Assembly (NCBI GenBank): GCA_044375465.1
Contig: JBILMN010000004.1
Span: 1-55,646 of the forward strand
From: Oligoflexales bacterium
GTDB lineage: Bacteria > Bdellovibrionota_B > Oligoflexia > Oligoflexales > RGVZ01
Length of the DNA: 55,646 nucleotides
Direction: 5' to 3'
Shown here: in pieces, positions 1 to 55,646 of the stretch
How the letters are laid out: every line of letters begins with the position of its first letter
How positions within the stretch are numbered: position 1 is the stretch's first letter
The notes under the pieces: model-generated
What the model saw: only the letters and a program-made list of their open reading frames with translations
Told to the model about the DNA's origin: nothing
Database searches by the model: none
Position numbers and translations under genes: made by a program

Positions 1-915
1 GAGATTGACGACTGAACCACCTTTTTTCTTGCCGCCACCACCCGTTCCACCAACACTAATACTGAGTTCTCCATGAGATATCGTGACCGGAGAAATCATC
101 ACATCACCACCCATCACCACCGTGCCCGTTCTTTCATTGATCAATACCACGGCCTTCTGGTCGACCGCCACTTTAAGCAATTCCAGTTCCGCGATGAAGT
201 CCACCGTGCGTCCCTCAAAAATAGTCGGGATATCGACATCAACAGCATGCTGATCTTTGGACGTAGCAAAAAATCCCTTAAAGTGCTTGTTGATGGCCTC
301 AACCATTCTCCTGTTGGTCGTAAAATCAGGACGCTTCAGACTTAATGTGATCAACCCATCCCGATCAACCACGGGAATGAACTCCCGTTCTACAGTCAAT
401 CCACCTGGAACAGCCGCAACAGTTTGAACTTGAGTCCCGGCCCCGGATGCCTGACCCACAACCACCGGTCCTTGGGCCATCGCGTAAACTTGCCCGTCCT
501 GAGCTTTGAGCGCCGTACTCATCAGGATACCACCTGAAAGTCCTTTCGCATCTCCCAATGTCGAGACGCGAACATCCATGTGATCTCCATTACGCGCAAA
601 CGCAGGAAGATCGGCTGTGACCATCACCAAGGCAGCAGTTCCTCCTGTAAGCTGCTGTTCAGTCACTTTGAGCCCCATACGCTGCAACATGGCCGCTGTG
701 GCTTTGTTCGTTGATAGCGACGCGGCTGAATCTCCTGTTTTACTGAGCCCAACAACTAGACCAACACCCATTAACTGATTTGTGCGAACACCACGCACAT
801 TCGCAAGATCCTTGATGCGCACCTCTTGGCCTTTGGCGACTGATGGCAGCAACCCCATGGGCATGAACAGCAAATAAACCAATGCAGCTTTTATAAACTT
901 TGGAAAAATTTTCAT
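1..915 (-). CDS. flgI: Flagellar P-ring protein FlgI (3' end runs off the window)
   Basis: Not in ORF track. Hand translation from ATG at 915: MKIFPKF...QEVRIKDLANVRGVRTNQLMGVGLVVGL...VMVTADLPAFARNGDHMDVRVSTLGDAKGLSGGILMSTALKAQDGQVYAMAQG, which are FlgI motifs; follows flgA and flgH-like gene. Confidence 0.95.
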   Translation of the reverse strand, partial: MKIFPKFIKAALVYLLFMPMGLLPSVAKGQEVRIKDLANVRGVRTNQLMGVGLVVGLSKTGDSAASLSTNKATAAMLQRMGLKVTEQQLTGGTAALVMVTADLPAFARNGDHMDVRVSTLGDAKGLSGGILMSTALKAQDGQVYAMAQGPVVVGQASGAGTQVQTVAAVPGGLTVEREFIPVVDRDGLITLSLKRPDFTTNRRMVEAINKHFKGFFATSKDQHAVDVDIPTIFEGRTVDFIAELELLKVAVDQKAVVLINERTGTVVMGGDVMISPVTISHGELSISVGGTGGGGKKKGGSVVNL

Positions 916-919
916 GGTA

Positions 920-2155
920 TTACCCTTTCTTGGCCGCATCATTTGGCTTTTTAGCGGCGGGTTTCGGTTTTTCAGGAGTCTTTTCCGCATTCTTTTCAGA
1001 CGGTTTGGCGGCAGCTCCAGCTTTCTGAGTGTCGGCTTTCGTATCCTTACCTTTCGCAGATGGTTTGCTGCTGGCGGCAGAGTCAGAGGTTGACTTGTTA
1101 TTTGCATCTGCACTGTCACTAGATGGTGCCTCATCCTTTGGGCTCAGATCCTCTACTTTTTTCTGCAATTCTCCTCGTTGTTGTTCGAGATCAGAAATTT
1201 TAGCTTGGTCCTTGGCCTTCTCATCAAGCAACGCCGCACGCTCTTTGGTCATTTTCATACGTTCTTGCGAGAAGCTTTTCATCTCATTTTCAAGCTTATC
1301 GCGAGCGGATTTCAGCATTTCACGTTTTTCCTCGAGACCTAGAGCATCTTTACTCTTCATCTCGTCAAATCCACTGAGACGCAAACTATATTCGTCTTCC
1401 CAATTGGCGCTCTTGCGCTCAACCACCTCTCCATCAATGCTTTCGCGCCAATCGATGTCGGCAAGGTCCATGGTTGTAACCTGGTCAGGACGCGCCAAAG
1501 ATTCCGCACTGATACGAGCCGTTACGGCCAATTCGGACCCCTGACCTTCGCGCATGCTTCGACGTCTGTACATGACTAAAGCGTCGCCGTTATCAAAGCG
1601 CTCGAGTATCTGCATCTTGATATTCTTCACCAGCACGGGCTTATTTTTGCCAGCAGGCTCAAGACTTGGCAGCGCCTTCAGCAATGCAGACTCATCCACC
1701 AACTTCTGATCTGCTTTGGAATCCCCTCCGGATACCGACGGCGATGCCGCCGATGCAGCAGTTGACGAGGGATTCGATGAATCGCCAGTGGCCGGTGCAT
1801 CCCCACGATTTGAAGCGACCTTCACATCAATGTATTGACCAATCTCGATCGGGCGTTCAAAGCCAAACAAATAGGCGCGGGGATCATTCAAATCCGTGAG
1901 AGATCCCGTCTCATTGACGGGAGCTTTTTGTCGAATACGAAGCTCTTTTTTGCGGATGAATAAGTCTCTTGGCTTTTCCTCTGCTAATGGTTCTGTAGCT
2001 GGAGACTCAACTTTTTGGGTCGCAACAACTGGAGTTGCATCTCGCCGGGAGATGAATTGCGGTCCACTGGTTTGACAGCCATACATCCATAACAGGCAAA
2101 AAAACGCCTGTAACAGACCTGCGCTCCTCGCAAAATTTCGCATCCCATACTTCAT
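920..2155 (-). CDS. flgH: Divergent flagellar L-ring lipoprotein FlgH-like with C-terminal coiled-coil and low-complexity extension
   Basis: Lies between flgA and flgI. Lipobox-like MYGC; FlgH-like segments GSLTD..YLFGFERPIEIGQYIDVKV and ILERFDNGDALV...VTARISAESL...VTTMDLAD. Confidence 0.7.
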   Translation of the reverse strand: MKYGMRNFARSAGLLQAFFCLLWMYGCQTSGPQFISRRDATPVVATQKVESPATEPLAEEKPRDLFIRKKELRIRQKAPVNETGSLTDLNDPRAYLFGFERPIEIGQYIDVKVASNRGDAPATGDSSNPSSTAASAASPSVSGGDSKADQKLVDESALLKALPSLEPAGKNKPVLVKNIKMQILERFDNGDALVMYRRRSMREGQGSELAVTARISAESLARPDQVTTMDLADIDWRESIDGEVVERKSANWEDEYSLRLSGFDEMKSKDALGLEEKREMLKSARDKLENEMKSFSQERMKMTKERAALLDEKAKDQAKISDLEQQRGELQKKVEDLSPKDEAPSSDSADANNKSTSDSAASSKPSAKGKDTKADTQKAGAAAKPSEKNAEKTPEKPKPAAKKPNDAAKKG

Positions 2156-2164
2156 GAAAACACC

Positions 2165-3187
2165 TCAAAATGCCACTGCTTCTACAGTTTTGTCGTCTAT
2201 GACACGAGCTCTCATGCGCTTTTTTGTCGCCGCATTGACGACCTCAACGGTCTGCCCCACAGAGCCTTGATCCACCGTTGTCGCTCGAGACGCAATCTCA
2301 AGATCCCCGCGCCGCACGATCATGGTCACCTGCTGATTTCTGATCACTGCAAGCGGGCTATCCAGATATCGGACGGGAATGACTTCACCGCTAGCGATAG
2401 ACTGCCGAGCCTTTTTCCCACTAATCAGGTTCGGATCAGTAGCGAAATCCTGAAAGCCTCGGCGCATGGGAATCCATGCCATCACAATCTGACTAGACTC
2501 AATGACAGAACCAGCAACAACTGTTTGCTTCAGCACCGGCAACAACCTCTCAACGTTGAAACTCACCGTGGCCTGAAGCAGCGATTTGTCATCAGGATCT
2601 TTGGGGTTGCTAATGCGAACTTGAAGGGTACGGCTTCCCGGCAAATTCTTTGACACCCAATCAACCTGGTCAAAAGAAATCGCGGACAAATCAGGAAATT
2701 CTATCTTCATCTGCGTTGGCCTGATGTGCGCAAAACCCATAGACTGTACGCGAATGACATTAACCCTGAGCTCGGGCGCTACCGCCTGGGTGCGCCCGGC
2801 GATCTCATCTTGCAATCTCCTCATAAGATCATCCGGCGCGATATCGACGGCAACAGCCTCGACCCTAACGGATTCAGCACCCGAAATTTCGAAGCGAACT
2901 CCTGGCCATTCCTTCTCTAGAATCGCCTCAACACTCGAACGCGACACATATGAAATCCTGCCCGCGAGAGGACTTGAAGCAATATCAATGCCGCGACTTT
3001 CTTGGCAACGTTGCTCCGTCGCAGAACACTTCGCGATATCACTCAAATAGACCCTTGCTCCACTCACGACCGCCTTCTGTCTAAGGTCTATACGGATCAA
3101 TGAATCCTGTGCGAAGGCATCCATCTCATAGAGGGCCAAAATCGCAAGAAGAGATCGCAACCATGCGCTTTTAATGAGTGGATTCAT
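2165..3187 (-). CDS. flgA: Flagellar P-ring formation chaperone FlgA
   Basis: Signal peptide; C-terminal SAF/FlgA pattern PLAVIRNQQVTMIV...GSVGQTVEVVNAATKKRMRARV; synteny after flgG. Confidence 0.9.
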   Translation of the reverse strand: MNPLIKSAWLRSLLAILALYEMDAFAQDSLIRIDLRQKAVVSGARVYLSDIAKCSATEQRCQESRGIDIASSPLAGRISYVSRSSVEAILEKEWPGVRFEISGAESVRVEAVAVDIAPDDLMRRLQDEIAGRTQAVAPELRVNVIRVQSMGFAHIRPTQMKIEFPDLSAISFDQVDWVSKNLPGSRTLQVRISNPKDPDDKSLLQATVSFNVERLLPVLKQTVVAGSVIESSQIVMAWIPMRRGFQDFATDPNLISGKKARQSIASGEVIPVRYLDSPLAVIRNQQVTMIVRRGDLEIASRATTVDQGSVGQTVEVVNAATKKRMRARVIDDKTVEAVAF

Positions 3188-3205
3188 TTGCTGCTCGCGC
3201 CCTTA

Positions 3206-3985
3206 TTATCTGATTTGATTCGTCGCTTGAAGCATTTGATCGCCTGTAGTGATGACTTTGGAGTTAATTTCATAGGCCCGTTGACCGGTGATCATATTGA
3301 CCATTTCTTCAACGATGTTCACATTGGAAGCCTCAAGCTGATTTTGTGCAATACGGCCGATGCCATTCTGATTGGCTGGACCAACAATGGGCTCACCACT
3401 AGCTCTGGTCGCTCCAAAAAGATTGCGGCCAAGCGACGCAAGACCGGCAGGATTGATGAATGACGCTAACTGTACCTGACCAACTTCCTGCGTTTCTCCA
3501 TTGACTTTGACTGTCACGGCGCCATCCAAACCGACGTGGAAGTCAGTGGCTCCCTGGGGGATGATGATTTCAGGAACGACGGGAAATCCGTCCGCGGTAA
3601 CCAGACGTCCGGCATTGTCTTTGTCAAAATGACCATCGCGCGTATAAGCAATGGAGCCATCATCTTTTTGAATGCGAAAGAAGCCATCACCCTCGATCGC
3701 CAGGTCCAGGTTACGTTCGGTAACGATGGCACTGCCCTCGGTAAACAGTTTATCCACAGAACTCAATTTCGCACCCGCACCGATTTGAATACCACTCGGG
3801 ACCACGGTCCCTGTGGTGGCGCTTTGGCCCGGTGCCCGTAATGTTTGATAAAGTAGATCGTGAAAATTGGCTTTTGAACGTTTGAATGCCGTCGTATTGA
3901 CGTTGGCAAGGTTGTTGGCAATGGTATCGATATTTGTTTGTTGTGCTTCCATGCCGGTCGCCGCTGTCATCAATGATCGCATCAT
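3206..3985 (-). CDS. flgG: Flagellar distal rod protein FlgG
   Basis: MMRSLMTAATGMEAQQTNIDTIANNLANVNT...LEASNVNIVEEMVNMITGQRAYEINSK; GGAGG RBS supports start at 3985. Confidence 0.97.
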   Translation of the reverse strand: MMRSLMTAATGMEAQQTNIDTIANNLANVNTTAFKRSKANFHDLLYQTLRAPGQSATTGTVVPSGIQIGAGAKLSSVDKLFTEGSAIVTERNLDLAIEGDGFFRIQKDDGSIAYTRDGHFDKDNAGRLVTADGFPVVPEIIIPQGATDFHVGLDGAVTVKVNGETQEVGQVQLASFINPAGLASLGRNLFGATRASGEPIVGPANQNGIGRIAQNQLEASNVNIVEEMVNMITGQRAYEINSKVITTGDQMLQATNQIR

Positions 3986-4089
3986 GGGTTGGTCCTCCGA
4001 CAAAAATTCTGTGCTGACGTCTTTGACTAATGTCCTTACTAATCTCTCTGTTAATTTCTTTCAGACAATCTCTCGGGCACAATCATCTT

Positions 4090-4878
4090 TCATGCGCGCA
4101 CGGTGCCCAGTTGATTATTACTGATGTCCATCATTTTGTCGTAATTACTGATCGTTTTCTGATACGCCTCATAGGAACGATGAGCGATGATCATGGAAGT
4201 CAGATTTTTCATGGCATTGACATTTGAGCCCTCAAGCGCCCCCTGTGTCAGCATGGCCTCTAGATTAACCTGCTTACCGTCTTCTGGCCCGCCGTAATAC
4301 CAAAGGTTCATTCCGGACCTTTCTAGCTGATCCGTGTTTTTGAACTTATGGATGGGAATACGGTCGACCAAATTGTTATTCTGATAAACTTCACCAAGAC
4401 GATTCACCTCAAACTTGCCACCTTTGACCGTGACCACTCCTTTTTCACCTAGAATAGGATGCCCGGCAGGCGTCATCAGAACCCCATCGGGACTGACCGA
4501 AAATTGCCCGCTACGGGTATACCGAATCCCGTCCTGAGTATGCACAGCGAACATGCCCTCGCCCTCAATCATCAGATCCGTTGGATTTCCGGTCTGCATC
4601 ACCGGCCCTTGGGACTCATCGCGCTGGATACCGGCGACTCCCACATAGGCAATATCGTTGCCGCGTAAAGGGAACAGATCCTTCAAATCAACTTTATAAT
4701 TTGCGGGCGGAAGCGGTGATTTATAGTTCTTTTCCGGTTCCGGGTCCAAAAGCTTAAACGTGACCTGATCACCTTTAAAGCCAACCGTGTTGGCGTTGGC
4801 AAGGTTATTTGAAATGATCTCCAAGACCTTTTCCTGCGCCAGCGCGCCAGACATCGGTGAATAGATCGCCTTCAACAT
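4090..4878 (-). CDS. flgF: Flagellar proximal rod protein FlgF
   Basis: MLKAIYSPMSG...ISNNLANANTVGFK, YTRSGQF, LEGSNVN; directly upstream of flgG; start trimmed to ATG 4878 after GGAG. Confidence 0.9.
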   Translation of the reverse strand: MLKAIYSPMSGALAQEKVLEIISNNLANANTVGFKGDQVTFKLLDPEPEKNYKSPLPPANYKVDLKDLFPLRGNDIAYVGVAGIQRDESQGPVMQTGNPTDLMIEGEGMFAVHTQDGIRYTRSGQFSVSPDGVLMTPAGHPILGEKGVVTVKGGKFEVNRLGEVYQNNNLVDRIPIHKFKNTDQLERSGMNLWYYGGPEDGKQVNLEAMLTQGALEGSNVNAMKNLTSMIIAHRSYEAYQKTISNYDKMMDISNNQLGTVRA

Positions 4879-4947
4879 AACCGCACACTCCCTGGCCGTG
4901 GATTTTTGACACCCAATGGGCAGACCACTGCCCCAAAATTCAAAGCA

Positions 4948-4964
4948 TGCACCAATCATGCCAA
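4948..4964 (-). promoter_or_regulatory. Putative sigma54 (-24/-12) promoter of the flgF operon
   Basis: Minus strand TTGGCATGATTGGTGCA: GG and GC separated by 10 nt, about 70 bp upstream of flgF. Confidence 0.65.
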
Positions 4965-5153
4965 AGCATTCGCCAAGCATTTGACGATGATGCTAGAGTC
5001 TTTGCAGATGATTGAATCTAATGGAAGCAGCGCTGTTTTTTGTCATAAAGCATGTTCAAGAAAGTGACGTGTTCAAAACGAAAAACGCAGGGCAATTTTT
5101 TCCCCGCGTCAGAATTTAGCCGCCAAACTTCTGGCCCATCATTTCAGATCATG

Positions 5154-5678
5154 TCAATTCGGGATATAAACAGTCTTGATGCTTAGCATACCCGAGTCTT
5201 CTTTCACCAGGTAGAGTCTCATCCCAGGACTCGATACTTTAGGCGTCGCTGTACCTTCACACAAGGTATTTCCTACAGGAGACGAACAATCAAGGCATTG
5301 ATCCAATAGATAGCCAGCTAATGAACCCGTAAACAGTCCCTCGTACTGTTTTTTTGTATCGGGCTTCATACGATTTTTAACAGCATCATCGCGGCATGAA
5401 ACCAACGCCAGTCCCTGTTCCGTACATTTTTGGGCTTTTCGGTCATAGTATTTGCCGGTGTCGACGCATTTCTTTACTGTTGCTTGCATTGCAGAATCAC
5501 CCACCAATGCTCCTCCATAATCAATGGCCGCGCTCGAAGATTTTACAGCATCGTTGCTCTTGTCGTTTTTTGGAGCTTTTTCGACGCCACTGTTCGCCAG
5601 ACCCGATGGCTCCGACGGTGCAGAGCAACCGGAACCCACAACCATGCTGCAAAATATTGTCATAAGAAGCTTTTTCAC
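5154..5678 (-). CDS. Hypothetical Cys-rich lipoprotein
   Basis: GTG start at 5678 after GGAGGG; signal KKLLMTIFCSMVVGSGC; six further Cys in the mature part. Confidence 0.7.
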   Translation of the reverse strand: MKKLLMTIFCSMVVGSGCSAPSEPSGLANSGVEKAPKNDKSNDAVKSSSAAIDYGGALVGDSAMQATVKKCVDTGKYYDRKAQKCTEQGLALVSCRDDAVKNRMKPDTKKQYEGLFTGSLAGYLLDQCLDCSSPVGNTLCEGTATPKVSSPGMRLYLVKEDSGMLSIKTVYIPN

Positions 5679-5772
5679 AACTACCCTCCGACTCTTGTCT
5701 TGTCGGACCGTCCACGTAAGGACTTTAGGAGGCGCCAATAAAAACTTAAAAATCCAAAAATTACTGGGGGTT

Positions 5773-5808
5773 AAAAAAACCCCGAGGATCGTTTTAAATC
5801 CTCGGGGT
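5773..5808 (-). terminator. Intrinsic terminator after flagellin
   Basis: CCCCGAGGAT/ATCCTCGGGG stem followed by a T7 run on the minus strand. Confidence 0.85.
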
Positions 5809-5843
5809 GACTCAAATAAGATCAAAGTCAAAATGCAAGGATA

Positions 5844-6770
5844 TTAGCCCTGGAGAAGCTTTAGAGCGATTTGCGGCAGCTGATTGGCTTGCGTCAATAC
5901 CGATGCGCCTGCTTGCTGCAGAATGTTTTGCTGAGTGAACTCTGCGGATTCAGCCGCAAAATCTGCATCCTTGATCCGGCTGCGCGCTGCCGACAAGCTC
6001 TCAACTTGAATTGCGATGTTGCGGTCAGTGGACTCCAGGCGGTTTTGGACCGCGCCCAACGTACCACGGTAGGAGGCAATCGACTCCATGGCTTTATTGA
6101 TCTGCATGATGGAGTTTTGGGCTGACTGCTTTGTATCAATCCGAGTCCCCTCAGAATTTTGAGAGCTACCCAGATTCAGTGAGCCTTCACCCTCGGTCGT
6201 CGCGTTGAACTTGTCCATATTCATCCGAATAATGTTGATCGGATTTGGCGATTCGAGACTGTCTGAATGGGAGAAATAATCCTTGCCAACCTGAATTTCA
6301 AGCGGTGAATAATTGTGATCCTTTCGCAGCTCCTCAGGGAGCTCCGCGTTCCCCGCAAGCAACCTCGTGCCGTTAAATTCAGTGGAAAGCGCAATACGAT
6401 CGACTTCGTCCTTCAGCTGCATGAATTCTTCATTAAGATAGCGACGCTCACGCACACCAATTGTGTCTGACGCAGACTGAACAGAAAGTTCGCGCAAGCG
6501 GACCATTATGTTATTAATTTCATCCAAACCACCTTCCGCGGTTTGCACGAGCGACACGGCATCGTTCGCATTGCGACGAGCTTGATTGAGCGCGCGAACA
6601 TCGGATTTCAAGACCTCAGCGATCGCGAATCCCGCAGCATCATCGGCACCGTGGTTAATACGATAACCCGACGCTAGTTTTTCTGCCTGCCGAGCTGTCG
6701 CTTTCCCAGCAACGCCAAAGTGTCTCTGCGCGGTTAAAGACGTTACGTTAGTACGAATTCTTAATCCCAT
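5844..6770 (-). CDS. fliC: Flagellin
   Basis: MGLRIRTNV...KLASGYRIN..ADDAAG...QTAEGGL...RGTLGAVQNRLE...SRIKDADFAAE...QANQLPQ; start at 6770 after GGAG. Confidence 0.97.
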   Translation of the reverse strand: MGLRIRTNVTSLTAQRHFGVAGKATARQAEKLASGYRINHGADDAAGFAIAEVLKSDVRALNQARRNANDAVSLVQTAEGGLDEINNIMVRLRELSVQSASDTIGVRERRYLNEEFMQLKDEVDRIALSTEFNGTRLLAGNAELPEELRKDHNYSPLEIQVGKDYFSHSDSLESPNPINIIRMNMDKFNATTEGEGSLNLGSSQNSEGTRIDTKQSAQNSIMQINKAMESIASYRGTLGAVQNRLESTDRNIAIQVESLSAARSRIKDADFAAESAEFTQQNILQQAGASVLTQANQLPQIALKLLQG

Positions 6771-6855
6771 GTCACTCTCCATTTAGCGTTGATCGATTGC
6801 GATTTGCGAAAGCGTTCACTCACACACATTTCACAAACACTTGGCACACGCGACG

Positions 6856-7497
6856 CTATTTTTTGACCTCATAGGATAAGAATACTAGATCTCCTCGCAA
6901 ATCGGAAGAGATGGCCCTGAGATGAACCGGAGATGGTAACCCAAGGTCCACGAATCGTGGTGCACTAAGTCCCGCAATAATCAGGGGACAAATCGTGATT
7001 TTTGCGAAATCCACAAGGCCGTTTGCATAGAATAATTTGTTGATAGCGCCACCACCAAAAAGCAGCACTCTTGACCAACCCTCACCCGCAAGACGAGACT
7101 TCAAGGACCCAATGTCATCGACACTCATCACCCAATTTTCAACCCCCGACGCGGCGCACAGCTCTTGCTGAACCGGAAAGGGAGACACAACAACGCGTCG
7201 GACATCGGATTGCTTCCAAAACTCAAGGTCCTCATCAAGTCCACGGGTCGTGAACACGACCCAAGCAGGATTGACACCCTTGTCATTCAAAACCCGCCAG
7301 GTGGAACCACTGGCTCGCAACGAATTGGCGCCCGTGATCACGGCGTCGGCTTGCGACAGTTGAGCCCTAACGAACTCTCGATCGTCCATGTTCGTAAAAC
7401 GATAAGCACGCCGCTCGCTATCGCTTTCGAGGGCGTGCCTTCCAATCATTCCATCAAGGCTCACGGCCATGACGTTGGTGATCGTCACAGACATCAA
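6856..7497 (-). CDS. RibD C-terminal / dihydrofolate reductase-like protein
   Basis: MAVSLDGMIG, ADAVITGANSLR, VLLFGGGAIN, ITICPLIIAG. Confidence 0.85.
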   Translation of the reverse strand: MMSVTITNVMAVSLDGMIGRHALESDSERRAYRFTNMDDREFVRAQLSQADAVITGANSLRASGSTWRVLNDKGVNPAWVVFTTRGLDEDLEFWKQSDVRRVVVSPFPVQQELCAASGVENWVMSVDDIGSLKSRLAGEGWSRVLLFGGGAINKLFYANGLVDFAKITICPLIIAGLSAPRFVDLGLPSPVHLRAISSDLRGDLVFLSYEVKK

Positions 7498-7503
7498 AAC
7501 TCC

Positions 7504-7989
7504 TTAGCTAGGCAGGAGCAACTTGTTCACTTCATCGGCCACTTCACACTCCTCACGAGCCTCAGCAGCACTGATTTCGGAGACAACCATGCCAAGCGCC
7601 TTCTCTAACATATTTTTCTCTCCAAACGATAGCGGCTTATCTTGCTTGAGTGAAGATAGATCACGCAGGACTTCTGCCACATCGCTGATGGATCCTGTGC
7701 GGAGCTTATCATTAAATTCACGGAACCGCCGGTTCCAAGCACGCTGCGACACGCGACGGGGCGTACGAAGAATGGAATAAACGTTTCTCAAGGCGCCTTC
7801 ATCAGAAAGATTACGCAAGCCAATCCGGCTCGTCGCATTGGTTGGAACCATAAGTCGCGCTCCAGACGAAATAATCTGGACCACATAAAAATCCATTCTT
7901 GTGCCTGCAACTTCTTTGGACTCGATGCCTGAAATCACTCCAACGCCGTGCGCAGGATAAACAGCCTTATCGCCGATATTGAATGTCAT
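7504..7989 (-). CDS. carD: CarD family RNA polymerase-binding transcription factor
   Basis: MTFNIGDKAVYPAHGVG, WNRRFRE (conserved Trp), LSFGEK; GGAGG RBS before ATG 7989. Confidence 0.95.
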   Translation of the reverse strand: MTFNIGDKAVYPAHGVGVISGIESKEVAGTRMDFYVVQIISSGARLMVPTNATSRIGLRNLSDEGALRNVYSILRTPRRVSQRAWNRRFREFNDKLRTGSISDVAEVLRDLSSLKQDKPLSFGEKNMLEKALGMVVSEISAAEAREECEVADEVNKLLLPS

Positions 7990-8303
7990 AGTGTCTACCT
8001 CCAAAAACCGGGCGAACCAAATGCCGCCGAGTGGGCAATAAGTAGTCAATTTTGGGCCGAAAGTCAAGTTATTTTAAGCTTTTTAATAAAATCAGGTAAA
8101 AAATTCTAATCGTCTGATTTCACTCATGTTTCGCGACCTGCAGAAAATCGGCTTTTTTCCTTATTTTTTCGATATTTCGCTTGCAACATCACACAACCTT
8201 CGCTAAACACAGCCCTTCCTGACGAGTGTCTTGGCCTTTCTGCGGAGTTGGTGGATGTGGCCTGATGAATCAATCAACTCGCTAATAGAAATGGAGCCAA
8301 ATC

Positions 8304-8573
8304 ATGGCACTGACAACGGAACAAAAGAAAGACATCCTCAAGAAACACGCAACGGGCACGAAGGACACAGGATCTGCCCAGGTTCAGGTGGCTCTGCTCA
8401 CTGCTCGCATTAACCAACTTGGTGGCCACTTCCAGTCGCACACAAAAGACCACCACAGCCGTCGTGGCCTTCTCAAACTCGTCGGACAGCGTCGTCGCAT
8501 GTTGAACTACCTGGAACGCAAGGATGTGGACGCTTACAAGAAGCTCATTGGTGAGCTTGGCATCCGCAAGTAA
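8304..8573 (+). CDS. rpsO: 30S ribosomal protein S15
   Basis: DTGSAQVQVALLT...KDHHSRRGLLKLVGQRRRMLNYL. Confidence 0.98.
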   Translation: MALTTEQKKDILKKHATGTKDTGSAQVQVALLTARINQLGGHFQSHTKDHHSRRGLLKLVGQRRRMLNYLERKDVDAYKKLIGELGIRK

Positions 8574-8597
8574 GACCAAAATCCGAAAAAACTGCAG

Positions 8598-8636
8598 AAG
8601 CGGAGGCGATTTAAATTGCGCCTCCGCTTTTAATTT
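8598..8636 (+). terminator. Hairpin/terminator between rpsO and pnp
   Basis: AAGCGGAGGCG (8598-8608) / CGCCTCCGCTT (8619-8629) followed by a T-rich tail. Confidence 0.8.
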
Positions 8637-8703
8637 GGGAAAAGGTTAAGGTCAAAGAATTATAAAGAAAAAAGAGAGAATAGAGAGAAAGGATCCCGTC
8701 ATT

Positions 8704-10797
8704 ATGTCAATTACCCCACTCACCCGAGAAGTCACCATTGCTGGCAAGACCATCAAATTCGAATTCAACAAATATGCTAAGCAAGCGAATTCCGTCATGG
8801 TTTCATGCGGTGACACCCAAGTCCTGGTGTGCGTTGTCGCAGCTGAGGAAGCAAAAGCCGACCAAGACTTTTTTCCGCTGACTGTCGATTATTTTGAACG
8901 TATGTACGCCGCAGGGCGTATTCCAGGTGGTTTCTTTAAACGCGAAACCAAGCCAACGGAACACGAAGTCCTCACCAGTCGCGTGATCGATCGCCCTCTG
9001 CGTCCATTGTTCCCAGAGCACTTCCTGGCCGACGTGCAGATCACCTGCACCACTGTGTCTTATGATCCCGAGCATCACCCTGCTCCTCTTGCGGTCATGG
9101 GTGCTTCAGTCGCTCTCATGATCTCAGACATTCCGTTTGACGGCCCTGTAGCCGCTCTGCGGATTGGCATGAAAGACGGGCAATACATTCTTGACCCCAA
9201 AGATGGCCAAGGTGGCGACCTCGACTTGAATATCGCGGCGAAACCGGGCGCTGTTTTGATGGTTGAAGCGGGTGCCAATTTCCTGTCCGAGGAGCAGATG
9301 CTCGACGCCATCACCCATGCCCACAAACTTATGGAACCAGTTTTTGCCATGCAGTTAGCCGTCCAGAAGGAGATCGGCAAGGCCAAGCGCGCCGTAAATC
9401 CCCCGGCATGGGATAGTGACCTCGTCAAAAAAGTTCATGATATCGCCACTCCGCTCGTGAATAAGGCATTTACCATTGCAAGTAAGGTTGACCGGAAGAC
9501 TGCCTTGAACACCCTGACAAAAGACGTCCTCACAGCTGTCAACCCAAGTGGTGATGCCTCGACTACAAAAGTTGTCAAAAAAGTTCTCGAAGATGTTCAG
9601 TTCAAATGCATGCGCGGCATGATTCTTGACACGCGCAAACGTATCGACGGACGCGGCCTCACCGATATTCGTAACATCACCTGTGAAACCGGCGTGCTCA
9701 AACGTCCTCACGGGTCCGCATTGTTCACACGTGGTGAGACCCAGTCACTTGCGGCAGTGACCCTCGGTGCAGCCGATGATGAGCAGCGGATCGATAATCT
9801 AGTCGCTCCAGGCTCCTTCAAAAACTTCATGCTGCACTATAACTTCCCGGGATACTCCGTTGGTGAGGTTAAACCAAACCGCGCTCCTGGTCGTCGCGAA
9901 GTGGGTCACGGAGCGCTTGCAGAGCGTGCCCTTGCTCAAGTGATCCCAGACAAGAGTAAATTTGGTTACACCATTCGCTTGGTCTCTGAGATCCTCGAAT
10001 CCAACGGTTCATCCTCAATGGCATCTGTTTGCGCAGGCACTATGGCGCTACTCAAGGCTGGGGTGCCGATCCAAGAACCGGTCGCAGGTATCGCTATGGG
10101 TCTCATCAAAGAAGGCGACAAGTTTGCGATTCTCTCCGATATTCTCGGAGACGAAGACCACCTTGGCGATATGGATTTCAAAGTGTGCGGCGGTCAAAAC
10201 GGCATTACCGCTCTGCAGATGGACATCAAAATTGGTGGACTGACACGCGACATCCTAAGCCAGGCATTAACGCAGGCTCAGGCTGGGCGTCGGCACATCC
10301 TCGGCAAAATGAATACCGCTATCAGCGCTCCAGGTGAAATCTCTGAGTTCGCTCCACGAATCTTCCAGGTCAAGATCAAGCCAGACCGCGTGCGTGACCT
10401 CATTGGCCCCGGTGGTAAGAATATCAAGAAGATCGTCGCCGACACTGGCGTTAAAATCGACGTCACTGATGATGGCATGATCAGCATTGTTGCTATGGAC
10501 GTGACCAGCGCCGAAGCCGCTAAGAAAATGATCCGGTCAGTCACAAGCGATCCAGAAATTGGAGCAATCTACCTCGGCGTGGTCAAAAAGATCATGGATT
10601 TTGGCGCATTTGTTGAGATCAAGCCAGGCACCGAAGGCCTGTGTCACATCTCCCAACTTGATGAAAAGCGTGTTGAGCGCACAGAGGACGTCTGCAAAGA
10701 AGGCGAAGAGATGCTGGTAAAAGTCCTTGAAATCGACCGCCAGGGCAAAATCAAACTTTCACGCAAAGAAGCACTGGGTAAGAAACCAACCGCCTAA
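8704..10797 (+). CDS. pnp: Polyribonucleotide nucleotidyltransferase (PNPase)
   Basis: FFPLTVDY, RREVGHG, ESNGSSSMAS, EDHLGDMDFK, KH and S1 domains. Confidence 0.98.
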   Translation: MSITPLTREVTIAGKTIKFEFNKYAKQANSVMVSCGDTQVLVCVVAAEEAKADQDFFPLTVDYFERMYAAGRIPGGFFKRETKPTEHEVLTSRVIDRPLRPLFPEHFLADVQITCTTVSYDPEHHPAPLAVMGASVALMISDIPFDGPVAALRIGMKDGQYILDPKDGQGGDLDLNIAAKPGAVLMVEAGANFLSEEQMLDAITHAHKLMEPVFAMQLAVQKEIGKAKRAVNPPAWDSDLVKKVHDIATPLVNKAFTIASKVDRKTALNTLTKDVLTAVNPSGDASTTKVVKKVLEDVQFKCMRGMILDTRKRIDGRGLTDIRNITCETGVLKRPHGSALFTRGETQSLAAVTLGAADDEQRIDNLVAPGSFKNFMLHYNFPGYSVGEVKPNRAPGRREVGHGALAERALAQVIPDKSKFGYTIRLVSEILESNGSSSMASVCAGTMALLKAGVPIQEPVAGIAMGLIKEGDKFAILSDILGDEDHLGDMDFKVCGGQNGITALQMDIKIGGLTRDILSQALTQAQAGRRHILGKMNTAISAPGEISEFAPRIFQVKIKPDRVRDLIGPGGKNIKKIVADTGVKIDVTDDGMISIVAMDVTSAEAAKKMIRSVTSDPEIGAIYLGVVKKIMDFGAFVEIKPGTEGLCHISQLDEKRVERTEDVCKEGEEMLVKVLEIDRQGKIKLSRKEALGKKPTA

Positions 10798-10799
10798 GC

Positions 10800-11249
10800 G
10801 TGCAGGTCGTTCAAAAGATGATCACTCTCAAATGTCAAACTCCGGAAATGATGCCGTCCTATGCCACTGCCGCCTCTGCGGCGGCGGACCTTAGGGCGGC
10901 ATCGGAGCTTATCATTCAGGCCGGTCACAGAGCCAAAGTCCCTACTGGAGTTTGGATCGATCGCGTCGATTGGAGTCAAGTGCCTGAAGGTATGATTCCG
11001 GAACTGCAAATTCGTGCTCGATCGGGACTGGCATTCAAGTATGGCATCATGCTGACCAACGGCATCGGAACGGTCGATGCAGATTATCCCGATGAAATTT
11101 GCGTTCTGTTGTTTAATAGTGGTACCGAACCATTTATCATCCAAAGAGGGGACCGCGTGGCTCAGATCACCCTCAATCTCGTTCAGAGAATGACGGACCT
11201 AAACTCTGGAGGCCAGCGTTCCGGAGGCTTTGGTTCGACGGGAGCCTAG
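10800..11249 (+). CDS. dut: dUTP diphosphatase
   Basis: RSGLA, GTVDADY, QRSGGFGSTG motifs. Confidence 0.95.
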   Translation: MQVVQKMITLKCQTPEMMPSYATAASAAADLRAASELIIQAGHRAKVPTGVWIDRVDWSQVPEGMIPELQIRARSGLAFKYGIMLTNGIGTVDADYPDEICVLLFNSGTEPFIIQRGDRVAQITLNLVQRMTDLNSGGQRSGGFGSTGA

Positions 11250-11285
11250 CGCAACGAGCAATACTTCCGGGAAGGAGAGGTCTTT

Positions 11286-11762
11286 ATGCCATGCAAAAAA
11301 TTCATTTCCACAATGTTGTTACCCGTTGCGCTCCTGTTTGAGGCATCACATTCGTCTGCGGCCGGAATTGCGATGCATGGAGAATTTTCAGAAGCTCAAA
11401 ATGATGGCTCACCCTGTGATCTCGTTTTTGCCGATTTGAGCTATTCCATTGAATTCCACCTGCTGAATAACCCACGCGCTGCGGTGATTTATTTTCCCCA
11501 GGCAGCCGACGGTCACAAAGGATTCTTCACCAAAAAGACCATGGTAGGCTCTCGTGGTTACGATGATCTACTTTTTCAAGATAAATTTATTTCAGAAGAA
11601 GCCCCTGGTGTCTCGTTTCAAATCACAGCAAGAGGCCTTTACTCAAGTGATCTGATACTTCTTGACTTCAGCGTCACGGCGTCTCCGCAAACCCCATCAT
11701 ATAATTTATCTGCAACACCGATCTGCAAGGCCTCGGCGCGATTGTTTGCCAGGACTGGGTGA
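11286..11762 (+). CDS. Hypothetical secreted protein
   Basis: GGAGAGG RBS, signal-peptide-like N-terminus, followed by a terminator. Confidence 0.7.
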   Translation: MPCKKFISTMLLPVALLFEASHSSAAGIAMHGEFSEAQNDGSPCDLVFADLSYSIEFHLLNNPRAAVIYFPQAADGHKGFFTKKTMVGSRGYDDLLFQDKFISEEAPGVSFQITARGLYSSDLILLDFSVTASPQTPSYNLSATPICKASARLFARTG

Positions 11763-11783
11763 CGTTAACAGGTTACGAAAGAT

Positions 11784-11816
11784 AAAAAAAGCACCCGAGA
11801 CCGGGTGCTTTTCTTT
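11784..11816. terminator. Bidirectional intrinsic terminator
   Basis: AAAAGCACCCG / CGGGTGCTTTT inverted repeat between convergent genes. Confidence 0.85.
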
Positions 11817-11847
11817 GCTTTTCTTTGCACAGAAGACAACTTCGGGA

Positions 11848-12021
11848 TCACTCCTTCGTAGCCTTCTTCTTGGTGACCGTTGAACCCGCGGGCCTTGCGA
11901 CCTTGGGAGCGGCTACCTTCTTGCCTGCGCCAGCGATTTTCGCGGCGAGGCGGGCTTTTGCTTTACGCCAGGCTTTACGCTGACGAACTTTTGGTGTCTT
12001 ACGACTATCACCACGACCCAT
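11848..12021 (-). CDS. 57-aa highly basic small protein, candidate ribosomal protein (bTHX-like N-terminus)
   Basis: Absent from ORF track. MGRGDSRKTPKVRQRKAWRKAKARLAAKIAGAGKKVAAPKVARPAGSTVTKKKATKE; GAGGAGG RBS 6 nt upstream; 17 bp after rpmB; followed by a terminator. Confidence 0.85.
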   Translation of the reverse strand: MGRGDSRKTPKVRQRKAWRKAKARLAAKIAGAGKKVAAPKVARPAGSTVTKKKATKE

Positions 12022-12038
12022 TGTATTCCTCCTCAGGA

Positions 12039-12269
12039 TTAGCCTAATTTCACGCCTTCACGACGGCAGTATGCGTCAAGACCGAGCTTGTCGATCGTAC
12101 GAATCGCAGCGGCGCTGACCTTGAGTGAAACAAACTTCTTAAGCTCATCAGACCAGAAACGTTTGGTCTGAAGGTTCGGAAGGAATCTGTGGTTCGTCTT
12201 GATGTTCGAGTGGGACACACGATGTCCAACCAAAACGCCTTTGCCTGTGATTTCACAACGCTTAGACAT
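12039..12269 (-). CDS. rpmB: 50S ribosomal protein L28
   Basis: MSKRCEITGK...GHRVSHSNIKTNHRFLPNLQ...LKVSAAAIRTIDKLG. Confidence 0.97.
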   Translation of the reverse strand: MSKRCEITGKGVLVGHRVSHSNIKTNHRFLPNLQTKRFWSDELKKFVSLKVSAAAIRTIDKLGLDAYCRREGVKLG

Positions 12270-12272
12270 ATC

Positions 12273-12692
12273 TTACTCCTCCTCGCTCGCGCCTTTGCTT
12301 TCGGCACGGCCCTCTCCGCGGTCAGCAAAGCGACCTTCGCCGCGGTCACCACGACCTTCGCCGCGGTCAAATCGCCCGCGTCCGCCAAAGTCTCGTCCAG
12401 CCAACATCACTGTAGCAGCAGCCATTTCACCAGTAAATCCACGCTCAGGAGTGTGCGACACTGAGTAATGGAGTAGACCAAGGAAGCGGGCCTGTTTCAC
12501 AGCCAATGCAATCTGCCGCTGCTGCTTCGATGTGGCGCCGGAAATCCGTCGTGGAATAATCTTCCCACGTTCGGTGATAAAGCGTTTTAAAACATCGGGA
12601 TACTTGTAATCAATGACCAGGTTGGGGTCGAGCGTGCGCTTCTTGCGGCTTGCAAAACGGCGCTTGCGGCGTGGGCGTTCCACGTTTTCCAT
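12273..12692 (-). CDS. rpsR: 30S ribosomal protein S18 (Cys-free) with RG-rich C-terminal tail
   Basis: [26 protein letters not shown]...[17 protein letters not shown]; GGAGG RBS before ATG 12692. Confidence 0.95.
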
Positions 12693-12762
12693 TGTAAACC
12701 TCCGGAAAAAAACCTTTGTTAGTAAAGGACCGCCACCACGGCAGCCCAAAAATCGAACCGGC

Positions 12763-12791
12763 ACCTTACATAAACTTCACGGGCTTGTAAA
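12763..12791 (-). promoter_or_regulatory. Putative sigma70 promoter of the rpsR operon
   Basis: TTTACA-17 bp-TAAGGT on the minus strand. Confidence 0.6.
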
Positions 12792-12902
12792 GTCATATAA
12801 AGCGATAAAAGCCTTGAAAATCCGCATTTTCACGGTCAATCTGAAGGTGTCAGCACCTTAAAATCACTGCCTTGTCATTACAGGGTGTTACATTAGGAAA
12901 CC

Positions 12903-15236
12903 ATGACTGTCGAGTTGCACATCGCCGTTCCCTCACCGCTACACCAGACGTTTTCCTACGTCCACGAGACGCCCCTCCCCCCTGGAGTCCGCGTCCTGGT
13001 CCCTTTTGGACAACAGGCAAGAGCCGTGGGCGTTGTCCTGGCCGAGAAGATGGTTGCGCCAGGAGCACCGGATCCAGATAAAATCTTCGAACTCAAGGCC
13101 ATTAGAGAGGTTTTAGACAAGGATCCGATTTATTCTCCGGTGCTCCTTCGTCTCGCCCAGTGGCTCGCGCAATACTATATGTATCCCATCGGCGAAGTTC
13201 TGAGGACGATGCTTCCAGCAAGTAAAACAAAGACCGTTAAAGCGACCTATGAACTCACCTCTGACGCAAAACTTGACCCATCAAGCGACGAACTACAACC
13301 CGCACAGCTCTTTGGACGCAAGCAGACCATAAGTAAAACATCACTCTTGCTTAAACTGCGCGAACGAACCAACGACTCGCAAGAGGCGGCGGCCATCATC
13401 AGAAAATGGCAGCGAAAAAAGTGGATCGCGCTCGCCACTGACAAGAGTATTAAAGCAAGAATTGCACAAAATTCCGAGACCACGTCATCCGATACGACCA
13501 ACATCGGAGAGATCAAACACAATTTATTCCAAGACTTAAACGCCAGACAGGCCGACGCTGTTAAGGCCATCTTGGATGAGGGATTAAACCAGCGCGATGC
13601 AACCATGCGGAAACCGTTTTTACTTTTCGGCGTCACCGGATCAGGCAAGACCGAAGTTTTTCTACATGCTATCCGCGCTGCGATATCAGACGCACAAACA
13701 AACGCTGAAGTGAAGCCTCAAACTCTTGTTCTTGTGCCCGAAATCTCTTTGACACCGCAGATGACAAGGATTTTTGAGGAGCGATTCCCCGGTCTTGTGG
13801 CCGTGGTCCATTCCGCCATGGAAGACCATGAGCGCTGGCGTGAGCTGGACCGCGTCCGGCGTGGCGAAGCACTTGTTTTGATTGGCCCGCGTTCGGCAAT
13901 TTTTGGCCCATTCGCCAATCTCAAACTCATCATCGTCGATGAGGAGCATGACGGCAGTTACAAACAGGGAGACCGACTTTTATATCATGCGAGAGATGTT
14001 GCCGTTGTCCGGGCTGGCATGGAAAATGCGACCATCGTCTTGGGATCTGCAACTCCCAGCATGGAGACATGGCAAAATGCCCGCATGGGTAAGTACCGAC
14101 TTCTGGAAATGCCAGAACGCGCCAGCACCAAACCTCTGCCTGACGTTGAGATTTTGCCGGGAAAGCACGCTTTCAAAGCTTTATCCTATCTCAAAGGAGA
14201 TCAAAGCGAAGCTCTGGGCGAGCACGAGTCACCTTTTACTGACGAGGTTATCGCCGCACTGCAACAAAATCTTCAGCGCGGCCAACAAAGCATTGTCCTT
14301 GTTAACCGCCGAGGCTACGCCTATTACCTCATCTCCCTCGAGGACAAAAAAACTGCTGGCTGCCCACAATGCAGTATCAGCCTGAGTGTTCATGGCAGGA
14401 AAAAAATCCTACGATGTCACTACTGCGACTACACGACAACGATCCAAAAAGTGATCGCGGAGAACCCTGAAAAAACCTGGGCCGTAGTCGGTTACGGAAG
14501 CCAGAAGGCAGAAGAAACGCTGCACAAACTCATTCCCCAAGCGCGTATCGCCCGTCTCGATTCCGACACTGTGCAAGATCCACGCGCTCTACCCGAAATT
14601 CTTGGCAAATTTCGCGAAGGCGCCATCGATATTCTTGTAGGAACGCAAATTCTCGCAAAAGGTCATGATTTCCCAAACGTCACGCTCATCGCCATCCTTG
14701 AAGTCGATCAACTGTTAGGCCTCCCAGATTTCCGCGGCGGCGAACGAACGTTTCAGTTGCTTGTGCAAGCCGCCGGCCGATCTGGGAGGGGCACTCTACC
14801 GGGGAAAGTCATGGTCCAGAGTCTTCGCGGCCATCATCCCGTGGTGCAGACCGCCCTCAAACAAGACTTTCCATCATTTGCCCAGCTAGAACTGGCGTTT
14901 CGCCATGCCATGGGCTACCCCCCATTCGGTCGGCTGATCATATTTGAATTCAATGGTCCAGATGGACGAAAGCTGGATCATTGGTGCAACGATCTCGAAA
15001 CTAAACTCCTGAGCAAAATGGAACACCAACCCGATCTACTCAAATCGGTGCGCGTCCTGGGACCAGCCCCGGCCCCTATCGAGATCATTAGAGGTCGCAT
15101 CCGACGCACCATCATGATCCTATCTCCATCACTTCAGCACTGCCGCCAAGTGGGCGCCATGCTCGCCGCACTCACAGCAAAACCTCCGACCGACATCCGC
15201 GTCAAAATAGATGTCGATCCCCAGTCCACGTTGTAA
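12903..15236 (+). CDS. priA: Primosomal protein N' (replication restart helicase)
   Basis: GVRVLVPFG, GVTGSGKTEV, VPEISLTPQ, DEEHD, SATPS, GTQILAKGHDFPNV, IDVDP. Confidence 0.97.
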   Translation: MTVELHIAVPSPLHQTFSYVHETPLPPGVRVLVPFGQQARAVGVVLAEKMVAPGAPDPDKIFELKAIREVLDKDPIYSPVLLRLAQWLAQYYMYPIGEVLRTMLPASKTKTVKATYELTSDAKLDPSSDELQPAQLFGRKQTISKTSLLLKLRERTNDSQEAAAIIRKWQRKKWIALATDKSIKARIAQNSETTSSDTTNIGEIKHNLFQDLNARQADAVKAILDEGLNQRDATMRKPFLLFGVTGSGKTEVFLHAIRAAISDAQTNAEVKPQTLVLVPEISLTPQMTRIFEERFPGLVAVVHSAMEDHERWRELDRVRRGEALVLIGPRSAIFGPFANLKLIIVDEEHDGSYKQGDRLLYHARDVAVVRAGMENATIVLGSATPSMETWQNARMGKYRLLEMPERASTKPLPDVEILPGKHAFKALSYLKGDQSEALGEHESPFTDEVIAALQQNLQRGQQSIVLVNRRGYAYYLISLEDKKTAGCPQCSISLSVHGRKKILRCHYCDYTTTIQKVIAENPEKTWAVVGYGSQKAEETLHKLIPQARIARLDSDTVQDPRALPEILGKFREGAIDILVGTQILAKGHDFPNVTLIAILEVDQLLGLPDFRGGERTFQLLVQAAGRSGRGTLPGKVMVQSLRGHHPVVQTALKQDFPSFAQLELAFRHAMGYPPFGRLIIFEFNGPDGRKLDHWCNDLETKLLSKMEHQPDLLKSVRVLGPAPAPIEIIRGRIRRTIMILSPSLQHCRQVGAMLAALTAKPPTDIRVKIDVDPQSTL

Positions 15237-15258
15237 AAGCCGCAGATTTTGCATTATT

Positions 15259-15301
15259 AATAAGCAGACCATAAGCAAATCATAAGCAAATCATAAGCAA
15301 T
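15259..15301. repeat. Short tandem repeat, 11-bp unit CATAAGCAAAT
   Basis: AATAAGCAGAC CATAAGCAAAT CATAAGCAAAT CATAAGCAAT between priA and tRNA-Ser. Confidence 0.85.
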
Positions 15302-15384
15302 CACGTCAAATGCGTCCTCACGTCGCCTAAATACCTTGACCCGAAAGCCTCATATCGGCTATCACTTTGCGTCCAACCCCATCT

Positions 15385-15472
15385 GGAGAGGTGGCCGAGT
15401 GGTTGATGGCGCACGCTTGGAAAGCGTGTTTAGGCTTATACCCTAACGAGGGTTCGAATCCCTCCCTCTCCG
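15385..15472 (+). tRNA. tRNA-Ser(GGA), CCA not encoded
   Basis: Acceptor stem GGAGAGG/CCTCTCC, anticodon arm CACGC-TTGGAAA-GCGTG, long variable arm, GGTTCGAATCC T-arm. Confidence 0.96.
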
Positions 15473-15781
15473 TTTTTTTTTGATCAAAATTTAGCCTTAG
15501 GTCTGCAGCAAATAAAAGTTGGGCCATAAGTGCGCACTCTTCCGTCTCGAAATAACAGCCCCACGCGATGTCAACATCACGTCGGAGCGATAAGGCGTCC
15601 TCAAACAGAGCATCAAACATGGTGACAAAACGCCATCGCCTCTCGCTGACAGGCATCGAGGCCATCCACTGCCAAGGTGGGGCGAATGCAGGTTAGGAAT
15701 CAGGTTATTCACACAGCATTACCATGGCTCGCGAGTATGCTAAGGTAAGAACAGGATTTATTTCAAGAACTGGAGCATTTA

Positions 15782-17221
15782 ATGTCTCGCCACTATTCTG
15801 CTTTTGTAAATGATGTCCTTGGCACTTCAGACGCGACCAGCATCACTGAAATGATCCATCGCGGGGATATCGCATTGGACGAAGCCATTGACGCAGCGAT
15901 CAAACGGGCACAGGCGAGTCGTGCGATCCTAAACGCCGTGGTTATTGATGACTTTGAACGGGTCAAAAGCCGCGCAAAGAATCTTTTGGCTGCAAAGAGG
16001 CGGTCTGTGGCACACCAGCGACTAAACACACCAGCTTTTTTGAAGGATAATCTTCATTTGGAGGGGCTGCCCACCAGGTTTGGCTCCAACGCAACATCAC
16101 CACAACCATCCGCCGTCACCGATGATCTTGTTCATCAATTGCAAGCATGTGGTCTTCACTTTATCGGAAAATCAACGACGCCACCCTTTGGATTTGGCTG
16201 TTCGACGGAATTCGATGATGGTTCAGCGCCAACCAGAAATCCGTGGAATTTAGACCTTTCAGCGGGAGGGAGCTCTGGGGGATCGGCAGCGCTTGTGGCG
16301 GCGGGTGTTGTACCTATTGCCCATGGTAACGATGGGGGAGGATCCATTCGCATTCCCGCGGCACTGTGCGGGCTTGTCGGACTAAAACCATCGCGAGGGC
16401 GCCTCATTTACCAAAAGAAATCCAAAGCTATGCCGATTGATATCATCTCTGACGGCGTCCTGACCAGAACGGTGCGGGATACCGCCAATTTTTATCACGA
16501 TGCGGAACGTTATTTTCAACCAAAAGGCCTCAAACCGATTGGACTGGTCGAAGGACCCTCAAAAAAAAGACTGCGGATCGGTTTCGTCTACGACTCCATA
16601 CTCACTAAAGCCTGTCCACAAACTCGTCTCACCTTAGAATCCACGGCAAAGTTATTGTCTGAACTTGGCCATTATGTTGAGGAAACTACTTTTCAGTCAG
16701 AAGACCGATTTGCCCAAGACTTCACACTCTACTGGAGTTTTTTGGCATTCATGGTTGACGTTTTTGGGAAGGCAATGCTCTCCGGTAATTTTGACCGCAA
16801 AAAGCTCGATGGTTTGACCCGTGGATTATCCAAGAATTTCAGAGACCGCACATGGGCTGCTCTGAAAGCCATCCGATATTTGCGCAACGCCGCCAATCAA
16901 CCACTGTTTAAGACATGGCGTTACGATGTCATTTTGTCTCCGGTCCTTGCACGCACGGCGCCTGAACTAGGTTATCTTAATCCGGGTGTGCCTTTTGATA
17001 CGCTGCTATCACGTTTACAAGAATACGTGGGCTACACCCCCCTCGCCAACGTCATCGGAAATACCGCTATTTCGCTTCCTATGGGCCAATCAACTAGCGG
17101 CGCACCGATTGGCATGCAGCTCTCTGCGCCAACAGGCGAGGAACGCCAACTTCTAGAACTGGCTTTTGAATTAGAAACCGCAAAACCCTGGCCTTTTCTT
17201 TTCGCAAGACCTTCTTCATAG
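15782..17221 (+). CDS. Amidase signature family protein
   Basis: FLKDN, TRNPWN, GGSSGGSAA, NDGGGSIRIPA. Confidence 0.93.
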   Translation: MSRHYSAFVNDVLGTSDATSITEMIHRGDIALDEAIDAAIKRAQASRAILNAVVIDDFERVKSRAKNLLAAKRRSVAHQRLNTPAFLKDNLHLEGLPTRFGSNATSPQPSAVTDDLVHQLQACGLHFIGKSTTPPFGFGCSTEFDDGSAPTRNPWNLDLSAGGSSGGSAALVAAGVVPIAHGNDGGGSIRIPAALCGLVGLKPSRGRLIYQKKSKAMPIDIISDGVLTRTVRDTANFYHDAERYFQPKGLKPIGLVEGPSKKRLRIGFVYDSILTKACPQTRLTLESTAKLLSELGHYVEETTFQSEDRFAQDFTLYWSFLAFMVDVFGKAMLSGNFDRKKLDGLTRGLSKNFRDRTWAALKAIRYLRNAANQPLFKTWRYDVILSPVLARTAPELGYLNPGVPFDTLLSRLQEYVGYTPLANVIGNTAISLPMGQSTSGAPIGMQLSAPTGEERQLLELAFELETAKPWPFLFARPSS

Positions 17222-17365
17222 AAGTCGGACCATGACCGCTGGCCCGATATCGAAGGGACGCGCAGCAGATAAATTGCTGATATTCCGTAATACTTGCGGG
17301 ACTCTTGGAATTCGTTCCAAAGCCAGCGGCTTAAGGATTGACCAATTCACAGCCGAATCCCGGAT

Positions 17366-18796
17366 ATGGGCTCTCGAAGGCCCGCCAACTCAGGGGATAT
17401 TTTGATTCAATTGCGACAACAATTTGAACGACTGTGGAACCACTGCGTCAATGCTGGGATTCAGGGGCACGAGGACGAGGAGACCGCCACGCGGATACGC
17501 CTTGTCAATCGTATTCGGTTCCCCGCGATGGCATGCCTTGCGACTCTAGCAATGATCAACTTGGTACAAGGTGCCACGGCCAATTTTATATTAGAATCTT
17601 TGACCCTCACGGTTTGGATCATAGGAAGTCTCGTATTCCAACGCCAGCAGCATCGAGTCATCAGATCTATCGGTCTCTCAGCTTTTTTTGTCATGATTGT
17701 GGGCAGCCAATTGATCTATGGTCAAACTGTTTTTGCGCACTACCACATGTTTACATTAATTGCTGCGATGGTGCTTTTTTATGAGGACCAGCACTTTCTG
17801 GCACGATTTGGACCCTATTTTGTGATCGTTGGAGTATCTTTGTGCATCATGTTGGCTGGAAATCTTTTTGGAACCACCAATTACCCGATGCCGCCCCTGT
17901 TCAGTCAGATTTTAGACCTTGTTCTGAGCGGTATCTTCACGACGTTGTCGTTTCATTTCCTCCGAAAAGAAAATCTAGCTAGCCAAAGACGCCTGCTTGA
18001 GGAGCATAAAGCCCTCAATTATCTCAATAGTGAATTAGTCGAAGCAAAAAAACTATTGGAAGACTCGGCATTAAAAATGGCACACAAGTCTAAAATGACG
18101 GCGATCGGCGAGCTTGGATCAGGGCTTGCCCATGAGATCAACAATCCCCTGACTGTCACAATGGGAAATCTACACCTCATTTTGAGTGAATTTGAACGTG
18201 CTGAACCATCAAAAGAGCACACCATCAAACTAGCGACCATCGCACTGGAACACAGTAAGAGGATTCAAACCATCGTGAAAGCGTTGCGACACTATAGTTC
18301 AAATTGGGAGGACTCAACTCCGGAAGATTTTGACTTGCAAGACCTTTTACGCGATACAACCGCACTGGTCATCTCGCGCTTTCGCGAGGCCGGAACTGAT
18401 CTTTTAATCTCCATCGGATCAGGGCCAATCATCATCAATGGCCGACCGGCTCATCTCAGTCAGGCGATTTTGGCGTTGCTGCTCAACGCATATGAAGCAA
18501 CCGAAAATATGACTGACCGATGGATCAATATCGTCGTCGACTGCAGCGAACAGATGGTTCAAATTAAATTCATTGATAGCGGATCTGGCATCTCCCCAGC
18601 AATTCAGGAAAAGCTCATGCAACCGTTTTTTACAACAAAAGACGTCGGTCAAGGGCAGGGACTCGGACTTAGCACCGCACGCGCCATCGTTACGCAACAT
18701 AACGGTGAGCTCGATTACGATCCTACCTGTGAAAAAACTTGCTTTATTATGACGTTGCCGCGAAAATCCACGGAGACTCGCCGGAAAGCAGGTTAA
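17366..18796 (+). CDS. Membrane sensor histidine kinase (no response regulator in window)
   Basis: Several TM segments, then LAHEINNPL, N-box LLLNA, DSGSGI, PFFTTK, GQGLGLS; exact start uncertain. Confidence 0.92.
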   Translation: MGSRRPANSGDILIQLRQQFERLWNHCVNAGIQGHEDEETATRIRLVNRIRFPAMACLATLAMINLVQGATANFILESLTLTVWIIGSLVFQRQQHRVIRSIGLSAFFVMIVGSQLIYGQTVFAHYHMFTLIAAMVLFYEDQHFLARFGPYFVIVGVSLCIMLAGNLFGTTNYPMPPLFSQILDLVLSGIFTTLSFHFLRKENLASQRRLLEEHKALNYLNSELVEAKKLLEDSALKMAHKSKMTAIGELGSGLAHEINNPLTVTMGNLHLILSEFERAEPSKEHTIKLATIALEHSKRIQTIVKALRHYSSNWEDSTPEDFDLQDLLRDTTALVISRFREAGTDLLISIGSGPIIINGRPAHLSQAILALLLNAYEATENMTDRWINIVVDCSEQMVQIKFIDSGSGISPAIQEKLMQPFFTTKDVGQGQGLGLSTARAIVTQHNGELDYDPTCEKTCFIMTLPRKSTETRRKAG

Positions 18797-18799
18797 AGC

Positions 18800-19750
18800 A
18801 TGACCGTTTTTTTAAAGTTGATGACTTTGTCCTTAGCAGTGTTTTGGTCATCTGGATGCGTGTCGCTATCTAGCCTCACAGCCCATGGCACAGCCGCTCT
18901 GGCGCCGCATGCTGAGCTCGCAATGCAAAGAGAGCAAAGTTATGGATCATTCAAAATCGGTGCGCCTAGCGGATTTCAAATGCTCGAAGCAAGCCTCCTG
19001 GCCGCACCTGAAAACACGAAAATACTTGCAGCACTGGCCAAGGGCTATAACGCCTACGCGACGACCGTGGGAGAGACTGAATCTTTTCTCAATCATGAAC
19101 AAACTGACTCAAATCCACGACAATCGGCCATTGACCATCATACGCTCGCCATCAGCCGCGCCAGAGATTTCTTAAAAAAATCTGGTGTAACGTGGAGCAC
19201 AGATCTTGTGACACTTCAGAATGGATTACGAAATCATCAGCACCAGCAGGAGGTTATCGATATCGCTTTCATCGCCTCTCATAGCCTCAAATCACTGATT
19301 GCATTGCAACGCGGCAAGCCCGTAACCCTGACCTTTGCACCGATAGCCGATGCGTTGTCTCAATTTGCTTGCGAAGGCGCCCAAAGGCCATCATACCCGA
19401 CTTGGGCTTGTGATGCGATGAAGGCCGTCGAATCTGCTGAGAAACCTTCGGTCGCGGGCGGCAGTCTGGACGAAAGTCGCAGACGATTTCTCGAGATTTT
19501 TAAACAAAAACCCGCGTCATTGATGCCTATGGCCCTGTGGGCTCAGCATGGACTGACCAAACGATTTAACCGCGATGACTGGTCGATGATCAAAGAGGCT
19601 TTGAATCGGTATCATTCATCGAGAATGAGCCGACAAGTTGCCATAGCGACTTCTGACACCCCCCCAGCTGAAGACGAAGAGGGACTCATCAACGCAGCTG
19701 CAGCCCGAAGACTTGAATTTATGGCAAAACATGAAAGTGACTTATTTTAA
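18800..19750 (+). CDS. Lipoprotein resembling TRAP transporter TatT component
   Basis: Lipobox WSSGC; pattern GAPSGFQMLEASLLAAPEN..LAALAKGYNAYA and C-terminal LINAAAARRL reminiscent of TatT family. Confidence 0.6.
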   Translation: MTVFLKLMTLSLAVFWSSGCVSLSSLTAHGTAALAPHAELAMQREQSYGSFKIGAPSGFQMLEASLLAAPENTKILAALAKGYNAYATTVGETESFLNHEQTDSNPRQSAIDHHTLAISRARDFLKKSGVTWSTDLVTLQNGLRNHQHQQEVIDIAFIASHSLKSLIALQRGKPVTLTFAPIADALSQFACEGAQRPSYPTWACDAMKAVESAEKPSVAGGSLDESRRRFLEIFKQKPASLMPMALWAQHGLTKRFNRDDWSMIKEALNRYHSSRMSRQVAIATSDTPPAEDEEGLINAAAARRLEFMAKHESDLF

Positions 19751-20013
19751 ACTTTCGTTAACTGGCCCACACGGCTTCAATCGACGGGAGAGCTCACGGG
19801 TAGAGTACCGGAATAGAGGAAGCAAGCGGAAGAACGATCACAGATAAAAACGATTAAGATCTCGATATTTGATTGCCGTCCAGTCTGTTTCGTTAAATTT
19901 CGCATTTAAGGTAAACGTTCTACCACAACCAAGCGCCATATAATCTGTCAGTTCCGGCAGATCAATTGAACTTCTAATTCGAAAATTGAAACCAATGAAT
20001 CTGTGGAACGGAA

Positions 20014-20360
20014 TCAACTGTGATCGTGAGCGGAAGTTGAGAAAGTTTTATGGTCTTCTTTTTCGTCATTCAGACGACTGATCAATTCAATCATCTTGCT
20101 GATTCGTGTTCCGGCATCATTTCTGGGATCGAGATTAAATCTTGATGCCAGCAGGCCTTCCCACAGCGGGTCTATAACCATGTGACGGACTCCGAGATCT
20201 GCAACAGATCTGCAACAATCGACTCCATGGATGCGGCCCCGCATGTGAAATCTCTGGCCTGACTGATCAGAGGCAATGGCAGGAATTGAGATTTCCCCGG
20301 AACTTTGGGGTAGGAAATCAATTGGGTCAAAGAATAAACCAATTTGCACGCTACCAGCAA
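20014..20360 (-). pseudogene. Frameshifted C39-like cysteine peptidase remnant
   Basis: PLPLISQARDFTCGAASMES motif; removing one copy of AGATCTGCAAC (20195-20216) joins it to the 20014-ending frame; no catalytic His region follows. Confidence 0.65.
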
Positions 20361-20366
20361 GGGCCT

Positions 20367-20663
20367 CTAATTCCTAAAGCTAGCAACGCAAAAATCTTTG
20401 GAATCACCGAAATCGATATTACCAACTAAATCACAGTCACCGGGGGTTGCGTAAATGTACATCAAATCATAGTCACTGTCACAATCACGCCCACGACAAG
20501 CTTTTACATTAACATATTCGTTACTTCCCTCGGCCGAGCTGCCTGAATTGCATACATATACATTGGCCGTGCTGCCACTCATACTACATGTAAGTGAGTA
20601 TTCAGACTCTGCAAAGGCGGAACTGCTGAAGAAAACAAATGGCACAAAAAGACTTTTAAACAT
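20367..20663 (-). CDS. Small secreted six-cysteine protein
   Basis: Signal peptide MFKSLFVPFVFFSSSAFA; six Cys in about 80 mature residues; GGAG RBS. Confidence 0.75.
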   Translation of the reverse strand: MFKSLFVPFVFFSSSAFAESEYSLTCSMSGSTANVYVCNSGSSAEGSNEYVNVKACRGRDCDSDYDLMYIYATPGDCDLVGNIDFGDSKDFCVASFRN

Positions 20664-21072
20664 CGTCGTTGCTCCAAAAAGGTTTACACATTTCTATATC
20701 AAACCGGCCCCCTTGGCAAAACCGCGAATATTTTTGAATTTAGCTAGTTCAAGTAGGCTTGGTCCGCTCATGATGAACCCAACGGCTCCGACCCACCGCC
20801 AATTGGCAAACCATAGCCGGACCGGACCGTGGGGGTCGCTCCGGATATTTGCGCCTGTGGTGCGAGAATGGTGGCCGATGAACCGATCACCAAGGGTTTT
20901 GAGGATTGCCGAGGCGCTTGCAAGACTCAGAATCGCTTTATCGGGTCCGCCCACAAGGCGGTAATCGACGGGAGAGATTGATGATGTCTAAGCGCGGGCG
21001 GTCTCAGTGCCGGCCGGGGCTAGGGTGTAAACACGAAATGTAAAAGTATCGGCATCGATTTTCCGCCTAGCC

Positions 21073-22458
21073 TTATGACTGCAAATGTTCTTCAATTCTT
21101 GACAAACACTCAGCTAAATAAAGTGGTAGCGTGACCAATATATACCTTATATGTGTCATGCCATCCGTGCTGAGAATATTCTGTGCAACAGATTCTTTTC
21201 TGGGCAATCCAGTATTAAAACGAACAGCGATAGGGGACTTTTTGCGCGCCACGAATTGTTGAATGGATTTGAGGTGGCCCGCTTTTGAAGACTTTACCTC
21301 GACGGGAGCCATATAGTCGCCCATTTGGATGACAAAATCGACCTCTGCATTGCCTTTTTGACCGTCACGTAGCCAATAATGGAGTTCAGGCCTGGTCTGG
21401 CTTTCCTCGGAACCCAGTATTTGTTGGGCTACAAATTGTTCGCTTTGAACGCCCTGAAAGCGCGTTTCCCATGTACGAGGATCAAGAGACCAAGGCGACT
21501 TCTGCATCGCGTTGAGAAGACCTACGTCTAAAAAATACAGTTTGAAGATGGACGGATCTTTCATGGACGCAAGAGGCAATCCCGAACAGTCTGAATGATG
21601 AACCGCTTCGATAAGCCTCGCGTGATTCAATAGATCTATGCACCGTTTAATATTCGCTGCCTTGTCGCTTTTATCTATTTCTGTGTACTTAACTTTTTGC
21701 CCCACAATGCCCGGCACCCGTTGAAAAGTTTGTAGGAGCCGCTGCCAGTCCGATTGACGAGCATACTTGGCAAAATCATCTTGGTAGGTCGCAAGAATGG
21801 ATTGTTGGATTTTTTGGATTTTTTTGGGTGAGGACTTGTTAATAAACGCCTGCACAGCCTCGGGCATGCCTCCCACCATCTGATACTCACGCAATAGACC
21901 CATTAATTTTTCGTGGAGTAATCCGTTCCACAATCCGATGTCCTCATCGGTCATTCGGAAATTCGCGATTTTTTGTGCGAGATGGCTCTCCCCAAGTGCC
22001 TCCAAAAACTCCGTAAAAATGAGGGGAAAAATATGCAGATAATCGATACGCCCGACAGGTACCGAAAATTTTTCTTCGAGAAACGCGAATTCAAGCAATG
22101 ATCCAGCGCCAATGACGGGCAATTCAGATAGATCCTCGTAAAAATAACGAAGCGCTGCCAGAGCCTGCGGAGTTGCTTGGATCTCATCGAGAAATAGAAG
22201 GTCCCTCTTAGGATCGATGGATCTTCCAAAGACATCTTCGAGGGCCGAAATGATATTTTTCATATGAAGCGAAGCAAAAATTCGGTTGAGCCCTTTGTTG
22301 CGCTCCAAATTTATTTCAAGGAGGCGAAGTCCACGTTCAGCGGCAAAGAGGCGTACGAGAGTGGACTTCCCGACCTGGCGCGCCCCTCGGAGGACCAGAG
22401 GTTTTCGATTTTCATCATTTATCCAATTATTTAAATTAGATAGGTATTTTCTACGCAC
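21073..22458 (-). CDS. AAA_14/DUF4143 ATPase with C-terminal PD-(D/E)XK-like motif
   Basis: LRGARQVGKS, LFLDEIQ, GGMPEAV, KLYFLDVGL, AEVDFVI...PVEVKS. Confidence 0.92.
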   Translation of the reverse strand: MRRKYLSNLNNWINDENRKPLVLRGARQVGKSTLVRLFAAERGLRLLEINLERNKGLNRIFASLHMKNIISALEDVFGRSIDPKRDLLFLDEIQATPQALAALRYFYEDLSELPVIGAGSLLEFAFLEEKFSVPVGRIDYLHIFPLIFTEFLEALGESHLAQKIANFRMTDEDIGLWNGLLHEKLMGLLREYQMVGGMPEAVQAFINKSSPKKIQKIQQSILATYQDDFAKYARQSDWQRLLQTFQRVPGIVGQKVKYTEIDKSDKAANIKRCIDLLNHARLIEAVHHSDCSGLPLASMKDPSIFKLYFLDVGLLNAMQKSPWSLDPRTWETRFQGVQSEQFVAQQILGSEESQTRPELHYWLRDGQKGNAEVDFVIQMGDYMAPVEVKSSKAGHLKSIQQFVARKKSPIAVRFNTGLPRKESVAQNILSTDGMTHIRYILVTLPLYLAECLSRIEEHLQS

Positions 22459-22585
22459 TTTATTTACCCCTATTTTATCCTTTCATAATATAATATTACC
22501 CCTAATTCCATATCAAAGATAGTGCCAACTGGCGCGGCCAGTTAATGCAAGACGCACCGGTGCTGATCCGATAAACTACGACCCT

Positions 22586-24565
22586 ATGTCTGTATTGATG
22601 ACGTCACACACAGCTTTGCTCGCTGCCATTTTGGCGGTCTGTGGATTTTTTGGACTTGGTCAGTGGATCAGTCAACAGATGAGTCAACAGATGAGTCGTT
22701 GGAAGAGTCCTGGCGTGGCAAGCCACCAGAGCATCCATGAGGAACTCTTGTGTACTTTTTTAGCCCTCATTTTATGCGGAGTTCTGCTGAGCCTTAGGAC
22801 GTGGCTACCGTGGGCATGGATCACATGGCTTGTTTGGTCCATCATCATTCTTGGATCAACGGTCGCCATCACAAATGTGACGATACAGATAAAAGCAAGT
22901 TGGGGCGAGCGTTCTCCGGATCAAAAGTGGCATGATTGGGCCATGCTGTTAGCGATGTTAATGATTCTTTATCTAGAGTGGGTTTGGGTGGGGCTGCCCC
23001 TCTATCGCTATGATCAATGGACCTACCATCTCGTAGTGGCAAAATGGGTCGATCTTCTTGGCACCCTCAAAGGCCCCATCGCTATCGATCACGTGTTCTT
23101 TACAGGGTGCTACGAGTTTCTGGGCCTTTTGCCCCGAGCGTTGTGGCGTGATGACTCCTTTCAGCAGGGTTTCCAAAACTGTTTCACAAGTGTTTTTATC
23201 GCTAGCGTCGCTGGCAGGCTCTGTTTTGCAGAGATGCACAGCAAGAATCAAAACCAAAGATGGCTGATCTCAATAGCATTAATGCTGATGGTGTTATTTA
23301 GCTCCGGGGATCACGAGGGGCTTTCGAGCGCCAAGCCGGATTTTGTTCTGATGATGGCTGTATTTTTATTGCTGTGGATCTGTGTTTCGAACAAAGGAAA
23401 ACCAGAAACCGCGCCATCATGGTTTTTGTTCGGAATGCTCATGGGTGCATGTCTCGCGCTGAAGATTACCTGGATTCATTGCGCCGTCGCCCTCTTGCCG
23501 ATAGCTATTTGGTCAGCGTGGGGCACCCAAAAACTCAAATCCGTATGGTCACTCTGCTGCGGTGGTTTTGTTGGGTTGCTCGCTGCAGTGCCTTTTTTGC
23601 TGAAAAATTATTTAGTTTTCGGCAATCCGCTCCATCCAGCGCAAACATCTTTGTGGACCAGTCATATCTGGAGTGATGGTTTAGCTCAATATTGGCGTGT
23701 GATTCTTGAAAGTCCTGAGACTACTTCACAGTTTCTCAAAAATATCCCGCTCGTCATCGTCAAGTCACCCCTCCGGCTGTTCGGTGCTTTGCTTGTCATA
23801 GCTGGACTTATCGTCATCGCTATCATGACTAGATCATCGATGTTTAGTCATCAAAGGCAAACCAGAGACCTATTGCAATGGCCAAAGCTCACTTTGTTTT
23901 ATGGAGTGTATGTGCTGTTCTGGGGATTTTTTTACGGATCCGGCATCGGACACCGTTTTGTGGTTGGCATACCAGCGATCGGACTGGTTACCGTTCTTGC
24001 CGTGGTCGCCGCAACGAGAATCCAGAAAAGATGTGTGGCATTGACGTTGTTGATCCCAATTTTTTGGGGTGGTGAAATCGAGGTCACGATTGCCAGAGTC
24101 ATTGCCGCTTGGGGGCAAGACACACCAAGCTATCAATCAGCTTTGACGCGGAGCCCTGCTGCTTTCAATGATGACCTTCGAGTCATCGCAGCCCATAAAA
24201 TAAAAATGATGGGCCCACTAGCAGCCTATGATCAGGGACAAATGATCTCTGATAGTATTTGGAATTTTTATGGGCCCTCTGTATTTTTTGATGCGACAGC
24301 GCCCGTAACACGCACACTCATGGAGCAGGCCGGAATTGATCCTGATCATGATTGCGCTAAGCCATTTCTTGTCGCGAGAGACATCCGTTATCTATGGCTC
24401 AAAGATAAAAACTCACTGCCAAATTGGCCGCGCTCTCTCACAAATCTCATGGCGAGAGCGGAAAGCATCCCGACACGGCATGGAAATATATGGTACCTTG
24501 GCGATCCCGAGCGATGGGTCTGTCAATCATTACCGCAATCAACATCGCAATCATATCCAAATTAA
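22586..24565 (+). CDS. Polytopic membrane protein, probable GT-C/ArnT-like glycosyltransferase
   Basis: Many TM helices; YDQWTYHL, SAKPD, ALKIT, KNYLVFGNPLHP patterns. Confidence 0.55.
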   Translation: MSVLMTSHTALLAAILAVCGFFGLGQWISQQMSQQMSRWKSPGVASHQSIHEELLCTFLALILCGVLLSLRTWLPWAWITWLVWSIIILGSTVAITNVTIQIKASWGERSPDQKWHDWAMLLAMLMILYLEWVWVGLPLYRYDQWTYHLVVAKWVDLLGTLKGPIAIDHVFFTGCYEFLGLLPRALWRDDSFQQGFQNCFTSVFIASVAGRLCFAEMHSKNQNQRWLISIALMLMVLFSSGDHEGLSSAKPDFVLMMAVFLLLWICVSNKGKPETAPSWFLFGMLMGACLALKITWIHCAVALLPIAIWSAWGTQKLKSVWSLCCGGFVGLLAAVPFLLKNYLVFGNPLHPAQTSLWTSHIWSDGLAQYWRVILESPETTSQFLKNIPLVIVKSPLRLFGALLVIAGLIVIAIMTRSSMFSHQRQTRDLLQWPKLTLFYGVYVLFWGFFYGSGIGHRFVVGIPAIGLVTVLAVVAATRIQKRCVALTLLIPIFWGGEIEVTIARVIAAWGQDTPSYQSALTRSPAAFNDDLRVIAAHKIKMMGPLAAYDQGQMISDSIWNFYGPSVFFDATAPVTRTLMEQAGIDPDHDCAKPFLVARDIRYLWLKDKNSLPNWPRSLTNLMARAESIPTRHGNIWYLGDPERWVCQSLPQSTSQSYPN

Positions 24566-24625
24566 TGATTCATCTTTAACCAACCAACACGCACCATCAA
24601 ATGTTAGCCATCAAGGGAGGACTTC

Positions 24626-25567
24626 ATGTATCAATGTTTAGCACTCTGTTTACTACTTTCTGTGATTATGACAAAAACAGCGGCAGCTTCCACGCAGACG
24701 GTTGAAATTGCAACGATCATTCCAGATGGGACACCAGCGGCAGCAGCACTCATAGATTTTTCAAAATTCGTCGAGGCCTCTACCAGCCAACGGGTGCGAT
24801 TCAAATTGAAATGGGGAGGAAGCGCTGGAACAGACCCGGAGGTGCTATCTGCCATCAAGGCTGGAAAGCTTCAGGGAGCCATGTTTGCAGGTCAGATCAT
24901 GGATCAGATTGCTCCGGGCACAAGAGGCGGCGAAATCCCATTTCAATTTGGTGCCGATCGCCAAAAGGCGCGAGGATTTGTCGCCAAGAATTCTGCTACT
25001 TGGAGCAAGGCGGCGGCTGCAGCAGGATTTCACAACCTTGGCTTCTATGAAGTTGGTTTTGTCTTTCTGTGCGGCAAAAAACCGGTAAATACAGTGGCAG
25101 ATATTAAATCTTCAAAAATATGGCTGTGGCCCGGCGACAAACTCGGGCGCAGCGTCATTGAAGAACTTAAAGGGGTCCCCGTTGAGGTGCCCGTCCAGGA
25201 TTCTTTCAAGGCATTTTCAGACGGCCGGATCGAATTCGCTTATGCGCCCGCAATAGCCCTTGTCGCTCTGCAGTGGTACACCAAAGCTAGCCATGTCGTC
25301 ACTGATCCCATTAGTTATGCGACCGGCTCCATCCTCATTGACAAAAAAATCTGGAACCAGATCGCAGCCAACGACCAATCTTTAATCGCAAAACACACCG
25401 AGGCCCTCCTCAAAAAACTGAACGAATCGGCGCTAATCGATGAGCGTGAATCCCTGGACGCGCTCAAATCAATGGGGGTTAAATTCACTTCCATGGGACC
25501 CTCTGAGGCCGCAACTCTGAGCATTGTGTCTAAATCTGTTGCCAAAAAATGGCAATCCGGCCGATAA
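24626..25567 (+). CDS. TRAP substrate-binding protein DctP/TatP type
   Basis: IATIIPDGT, WGGSAGTDPEVL, KIWLWPGD (Trp where DctP has Arg, as in TatP), ALQWYTK. Confidence 0.85.
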   Translation: MYQCLALCLLLSVIMTKTAAASTQTVEIATIIPDGTPAAAALIDFSKFVEASTSQRVRFKLKWGGSAGTDPEVLSAIKAGKLQGAMFAGQIMDQIAPGTRGGEIPFQFGADRQKARGFVAKNSATWSKAAAAAGFHNLGFYEVGFVFLCGKKPVNTVADIKSSKIWLWPGDKLGRSVIEELKGVPVEVPVQDSFKAFSDGRIEFAYAPAIALVALQWYTKASHVVTDPISYATGSILIDKKIWNQIAANDQSLIAKHTEALLKKLNESALIDERESLDALKSMGVKFTSMGPSEAATLSIVSKSVAKKWQSGR

Positions 25568-25613
25568 TCACAACACCAAACACCTTGACCGACTCTTTGC
25601 GAAGGGACATTTT

Positions 25614-26900
25614 ATGATGAATTGCAATCTCAGACTCTATATGTCGATCCTGCTTCTTCTATTGACAACTAACGCCATGGCACAAAGAGCTCAGCACAAG
25701 TCGCGCCTTCCGGCTCATTTGTCTCTTGGAGATCTTGAAATGACCGGCCCCGAGTACGAGAGGCTCATAGAAAACAAAAACCTAATGATTCCGACAAGTG
25801 ATGATGGGAGCGACCCGCTGAGAGTTATTTTAAACGTCGGAAAACGCAATCTCGACTGGCTCACCTTCATCAATTCACGGCGCGACAGTCAAAACAAGCT
25901 CGAATTATCCACACCAGAGACCCAGCAAGGGATCCCTATAACCAGCCCAAGAATCAGCAATCGCACTATGATCGCTGATGGATGGGAAGGACTTAAAGAG
26001 ACGCTTTCGTCTGTTGTTTACGACGTGCTGATAAACCAAAAGTCCTTCACAACTGATTTAGGGGTTTCTGATGAACAGTTTCTCCGCGAAATCCGTAGTG
26101 TGGACCACTACTACCAACGTGCATCGCGATGGCTACTGCAAGAACCCTATCTTGATATGTACGCGAGGGAATCTATTTATGATGTTCGTGGCTACTACTA
26201 TCTTCAGCAGGAGCCTGACTTAGCCGAAAAACTAAACGTATTTGACACGCTCACCGAAGCTAAAAGAAATGATCTTCGCACATGGCTAGTGATGGAATGT
26301 GTCAACGCGACGTCCATCAAGTCCACATGCGAAGCTGATTTTAACACTGCAGTGCAGTCGCATAAAGTGCTTGAATATCATCAACAGTACGTGATCCTTG
26401 CCCAAGACATGTGGGATAGTTTTTTTAGAATCGATGCTTTCCGTAATGATGTCACATGGACCTCCCAGCAACCCAACAAGATGGTCATTCCATTCCGCGA
26501 TCCCCAAGCACCTGCGGTTTCTGCATGGCTTAGCGACAATATCCAAGATGAGTTCCGTTGGGGTGGCTGGGCTTTGAATCTGAGCTTTCAGCCAAACGGT
26601 GACGATTCAATGACCCATATCGTTTTCAAGGAAGGGGCCACTCCCCATGTGAACGAACTAGCCGGTAGCGAGATCACAATGGACGGTAATCGTCATATAA
26701 ACGAATATTCTTCCCGCTGGACCATTCGCCATGAGTACGGACACGTGCTAGGCCTTCCAGATTGTTATATTGAATTTTATGATCGCGAAGCCGAAGTCAT
26801 GATCAACTACCAGCTCGACATCACGAATCTCATGTGCAGTCGCCGTGGTAAATTCCAGCAAAAGCATTTTGACGAACTGAAACGGGTTTACCTCCATTGA
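25614..26900 (+). CDS. Secreted zinc metalloprotease (HExxHxxGxxD)
   Basis: Signal peptide; HEYGHVLGLPDCY and Met-turn-like NLMC. Confidence 0.8.
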   Translation: MMNCNLRLYMSILLLLLTTNAMAQRAQHKSRLPAHLSLGDLEMTGPEYERLIENKNLMIPTSDDGSDPLRVILNVGKRNLDWLTFINSRRDSQNKLELSTPETQQGIPITSPRISNRTMIADGWEGLKETLSSVVYDVLINQKSFTTDLGVSDEQFLREIRSVDHYYQRASRWLLQEPYLDMYARESIYDVRGYYYLQQEPDLAEKLNVFDTLTEAKRNDLRTWLVMECVNATSIKSTCEADFNTAVQSHKVLEYHQQYVILAQDMWDSFFRIDAFRNDVTWTSQQPNKMVIPFRDPQAPAVSAWLSDNIQDEFRWGGWALNLSFQPNGDDSMTHIVFKEGATPHVNELAGSEITMDGNRHINEYSSRWTIRHEYGHVLGLPDCYIEFYDREAEVMINYQLDITNLMCSRRGKFQQKHFDELKRVYLH

Positions 26901-27131
26901 GGGAAGCGACCTTGATTCCGAAACACTTTTAAGTAAAGTGACCTCGACTCCAAAATACTTTGGCCCCTGCAGAGTACTCGAGGCCTGATGATAGACCAAA
27001 ATCAAGATCTAACCATTTGAATTTAATGGTCTTTTATTAAAAAAGGCCGCGCTAAGAAAATGGTCTTTTTAGCTACTAAAGTCTGAAAATGTCGATTTGA
27101 TATCAAGAACCAATGCAAACGCCTCAGTCTC

Positions 27132-27953
27132 TTAAGGGATAGGGCGGTCCTCCTGACGATCGCTTTGTTCGTAAAGAGGGCGAACCTTGTCTTGCATGGC
27201 GGCAAGAGCCTTGGAACGATGCGAGGGATCTGGGTGAGTCGACATAAACTCAGGCGGAGATTTGCCAGACGCACTCATACGGTCCCACAACCCAGGTGCC
27301 ACCGAGGGATCATAACCAGCGCGGGCGGCATACTTCAACCCAACGGCATCAGCTTCACTCTCATGACCACGACTATAGGGCAAAATCACACCAAAATTCG
27401 CACCCAAAGCCAACGCCCCCATCCACAAACTTCGGTGCTTGTTATCTCGCAGCGAAATCTCAGCTGCTGAGGCTAACCCAGCCACCGCAAGTTGCTGGCT
27501 CATACGCTCTGCTCCATGGCGCATCGTTGCATGTGCAACCTCATGGCCCATGACGACCGCCAAAGCGGCCTCTGTCTTGGCCACAGGAAGAATCCCCGTA
27601 TACACGGCAATCTTTCCGCCTGGCAGGCAAAAGGCATTCACCGTCTTTGGTTCATCAATGACGTTAAATTCCCACTTAAAATCAGCACCACTCACAGCGG
27701 CGATACGCCGGCCAATGCGCTCTACCATTTCGTAGCGTTGCGTTCCTTTGGCAAGCAAGTGGCCTTCTGACTTCGCTTTGGCGATGACTTCACCATAAGC
27801 TGACTCACCCATGGATGCCATTTGACTATCACCAATCAGATTAAACGATTTTCGACCCTCGCTATTGGTGACACAGGCCCAGACACTACTGATGGTCATC
27901 GTGACCGTCACTAACACTAAAAATTGCTTCATCTGACTCATCGATATGATCAC
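27132..27953 (-). CDS. M48 family metallopeptidase lipoprotein
   Basis: VNAFCLPGGKI, GHEVAH, HESEAD, FMSTHP; GTGA overlap with sucA stop. Confidence 0.93.
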   Translation of the reverse strand: MIISMSQMKQFLVLVTVTMTISSVWACVTNSEGRKSFNLIGDSQMASMGESAYGEVIAKAKSEGHLLAKGTQRYEMVERIGRRIAAVSGADFKWEFNVIDEPKTVNAFCLPGGKIAVYTGILPVAKTEAALAVVMGHEVAHATMRHGAERMSQQLAVAGLASAAEISLRDNKHRSLWMGALALGANFGVILPYSRGHESEADAVGLKYAARAGYDPSVAPGLWDRMSASGKSPPEFMSTHPDPSHRSKALAAMQDKVRPLYEQSDRQEDRPIP

Positions 27954-30769
27954 TTCTTTGCACTGGTTTTCGCGGGCGTCACACTCACCGTCACAGAACT
28001 GGCTGAGGGATTGACAGCTTCATTGATAATCCGGGCCTGCTCTGTGGTATGAGCTTTTGTGGCGCCTTCGGCAGTTGTTCCACTATCACGACGACCAATA
28101 TATTTGAGTGGCACTGCTTCTGGCAGAAGATCCTCAAGATAGGAACGAACAAATGTCCATGCACCCATATTTTTCGGTTCTTCCTGCGCCCAAATAGCCT
28201 CTTTGGCATTTTTGTAGCGACTGACCACAGCAGCAATCTTCTTGGCGGGAAAGGGATAAAGCTGCTCAATTCGTACTAGCGCGACATCACCCTCAGGAGC
28301 CGTTGATGTGGCTTCAAGCATCTCATAGAAAAGCTTCCCGGTGCAGAAAACAATGCGCTTTACGGATTTAGGGTCTTTAATGCGCACATCATCCATGACC
28401 TCCTCAAACTGTCCCTTCTCGAAATCCTCAAGAGGGCTCACCACCTTCGCATGGCGTAGCAATGATTTTGGCGACATGATCACCAAAGGTTTACGGAAAT
28501 CGCGGCAAATCTGCCGGCGCAAAATATGGAAGTACTGCGCCGCGGTTGTCGGAATGGCCACCTGAATATTGGCGTTACCACAAAGCTGCAAGAATCGTTC
28601 GGGGCGACCCGACGAATGTTCTGGTCCCATGCCTTCATAGCCATGGGGCAGCAGCAAAACAAGACCCGATGTCTGACCCCACTTTGCCTCACTGGCGACC
28701 AAAAACTGATCAATCACAATCTGTGCACCATTCACAAAATCACCAAATTGCCCCTCCCACAGCACCAGCGAACTAGGATCAGCAATGGTATATCCAAATT
28801 CAAAACCCATCACGCCCAACTCAGACAGTGGGCTATTCAAAATCTCGACGGGAGCTTGAGCTGGATCAATCTGATTCATGCTGTAATGGGGTTTTCCGGT
28901 TTCAAAATCGCGCAAGACTGCTTGCCGACTTGAGAACGTCCCACGTTGACAATCCTGTCCTGAGAGTCTCACGTGGTGCCCTTCTTTTGCCAAGGAAGCA
29001 AAGGCCAGCAGTTCCGCCATGGGCCAGTCGACACCTGGTCCGTCCTTGTCTACCATCTTCGAACGTTGCTCAAGGAGTTTTGCCAACTTGGGATGAACCT
29101 GGAATCCCGAAGGGACTGCGACCATCTTCTTGCCAATGTCGCCCAGGATCTTGGCCGAGACCGCTGTCTTAACGGATTTTTCCATCGCTAACTCATCACC
29201 ACGAACCGGATGAAAAATATCATCGTAGGCTTTCGGGTAATGATCTTTGAATTTCTCACCTTTGGTATCACCAGATTTCAAAAGATCATAAGCATCCTGC
29301 AGTCGTGAGCGGAAATCCGTCTGACGTTTTTTTAATTCATCGACAGTCAGAACCCCTTCTGCCACAAGCCTCTCACCATACTGAGTCAGAACCGATGGAT
29401 GTTTTGCAATCACCTTGTACATGGCGGGCTGGGTGAAACCCGGTTCGTCGGTCTCATTGTGCCCATGACGGCGATAACCGATCAAATCGATCACAAAATC
29501 TTTTTGGAATTTCTGCCGGTATTCCGCCGCCAGTTGAGCGGTCCAGATCACAGCCTCCGGATCATCTGCGTTCACATGAAGTACCGGAGCCTTGAGAATC
29601 TTGGCAATACCCGATGCATACGTGCAGGATCTGCTGTCTTCTGGATCGGTGGTGAAGCCCACCTGGTTATTGATAATCACATGAATCGTGCCACCCGTCG
29701 TATACCCCGAAAGCTCGGCTAAATTAAGCGTCTCCGCGACAAGGCCCTGCCCCATAAAGGCGGCATCACCATGGATCAAAAGTGGTAATACTTTTTTGCG
29801 ATCCTTGTCACCAGTGAGGCGCTGACGGGCACGCGCAAAACCCTCAACCACGGGGTTGACAATTTCAAGATGACTAGGATTTGGCGAAAGGTAGAGCTTT
29901 ACTTTTTTCCCAGAAAATTCTCTCTCTCCCGCAAATCCAAGGTGATACTTTACGTCGCCGTCAATTTGGTAGGGATTGAACTCACTACCTTCAAATTTCT
30001 TCAGCATCGTTTCGTATGTTTTACCGATAAAATTACATAAGGTTCCAAGTCGCCCACGATGCGCCATCCCTAGAATGACCTCATCAATCCCGTGCGCTGA
30101 TCCAACGGCTGTGAGTGTTTCGAGCAGCGGCATAAAACTCTCCGCCCCTTCGAGCGAAAATCGTTTTTGACCGAGGAATCGGGCCTGAAGAAATCCCTCA
30201 AAACCTTCCGCCTTGACCAACGCGTCGAGAATCTGAAGCTTTTGCTCTTTGGTAATATTGGGGCGGTTGCGGCAAGACTCCATCTTCCTTTGAATCCACT
30301 TCACGAACTCAATATTGTCATTATCACGGAACTCGGCTCCGATCTTGCCGCAATATGTCTCCTGCATCATTTGAGTGATCTCATCAAATGTCATTGGGGC
30401 GTTACTGGGTAAATTAGCCGACACGAATTTCCGGGATTTGTTGACGTCGTTGAGACCGTGGTTGGCAGGCGCCATATCGGCTCTCAGTGCTGGTTTTGGT
30501 GCGAGTGGGTTCAGGTGGGCGCTCAGGTGCCCTAAAACACGATAGGCGTTGATATAGGCTTCAACCTTCGCCGCCTCCTGATCACCGCCACCGGCACTAT
30601 CCGAGCTATCGGAAACTCCCGCGCCTTTAGTCATCGCGAATTCATAACCCTCAAAAAATTTCCGCCAGCTATCTTCTACGGTCATTGGATCAATGCGAAA
30701 TTTTTCGTATTGTTCCTCCAGATAGCTCACGTTGGTCGCCGTTGCGTAGGAGAATTTGTTGGAGCTCAT
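27950..30769 (-). CDS. sucA: 2-oxoglutarate dehydrogenase E1
   Basis: KRFSLEG, GMAHRGRL, GDVKYHLG, HGDAAFMGQG, RRHGHNE, GPEHSS. Confidence 0.98.
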   Translation of the reverse strand: MSSNKFSYATATNVSYLEEQYEKFRIDPMTVEDSWRKFFEGYEFAMTKGAGVSDSSDSAGGGDQEAAKVEAYINAYRVLGHLSAHLNPLAPKPALRADMAPANHGLNDVNKSRKFVSANLPSNAPMTFDEITQMMQETYCGKIGAEFRDNDNIEFVKWIQRKMESCRNRPNITKEQKLQILDALVKAEGFEGFLQARFLGQKRFSLEGAESFMPLLETLTAVGSAHGIDEVILGMAHRGRLGTLCNFIGKTYETMLKKFEGSEFNPYQIDGDVKYHLGFAGEREFSGKKVKLYLSPNPSHLEIVNPVVEGFARARQRLTGDKDRKKVLPLLIHGDAAFMGQGLVAETLNLAELSGYTTGGTIHVIINNQVGFTTDPEDSRSCTYASGIAKILKAPVLHVNADDPEAVIWTAQLAAEYRQKFQKDFVIDLIGYRRHGHNETDEPGFTQPAMYKVIAKHPSVLTQYGERLVAEGVLTVDELKKRQTDFRSRLQDAYDLLKSGDTKGEKFKDHYPKAYDDIFHPVRGDELAMEKSVKTAVSAKILGDIGKKMVAVPSGFQVHPKLAKLLEQRSKMVDKDGPGVDWPMAELLAFASLAKEGHHVRLSGQDCQRGTFSSRQAVLRDFETGKPHYSMNQIDPAQAPVEILNSPLSELGVMGFEFGYTIADPSSLVLWEGQFGDFVNGAQIVIDQFLVASEAKWGQTSGLVLLLPHGYEGMGPEHSSGRPERFLQLCGNANIQVAIPTTAAQYFHILRRQICRDFRKPLVIMSPKSLLRHAKVVSPLEDFEKGQFEEVMDDVRIKDPKSVKRIVFCTGKLFYEMLEATSTAPEGDVALVRIEQLYPFPAKKIAAVVSRYKNAKEAIWAQEEPKNMGAWTFVRSYLEDLLPEAVPLKYIGRRDSGTTAEGATKAHTTEQARIINEAVNPSASSVTVSVTPAKTSAKK

Positions 30770-30795
30770 GGGCTATGATCCTTGAAAAAGAAATT

Positions 30796-32196
30796 TTAAA
30801 AATTCAGTGACCGTTTGTCGACGGCTAGAGCCGCTTCTTTCATAACTTCAGCAAGAGTCGGATGGGCGTGGCTTGATCGGCCGATGTCCTCGGCGCTCGC
30901 CGAAAATTCCACACCAATCACAAGTTCTGCAATAAGCTCTGACGCATTCGGACCAATGATGTGACCACCAATGATACGGTCTGTTTTCGCATCCGCGATG
31001 ATTTTAACAAAACCATCAGTATCGCCAAAAGCACGGGCACGACCATTGGCCAAAAATGGCACTTTACCAGTCTTGTAATTCAAACCTTTGGCTTTCGCCT
31101 CTTCCTCGGTCATCCCGACAGAAGCGATCTCAGGCCATGTGTATACCACATTAGGGATCGCTTCATAATTGACGTGGCCTGGTTTACCCGCGATCAACTC
31201 CGCCACCGCAACGCCTTCCTCGTCAGCCTTGTGTGCCAGCATTGGCCCATCAATCACGTCACCCACCGCATAGACGTTTGGCACCGACGTCTGATAATGG
31301 CCATTCACATCGATCTTTCCATCTTTACGCGGGGCCAGCCCAATGTTTTCAAGTCCCAAGCCTTCGGTGAATGCACGACGCCCCACGGCGACCAGAACCT
31401 TGTCACACTCGATGGATACCGTTTGACCATCTTTATCAGCCGTAACTTTAACTTTTTTGCCAGATACTTCAGCTTTAGTCAGTTTTGTACCGAGATGAAA
31501 CTCCATTCCCTGTTTTTCGAGAATCTTCTTCATTTCCGCGGAAACCGCATGATCCATTGGCGGCAAGACCCGATCCAGTGCCTCAATCACTGTGACCTTG
31601 GAGCCAAGCCTGAGCCACACACTTCCCATTTCAAGACCGATAACACCCGCACCAATCACAACCAGATGTTCGGGCACTTTATCGAAGGCCAGAGCCTCCG
31701 TTGAGCTAACAATATTCTTTCCGTCAAATGGCGCGATGGCTCGAAGCTCAATAGGAGTTGACCCCGTGCTGATCACGAACGACTTGGCAGTATGTTCCTC
31801 CACACCGCCATCAAGCGTTGCCACCTTTAAGGTTGAAGCATTTAAAAATGTGCCTTTACCTTTGATGTAAGTCACTTTATTTTTCTTCAGTAATCCCTCA
31901 ATGCCTTTGGTCAGACCACTGACGATGCCTTCTTTGCGCTTCATCATCTGCGCCACATCAAATTCGACTTTTTGGTACTTAATGCCATGCTCAGCTGACT
32001 TGTGTTTGGCATGGTGAAAGTATTCGCTGCTCTGGAGCAATGCTTTTGAGGGAATACAGCCAACATTCAAACAAGTGCCACCCAGAGTTCCGCGGAATTC
32101 AACGCATGCCACGTTTAATCCAAGTTGGCCGGCGCGAATCGCCCCCGTGTATCCCGCTGGCCCACCACCGATAAAAATCACATCGAATTGTGCCAT
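30796..32196 (-). CDS. lpdA: Dihydrolipoamide dehydrogenase E3
   Basis: GGGPAGY, GGTCLNVGCIPSK, HAHPTLAE. Confidence 0.98.
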   Translation of the reverse strand: MAQFDVIFIGGGPAGYTGAIRAGQLGLNVACVEFRGTLGGTCLNVGCIPSKALLQSSEYFHHAKHKSAEHGIKYQKVEFDVAQMMKRKEGIVSGLTKGIEGLLKKNKVTYIKGKGTFLNASTLKVATLDGGVEEHTAKSFVISTGSTPIELRAIAPFDGKNIVSSTEALAFDKVPEHLVVIGAGVIGLEMGSVWLRLGSKVTVIEALDRVLPPMDHAVSAEMKKILEKQGMEFHLGTKLTKAEVSGKKVKVTADKDGQTVSIECDKVLVAVGRRAFTEGLGLENIGLAPRKDGKIDVNGHYQTSVPNVYAVGDVIDGPMLAHKADEEGVAVAELIAGKPGHVNYEAIPNVVYTWPEIASVGMTEEEAKAKGLNYKTGKVPFLANGRARAFGDTDGFVKIIADAKTDRIIGGHIIGPNASELIAELVIGVEFSASAEDIGRSSHAHPTLAEVMKEAALAVDKRSLNF

Positions 32197-32199
32197 GAA

Positions 32200-33468
32200 T
32201 CAAACCCCCACAAGAATGCGTGCTGGATCCTCAACACATTCCTTGATTTTCACCAGGAACCCGACGGACTCTCGACCATCAATGATGCGGTGATCATAAG
32301 ACAGCGCAACATACATCATTGGGCGGATCACAATCTCTCCATTAACGACAACCGGACGTTCCTGAATCTTGTGCATGCCGAGAATTGCGCTCTGCGGCGG
32401 ATTCAAAATCGGTGTCGACATCAACGATCCGAAAACTCCACCATTGGAAACGGTAAAGGTACCACCCGTCATTTCGTCTACGGTTAGCTTACCGTCCCTC
32501 GCGCGTTTGCCGTAATCGGCAACCGCCATTTCAAGCTCCGCTGCAGACATCTTATCAGCGTCCTTGATGACGGGGACTACCAGGCCGCGATTTGAAGATA
32601 CGGCAACACCGATATCATAGTAATCGTGATAAACAATATCTTCGCCCTCAATCCAGCCATTGACCGCGGGGAAGGTCTTGAGCGCCTCTACGGCGGCCTT
32701 GATAAAGAAACTCATAAACCCGAGACCAACGCCGTACTTGTCTTTGAACTTATCTTTGTATTCATTTCGAATTTTTATGACTTGACTCATGTCAATCTCA
32801 TTGAAGGTCGTGAGAATCGCCGCTGTTTCCTGGGCATGAACGAGTCGTTCAGCAATGCGGCGGCGAAGAAGCGACATCGGTTCTCGACGTTCCGTGCGGA
32901 GACCTGAGGACACATGAGGCTTTACCGGTCCAGAAGCAGATGAAGCTGGTGCCGCGGATTTGCCACCAGACTCCATGTGAGCAATCACATCGCCTTTCGT
33001 AACGCGTCCGTCTTTACCTGATCCGGCAACGCTGGCTGGATTAATGTGATGCTCCTCGGTCATTCGTCGCACCGCAGGACTGAGTGGTTGGGCCGTGGCC
33101 GCATGCGCCGGAATCGAAGCTACAGAGGCTGTAGCAGCTGCAGACGAAGGCACTGGAGGAACCGATGGGGCTGAGCCTGCCGAAGCAGTAGGAGCAGCGG
33201 CCGATTTCGAAGCGCTGCTCGCTGGCGCCGCGACCGTGTTGTCAATGCGTGCCATGATCTCGCCAATGGCCACGGTTTCGCCCTGCTTTTTAAGAATTTC
33301 GATGGCTCCAGCCGACTCCGCAACCACTTCAACCGTTGCCTTGTCCGTCTCCAGTTCAACAAGGACATCATCGCGATTGACAAAATCACCGGACTTAAAG
33401 CGCCATTTGTGAATGACACCTTCTTGGACGGACTCCCCAACATTTGGCATTTTTACATCAACAGCCAT
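32200..33468 (-). CDS. sucB: Dihydrolipoyl succinyltransferase E2
   Basis: Lipoyl [31 protein letters not shown]. Confidence 0.98.
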
Positions 33469-33643
33469 CGATCAAATCTCCCCATAAGAGATGCAGTTTT
33501 TGCACGCAACCGATTCAGACGGAGCCCATAATCCCCTAACAACCAGAGGGATTCAAGCAAAGCTTCAAACACAAACCTACTCATCGGTAGGCTGCTTCTG
33601 TAGTTTATCACGCTAAAATTTTAGTCACACATGGAGTGATGAT

Positions 33644-33676
33644 AAAAAAGGCCGATTCCTTCCATGGAATCGGCCC
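33644..33676 (-). terminator. Intrinsic terminator after serine protease
   Basis: GGCCGATTCC/GGAATCGGCC stem with T run on minus strand. Confidence 0.8.
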
Positions 33677-33711
33677 TTTCCATCAAAAGTGGCGGCTTTG
33701 GGCCGCACACT

Positions 33712-34605
33712 TTAATTGGCTGGAATGTACTGAATGAACGTGGACGCCTTCGATACATCTTCGCCCCGGCAGGCGCCCTCAGCACAATGATTAGACACAG
33801 CACAGCCCCCTTGGTAGACAAAATCTGTCTCACCACGCACTAAAATACCCTCCACCTCACCAGTGGCAGTATTGAACACAGCCGATCCGCTATTGCCACC
33901 GTAGGTGTCCAAATTAGCGACAAAATAGGGTGCGTCAGCCGCATTAACACGAACTTTAGCACCTGACGTTATTTTGGTCGGAAGACCGGATGGATGCCCA
34001 ATCACAGTCACGCCCTCTCCAGGTCTCACGACCCCGGAGCGACGCAGCTTCACCGGCTCACGCCCCACCACGGGGCGATCCAGTTTAACAACAGCATAAT
34101 CCCGACCGGTTCCACCCTCTAATTTTTGCGCAACGATCGACTGACAATGATAAACGTCATCCTCCTCAATCGCATTCAAATCACGACCCTGATGGTCGTA
34201 ACCAAAATTGAAGACAAAAGACGTTCCACTGCAGAGATCTGCCGAACGAATACAATGTCCTGCTGTCACAAACAGATCAGCACCAACCAAAAATCCAGAG
34301 CAAAATCCCGGAGACGGCTGATCAAAAAAAGGCTCTGAAGCGCAGAGATTTTGCATCGAACCAAAGGTATCCATCGGCAAATGGTAGGACTTTGATGGGC
34401 CATCCAGCTCCAAATCAGTGCGTTTCACAACGATAGCAGTGGACTTGGCCAACTCAACAAATCGCGGATCGTTACGACTGTCATAGAGATCCCGGCGATC
34501 ATCCTCACCGTAAATCACCTTCGAGCCTGCATAAGTCAGCTGACTGGATAACATAACAGCCAATAGACCTATCCCACTGATTCCCAATCCTAGGATTCTG
34601 CTCAT
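33712..34605 (-). CDS. Secreted trypsin-like (V8-like) serine protease
   Basis: VIYGEDDR, TAGHC, DYAVVKL, DTYGGNSGS. Confidence 0.93.
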   Translation of the reverse strand: MSRILGLGISGIGLLAVMLSSQLTYAGSKVIYGEDDRRDLYDSRNDPRFVELAKSTAIVVKRTDLELDGPSKSYHLPMDTFGSMQNLCASEPFFDQPSPGFCSGFLVGADLFVTAGHCIRSADLCSGTSFVFNFGYDHQGRDLNAIEEDDVYHCQSIVAQKLEGGTGRDYAVVKLDRPVVGREPVKLRRSGVVRPGEGVTVIGHPSGLPTKITSGAKVRVNAADAPYFVANLDTYGGNSGSAVFNTATGEVEGILVRGETDFVYQGGCAVSNHCAEGACRGEDVSKASTFIQYIPAN

Positions 34606-34729
34606 AAGCCCTCCCTGAGCTTGCCGAAAAATATGCTATTATTGACGACTTAGATACAACGGTAACGATAGTTGGCCGACTGGTCAATTAAAAAATTACG
34701 AGAGTTCATTTTTAAAAAGGAAGAAGGTC

Positions 34730-35680
34730 ATGATCGTTCGATTTGCCAAGCTCAATCCAGTTGTGAAATTAATCGCAGGTGTTACAGGTGTTACAGGCGT
34801 GACAGTTGCCACGGTCGCCACGGTCGCCACAATCGTCACCGCAATCTCAGTTCTACCGGCATGTGCAACCCGCCCAACACTGACTGAAAACTCTTCGACG
34901 ATGATTGATCCCACCTCCGCTGGGACGGTCAAACTCCCCAATGTCCCCGCAAAATTTTCCACCGGCATGGCCGATTACAAATATAAGGAAAAATCATACA
35001 AAGCCGAATGGATGCGATGCAACGGCCATAGTGACGCACCATTTGTTGCTCTAATCCATGATGAAACGGCAGGCTTTGATCCAAAAGATTTCTGCCAGAC
35101 CTGGCAAGCTCAAGTCTTATTGGCCAACACACTAAACGTGATTGCGGTCAACCGACCTGGATTTGGCAGCTCCACGGGGGCTCGTGAATTTGCAGGTCCA
35201 CAGTCTCTTGCCGCGGCGACCGCAGCGATTCAGGCGAGTGGATCACAAGACAGGCTGGCAGGAATTTGGGGCTATGGGACAGGATCCATCACCGCCGCAT
35301 TCCTCGCCAAATCTCAACCACGATTATCGTGGCTGATGCTTGGAAATGGTTTCTACGATCTCGAGGTTGTGGAACGATCGACCAAAAACGAAGGCATTGC
35401 GGCAGCCATTGCAGCGGCAAAATCATCGGAAGGAGATGCAGCTCTCGAACGACGGTCAATCGCCTGGGACAACAATGGTTTGCCAAAATTAGTGATCATC
35501 TACCACGCCAAATCAGACGACGTGGCACCGCGATCGCAGGCCGATGCTTTCAGCGATCAATTACGCACCATGCAGACCAGGGTTTTCTTTGATGATATTG
35601 ACGGCATCGGACATGATATTCCATGGCAAGCCCACTACCAAATCGCTGACCGTGCATTAAAGAAACGAACGATCAAATGA
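34730..35680 (+). CDS. Alpha/beta-hydrolase-fold lipoprotein lacking the nucleophile Ser
   Basis: NRPGFGSSTG, GIWGYGTGS at the nucleophile elbow, HAKSDDVAP, GIGHDI; lipobox LPAC. Confidence 0.75.
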   Translation: MIVRFAKLNPVVKLIAGVTGVTGVTVATVATVATIVTAISVLPACATRPTLTENSSTMIDPTSAGTVKLPNVPAKFSTGMADYKYKEKSYKAEWMRCNGHSDAPFVALIHDETAGFDPKDFCQTWQAQVLLANTLNVIAVNRPGFGSSTGAREFAGPQSLAAATAAIQASGSQDRLAGIWGYGTGSITAAFLAKSQPRLSWLMLGNGFYDLEVVERSTKNEGIAAAIAAAKSSEGDAALERRSIAWDNNGLPKLVIIYHAKSDDVAPRSQADAFSDQLRTMQTRVFFDDIDGIGHDIPWQAHYQIADRALKKRTIK

Positions 35681-35767
35681 ATCGATCATTAAATCGACCA
35701 TTAAATCAATCATTGACACAATAAGTCATTCTAACCAAAAAATTCCCGGCCTGCTCATTGTCGGCAA

Positions 35768-36112
35768 TTATTTTGACGGAAAAGGGCTCTCATAAAATAC
35801 GTAGGTTGAGTATTCACCAACCTCAAAATAAACCTTTTTTTCTTGATCATCGGCGATGAAATTTTGGTTGAGGTCCATAACCCCATATCCAAATCGATAA
35901 GAACGAGCTTCTTTTGAGCCATCTGATGACATCGCGGTCGATAATTTATCAACTTGGATCCAACGATAGATCACTTTTCCCTCACTGACGACATCAACGA
36001 CGCCGTTAGTACCCGTCCAGTTTTGGATGGAGCGGGAGATCTTATTTTGTGCCTCCTGAGTACATGAACTCAGAAAGAACAACGTCACTGTCACTTGCCA
36101 AAAACGCATCAT
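35768..36112 (-). CDS. Small hypothetical lipoprotein
   Basis: Lipobox LSSC; AAGGGG RBS; co-oriented downstream of the Nudix gene. Confidence 0.8.
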   Translation of the reverse strand: MMRFWQVTVTLFFLSSCTQEAQNKISRSIQNWTGTNGVVDVVSEGKVIYRWIQVDKLSTAMSSDGSKEARSYRFGYGVMDLNQNFIADDQEKKVYFEVGEYSTYVFYESPFPSK

Positions 36113-36141
36113 TGACCCCTTTAAATCATATCAAAAACACA

Positions 36142-36708
36142 TCATACTGGCCGCAGTTCAACCTTCGATAAAATCTCTGCCGATAAACCCCAGACTGAGA
36201 GTGTGCCACAGTCATACAAAAAACTATGGCGCCAGCATCCGAATAAATTAAATTTGAACTTTTGTCGCTGATTGACCATCAAAAGCTTCGCAGGAACCAG
36301 AAAAACTTCGGACACCTCAGCCGGATTCGCAATCAGATCATCCACAGCCACGTCTGTCGTTCCAATAATCGGATAGACAAGAGAACCATCAAGAGACGGC
36401 ACCGGGTCCACGCCTCCGATCACGCGAACACGCGCAGGATCAAGCCCCACTTCCTCAAAAGTCTCACGCAGTGCCGTATCCCGCGGGGAAACATCTCCCG
36501 CCTCAAGACGCCCGCCTGGAAAACCGATCTGCCCCTTATGAGAACTTAAACGCGTGCTTCGCCTGATCAATAAAACTTTGGGATTTCCCTGATCAGCATT
36601 AAAAATAATGACCGCGACGGCACTTGGCTTCCTGGCGACGGAAAAATAAACCGGATCCCATGCGACCGGATCCGGTTTAACTTTATCCATGAGGACTTCG
36701 GATGCCAT
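36142..36708 (-). CDS. Nudix hydrolase, CoA pyrophosphatase type
   Basis: LIRRSTRLSSHKGQIGFPGG...ALRETFEEVGL; VWGLSA. Confidence 0.9.
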   Translation of the reverse strand: MASEVLMDKVKPDPVAWDPVYFSVARKPSAVAVIIFNADQGNPKVLLIRRSTRLSSHKGQIGFPGGRLEAGDVSPRDTALRETFEEVGLDPARVRVIGGVDPVPSLDGSLVYPIIGTTDVAVDDLIANPAEVSEVFLVPAKLLMVNQRQKFKFNLFGCWRHSFLYDCGTLSVWGLSAEILSKVELRPV

Positions 36709-36722
36709 GAAACTCGCAAACC

Positions 36723-37247
36723 TTAAGCAAATGAGACGTCAGAAGTTCTCGCCGCAATGCCGTCTGCGCTTGGGCCTTCAATATCCGCTTTTTGACCATG
36801 GACGCGACCAATTTTTGGCTCCTTGCCACCTTTACCGTCTCTGGTTCCAGCTTCACCCGCGGCAACGGCTCTCTTCATGGATGTTCGCCCATTGTAAAGC
36901 GCACCCTCGTGGATGACGAGGTTCGGCGTCGCAACATCAGCCTGAACATCAGCGGTCGAACACATTTCGATTTTACGATGTACATTGATATGACCTTCAA
37001 CCCGACCGTGGACAACGATCTCTTCGGCTTTCACCGATGCGTTGATGACGGCGTCTTCCTCGACGATCAACAGCCCCTCCGCAATCACCTCGCCCTCAAT
37101 CGTTCCACCGATTCTTGTGGCCCCGCGACAATAGAGCTTTCCGGCAAAATGGCAGCCTGCTGTCAAAATGGTAACGCCGCCATCTTTGGAAGAGGCACTC
37201 GAAGCTTTTCGAACAGGTGCACCGGCACCCTTATCTTGTCCAAACAT
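36723..37247 (-). CDS. Bactofilin (polymer-forming cytoskeletal protein)
   Basis: TILTAGCHFAGKL...RIGGTIEGEV...VVHGRVEGHI...LVIHEGALYNG repeats. Confidence 0.92.
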   Translation of the reverse strand: MFGQDKGAGAPVRKASSASSKDGGVTILTAGCHFAGKLYCRGATRIGGTIEGEVIAEGLLIVEEDAVINASVKAEEIVVHGRVEGHINVHRKIEMCSTADVQADVATPNLVIHEGALYNGRTSMKRAVAAGEAGTRDGKGGKEPKIGRVHGQKADIEGPSADGIAARTSDVSFA

Positions 37248-37312
37248 TATTAGCCCCTCCGTCTTCGTGCTATCATCGCTAATGTAAGAGTTCTCAAACT
37301 TTTGGAAAATTC

Positions 37313-38050
37313 ATGCAATCAAAGTTTTTTCAAAAACTCCCTGTTCATATTCTACCATCGAACGACCCTATTTCTTTAATCGGATCGAAATGGCGGTGTC
37401 TGGAGTCTGGCGCATGGGAGGAAGAACACCATGTATTCTTTGGAAAATCGAGCGATTTTTGCCGTTTGACCATATCCCGAGACGCGCGAGTCAAAGCCAG
37501 ATCATTGATCGTTCATGCTGGGGATTGGATCATTGAAAACGACGACAAAGGCATGCTGGCCAGAGCAAAACTTCAAATCATCTGCGGCGATTACAGGCAT
37601 GGGGTGCTATTGCTCGATTTTGATGACTGCGATTTTGAGGATTTTTACATGGTCACGGCGCAACTCCTGACGTCCTGTTTCGTCACACAAAGGCTGGACA
37701 TTCTGAAAGTCTTACCCATGAATCCGCGATCCATTGAATCATGCCAAGGACTCATGAAATGTTTTGAGAGACAACTCATGACATTTAGAGTCGGGGAATA
37801 CCCTGAACCAGTGTTCCAGACCCAGTTTCAACTTGAAAGAGACGCCTGGTTCGAATCTGAGGCCGGCTCCAGCGCGTTAAAACAACTCGGATGGCTCCAA
37901 AAAAGAATACAGCGCAAGCTGAAATCTAGCGAGTTTGCGCAACAGAAGCGCAAGACCCCCTGGATGTTCCAACTTTTGTCCATGGGGCGCAGAAGGCGCA
38001 GGCGCGAGCAAACGATCCACCCCTTGGATTTATTTCGAAGCCGTCTTTGA
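37313..38050 (+). CDS. Hypothetical protein
   Basis: 245-aa ORF filling the gap between divergent bactofilin and a bidirectional terminator; no clear motif. Confidence 0.7.
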   Translation: MQSKFFQKLPVHILPSNDPISLIGSKWRCLESGAWEEEHHVFFGKSSDFCRLTISRDARVKARSLIVHAGDWIIENDDKGMLARAKLQIICGDYRHGVLLLDFDDCDFEDFYMVTAQLLTSCFVTQRLDILKVLPMNPRSIESCQGLMKCFERQLMTFRVGEYPEPVFQTQFQLERDAWFESEAGSSALKQLGWLQKRIQRKLKSSEFAQQKRKTPWMFQLLSMGRRRRRREQTIHPLDLFRSRL

Positions 38051-38081
38051 TGGACGGCTTACCCAAGTCCAACTCTGCTGC

Positions 38082-38119
38082 AAAAAAAACCGCAGGGTAT
38101 AAACCCCGCGGTTTTTTTT
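38082..38119. terminator. Bidirectional intrinsic terminator
   Basis: A8-CCGCAGGG...CCCCGCGG-T8 between convergent genes. Confidence 0.8.
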
Positions 38120-38152
38120 GATGACGATGGCAGAACCACCATCGAAACTTGA

Positions 38153-38551
38153 TTAGCGTTTTGAGAACTGGAAGCGGCGACGAGCAGAAGCCAAACCGTA
38201 CTTCTTACGCTCTTTCTTACGCGCATCACGGGTGATCAGACCAGCGTCCTTAAGGACTTTACGCTTATCAGGATCAATTGCCGACAACGCACGGCTCAAA
38301 GCATGACGAATCGCACCAGCTTGTCCGGTAAGGCCACCGCCAATCACGTTGACCGTGATGTCGTATGCATCCGTTGCACCAGCAAGCTCAAGAGCTTGTT
38401 GAACGATCATTTTTGAGGTCGGACGAAGGAAATACTCATCCATCGTACGCTTGTTGATCACAATATTGCCCTTGCCTTGCTTCATCCAGACGCGAGCGAT
38501 TGCTGTCTTGCGCTTGCCTACGGCGTGAATTGCTTTTGACTTGGTTGCCAT
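38153..38551 (-). CDS. rpsI: 30S ribosomal protein S9
   Basis: [32 protein letters not shown]...QFSKR. Confidence 0.98.
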
Positions 38552-38565
38552 GAATCAGATTCTCC

Positions 38566-38997
38566 TTAGCGAGTCGGCATTGCGACAGGGTTTTGAGCTT
38601 TGTGCGGATGCTCGGCCCCAGCGTACACATGCAGGTTGCCGGCGATCTTACGGCCAAGCTTCGACTTGGGGAGCATGCCTTTAATCGCGGACGCGATCAC
38701 ACGATCAGGCTTCGTAGCGAGGAGGTCCCGCGCTGCGATCGCCTTAATACCACCAATGTATCCGGTGTGATGGAAATAGAACTTGTCCGTCGCTTTGACA
38801 CCGCTCATTTTTACTTTGCCAGCATTGACGACGACAACATAATCGCCACCATCAATATGGGGAGCAAAGTCAGCTTTGTGCTTGCCGCGAAGGACACGGG
38901 CTACTTCAGTCGCCAAACGACCAAGAGTCTTGCCGGACGCATCAACGATGGTCCACTGCTTCTTAACATCAGCAGGTTTTACACTTACAGTTTTCAT
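38566..38997 (-). CDS. rplM: 50S ribosomal protein L13
   Basis: VDASGKTLGRLA, LRGKHK, GDYVVVVNA, HPHKAQNP; start trimmed to MKTV. Confidence 0.98.
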   Translation of the reverse strand: MKTVSVKPADVKKQWTIVDASGKTLGRLATEVARVLRGKHKADFAPHIDGGDYVVVVNAGKVKMSGVKATDKFYFHHTGYIGGIKAIAARDLLATKPDRVIASAIKGMLPKSKLGRKIAGNLHVYAGAEHPHKAQNPVAMPTR

Positions 38998-39098
38998 AAA
39001 TATCCGTAACTCCAGATACCGGTAGCGCGCTTGAATCATTGGACTTTCACACAACCGGCAAGGCGCAAAACCCAGCTGCTGGTCCTTAGAGAGGGGGC

Positions 39099-39127
39099 AC
39101 TATATATAAGTGACCCCCTCTGGTCAA
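39099..39127 (-). promoter_or_regulatory. Putative sigma70 promoter of rplM-rpsI
   Basis: TTGACC-17 bp-TATAGT on the minus strand. Confidence 0.75.
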
Positions 39128-39158
39128 CAAGGAACCCACGAGATTCAAGGGTTTGACG

Positions 39159-39188
39159 AAAAAAAAAGGGCACCCAAAAGGTGCCCTC
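39159..39188 (-). terminator. Intrinsic terminator after asnS
   Basis: GGGCACC/GGTGCCC stem plus a long T run on minus strand. Confidence 0.85.
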
Positions 39189-39195
39189 ATCAACC

Positions 39196-40590
39196 TTAAA
39201 ATGCAATCGTTTGGGGGGCTCTTGGGCAAGGAATCACATCCCGGATATTAGCCATCCCAGACAAGTATTGGATAATACGCTCAAAACCAAGGCCGAATCC
39301 CGCATGGGGCACGGAGCCAAAACGACGCAGATCAAGGTACCATTGCAGGTCATCCATCGGTAGCCCCAGCTCACGAATTCTGGACTCGAGGAGATCCATA
39401 CGATCCTCCCGCTGGCTACCTCCAATGATTTCGCCAATTCTCGGCACCAGCACATCCATCGCTGCCACTGTCTTGCCGTCATCATTAAGCCGCATATAGA
39501 AAGCCTTAAATTCTTTTGGATAGTCGGTCACAATTACGGGTCCTTTGAATACATGATCCGTCAGATACCTTTCGTGTTCGGACTGCAGGTCAATGCCCCA
39601 TTTCACCGGAAAATCAAACTTAACAGATGCCGACTCCAATTCCTTGATGGCGTCGGTGTAGGTCATCCGTGCGAATTTTGAGCCGCCTAATTTTTCGATG
39701 TCGTCCGGAGTCATACCTTTGTACATTTCACTGAGGAACGCGAGCTCATCAGGACATCGATTCACAGCCCATCCACAGAGAAATCTCACGAAATCTTCTG
39801 CTAAGGCCATATCGTCTTCAAGATCGGCAAAGGCCATTTCAGGTTCAATCATCCAAAACTCAGACAAATGCCGTGTTGTGTTTGAATTTTCGGCCCTGAA
39901 CGTTGGACCAAAGGTATAAATATCTCCGTGCGATAAAGCCAAGAACTCTCCTTGAAGCTGGCCCGTTACGGTCAAATGCGCATGCTTACCAAAAAAATCC
40001 TTTGACCAATCCACCTTGCCTTTTTCAGTGCGTGGCAGCGCATCAAAATCCAGTGTCGACACAGTGAACATTTCACCAGCGCCCTCACCGTCATTGGCGG
40101 TGATGATTGGCGTGTGAGCCCAAATGAAACCCCGCGATTGAAAAAACTCATGAACCCCATGGGCTAACGCGTTGCGCAAACGCCAAACCGCACCAAAGGT
40201 ATTTGTGCGGCCGCGAAGGTGACCGATTTCACGAAGAAACTCGAGAGTATGACCTTTTTTCTGAAGGGGGTACGTTTCCGGATTCGCTTCCCCAAAAAGC
40301 GTTAACCGCTTGGCGTGAACCTCCCACGATTGTCCCTTGCCCTGACTTGCTTTAAGTTCACCCTCAATACAAACGGATGCCCCTGTCTGACAACGCCCCA
40401 GAAGGTCAAATCCGTCGATGCCCTGATCGATGATACATTGCAACGTCGCTTGACAGGATCCGTCATTTAAAACCAAAAACGCAAAAGTTTTTGACTCGCG
40501 CCGGGAGCGGACCCAGCCACAAATGGTGACTGACTGACCTTCACGACCAGATTTTAGAATCTCCTTAATCCGTTGACGCCTGATACTCAT
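39196..40590 (-). CDS. asnS: Asparagine--tRNA ligase
   Basis: LNDGS, LTVTGQL, FGPTFRAENSNTTRHLSEFWMIEPE, GEIIGGSQRE, GFGLGFER. Confidence 0.97.
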   Translation of the reverse strand: MSIRRQRIKEILKSGREGQSVTICGWVRSRRESKTFAFLVLNDGSCQATLQCIIDQGIDGFDLLGRCQTGASVCIEGELKASQGKGQSWEVHAKRLTLFGEANPETYPLQKKGHTLEFLREIGHLRGRTNTFGAVWRLRNALAHGVHEFFQSRGFIWAHTPIITANDGEGAGEMFTVSTLDFDALPRTEKGKVDWSKDFFGKHAHLTVTGQLQGEFLALSHGDIYTFGPTFRAENSNTTRHLSEFWMIEPEMAFADLEDDMALAEDFVRFLCGWAVNRCPDELAFLSEMYKGMTPDDIEKLGGSKFARMTYTDAIKELESASVKFDFPVKWGIDLQSEHERYLTDHVFKGPVIVTDYPKEFKAFYMRLNDDGKTVAAMDVLVPRIGEIIGGSQREDRMDLLESRIRELGLPMDDLQWYLDLRRFGSVPHAGFGLGFERIIQYLSGMANIRDVIPCPRAPQTIAF

Positions 40591-41846
40591 TGTCCCGTTT
40601 CCCCCTTTGGAGTCATTAAATCCCGCATTCTTTTCTCATCAAGTCGCACCGTCTTCAACGCCTCAATTTTACGCAGCCCGGACCAGGTCCCTGCAGGAAT
40701 AAATGAATGCACGGTCAGCGGCTGATCTTCGCGGCGCTGGTGCACCTCATGATACACCGCAAGAACACCGCGAGCCACCCGATACCAGTTAAATCGCAAC
40801 ACCTGGGCCGTACCGGCTTTGATCATCGAATCGCGCAGACGCACATCAGTTAAGACCCGGTGCATCGCGCGCGTCAATTGATCACGATCACGGGGATTCA
40901 CCAAAATGGCGGCATGCCCCACCACCTCAGGAATACTACTGGTAGAACTTGTGACCACCGGCGCCCCTGAAGCCATCGCCTCCAGCGGGGGTAAGCCAAA
41001 CCCCTCGTACAGACTCGGGTAGGCAACCAAACTGGCGCGACGGTAATACTCTCCCAGTTCCGCGTCAGTGACAAACCCCTTAAATATAACATCATCCCGG
41101 TACTGACGCGCCTTCAACTGGACGGATGCGAACAAGGGACTTTCACCACCGATCAAAATCAGTTTGGTCTTAATGGCCGGGTAGTCATGCCGGAGTTTTT
41201 CATAGGACTCGATCAGCACATTGATGTTTTTGCGAGGTTCAAGCGACCCGACATAGAGAATAAAATCATCTTCGCGAATCGATGTCACCGTCTCCACGCT
41301 TGTGGCTGGTAGCGAGAACGTGTCATCAACAGCCCAATAAACAAGGCTCACCCGTTCGGCTGGCAAATTAAAATATTGCAGGAGGTCATTTTTAGAGTTG
41401 TTGCTATTTGTGATCACTTTCGTGGCGCGACGGGCGAGCATCGGAATAATCAAGTTATAAACCGTGCGAAACGCGAAGCTGTACCATTGGGGATTCACCA
41501 CAAAACAAAGATCATGAATGTGAATGATCGAGCGGCCTTTGTAAAAAAGCGGCGCGACGTTTGCCGGGGAATGCAAAATATCGATCCTGTATTCTTTTGC
41601 CAGTCTTGGCAGCCGTATCTGTTCCCACACATGATTCCGGAAACTCTCATTGGTTCGCAAATGATCAGCCACTACCGTGACATTTGGATAATTCCACTCA
41701 GGGGCCCCGATTTGTTCTTTGCCGGTAAAAATCACGTATTCGTTTTCGCGATCGATCTCAATCAAAGTCTTCACGAGGTTATAGGCGGCCCGCTGCACGC
41801 CCGTACGCTTTGCCACAAGAAACCGGCCATTGATGCCAATCCTCAA
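40587..41846 (-). CDS. GT4 family glycosyltransferase
   Basis: (M)[35 protein letters not shown]; TTG start overlapping upstream TGA. Confidence 0.92.
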
Positions 41847-43006
41847 GAGGGCCCCCCAATCTGCGATGCATTTGATAATTGAGAAGGTAAATGGGGGGTG
41901 GTCGCAGTCGCAAGGCCCAAACAATCGCGATAGATCGCCAATGTCTGCTCTGTCATCGTTCGCCAAGAGAACTTGGATCTGTGAGATTCAATCTTATCTG
42001 AAGTCACGGGATTTATGCCCGCGGACTCAACTCCCTGCTCAAGTGCTCGCGCAATATCGAGATAGTCATAGGGGTTTGCGAAAATCGCCAGGTCGCCGAC
42101 CACTTCAGGGAGCGATGATGACCGTGCCACCACGACAGGAGCACCGCAGCACATCGCTTCGAGAGGCGGCAATCCAAACCCCTCGTAGGTCGACGGATAG
42201 ACAAACAGCCGCGTCATGGAGTAGATCGCCGGCAGATGCTCCTCCGCAATAAACTTGGAGAAATAGATCAAATGCTTTTTGTTGAATGACTCAGCAAGAC
42301 GCAGAAGAGCAGTATCCACGGGCGTCGCCAACACCAGCGGTACTTCGACATTGGACTGGCAGTAAGCGCGCACCAATTGATGCACATTTTTGTGGGGCTT
42401 GTTGTTTGAAACACAAAGAATAAAGTCATCAGGCAATTCATAAATCTCGCGCACATAGGCCAAGTCAGCCGGATCACGAACGGCGCGGTACACATCACTC
42501 ACACCATTGTAGGTAACGAAAATTTTTGCAGGATCAAGTCCCAGAGTTCGCACAATCTCGTTCTTTGAAAAATGGCTCACGGTCAAAATCGAAGTAGAAC
42601 GGTCGATACAGCTTTTGACAAAAACGCGGTAATACAGTTGGTGTAATGGCGTATAAAATTGCGGAAGCACCAGGTGATTCAGGTCATGAATGGTCATGAT
42701 CATTTTGCATGGCGTCATCAGTGGCGCCACAAATGAAGGCGCATGAAACAAATCTATTTTTTTTGCTTTGAGGACGGAAGGAATTTCAAACTGCTCACGA
42801 AAACTGATCCAAGACGCCTTGATCTCCAAAAACTTCATGTGACCCGGCCAGGCTTCATCAAGAAGCGGGCTATCGCGATTGACCAAAATTTCATACTGAT
42901 TCTGCTCGTCGATCACAGATAGCCCGCGAATCAGTTCATAAACATACCTGGCAATGCCGTGCATGCTGCCTGTTCGAATCATTCTGGCATCAATGGCGAT
43001 ACGCAT
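41843..43006 (-). CDS. GT4 family glycosyltransferase
   Basis: [36 protein letters not shown]. Confidence 0.92.
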   Translation of the reverse strand: MRIAIDARMIRTGSMHGIARYVYELIRGLSVIDEQNQYEILVNRDSPLLDEAWPGHMKFLEIKASWISFREQFEIPSVLKAKKIDLFHAPSFVAPLMTPCKMIMTIHDLNHLVLPQFYTPLHQLYYRVFVKSCIDRSTSILTVSHFSKNEIVRTLGLDPAKIFVTYNGVSDVYRAVRDPADLAYVREIYELPDDFILCVSNNKPHKNVHQLVRAYCQSNVEVPLVLATPVDTALLRLAESFNKKHLIYFSKFIAEEHLPAIYSMTRLFVYPSTYEGFGLPPLEAMCCGAPVVVARSSSLPEVVGDLAIFANPYDYLDIARALEQGVESAGINPVTSDKIESHRSKFSWRTMTEQTLAIYRDCLGLATATTPHLPSQLSNASQIGGPS

Positions 43007-43278
43007 GTTCAGTGTTTTCCGCTCCGCAAACGGCATCATGACAACGAGGCCTACGCTTCTTTGACAAGCGATGAACACGAGATTCTATCCAAAACACGAT
43101 CTTAATACCATGTATTTATTTAAGAATTTGATAATCATAAACTCCGCCCCCATCGCCTGACGAAGACCCCCTTCATCAAGGAAGAGTGAAACACGGTGAA
43201 GATAACCGTCCGAGATTTCAAGTATTTCACAGAATGAGTGATTTTTGTCCGAGATCTACACTTAGAGGAGACGATGCT

Positions 43279-44586
43279 ATGAATCAGCATATTTCCGTGT
43301 TGGCACGGAGGAGTCGGGGCCGTCATCTGACCTGGTCGTTTTACCTGTCCGGCCTCATGATGAGCGCCTGTGGTCCACAAGATCCCGCATTTACAGAACA
43401 ATCTCAAGAGGCCTCATCGGGGGATCAAATCACCGACGCCAGTGTTTACGGGGACTCCGCTCCGGCGCGAGATCCCAGCAACCCTGCAGACGGCACCTCT
43501 GGAAGTCAGGGTGGGGACCGGTTCGGTTCCTGGCGCCCCGGAGATCCGTCGATCGATAACCCTACCAATCCCGGCACAGAGCCGTATGCCGGCCTCGCGT
43601 TGGTGAGCGACGTGAGCACGTTTCAAACAAATTCAAAGGTGGACATCTTGTGGATTGTCGACTCTTCTGGATCGATGCGCGAAGAGCAGACCTACCTCGG
43701 GCAAAATTTTTCAAGCTTTGTGGCAAGACTGACTCAGTCCAATACTGATTTTCGCATGGGCGTCACCACCACCGATGTTTGTGACAACCAAAACCCCGGC
43801 AGTGTCCCCGTTGGTCAACGTTATTGCCCAACCTTGGATGGACAAGCAAGCTCCCACCTGCGCGGATCGCTCGTGGGAGCATTGGGATCCAAGGTTCTCA
43901 CGCCAACAACCCCCGATATTCAGGCGAAATTTCTGAGTTATGCAAACGTTGGCATCAATGGATCGTCATTTGAGCATGGTCTGACCGCCGGCAAAATGGC
44001 CATTCAAAAATCTTTATCCGGTCAAAATGAAGGACTCATTCGCCTTGATGCATTCCTGGCTGTTATTGTTGTCAGTGATGAGGAGGACGATGGCATCGGT
44101 CTTGGCATGACAGATTCCTACACCGGACAAAATTTTGTGCAAGCAGGATTAACCTCATACAGATACACCTCAGATGACTTCATCCAAGACACACGCAGCC
44201 TCAAGGGCGCGGGAAATTTCTCGGTTTCGACGATCACTGGCACGAGAAATACAGATGGGCGCATGTGTACATCGGCGCACTCGCAGCCATTAGAGGAAGG
44301 CACCCAATACATCAACGCAGCAAAGAAGACTGGCGGCATCATCCAAAGTATCTGCGAAACCAATTGGTCGGCATCACTTGCGAGCATCGGCCAGGATATC
44401 ACAGCGCAATCCTCGCAAATCGTATTGACGAAAGCCCCCTACGCTTCGTCCATCAAAGTGTTTATCAATGGAGTACAAACCACATCCTGGAGCTATAATA
44501 GCGGTAACAACGCGATTAGATTTGATGTCGGACACCTGCCGACCACGGGCTCACAAATCAAGGTCCAATACTACGCTGCACCATAG
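43279..44586 (+). CDS. vWA/MIDAS-domain lipoprotein
   Basis: Lipobox MSAC; KVDILWIVDSSGSM (DxSxS), GVTTTD, VIVVSDEED; GAGGAG RBS before ATG 43279. Confidence 0.8.
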   Translation: MNQHISVLARRSRGRHLTWSFYLSGLMMSACGPQDPAFTEQSQEASSGDQITDASVYGDSAPARDPSNPADGTSGSQGGDRFGSWRPGDPSIDNPTNPGTEPYAGLALVSDVSTFQTNSKVDILWIVDSSGSMREEQTYLGQNFSSFVARLTQSNTDFRMGVTTTDVCDNQNPGSVPVGQRYCPTLDGQASSHLRGSLVGALGSKVLTPTTPDIQAKFLSYANVGINGSSFEHGLTAGKMAIQKSLSGQNEGLIRLDAFLAVIVVSDEEDDGIGLGMTDSYTGQNFVQAGLTSYRYTSDDFIQDTRSLKGAGNFSVSTITGTRNTDGRMCTSAHSQPLEEGTQYINAAKKTGGIIQSICETNWSASLASIGQDITAQSSQIVLTKAPYASSIKVFINGVQTTSWSYNSGNNAIRFDVGHLPTTGSQIKVQYYAAP

Positions 44587-44598
44587 AGGATGCCCCAC

Positions 44599-44634
44599 AA
44601 AAAAACCCACCTGGACTGTCATCTGTCCGGTGGG
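44599..44634 (-). terminator. Intrinsic terminator between convergent genes
   Basis: CCCACC(T)GGAC/GTCCGGTGGG stem with T run on minus strand. Confidence 0.7.
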
Positions 44635-44668
44635 ATCCATGAAAAAAATTGTAGACGAACCGTGTCGG

Positions 44669-45406
44669 TTAGAACACCACACCAAAGTCCACTGTAAAGT
44701 CAGGCGTTGTCATCATGCGATGACGCAGCTCTTTGCGCTCCTTATCGTTGAGCTCCGAATAAGTGAGACCCAACTTTTTCTGCTCCGTTTCGTCGATTTT
44801 GACATCTTTCACCTGAGAATTCATGTGCCGCAGTCCAACGTGGGCACCAATGGCCAGGGGCCATTCATTGGCAACGTAACGGTACCCAGCCCTCAGATGC
44901 CCGGTCACACCTTTGCCCTCAACGCGGTGATGCAGAAAACCATCTTGGTCGACCAGGCTTGTCCGCTGGCTTTCACGGTCATCAGGCTTTTTCTTCCACT
45001 CTGCATTCCACTTCCTGTATCCGGCGCCAATAGACCAGAAAAAACCACCCATATTTGCCTCGTCTGAATAACGGCTCATCAAAAGAGACCCTTGCACGCC
45101 GTTGATGGCTAGCGAGTTCCCTGTCGTGGTGATCTCATCATCCAACAATTCCTCAGTGGTGGAAATAGCAGCTGCTTCCAAAGCCAATCCAATACTGCGA
45201 TCAGCATTATACTCAACATGAAGACGCATTTGCGGGCGCTCAGCCACCACAGGCAAACTGATAAGCCAATCCCGCCCTGTAGATTTTGTACTGCCAGACT
45301 GATTGAATGCGCCCATGGCTGGACCTTTTTTCATGGGAGCGGCATAAGACTCAGAAGCCGCAATACAAAGCCCTGCAAAGAATACCAGTAATTTTGATGA
45401 TTTCAT
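44669..45406 (-). CDS. Putative outer-membrane beta-barrel protein
   Basis: Signal peptide, alternating beta-strand patterns, C-terminal VDFGVVF. Confidence 0.65.
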   Translation of the reverse strand: MKSSKLLVFFAGLCIAASESYAAPMKKGPAMGAFNQSGSTKSTGRDWLISLPVVAERPQMRLHVEYNADRSIGLALEAAAISTTEELLDDEITTTGNSLAINGVQGSLLMSRYSDEANMGGFFWSIGAGYRKWNAEWKKKPDDRESQRTSLVDQDGFLHHRVEGKGVTGHLRAGYRYVANEWPLAIGAHVGLRHMNSQVKDVKIDETEQKKLGLTYSELNDKERKELRHRMMTTPDFTVDFGVVF

Positions 45407-45571
45407 GCGCGACATCCTTTCATTGATTTTTGGAGACGCGAAACAAAAAGCACAACCGACTCCGGTAAATCCATTGTATAATGACTGACACCCCCTCGCA
45501 CGATGGCAAAAATCTGCCCTTTTTCGCGTCGCGTTGGGCAATTTTTACCTGTAACCCGAGGACAATGATTG

Positions 45572-46369
45572 ATGCTCGTGATCGCCCACCGCGGCAACAA
45601 CAAAGAAGCTTTTGAAAATAGTTTTACCGCCTACGAAAAAAGCGTGGAATCGGGCGCCCATCGCATTGAACTTGACGTGATGCTGACGCGGGACGGTCAT
45701 GCTGTCATCAACCACGATGACCATTTAATGCATGCGACAGGAAAAAACCTTTTCTGTTCAAAACTCCATCGTGCGGAATTTAGGGGATTGCGGCAAATCC
45801 ATGGAGATGCCGTGCCTTTTTTGGATGAAGTGGTTGAGCGTTTTCTTGGCCGTATTGAGCTGAATATCGAAATTAAAGGCAACAATCCTGCAGCAGCTGC
45901 AGCGGTCCAAAAAATCATTGGTAATCACCCTTTACGGGATAAAATTATTGTCTCCTGCTTCTTCCCTGAACCCTTGATCTATATGCGTGACCATTGTCCT
46001 GACGTACAAAGGGCCTGTTTAACAGGAGATGATGACTTGCCGTGGCCGTTTTTTTCGCATCTCGCGATCGTCAATTTTATGCAAATGACCAGTTCACATA
46101 TTGTTCATCCGAGGATGGGTCAAATCTCAGAAAACTTTATGGATCAATGCCGGTCGCGCGGATGGAAGGTTTTCACTTGGGCGCCCATGGTCGGCGAAGA
46201 TGTTGCCAGGGAGTCTTGGTGGGCCATGTTGCGAACCATGGGTGTCGACGGTCACTGCACCAACTATCCTCGCGAGCTTCACCAATGGCTGGAGCAAGAA
46301 GAGGCGTTTGACGTAAAATTGCAGAAGCTGGTAGGATCACAGCTCAGGTTGGAGCCCCAAAAATGCTGA
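45572..46369 (+). CDS. Glycerophosphodiester phosphodiesterase
   Basis: IAHRG, ENS, IELDV, NHD, NIEIK, GVDGHCTNYP. Confidence 0.92.
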   Translation: MLVIAHRGNNKEAFENSFTAYEKSVESGAHRIELDVMLTRDGHAVINHDDHLMHATGKNLFCSKLHRAEFRGLRQIHGDAVPFLDEVVERFLGRIELNIEIKGNNPAAAAAVQKIIGNHPLRDKIIVSCFFPEPLIYMRDHCPDVQRACLTGDDDLPWPFFSHLAIVNFMQMTSSHIVHPRMGQISENFMDQCRSRGWKVFTWAPMVGEDVARESWWAMLRTMGVDGHCTNYPRELHQWLEQEEAFDVKLQKLVGSQLRLEPQKC

Positions 46370-47244
46370 CAAATATCATTCGCGACCCATCAAATTCCCT
46401 GGACCTTCGCTATGCCACAAGCGAAAACGCCGCCCAAGCAAATCGCTTTCTGGTTTTTGCCAACGGCCGCTCCGAGTGGATCGAGAAATACCACGCGCTT
46501 CCCTCTGAGCTCAAAATCGGCGTAGACTCAGCCTTCATGACCTTTGATCATCGGGGTCAGGGAGCCTCTGGCGGAGCAAGAGCCTGGATCCATGACTACG
46601 AAACCTATGCTCGAGATATGAAGGCAGTGATCGATGCGTCGGTTGGCAATAAACCCTATAACTTAATCTGTCACAGCATGGGCGGTTTGATATCTCTACA
46701 AGCGATCATGCGAGGCCTGATAAAACCCCGGTGTCTCGTGCTTAGCTCGCCCCTTCTTGGCATGCCCAATAAACCAATGCCCGCGCCACTGGCGTACTAC
46801 ACATCGGCGTTATTGACTGGTTGCTTTCTTGGCCACATCAATACCGGTGGAGCCAGGTACTGGAAGCCACCGTTTGAGAGGAACGTTCTCACCCACTCAG
46901 CTGAACGCTATGAAGTGATCCAAAACTCCCCTTACCCCGTACCGAGCCCCACATTTGAATGGGTCAAAGCGAGCTATCAGGCGACACAGTTCGTACTGCA
47001 GCCCGAAAATCTCGCCAAGCTCGACATTCCAGTTCTCGTACTCTGCGGCACGGAGGAACTGGTGGTCGATCCCGACGCGCTGCCACGTTGGGTCACCGCG
47101 GTCAATCAACTGGGCAAAACCAAGGTCGATTTTCATTGGATTCACGGCGGCTATCACGAGCTTTTATTTGAGAGCAAACCGATCGCCGAGCAGGTCATGA
47201 CATTAATTCGCACCTGGTTCGACAAGAATGGATTCCCCTTGTAA
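46363..47244 (+). CDS. Lysophospholipase L2 (PldB)-like alpha/beta hydrolase
   Basis: GRSEWIEKY, DHRGQGAS, CHSMGG, GYHELLFE. Confidence 0.88.
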   Translation: MLTNIIRDPSNSLDLRYATSENAAQANRFLVFANGRSEWIEKYHALPSELKIGVDSAFMTFDHRGQGASGGARAWIHDYETYARDMKAVIDASVGNKPYNLICHSMGGLISLQAIMRGLIKPRCLVLSSPLLGMPNKPMPAPLAYYTSALLTGCFLGHINTGGARYWKPPFERNVLTHSAERYEVIQNSPYPVPSPTFEWVKASYQATQFVLQPENLAKLDIPVLVLCGTEELVVDPDALPRWVTAVNQLGKTKVDFHWIHGGYHELLFESKPIAEQVMTLIRTWFDKNGFPL

Positions 47245-47374
47245 GGTCCTACAATCGATCGTGGATAAGACGAGGACACTCGCTATCAACAGCGAGGCCC
47301 TCATTAAGATTGACCTCATGTAGACCTGTAACGCAGACCCATTCCAGCGTTGTGTTGTAATGGATGATCAGGCT

Positions 47375-48637
47375 TCAGAAATTAAACGTCGCAGCGATCT
47401 TACCAAGCATGGGGCTCGTTTCGTTTCCTGCGATAAAATGAGGGCCATTGTGTAAGAATGTCTTGGCGATTGTCGCATCAACACGGGCATGTTCCGTCGC
47501 CCAGAATAGGCCAAGACTCCACAGATTTGCCTCAGATGGAGAGCTGATTTCGGCTTCGATCTTCGTCTTATTGATCTTGTCATCTTCGGTGAATGAACCT
47601 AACACGGTGTAATTTGTCCCAAACATGGCACCAATATTCTCGTAAAACTTACTTTCTCCACTTAAAGCCGCTTCAAGCCACTGAGCGTCTATTTTTACAG
47701 ACTCTGTGGACGTCGTGATTGACGATGAAAATGCTTGGTCCGAGCGTGTGGCCGTCGGTCCTTTACTAGAGGTCTTGAATAGATTGAGGCCTGCAAAAAT
47801 TTTTGCGGCGCTTTCACTTTTGCTGTAAACGTAGCCGCCACCAAGTCCCAGCACCTGATCTGCGAATTTGCCACTTTTACCAACGTTTGCGGACGTTACG
47901 GTCGCTTTGGCACTGCGATTAGCGAGCGAACCATTGGCAAAGTAGCCAGACCCCTGCGGCGCAGAAATAAATCTTGCATCAATTCTTTGCATGCTTGACT
48001 TGAGGTCAACCCCATCGTTAGTGCCTTGGTATTTGAAGTGATCGGTGATACCGATCGTTAGGCCGACATCGAGAAGAAATGCCGATTGGATGGAATAGCC
48101 CAAAGACGCTTCGAGGCTATCAGCTAATTGTTCCGACACGGCTGTCGGCGCAGTGGTCGTTTGTTTTAGACGTTCCTTGGCACTCGACAGCCGAAAACCG
48201 ATGCTTCGTTCAGCGCTCAGATTCATGGCACCAAAAAACTCCACCGACCGATCACCCTTGGCAAAAATACCGCTGGCACCACTTGATGACGATGAGGTTG
48301 CGACATTCATAAAACGAGTCTGCACGGAGAGTGATGAGTCACTTGTATAGTACGAAGACTGCCAATCGTGACGATTGATCGCAGCACCAAGATGCCAATG
48401 ATCATTGACGGGAGCGACAGCAGCTCCCCAAGCGCGACTGTTTGTGGTTGTTCCAAGCTCTATCAAAGCAAGGCTATACCGACCGGCAATGCCTGCATAT
48501 CGGAATATATCCGACTCATCTTGAATACCAGCAATGTTTTGCAAGGTGTCAACGCGCGTTTCCGATGCCAAAGCGGTGCACGACAGCATGAAAGACCCAA
48601 AGGTTAATTGACGCAATACACCTGTAGTTCTTATCAT
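47375..48637 (-). CDS. Outer-membrane beta-barrel protein, resembling Bdellovibrio major OMP (PopA) family
   Basis: Signal peptide, N-terminus SETRVDTLQN..QDESDIF..ALIELG, amphipathic strands, C-terminal AATFNF. Confidence 0.6.
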   Translation of the reverse strand: MIRTTGVLRQLTFGSFMLSCTALASETRVDTLQNIAGIQDESDIFRYAGIAGRYSLALIELGTTTNSRAWGAAVAPVNDHWHLGAAINRHDWQSSYYTSDSSLSVQTRFMNVATSSSSSGASGIFAKGDRSVEFFGAMNLSAERSIGFRLSSAKERLKQTTTAPTAVSEQLADSLEASLGYSIQSAFLLDVGLTIGITDHFKYQGTNDGVDLKSSMQRIDARFISAPQGSGYFANGSLANRSAKATVTSANVGKSGKFADQVLGLGGGYVYSKSESAAKIFAGLNLFKTSSKGPTATRSDQAFSSSITTSTESVKIDAQWLEAALSGESKFYENIGAMFGTNYTVLGSFTEDDKINKTKIEAEISSPSEANLWSLGLFWATEHARVDATIAKTFLHNGPHFIAGNETSPMLGKIAATFNF

Positions 48638-48685
48638 AAACTGATTCTCCCAAATTAAAGTTAACCGCGGCCATACGCCGATGAT

Positions 48686-50374
48686 TTATATGGATAATGA
48701 TCGGTGATCTGTAATGTGCCCCGTGCGAATCTCTGAAGTGACAAAGCGCACGTCAACATTCAGAGATTTAGGCCTGTTTTGGAACTGAAAATTGATTTTG
48801 TGATGATCGCGAAACTGGGTTAACTCCTGGCCATCCAATGTCCAAATGATCTCAATGTGCTCCCCAGGAGCCCGCGTACCGCCGTTTCGAAACTGCCCCA
48901 GGGCCAAAGTCGCAACCTCAGCACTGATGGTGTTACCCGTAACGGAGGCCTTGGCCTCATCAATCAGACCGATGGTGGCAAAGAAATGAGCCCAATGATT
49001 CTCCTGGCAAACTGGACAGAAAAACTCATGGGTCATATCCCGCATGAGGCAGCTTTCATTCGTTGGACGGTAGCCATCAAGGTTCAAAAATTTGTCAAAA
49101 TTTGGGAACGCTCCAACAAAATCCATGCTGTCATGAAAGTCTTCAGCATATTCATGCACGGTGAGCGAAGAGAGCCAATTATTATGATCTTGAACGTTCT
49201 CCCCAACAGTCATGGTATGTCGGCCTGACGACAATCCTGCCATGGTCACGTTGATAAATGAACGATCCAGTCGATTTGGGCTTTCAAAAGGAATGCTTTG
49301 GCCATCCAATTGAATCGTCATCGTGTCCGGAGTTTCAATGCCAGAGGCACTCAAGCGCATGGTCATTTGCTTATACTTACCATCACTATTCATGTTTACG
49401 GTAAAAGGACCCTTATCAAGCTTGTGCCACGGCCAATCAATATAGCGAGCCACCATCGGTTCAGCGCGCAGGGCACTTCGATCCGTCGCCCAATGAGCCC
49501 ATTCAGGATCCTTGTAGCTTGAGCTGTAATTTGCCCCAAAATAACCGCCGCCATCATACTCTTCGCCGACCCGGCCGAAGTTATGGCCCAACTCGTGGCG
49601 CAGCACAACGGTGCCACTGGTGACGGAACTGGTGGAGATTGCAAACTCGCCACCAAGTCCACCGTAATAGGGATCATTGGCGATCACGACCGGGTAATCA
49701 CATCCAGGGGCCTGCCTGCAACTTTCGCGAATGGCAGACTGCTTGCTTGGAAAAATGGCACGTAGCGTTTCACCCTCGCGATACAAACCGTAGGCGGTAT
49801 CGATAGGACTACCTCGACCAATCCCGGATTTTTGACTCGCTCGAAATACAGCGTGCACATTGAAAATGGGTAGAAATGATGTGAATGTCTTTCCGATAAA
49901 CATGTCATTCACGAGACGAGTGATATCCGCAAAAAATTTCTCCCGTTCATTTTCCGTATAACCATCGCCCATAAATACCAAGTCAATTCTGTTGGCGGGC
50001 TGGCCACTATTCACAATGGTGCGGACTTCATCCTTTTGACCCTCTTCCAGCGTCACCGCCAACGGGGCAACATGGTGTTCTTTAATCCATCGATTGATCG
50101 CGTTGCGGTCCGTACCTTCAAGTTCGATCACCCTAGCAGCCTGAACGGGCTGATGCTCAACGACGTACTGCGGATATTCGCGCGTCACAAATGGAGCTGC
50201 CATCTTATTTTTGATCGCGGTTTCCTCGCGCGACACCATGGTCATACGTCCATATTCGTCTTTAAGAATCTTCACAGCGATATTCACAGCCATTTTTTCA
50301 GTATAAGCGCTGGGAACAGCCAAAGCACTACTTGCACAAATCAATAACCCACAAATCCCTGCGGTTTTAATCAT
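48686..50374 (-). CDS. Secreted M64 family (IgA peptidase-like) metallopeptidase
   Basis: NRIDLVFMGDGY, YYGGLGG, HELGHNFGRVGEEY, YRPTNESCLMR...FCPVC. Confidence 0.9.
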   Translation of the reverse strand: MIKTAGICGLLICASSALAVPSAYTEKMAVNIAVKILKDEYGRMTMVSREETAIKNKMAAPFVTREYPQYVVEHQPVQAARVIELEGTDRNAINRWIKEHHVAPLAVTLEEGQKDEVRTIVNSGQPANRIDLVFMGDGYTENEREKFFADITRLVNDMFIGKTFTSFLPIFNVHAVFRASQKSGIGRGSPIDTAYGLYREGETLRAIFPSKQSAIRESCRQAPGCDYPVVIANDPYYGGLGGEFAISTSSVTSGTVVLRHELGHNFGRVGEEYDGGGYFGANYSSSYKDPEWAHWATDRSALRAEPMVARYIDWPWHKLDKGPFTVNMNSDGKYKQMTMRLSASGIETPDTMTIQLDGQSIPFESPNRLDRSFINVTMAGLSSGRHTMTVGENVQDHNNWLSSLTVHEYAEDFHDSMDFVGAFPNFDKFLNLDGYRPTNESCLMRDMTHEFFCPVCQENHWAHFFATIGLIDEAKASVTGNTISAEVATLALGQFRNGGTRAPGEHIEIIWTLDGQELTQFRDHHKINFQFQNRPKSLNVDVRFVTSEIRTGHITDHRSLSI

Positions 50375-50487
50375 GAGAGCCTCCAATGCTTTCAGGTGCC
50401 TATCACAGATCCGGCGAAGACCTTTAGTATGAAGATCTCACTGAAGCTCGCAACTAAAAAGAGACTTTTCTTGCGTCCGACGTGGGC

Positions 50488-51402
50488 CTAGTCTTCGTCC
50501 CACTCAATGGTGACCTCAAATTCTCCGTGGTTGGCTAGAATTTGACGCAAGGATTTTTTAAGGTCTCGTCTGCTTTGCGACGGGAGGTTAGAGGAGACCC
50601 CGGCATGGATCGATGCGACATGATGAAATCCATCCAATGACCATACTTTTAGACCATGAAGAGTTTTGATTCCAGGCAAACAAGACATTTCCGCCTTGAT
50701 GGCGCCAAAGTCAAGATCTGGAGCCGCTTGTAAAAAATACTGTCCACTGCCCCAGAAATTTCGAGCTGCGCCGACTAACACCACGCCTGCGATCAGTAAA
50801 CTTAAGACCGGATCGAGCCAAGGCACCTCAATAAATCGCATCACTAAAGCCGAGATCAGCACGGCAATCCACCCCAGAAGATCTTCGATCATGTGCCACG
50901 ATAGAGAACGCTCGTTTTGAGTGACGCCATGACTCATACGGTAGGCTGCAATCCCGTTGACCAACACACCAAGAACAGCCAAACCCAGCATCCCGTCAAG
51001 ATGTGGGGTTGACGGTTCCCACAAGCGAGAGACAGCACGGGTCACAATAAATATTGAACCAACAAGTAAAATCGTGCTTGTCGCGAGCGCCGAAAGTAAC
51101 GACAAACGCCGAAATCCAAAATTAAATCGTCCCCGCGCGCCCGCATGCGACAGGCTTTGCAAAACCAATGCGGAGGCCAGCATGAGTGAATCTCCAAAAT
51201 CATGAATCGCGTCGGCTTGGATCGCTACGCTATTGGTCCACCAGCCGCCCACCAGCTCGATCACGGCAAAACTCGCGTTCAGCATGAAAGCAATGGCAAT
51301 ATTACGCGATGATGCACCGTGATGAAGATGGTCATGATGATGATGATGATCATGATGATGATCGTGATCATGGCGTCTGCTGTGGCTGTGGGTACGACTC
51401 AC
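50488..51402 (-). CDS. CDF family cation (Zn/Co/Cd) transporter with His-rich N-terminus
   Basis: ADAIHDFGD, WHMIED, DPVLS; poly-His/Asp N-terminus. Confidence 0.93.
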   Translation of the reverse strand: MSRTHSHSRRHDHDHHHDHHHHHDHLHHGASSRNIAIAFMLNASFAVIELVGGWWTNSVAIQADAIHDFGDSLMLASALVLQSLSHAGARGRFNFGFRRLSLLSALATSTILLVGSIFIVTRAVSRLWEPSTPHLDGMLGLAVLGVLVNGIAAYRMSHGVTQNERSLSWHMIEDLLGWIAVLISALVMRFIEVPWLDPVLSLLIAGVVLVGAARNFWGSGQYFLQAAPDLDFGAIKAEMSCLPGIKTLHGLKVWSLDGFHHVASIHAGVSSNLPSQSRRDLKKSLRQILANHGEFEVTIEWDED

Positions 51403-51842
51403 GAGATCGTTCCCGCCGTCAACGCCGAAAATTTAATTTGATCGACCGCGACACCCACTTGTGCAAAAAGATCCACTGAATCGCGCTTCCGGTAATCATG
51501 GGCATAAATCACGCGCTTCACGTGCCCCAGATTGATCAATCGTTTAGCGCACATGGCGCATGGTAAATGAGTCACAAAAACGATTTTTTCGGTACTGCGT
51601 GGACTATCGCAATTGATCACAGCGTTTTCTTCGCTATGCAGGCAACCACAATTGCCGACCTCGTCGCGGTCACAACCGTTGTGTAGACCACTGGCATTAC
51701 CGTTGTAGCCCACGGCAAGGACCTTTCTAAAATCTGTACTGGTGATCACCGTCCCCACCTGAAGACGCTTACAGGTCGATCGTTCGGCAAGGGTGATCGC
51801 AAGACGCATGTAGATTTCCTCAAAAGACGGACGCTCTCTCAT
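51399..51842 (-). CDS. dCMP deaminase family protein
   Basis: RSTCKRLQVG, GYNG, LHSEENA, HLPCAMC. Confidence 0.92.
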   Translation of the reverse strand: MRERPSFEEIYMRLAITLAERSTCKRLQVGTVITSTDFRKVLAVGYNGNASGLHNGCDRDEVGNCGCLHSEENAVINCDSPRSTEKIVFVTHLPCAMCAKRLINLGHVKRVIYAHDYRKRDSVDLFAQVGVAVDQIKFSALTAGTIS

Positions 51843-51943
51843 ATTGCCCCCCATGCATGTTCCATGACTACGACATTAAAGCTCAATGAATGCATTCGAT
51901 CAATGCTCCCAGGATACAGCAAAATGACAGCAAAATGACATCA

Positions 51944-53203
51944 TTATGACTCACTTTGACTCCGATTGTTTACGTGACCATCCATGCCAGCATCTGATCG
52001 CAACCATTCCACAAGAGTGTCCCCACCAAGATCGACCCCCAATTTATTGGCATGCATCAGTCTTAGGGGTTCTGGTATATTCCACTTCAAGCCATTTTCC
52101 GGACCATCAGCACCAATAAACCAATGGAAGATATCCACTGCACCGGCTGCCATCGCACTACGGTATAGTCCACCTCCGCCCTCAATCAAAAGACTCCGAC
52201 AGCCCAAGTCCCAAAGATGCGACTTAAGATCCCGCCACAAGAAATGCCCCTTCTCATCAAGACCAAGCTCCAACACTCTGATCTTGGAGGCCCCTGTCCT
52301 TTCGAAAATAGAAGACCCCTCTGGTACAACCATCACAGTGTGTTCCTGGGACTCCTGAAACAGAGCTAGATGCTCCATGCGCGCCACAACGAGACCTTTT
52401 GGATCGAGCACAATCCTTAATGGGGTTCTGCCTTTGACGTGTGGGTGACGGATGGTCAGGGAGGGATTGTCGAGCAGAACTGTTTGGTCACCAACAACGA
52501 TCGCGTCATATTCAAGACGCAAAAAATGGCCCATTTGCCGCGCACGCTCGCCGGTAATCCATAATCTTTTCGTCCGATCGCCAGCGATCACTCCAGTCGG
52601 CGTGCTGGCGACTTTCATTGCCGTGAAGACTTCCTGACGCTCCTGATTGCAGACAAACACACGAGCCAACCAGCGACACCAAAAACGCCAATGATCAAGT
52701 TTTTGAACGATCTTACCGGATCGCAGCAGGATGTCTGCTCCCTGTCCATTCACAAGGGGGTTGGGATCTGTCATCCCATAGACCACTCTAGCAATCGGCG
52801 AAGCGGCGATGGTCTTAGCGCAAGCAGGAGTTCGACCTTCGTGCGCGCAAGGTTCCAGTGTCACAAACAAGGTCGTTCCGTGGAGCTGGGCAGGATCTGT
52901 CACTCGCCTGATCGCACCGATCTCAGCATGATGACCACCAATCTTAAGATGGGCTCCGGCAGATAAAAACCCTCCTTGACGGTCAAGCAGCACAGCTCCC
53001 ACCAATGGATTGGGAGAGACATGTCCACTACCTCGTAAGGCCACGGCCCAAGCCAAAAACATCGCACCATCATCGGACATTACTGTGCCAGGAGCTGGCA
53101 TCAGCAGGCTCGCATAGATTTCATCGCGCGCATATTCACGCATCAAGTCAAACCAATACTGACCCGACTGATGCCACTCGGGCGTGATGGGCGCAAAGCT
53201 CAT
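51944..53203 (-). CDS. ribD: Bifunctional riboflavin deaminase/reductase RibD
   Basis: PNPLVGAV, HAE, VTLEPCAHEGRTPAC, WITGERAR, DNPSLT, LLIEGGG; TGATG coupling to upstream TBDR. Confidence 0.93.
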   Translation of the reverse strand: MSFAPITPEWHQSGQYWFDLMREYARDEIYASLLMPAPGTVMSDDGAMFLAWAVALRGSGHVSPNPLVGAVLLDRQGGFLSAGAHLKIGGHHAEIGAIRRVTDPAQLHGTTLFVTLEPCAHEGRTPACAKTIAASPIARVVYGMTDPNPLVNGQGADILLRSGKIVQKLDHWRFWCRWLARVFVCNQERQEVFTAMKVASTPTGVIAGDRTKRLWITGERARQMGHFLRLEYDAIVVGDQTVLLDNPSLTIRHPHVKGRTPLRIVLDPKGLVVARMEHLALFQESQEHTVMVVPEGSSIFERTGASKIRVLELGLDEKGHFLWRDLKSHLWDLGCRSLLIEGGGGLYRSAMAAGAVDIFHWFIGADGPENGLKWNIPEPLRLMHANKLGVDLGGDTLVEWLRSDAGMDGHVNNRSQSES

Positions 53204-55446
53204 CAGAACTCCCCGCGCCACTCAAGATAAGGTATCGGGGGCACTCCCTTAAAATATTCCTCTTTGGAGTAATCGTAGTTTGGCTGGACCCCATAGGCTT
53301 GTCGCTTGAACCAAAAATACTCGACACCCCATCGCACTGTTGATTTCCACCGATCAAACAAACCATCATGGGAACTGAATATCGACAGCTCATTGTAATC
53401 TGGAAGCCGAGCCGCGTTGATGGCATTCGCAGCTCTCGACTGATATTTCTCGAGGTTTGCGTTGTAAACGGCGTCGCCTAGCTTACTGGTGTAAGTATCT
53501 CCAGTGTGATACCCTAGACGTCCACCCACATCCCATGTAGCACTCATGCGGTAGCTTCCAGCAAGATTGACCACGTGAGTCTGGTCATTGTCACCAGGAT
53601 ACCACGGAGTTTCGCTATCTTTGCGTTCGCGCGTCTTGGACCAGGTATAGGACAGCCAGCCAAACCAGCGTTCCGTCAGAGCGCGGCGTAAAAAAGCCTC
53701 GGCCCCATAGCTTTGGAGACGTCCCTTATTATTGTAATTCGTCACTGCATCAGAGCGGATGACCGACAAGACGTCTTTATAGAAAAGTTGTATATCCGTG
53801 GACCATCGTTCATCCCATTGAGTCTCAAGACCAAGAATATAATGCCTTGCATGCGGAAAATGAAGTCGTGGATTCCCAAATTTTTTGGAGGGTTCCCCAT
53901 TGCGGGGAAATTGCGAATACTGGCCAATGGCACCCTTGATGGTGTGACCGCGACCCACATCCTGCCGATACTGAAAACGCGGATCCAAACCCACCCGCTT
54001 GATCTCACTGAAATAGAAGGCTCGAGCGCCAGGCGTGATGATGCCATTGTTGGGAAGTTTGAAGTCACGTGCGATCCACGATGAAACATCATAGGTCGTA
54101 CCCTTGATGTCATATTGATCCCTCGGAGCCTCTTCCACGTCGTAAAAAGGATCATCAGGATCAAATCGCGGACCGTAGTAGGTCACGACATAAGGAACAT
54201 AGGACGCATCGGCACCAACATAAAAACGCTCATCGCGGCTGATTCTTTTGGTGGCTTCAATCGGGATGCGAAACGTCTGTGCCCGCACGCGAAACTTTAG
54301 ATCACTGACCTCAAACTTGTTGTCTGTATAGACGCTTTGCGGAGTGGTCGTCACGGACCATCCACCCTCAAGATTTCGCTGTCGCTCATAGGCGACAGCG
54401 CCAAAGTAAGTCTGAACAAAAAACCGACTGGATCCTGATTCATCCGTACTGAGATCTCCGGGAGCAGTGGCCCGCAAACCATCGGCCGATGCCAAAAGGC
54501 TCAGTTTGTCATAACCATGGTCCGTCTTTACAAGATAAATACCTTGATAATCGCGGAAATAGGGCACGACGGTCACACCAGAATCTTTGGGCAAAACCTT
54601 GGGTAAAATCAATTCAAGATAGCTTCGTCTGGTTCCAACCAAAAGCCCCGACGTTTCAGACAACGGACGCTCGTGATAGATCGAACTGTAAAGGGGCATA
54701 TTCAAAGTAAATCGCGTTTTTGGTCGCTCTGGAATTTCATTTTTTGAGCGCAAAACAACAACACCACCAGTCGCATCGCCGTATTCAGGTCCAAATCCGC
54801 CAGCACTAAACTCGACCTCATCAACCACCGAAGCAGGAAGCACTGATAAATTACCAATAGCGTGGTAAATAAAAGGCACCTTGATGTCATCAAGATAGTA
54901 GGCACTGTCAGCGGGCTTACTACCTCGGATCGTGACCTCAGACTGGCCAGGTTGGGTCGTCACACCAGGCATGAGTTTGGTCACCTGCCCCGGGTCACCA
55001 CCCGGCGCGACACGAGCCGCTTCTTCGGATGAAATCACTTTTTTGCTGATCGCTGGACGGCGACGCCCGCGAACAATCACCTCGTCATCAGCTCCAAGCG
55101 CGGGATAAAGGAACACCTCCAAAGCGCTTAAACCTCTGACCTCTTGAGCCGGCAACGATGATGTCTGAAACCCAGCGCGAACAAAGACCAACTCGTCTGC
55201 ATTTGCAGGAATATCGACCACCGCCCACCCGTCAGGATCGGAAAAAAACTTTCTGTCTCCCAACCGAATCTCAACCTTACGCAGAGGTCCCGCACCACCT
55301 TTTTGCAAAAAACGGATCTTCACTGAAACTTCAGCCGCCTGAGAGCTCGCGCCTGAATGAGCCTCTTGAGCCCTGAGGGCACTGATGGATGGATGCCCCA
55401 AAATCCCCGAGATCAATACCAAGCCACCAATGATATAACGCCGCAT
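53203..55446 (-). CDS. TonB-dependent receptor
   Basis: Signal peptide, N-terminal accessory domain, plug motifs LMPGV...IRGS...YYLDD...GGFGPEYGDATGGVV, C-terminal Phe. Confidence 0.88.
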   Translation of the reverse strand: MRRYIIGGLVLISGILGHPSISALRAQEAHSGASSQAAEVSVKIRFLQKGGAGPLRKVEIRLGDRKFFSDPDGWAVVDIPANADELVFVRAGFQTSSLPAQEVRGLSALEVFLYPALGADDEVIVRGRRRPAISKKVISSEEAARVAPGGDPGQVTKLMPGVTTQPGQSEVTIRGSKPADSAYYLDDIKVPFIYHAIGNLSVLPASVVDEVEFSAGGFGPEYGDATGGVVVLRSKNEIPERPKTRFTLNMPLYSSIYHERPLSETSGLLVGTRRSYLELILPKVLPKDSGVTVVPYFRDYQGIYLVKTDHGYDKLSLLASADGLRATAPGDLSTDESGSSRFFVQTYFGAVAYERQRNLEGGWSVTTTPQSVYTDNKFEVSDLKFRVRAQTFRIPIEATKRISRDERFYVGADASYVPYVVTYYGPRFDPDDPFYDVEEAPRDQYDIKGTTYDVSSWIARDFKLPNNGIITPGARAFYFSEIKRVGLDPRFQYRQDVGRGHTIKGAIGQYSQFPRNGEPSKKFGNPRLHFPHARHYILGLETQWDERWSTDIQLFYKDVLSVIRSDAVTNYNNKGRLQSYGAEAFLRRALTERWFGWLSYTWSKTRERKDSETPWYPGDNDQTHVVNLAGSYRMSATWDVGGRLGYHTGDTYTSKLGDAVYNANLEKYQSRAANAINAARLPDYNELSIFSSHDGLFDRWKSTVRWGVEYFWFKRQAYGVQPNYDYSKEEYFKGVPPIPYLEWRGEF

Positions 55447-55496
55447 GCAAACATTCCCTTTAAATTAGGATCGTCAATAAATCCATCCACATCATT

Positions 55497-55646
55497 TCAA
55501 GACTGACGCAGCAACGGCCCGAGATGCGCCAAGATGTCTTGACGCGGCAACGATTTTTGTTCAATTCCGTCAGCCATGTCTTTTAAATTATAGGTTCCCG
55601 CCTCCACCTCACTGGTGCCCAGCGTGATGACGTAGCGACATCCCAA
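55497..55646 (-). CDS. hisS: 3' end of histidine--tRNA ligase (anticodon-binding domain), partial
   Basis: Hand translation LGCRYVITLGTSEVEAGTYNLKDMADGIEQ...LRQS* matches the class IIa anticodon-binding domain C-terminus typical of HisRS. Confidence 0.75.
   Translation of the reverse strand: MGCRYVITLGTSEVEAGTYNLKDMADGIEQKSLPRQDILAHLGPLLRQS

Follow-up and report, generated by a model that had tools for sequence, protein, structure and literature searches.

The set of ribosomal proteins (r-proteins) known from bacteria is still growing as the ribosomes of non-model phyla are solved, as the cases of bS22, bL37 and bL38 illustrate. Of these, bS22 has been reported in mycobacterial, Bacteroidia, Cutibacterium and Borrelia ribosomes. 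Two described proteins bear most closely on the locus reported here. One is bTHX (Thx), which in Thermus and plastids is embedded in rRNA at the head of the 30S subunit, in a cavity between h41 and h42 (PMC5737520). The other is bL38 (rpmL, DUF4295), a 5.6-kDa lineage-specific r-protein of Bacteroidia, whose gene lies downstream of those for bL28 and bL33 within one operon (PMC11851116). By the same account, bL38 folds as a beta hairpin packed on a helix, is required for the incorporation of uL6 during 50S assembly, and was recognised only once the Flavobacterium ribosome had been solved (PMC11851116). A precedent thus exists for the kind of gene considered here, a small lineage-specific r-protein candidate that ends an rpmB-containing operon.

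We analysed a stretch of 55,646 nucleotides from a freshwater Oligoflexales bacterium (contig JBILMN010000004.1), which we refer to as the window, and in which an operon on the minus strand ends with a small basic open reading frame (ORF), hereafter X. The first gene of this operon is rpsR (bS18; 12273..12695; PF01084, E = 1.3e-22; TIGR00165), whose start was assigned at a conserved MENVERP that is also the start in orthologues. It is followed by rpmB (bL28, 76 aa; 12039..12269, stop codon at 12039-12041; PF00830, E = 3.2e-27; TIGR00009, E = 2.3e-24), which lies directly upstream of X. After a spacer of 17 nt (12022..12038, minus strand), within which a terminator scan reported no terminator-like site, X occupies 11848..12021 on the minus strand, stop codon included, with an ATG start, a TGA stop and 57 codons for amino acids. 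A Shine-Dalgarno sequence, GAGGAGG, is found 6 nt 5' of the ATG (12028..12034, minus strand), and no alternative in-frame start exists between this ATG and the preceding upstream stop. An intrinsic-terminator-like hairpin of 14 pairs with a T run (11784..11815, minus strand) lies 32 nt past the X stop. It is bidirectional, also closing a convergent plus-strand ORF at 11286-11762. Rfam searches returned nothing near gathering scores; a weak Phe_leader match at 11784-11815 (27.5 bits, where the gathering score is 55) reflects the terminator hairpin itself.

The product of X contains 13 Lys and 7 Arg, 20 basic residues in all, and its only acidic residues are Asp5 and Glu57. Residues 1-33 form a core conserved throughout the family described below, and residues 34-57 form a lineage-specific Ala/Lys/Pro tail. 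A sequence-only reading of the locus had described a 57-aa ORF with 20 Lys/Arg and two acidic residues, preceded by a GAGGAGG site, placed 17 bp after rpmB and just ahead of a terminator, at the end of an rpsR-rpmB operon; translation, the surrounding sequence and the PF01084 and PF00830 matches agree with that description on every point.

Other features of the operon and its surroundings deserve mention. The bS18 encoded here is about 140 aa long, of which about 45 residues form an extension at the C-terminus (12273-12410, minus strand), with abundant Arg, Gly, Asp and Glu and with repeated RGD/RGE-like units. This extension seems to be conserved, given that orthologues from the genus are 132-140 aa long. 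The convergent ORF at 11286-11762 (plus strand) encodes 158 aa with a hydrophobic, signal-like N-terminus and had no Pfam or NCBIfam match. A promoter scan found one weak candidate ahead of rpsR, no more than shuffled sequences would yield. Two metatranscriptome runs contained a small share of the sequence words sampled; one yielded no contig, and the other, a freshwater run, a single contig of 153 nt over the rpsR/rpmB junction (12202-12344), which ends short of X and, with 13 differences, comes from a relative.

Profile searches place X in most genomes of its phylum. A profile built from 22 sequences matched 120 of the 131 genomes sampled, each of them once at E ≤ 0.01. Of the 83 genomes of high quality (completeness ≥ 90%, contamination ≤ 5%), it matched 78. 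The 11 genomes without a match include five of the high-quality set and both genomes of one family (f17). As a yardstick, a search of these 131 genomes for bS21 (PF01165) likewise matched 120, among them 82 of the 83 of high quality. By subtraction of per-family tallies, X was present in 91 of 95 genomes of the window's order and in 29 of 36 genomes from other orders of the class; even a single X protein used as query matched 38 of 41 relatives. X is a core gene of its phylum even if it should prove not to be ribosomal.

The family is narrow, given that a complete HMMER search of 1.84 billion cluster representatives returned just six X clusters at E ≤ 0.001. A search of 5.8 billion proteins recovered 30 homologues at E ≤ 0.01, all unnamed or labelled 'hypothetical protein', and a wider profile search gave 317 proteins at E ≤ 10, among which every named one of the 120 listed was a 'hypothetical protein'. 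The same label was carried by those cluster members that had a name. Note that homologues have been called as genes, under this label, in both NCBI and JGI records. By their record titles and source names, they come from Oligoflexales metagenome-assembled genomes (MAGs) and from Pigmentibacter, that is, from Oligoflexia in the broad sense. Pigmentibacter ruber, a cultured member of the class, is among the carriers. We found no fusion proteins at E ≤ 1 among proteins of 124-2000 aa, a search that provides weak evidence.

The protein core of X has been held nearly constant. In within-genus pairs with the window's gene, dN/dS of the core (Nei-Gojobori) was 0.024-0.116 for the seven of nine pairs with finite dS, and dS was saturated in the remaining two. 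Among eight of the same nine pairs, rpmB gave 0.020-0.074. Across 24 orthologues, the core showed a mean pS of 0.72 and a mean pN of 0.28. This pattern of substitution indicates purifying selection on the X core as strong as that on bL28. Codon choice was also compared. Lys is encoded by AAG in 8 of 13 cases in X, at a frequency of 0.64 in seven r-protein genes and of 0.39 in 1217 long ORFs of the same genome (binomial P = 0.085 against this background), and Arg by CGT in 5 of 7 cases, against 0.40 in r-protein genes and 0.22 in the background (binomial P = 0.007). The Lys/Arg codons of X are closer to those of r-protein genes than to those of long ORFs, which is weak evidence because it comes from 20 codons. 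Taken with its distribution, the dN/dS values identify X as a real gene.

X represents an unnamed family of small, extremely basic proteins found across the Oligoflexia-type phylum. Members range from 34 to 73 aa, and only the first ~33 residues align throughout. The consensus of 25 such cores is MGRGDNRRTxKMRRRKAxRKKKxRxxxKIxAGKA, in which M1, G2 and D5 are invariant and N6, R7 and K11 nearly so. The core begins with the pattern MG(R/K)xDNRR(S/T), followed by a predicted Arg/Lys helix. Members from the window's order start with MG(R/N)GD(N/S)R and commonly have Trp18. In a second order, containing Silvanigrella- and Pigmentibacter-like bacteria, the start is MGK(K/S)DNRRT, with Gly4 replaced by Lys or Ser and with Gln at position 18. 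The two-part protein drawn in the sequence-only reading, a helix-like Arg/Lys segment with an Ala/Lys/Pro tail, holds for its first part, which is the family core; the tail occurs only within the genus and family of the window, and many members (34-44 aa) stop after a short KKK. RGD in X was also considered as a cell-adhesion motif, a reading that we rejected because X lacks a signal peptide and has KKD or KSD at this place in the second order.

AlphaFold2, run with the family alignment, predicts a single helix over residues 10-32 (~23 residues), no strands and a disordered tail. The overall pLDDT was 70.9, with means of 92 for residues 11-20 and 87 for residues 21-30, and the N-terminal nonapeptide was less certain. 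A Foldseek search of this model against the PDB gave no match at E ≤ 10, which is expected since the model is a single helix and not diagnostic.

Genomic context ties X to r-protein genes within one order. The arrangement in which rpsR, rpmB and X lie on one strand, with priA divergent, held at every locus examined from the window's order. An ATG-pattern scan yielded 34 unique loci after removal of duplicates, and three more loci (L063-L065), missed by that scan, also have X directly after rpmB. Across the 34, the distance from the rpmB stop to the X start was 10-73 nt, with a median of 18, and 33 had a Shine-Dalgarno-like motif before X. A scan of a genome collection with one peptide pattern found 14 loci, all with rpsR-rpmB-X. 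The conservation and linkage to r-protein genes for which a check had been proposed are thus borne out, at 120 of 131 genomes and at 34 + 3 loci of the window's order, as is the proposed sign of purifying selection, with a core dN/dS of 0.02-0.12 that resembles that of rpmB. In the second order, however, none of 11 loci (L056-L062, L066 and L069-L071; X homologues of 37-60 aa) has rpsR or rpmB within about 2.5 kb of X, and in several of them X lies downstream of a gene of ~397 aa and an ABC-type ATPase gene. The argument from the operon is therefore strong but limited to one order.

The order-wide layout is itself unusual. Common arrangements of these genes are rpsF-ssb/priB-rpsR-rplI and rpmB-rpmG. 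At 12273-15236, rpsR-rpmB(-X) is instead divergent from priA, and this layout is kept across the order.

We searched for X among known families. In Pfam and NCBIfam, X and the 25 cores gave noise only (Mak16, E = 0.17; IsozizSyn, E = 0.14). Against PDB sequences, one X profile (A1) gave a single chance hit, to uL18 at E = 2, and a second profile (A3) and a 35-aa member gave none. DUF6800, a lead from the ESM Atlas (score 0.83, 24% of cluster members), was rejected, as the two weak matches of its model, PF20607, in the genome lie on other contigs; a literature search found no paper mentioning this domain. The bS22/mS38 model (PF08213, COX24_C type) had no match in the window's genome (G000) at E ≤ 10, and no bS22 chain in the PDB was matched by profile A1, profile A3 or the 35-aa member. 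X is not a replacement for bS21, because bS21 is separately present in 120 of the 131 genomes. Nor do X and the 25 cores match DUF4295, since, noise aside, no Pfam family was matched at E ≤ 10. X is therefore not a detectable homologue of bTHX, bS21, bS22/mS38 or bL38. Neither a name, a model, a structure nor a paper for the family was found in Pfam, NCBIfam, the PDB, protein records or a limited literature search, and the match to a named family that would have removed the novelty of X did not appear in the first three of these.

The gene for bL33 usually lies next to rpmB, and we asked whether X might be a divergent bL33; this was rejected, as a 54-aa ORF on another contig (C77) is, read by eye, a putative bL33. 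Putative L33, L34, L35, L20 and L36 ORFs, also read by eye, are located elsewhere in the genome. The same genome contains further extremely basic small ORFs preceded by Shine-Dalgarno motifs, on contigs C280 (+5197, 47 aa), C133 (-5229, 35 aa) and C220 (-19353, 71 aa). These have Lys+Arg contents of 46-49%, one of them with KKAT repeats like those of histone-H1 tails, and they may be chance frames.

We propose, with a probability of roughly 0.5, that X is a new lineage-specific small protein that is ribosomal, or at least stoichiometric and stably ribosome-bound. X shows what r-protein genes generally show: a place in an r-protein operon (in one order), presence in 120 of 131 genomes and a dN/dS of 0.02-0.12. 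The sequence-only reading had offered a new small r-protein as one of two options, and operon position, prevalence, selection and codon choice speak for it at the level of sequence, with the operon linkage found in one order only. The last-cistron position, the strong Shine-Dalgarno sequence and the r-protein-like codons suggest amounts matched to those of bS18 and bL28 rather than stress-specific ones. X would be made together with bS18 and bL28. Its basic helix would then lie in a groove or cavity of the rRNA, where it could neutralise phosphate charge, with the N-terminal segment acting as an anchor. The variable Lys/Ala/Pro tail may remain flexible on the surface, as in other small r-proteins embedded in rRNA. 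A more specific form of this proposal, held somewhat more tentatively and at a little under even odds, is that X is an unrecognised r-protein family particular to the Oligoflexia-type phylum, with an MG(R/K)xD hook that is perhaps an ancient rRNA anchor shared with bTHX, by remote homology or by convergence.

A protein as basic as X could also bind nucleic acids in general, as a histone-H1-like nucleoid-associated protein or an RNA chaperone, and merely share an operon with r-protein genes in one order. The H1-like Ala/Lys/Pro tail of the window's lineage would suit such a role, as would the second order, with no linkage to r-protein genes, and the lack of homology to any solved ribosomal chain. 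We nevertheless regard this non-ribosomal role as unlikely. The H1-like tail is not conserved, and many members end at 34-44 aa. What the family does conserve is a specific module of 33 residues, in which M1, G2 and D5 never vary and N6, R7 and K11 hardly do; this points to a single defined binding site and away from unspecific coating. Furthermore, X is closely coupled to rpmB at each locus of the window's order that was examined, and its prevalence equals that of bS21.

X might instead act on the ribosome transiently, in assembly, hibernation or silencing, without being a constitutive subunit. Small basic proteins bind ribosomes sub-stoichiometrically in other bacteria, and co-expression with r-proteins would suit an assembly role in particular. 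The role of bL38 in uL6 incorporation during 50S assembly, as given in PMC11851116, points the same way. Our computations do not separate such a factor from the ribosomal protein that we favour, but a scan that gives weak evidence showed neither a stress-type promoter nor regulation apart from the operon, and we judge a transient role to be quite unlikely.

The other option raised from the sequence alone was a divergent bTHX. Under this explanation, X would have kept the MG(K/R)GD anchor and would fill the same cavity in the 30S head (h41/h42). Both families are tiny and very basic, and both start exactly with M-G-(K/R)-G-D at position 1. This start is seen in the window's X and in most of its order. 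The niche would be free, as canonical Thx was found in none of the 131 genomes: no match to PF17070 exceeded its cut-off of 29.7 bits, and among the matches listed none was at the X locus. Thx is also the second-nearest named cluster in the ESM Atlas (score 0.75), at the level of a lead only, and metagenomic Thx proteins, like X, bear variable tails rich in Lys, Ala, Pro and Glu.

Direct comparison of the two families nonetheless speaks against common membership. PF17070, the model proposed for this check, matched neither X nor any of the 25 family cores at E ≤ 10. As a control, we aligned 35 natural Thx genes from metagenome contigs, all 35 of which match PF17070; these were picked by their MGKGDKK start and cover only part of Thx diversity. 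The control profile recovered Thermus Thx and the plastid and mitochondrial bTHX chains from the PDB (E = 6e-11 to 4e-5), and X profiles found no Thx chain there at E ≤ 10. When X cores were aligned to Thx with hhalign, columns 1-6 alone were matched, with a probability of 45% and E = 2.2e-4, a result that lends the bTHX explanation some weight but also marks where the similarity stops. Across families, the highest score of the Thx model among 29 X proteins was 1.6 bits and that of the X model among the 35 Thx proteins 5.2 bits, against self scores of 46-66 bits.

The residues that define each family differ as well. In the 35 Thx sequences, G11-K12, G16, G19 and R22-P23 are invariant or nearly so, and these glycines and the RP motif have no counterpart in the 25 X cores. 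It had been remarked from the start that X does not resemble the GK..G..G..RP pattern of bTHX, and this stands. The match of the MGRGD start to bTHX also stands for the window's X; it does not extend to the second order, where Gly4 is not conserved (MGK(K/S)D) and Trp18 is replaced by Gln. X is, in addition, predicted to form one long helix, in contrast to the Gly-rich Thx. Tested in these ways, X does not appear to be a member of bTHX, and a divergent bTHX finds no support past the N-terminal pentapeptide, with none of 131 genomes above the Thx cut-off and hhalign columns limited to 1-6. The shared pentapeptide is, as far as these alignments indicate, a striking coincidence and by itself no evidence of homology. 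We hold it very doubtful that X is a bTHX, a judgement made with a control set that represents part of Thx diversity.

The control set is also informative about tails. In the metagenomic Thx genes (L087-L166), the 27-residue core is often followed by a long tail, of 10-30 or more residues, rich in Lys, Ala, Pro and Glu. Tiny r-proteins thus commonly carry variable basic tails such as that of X.

That X is a chance frame or antisense artefact over a conserved RNA or DNA element, as its shortness and two overlapping ORFs on the opposite strand (52 and 55 aa) could suggest, has a negligible probability and is effectively refuted: the protein core is almost invariant while synonymous sites are at or near saturation (dN/dS of 0.02-0.12 in the X frame), start, stop and Shine-Dalgarno sequence are kept in 33 of 34 unique loci, protein profiles recover X across 120 of 131 genomes, and no Rfam family is at or near its gathering score.

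If the ribosomal reading is true, X would join the 'b' series of r-proteins, receiving a number once a structure has been solved, and would add a family that is now labelled 'hypothetical' or missed by annotation pipelines. A literature search of limited coverage found no ribosome structure from Oligoflexia or a Bdellovibrio-like bacterium. A phylum-wide protein of 34-73 aa, co-encoded with bS18 and bL28, is therefore a concrete prediction for structural and proteomic work on an Oligoflexia ribosome. Should the MG(K/R)GD start be shared by ancestry, or reflect convergent anchoring in rRNA, it would bear on the evolution of very short r-proteins, and the pair of X and bTHX would then exemplify how tiny r-proteins are born or remodelled.

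X can be set beside several described proteins. Like bS21 and bS22/mS38, which are variably present among bacteria, it is small and rich in Arg and Lys. With bTHX it shares very small size, strong basicity, the M-G-(K/R)-G-D start and a short conserved core to which a variable basic tail may be added; unlike bTHX, it has no profile similarity past residue 6, lacks the conserved glycines and RP, varies at Gly4 and is predicted to be helical from residue 10 to 32. The likeness to bL38, as that protein is described in PMC11851116, is one of genomic position: each is a tiny lineage-specific product encoded by the last gene of an operon that contains rpmB, X beginning 17 nt after it. X follows bS18-bL28 with no rpmG between, whereas bL38 follows bL28-bL33, and X is predicted to be a single helix with a disordered tail and no strands, whereas bL38 combines a beta hairpin with a helix. 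bL38 (PMC11851116) is the best analogue of X, which follows the same genomic logic with another family and another predicted fold.
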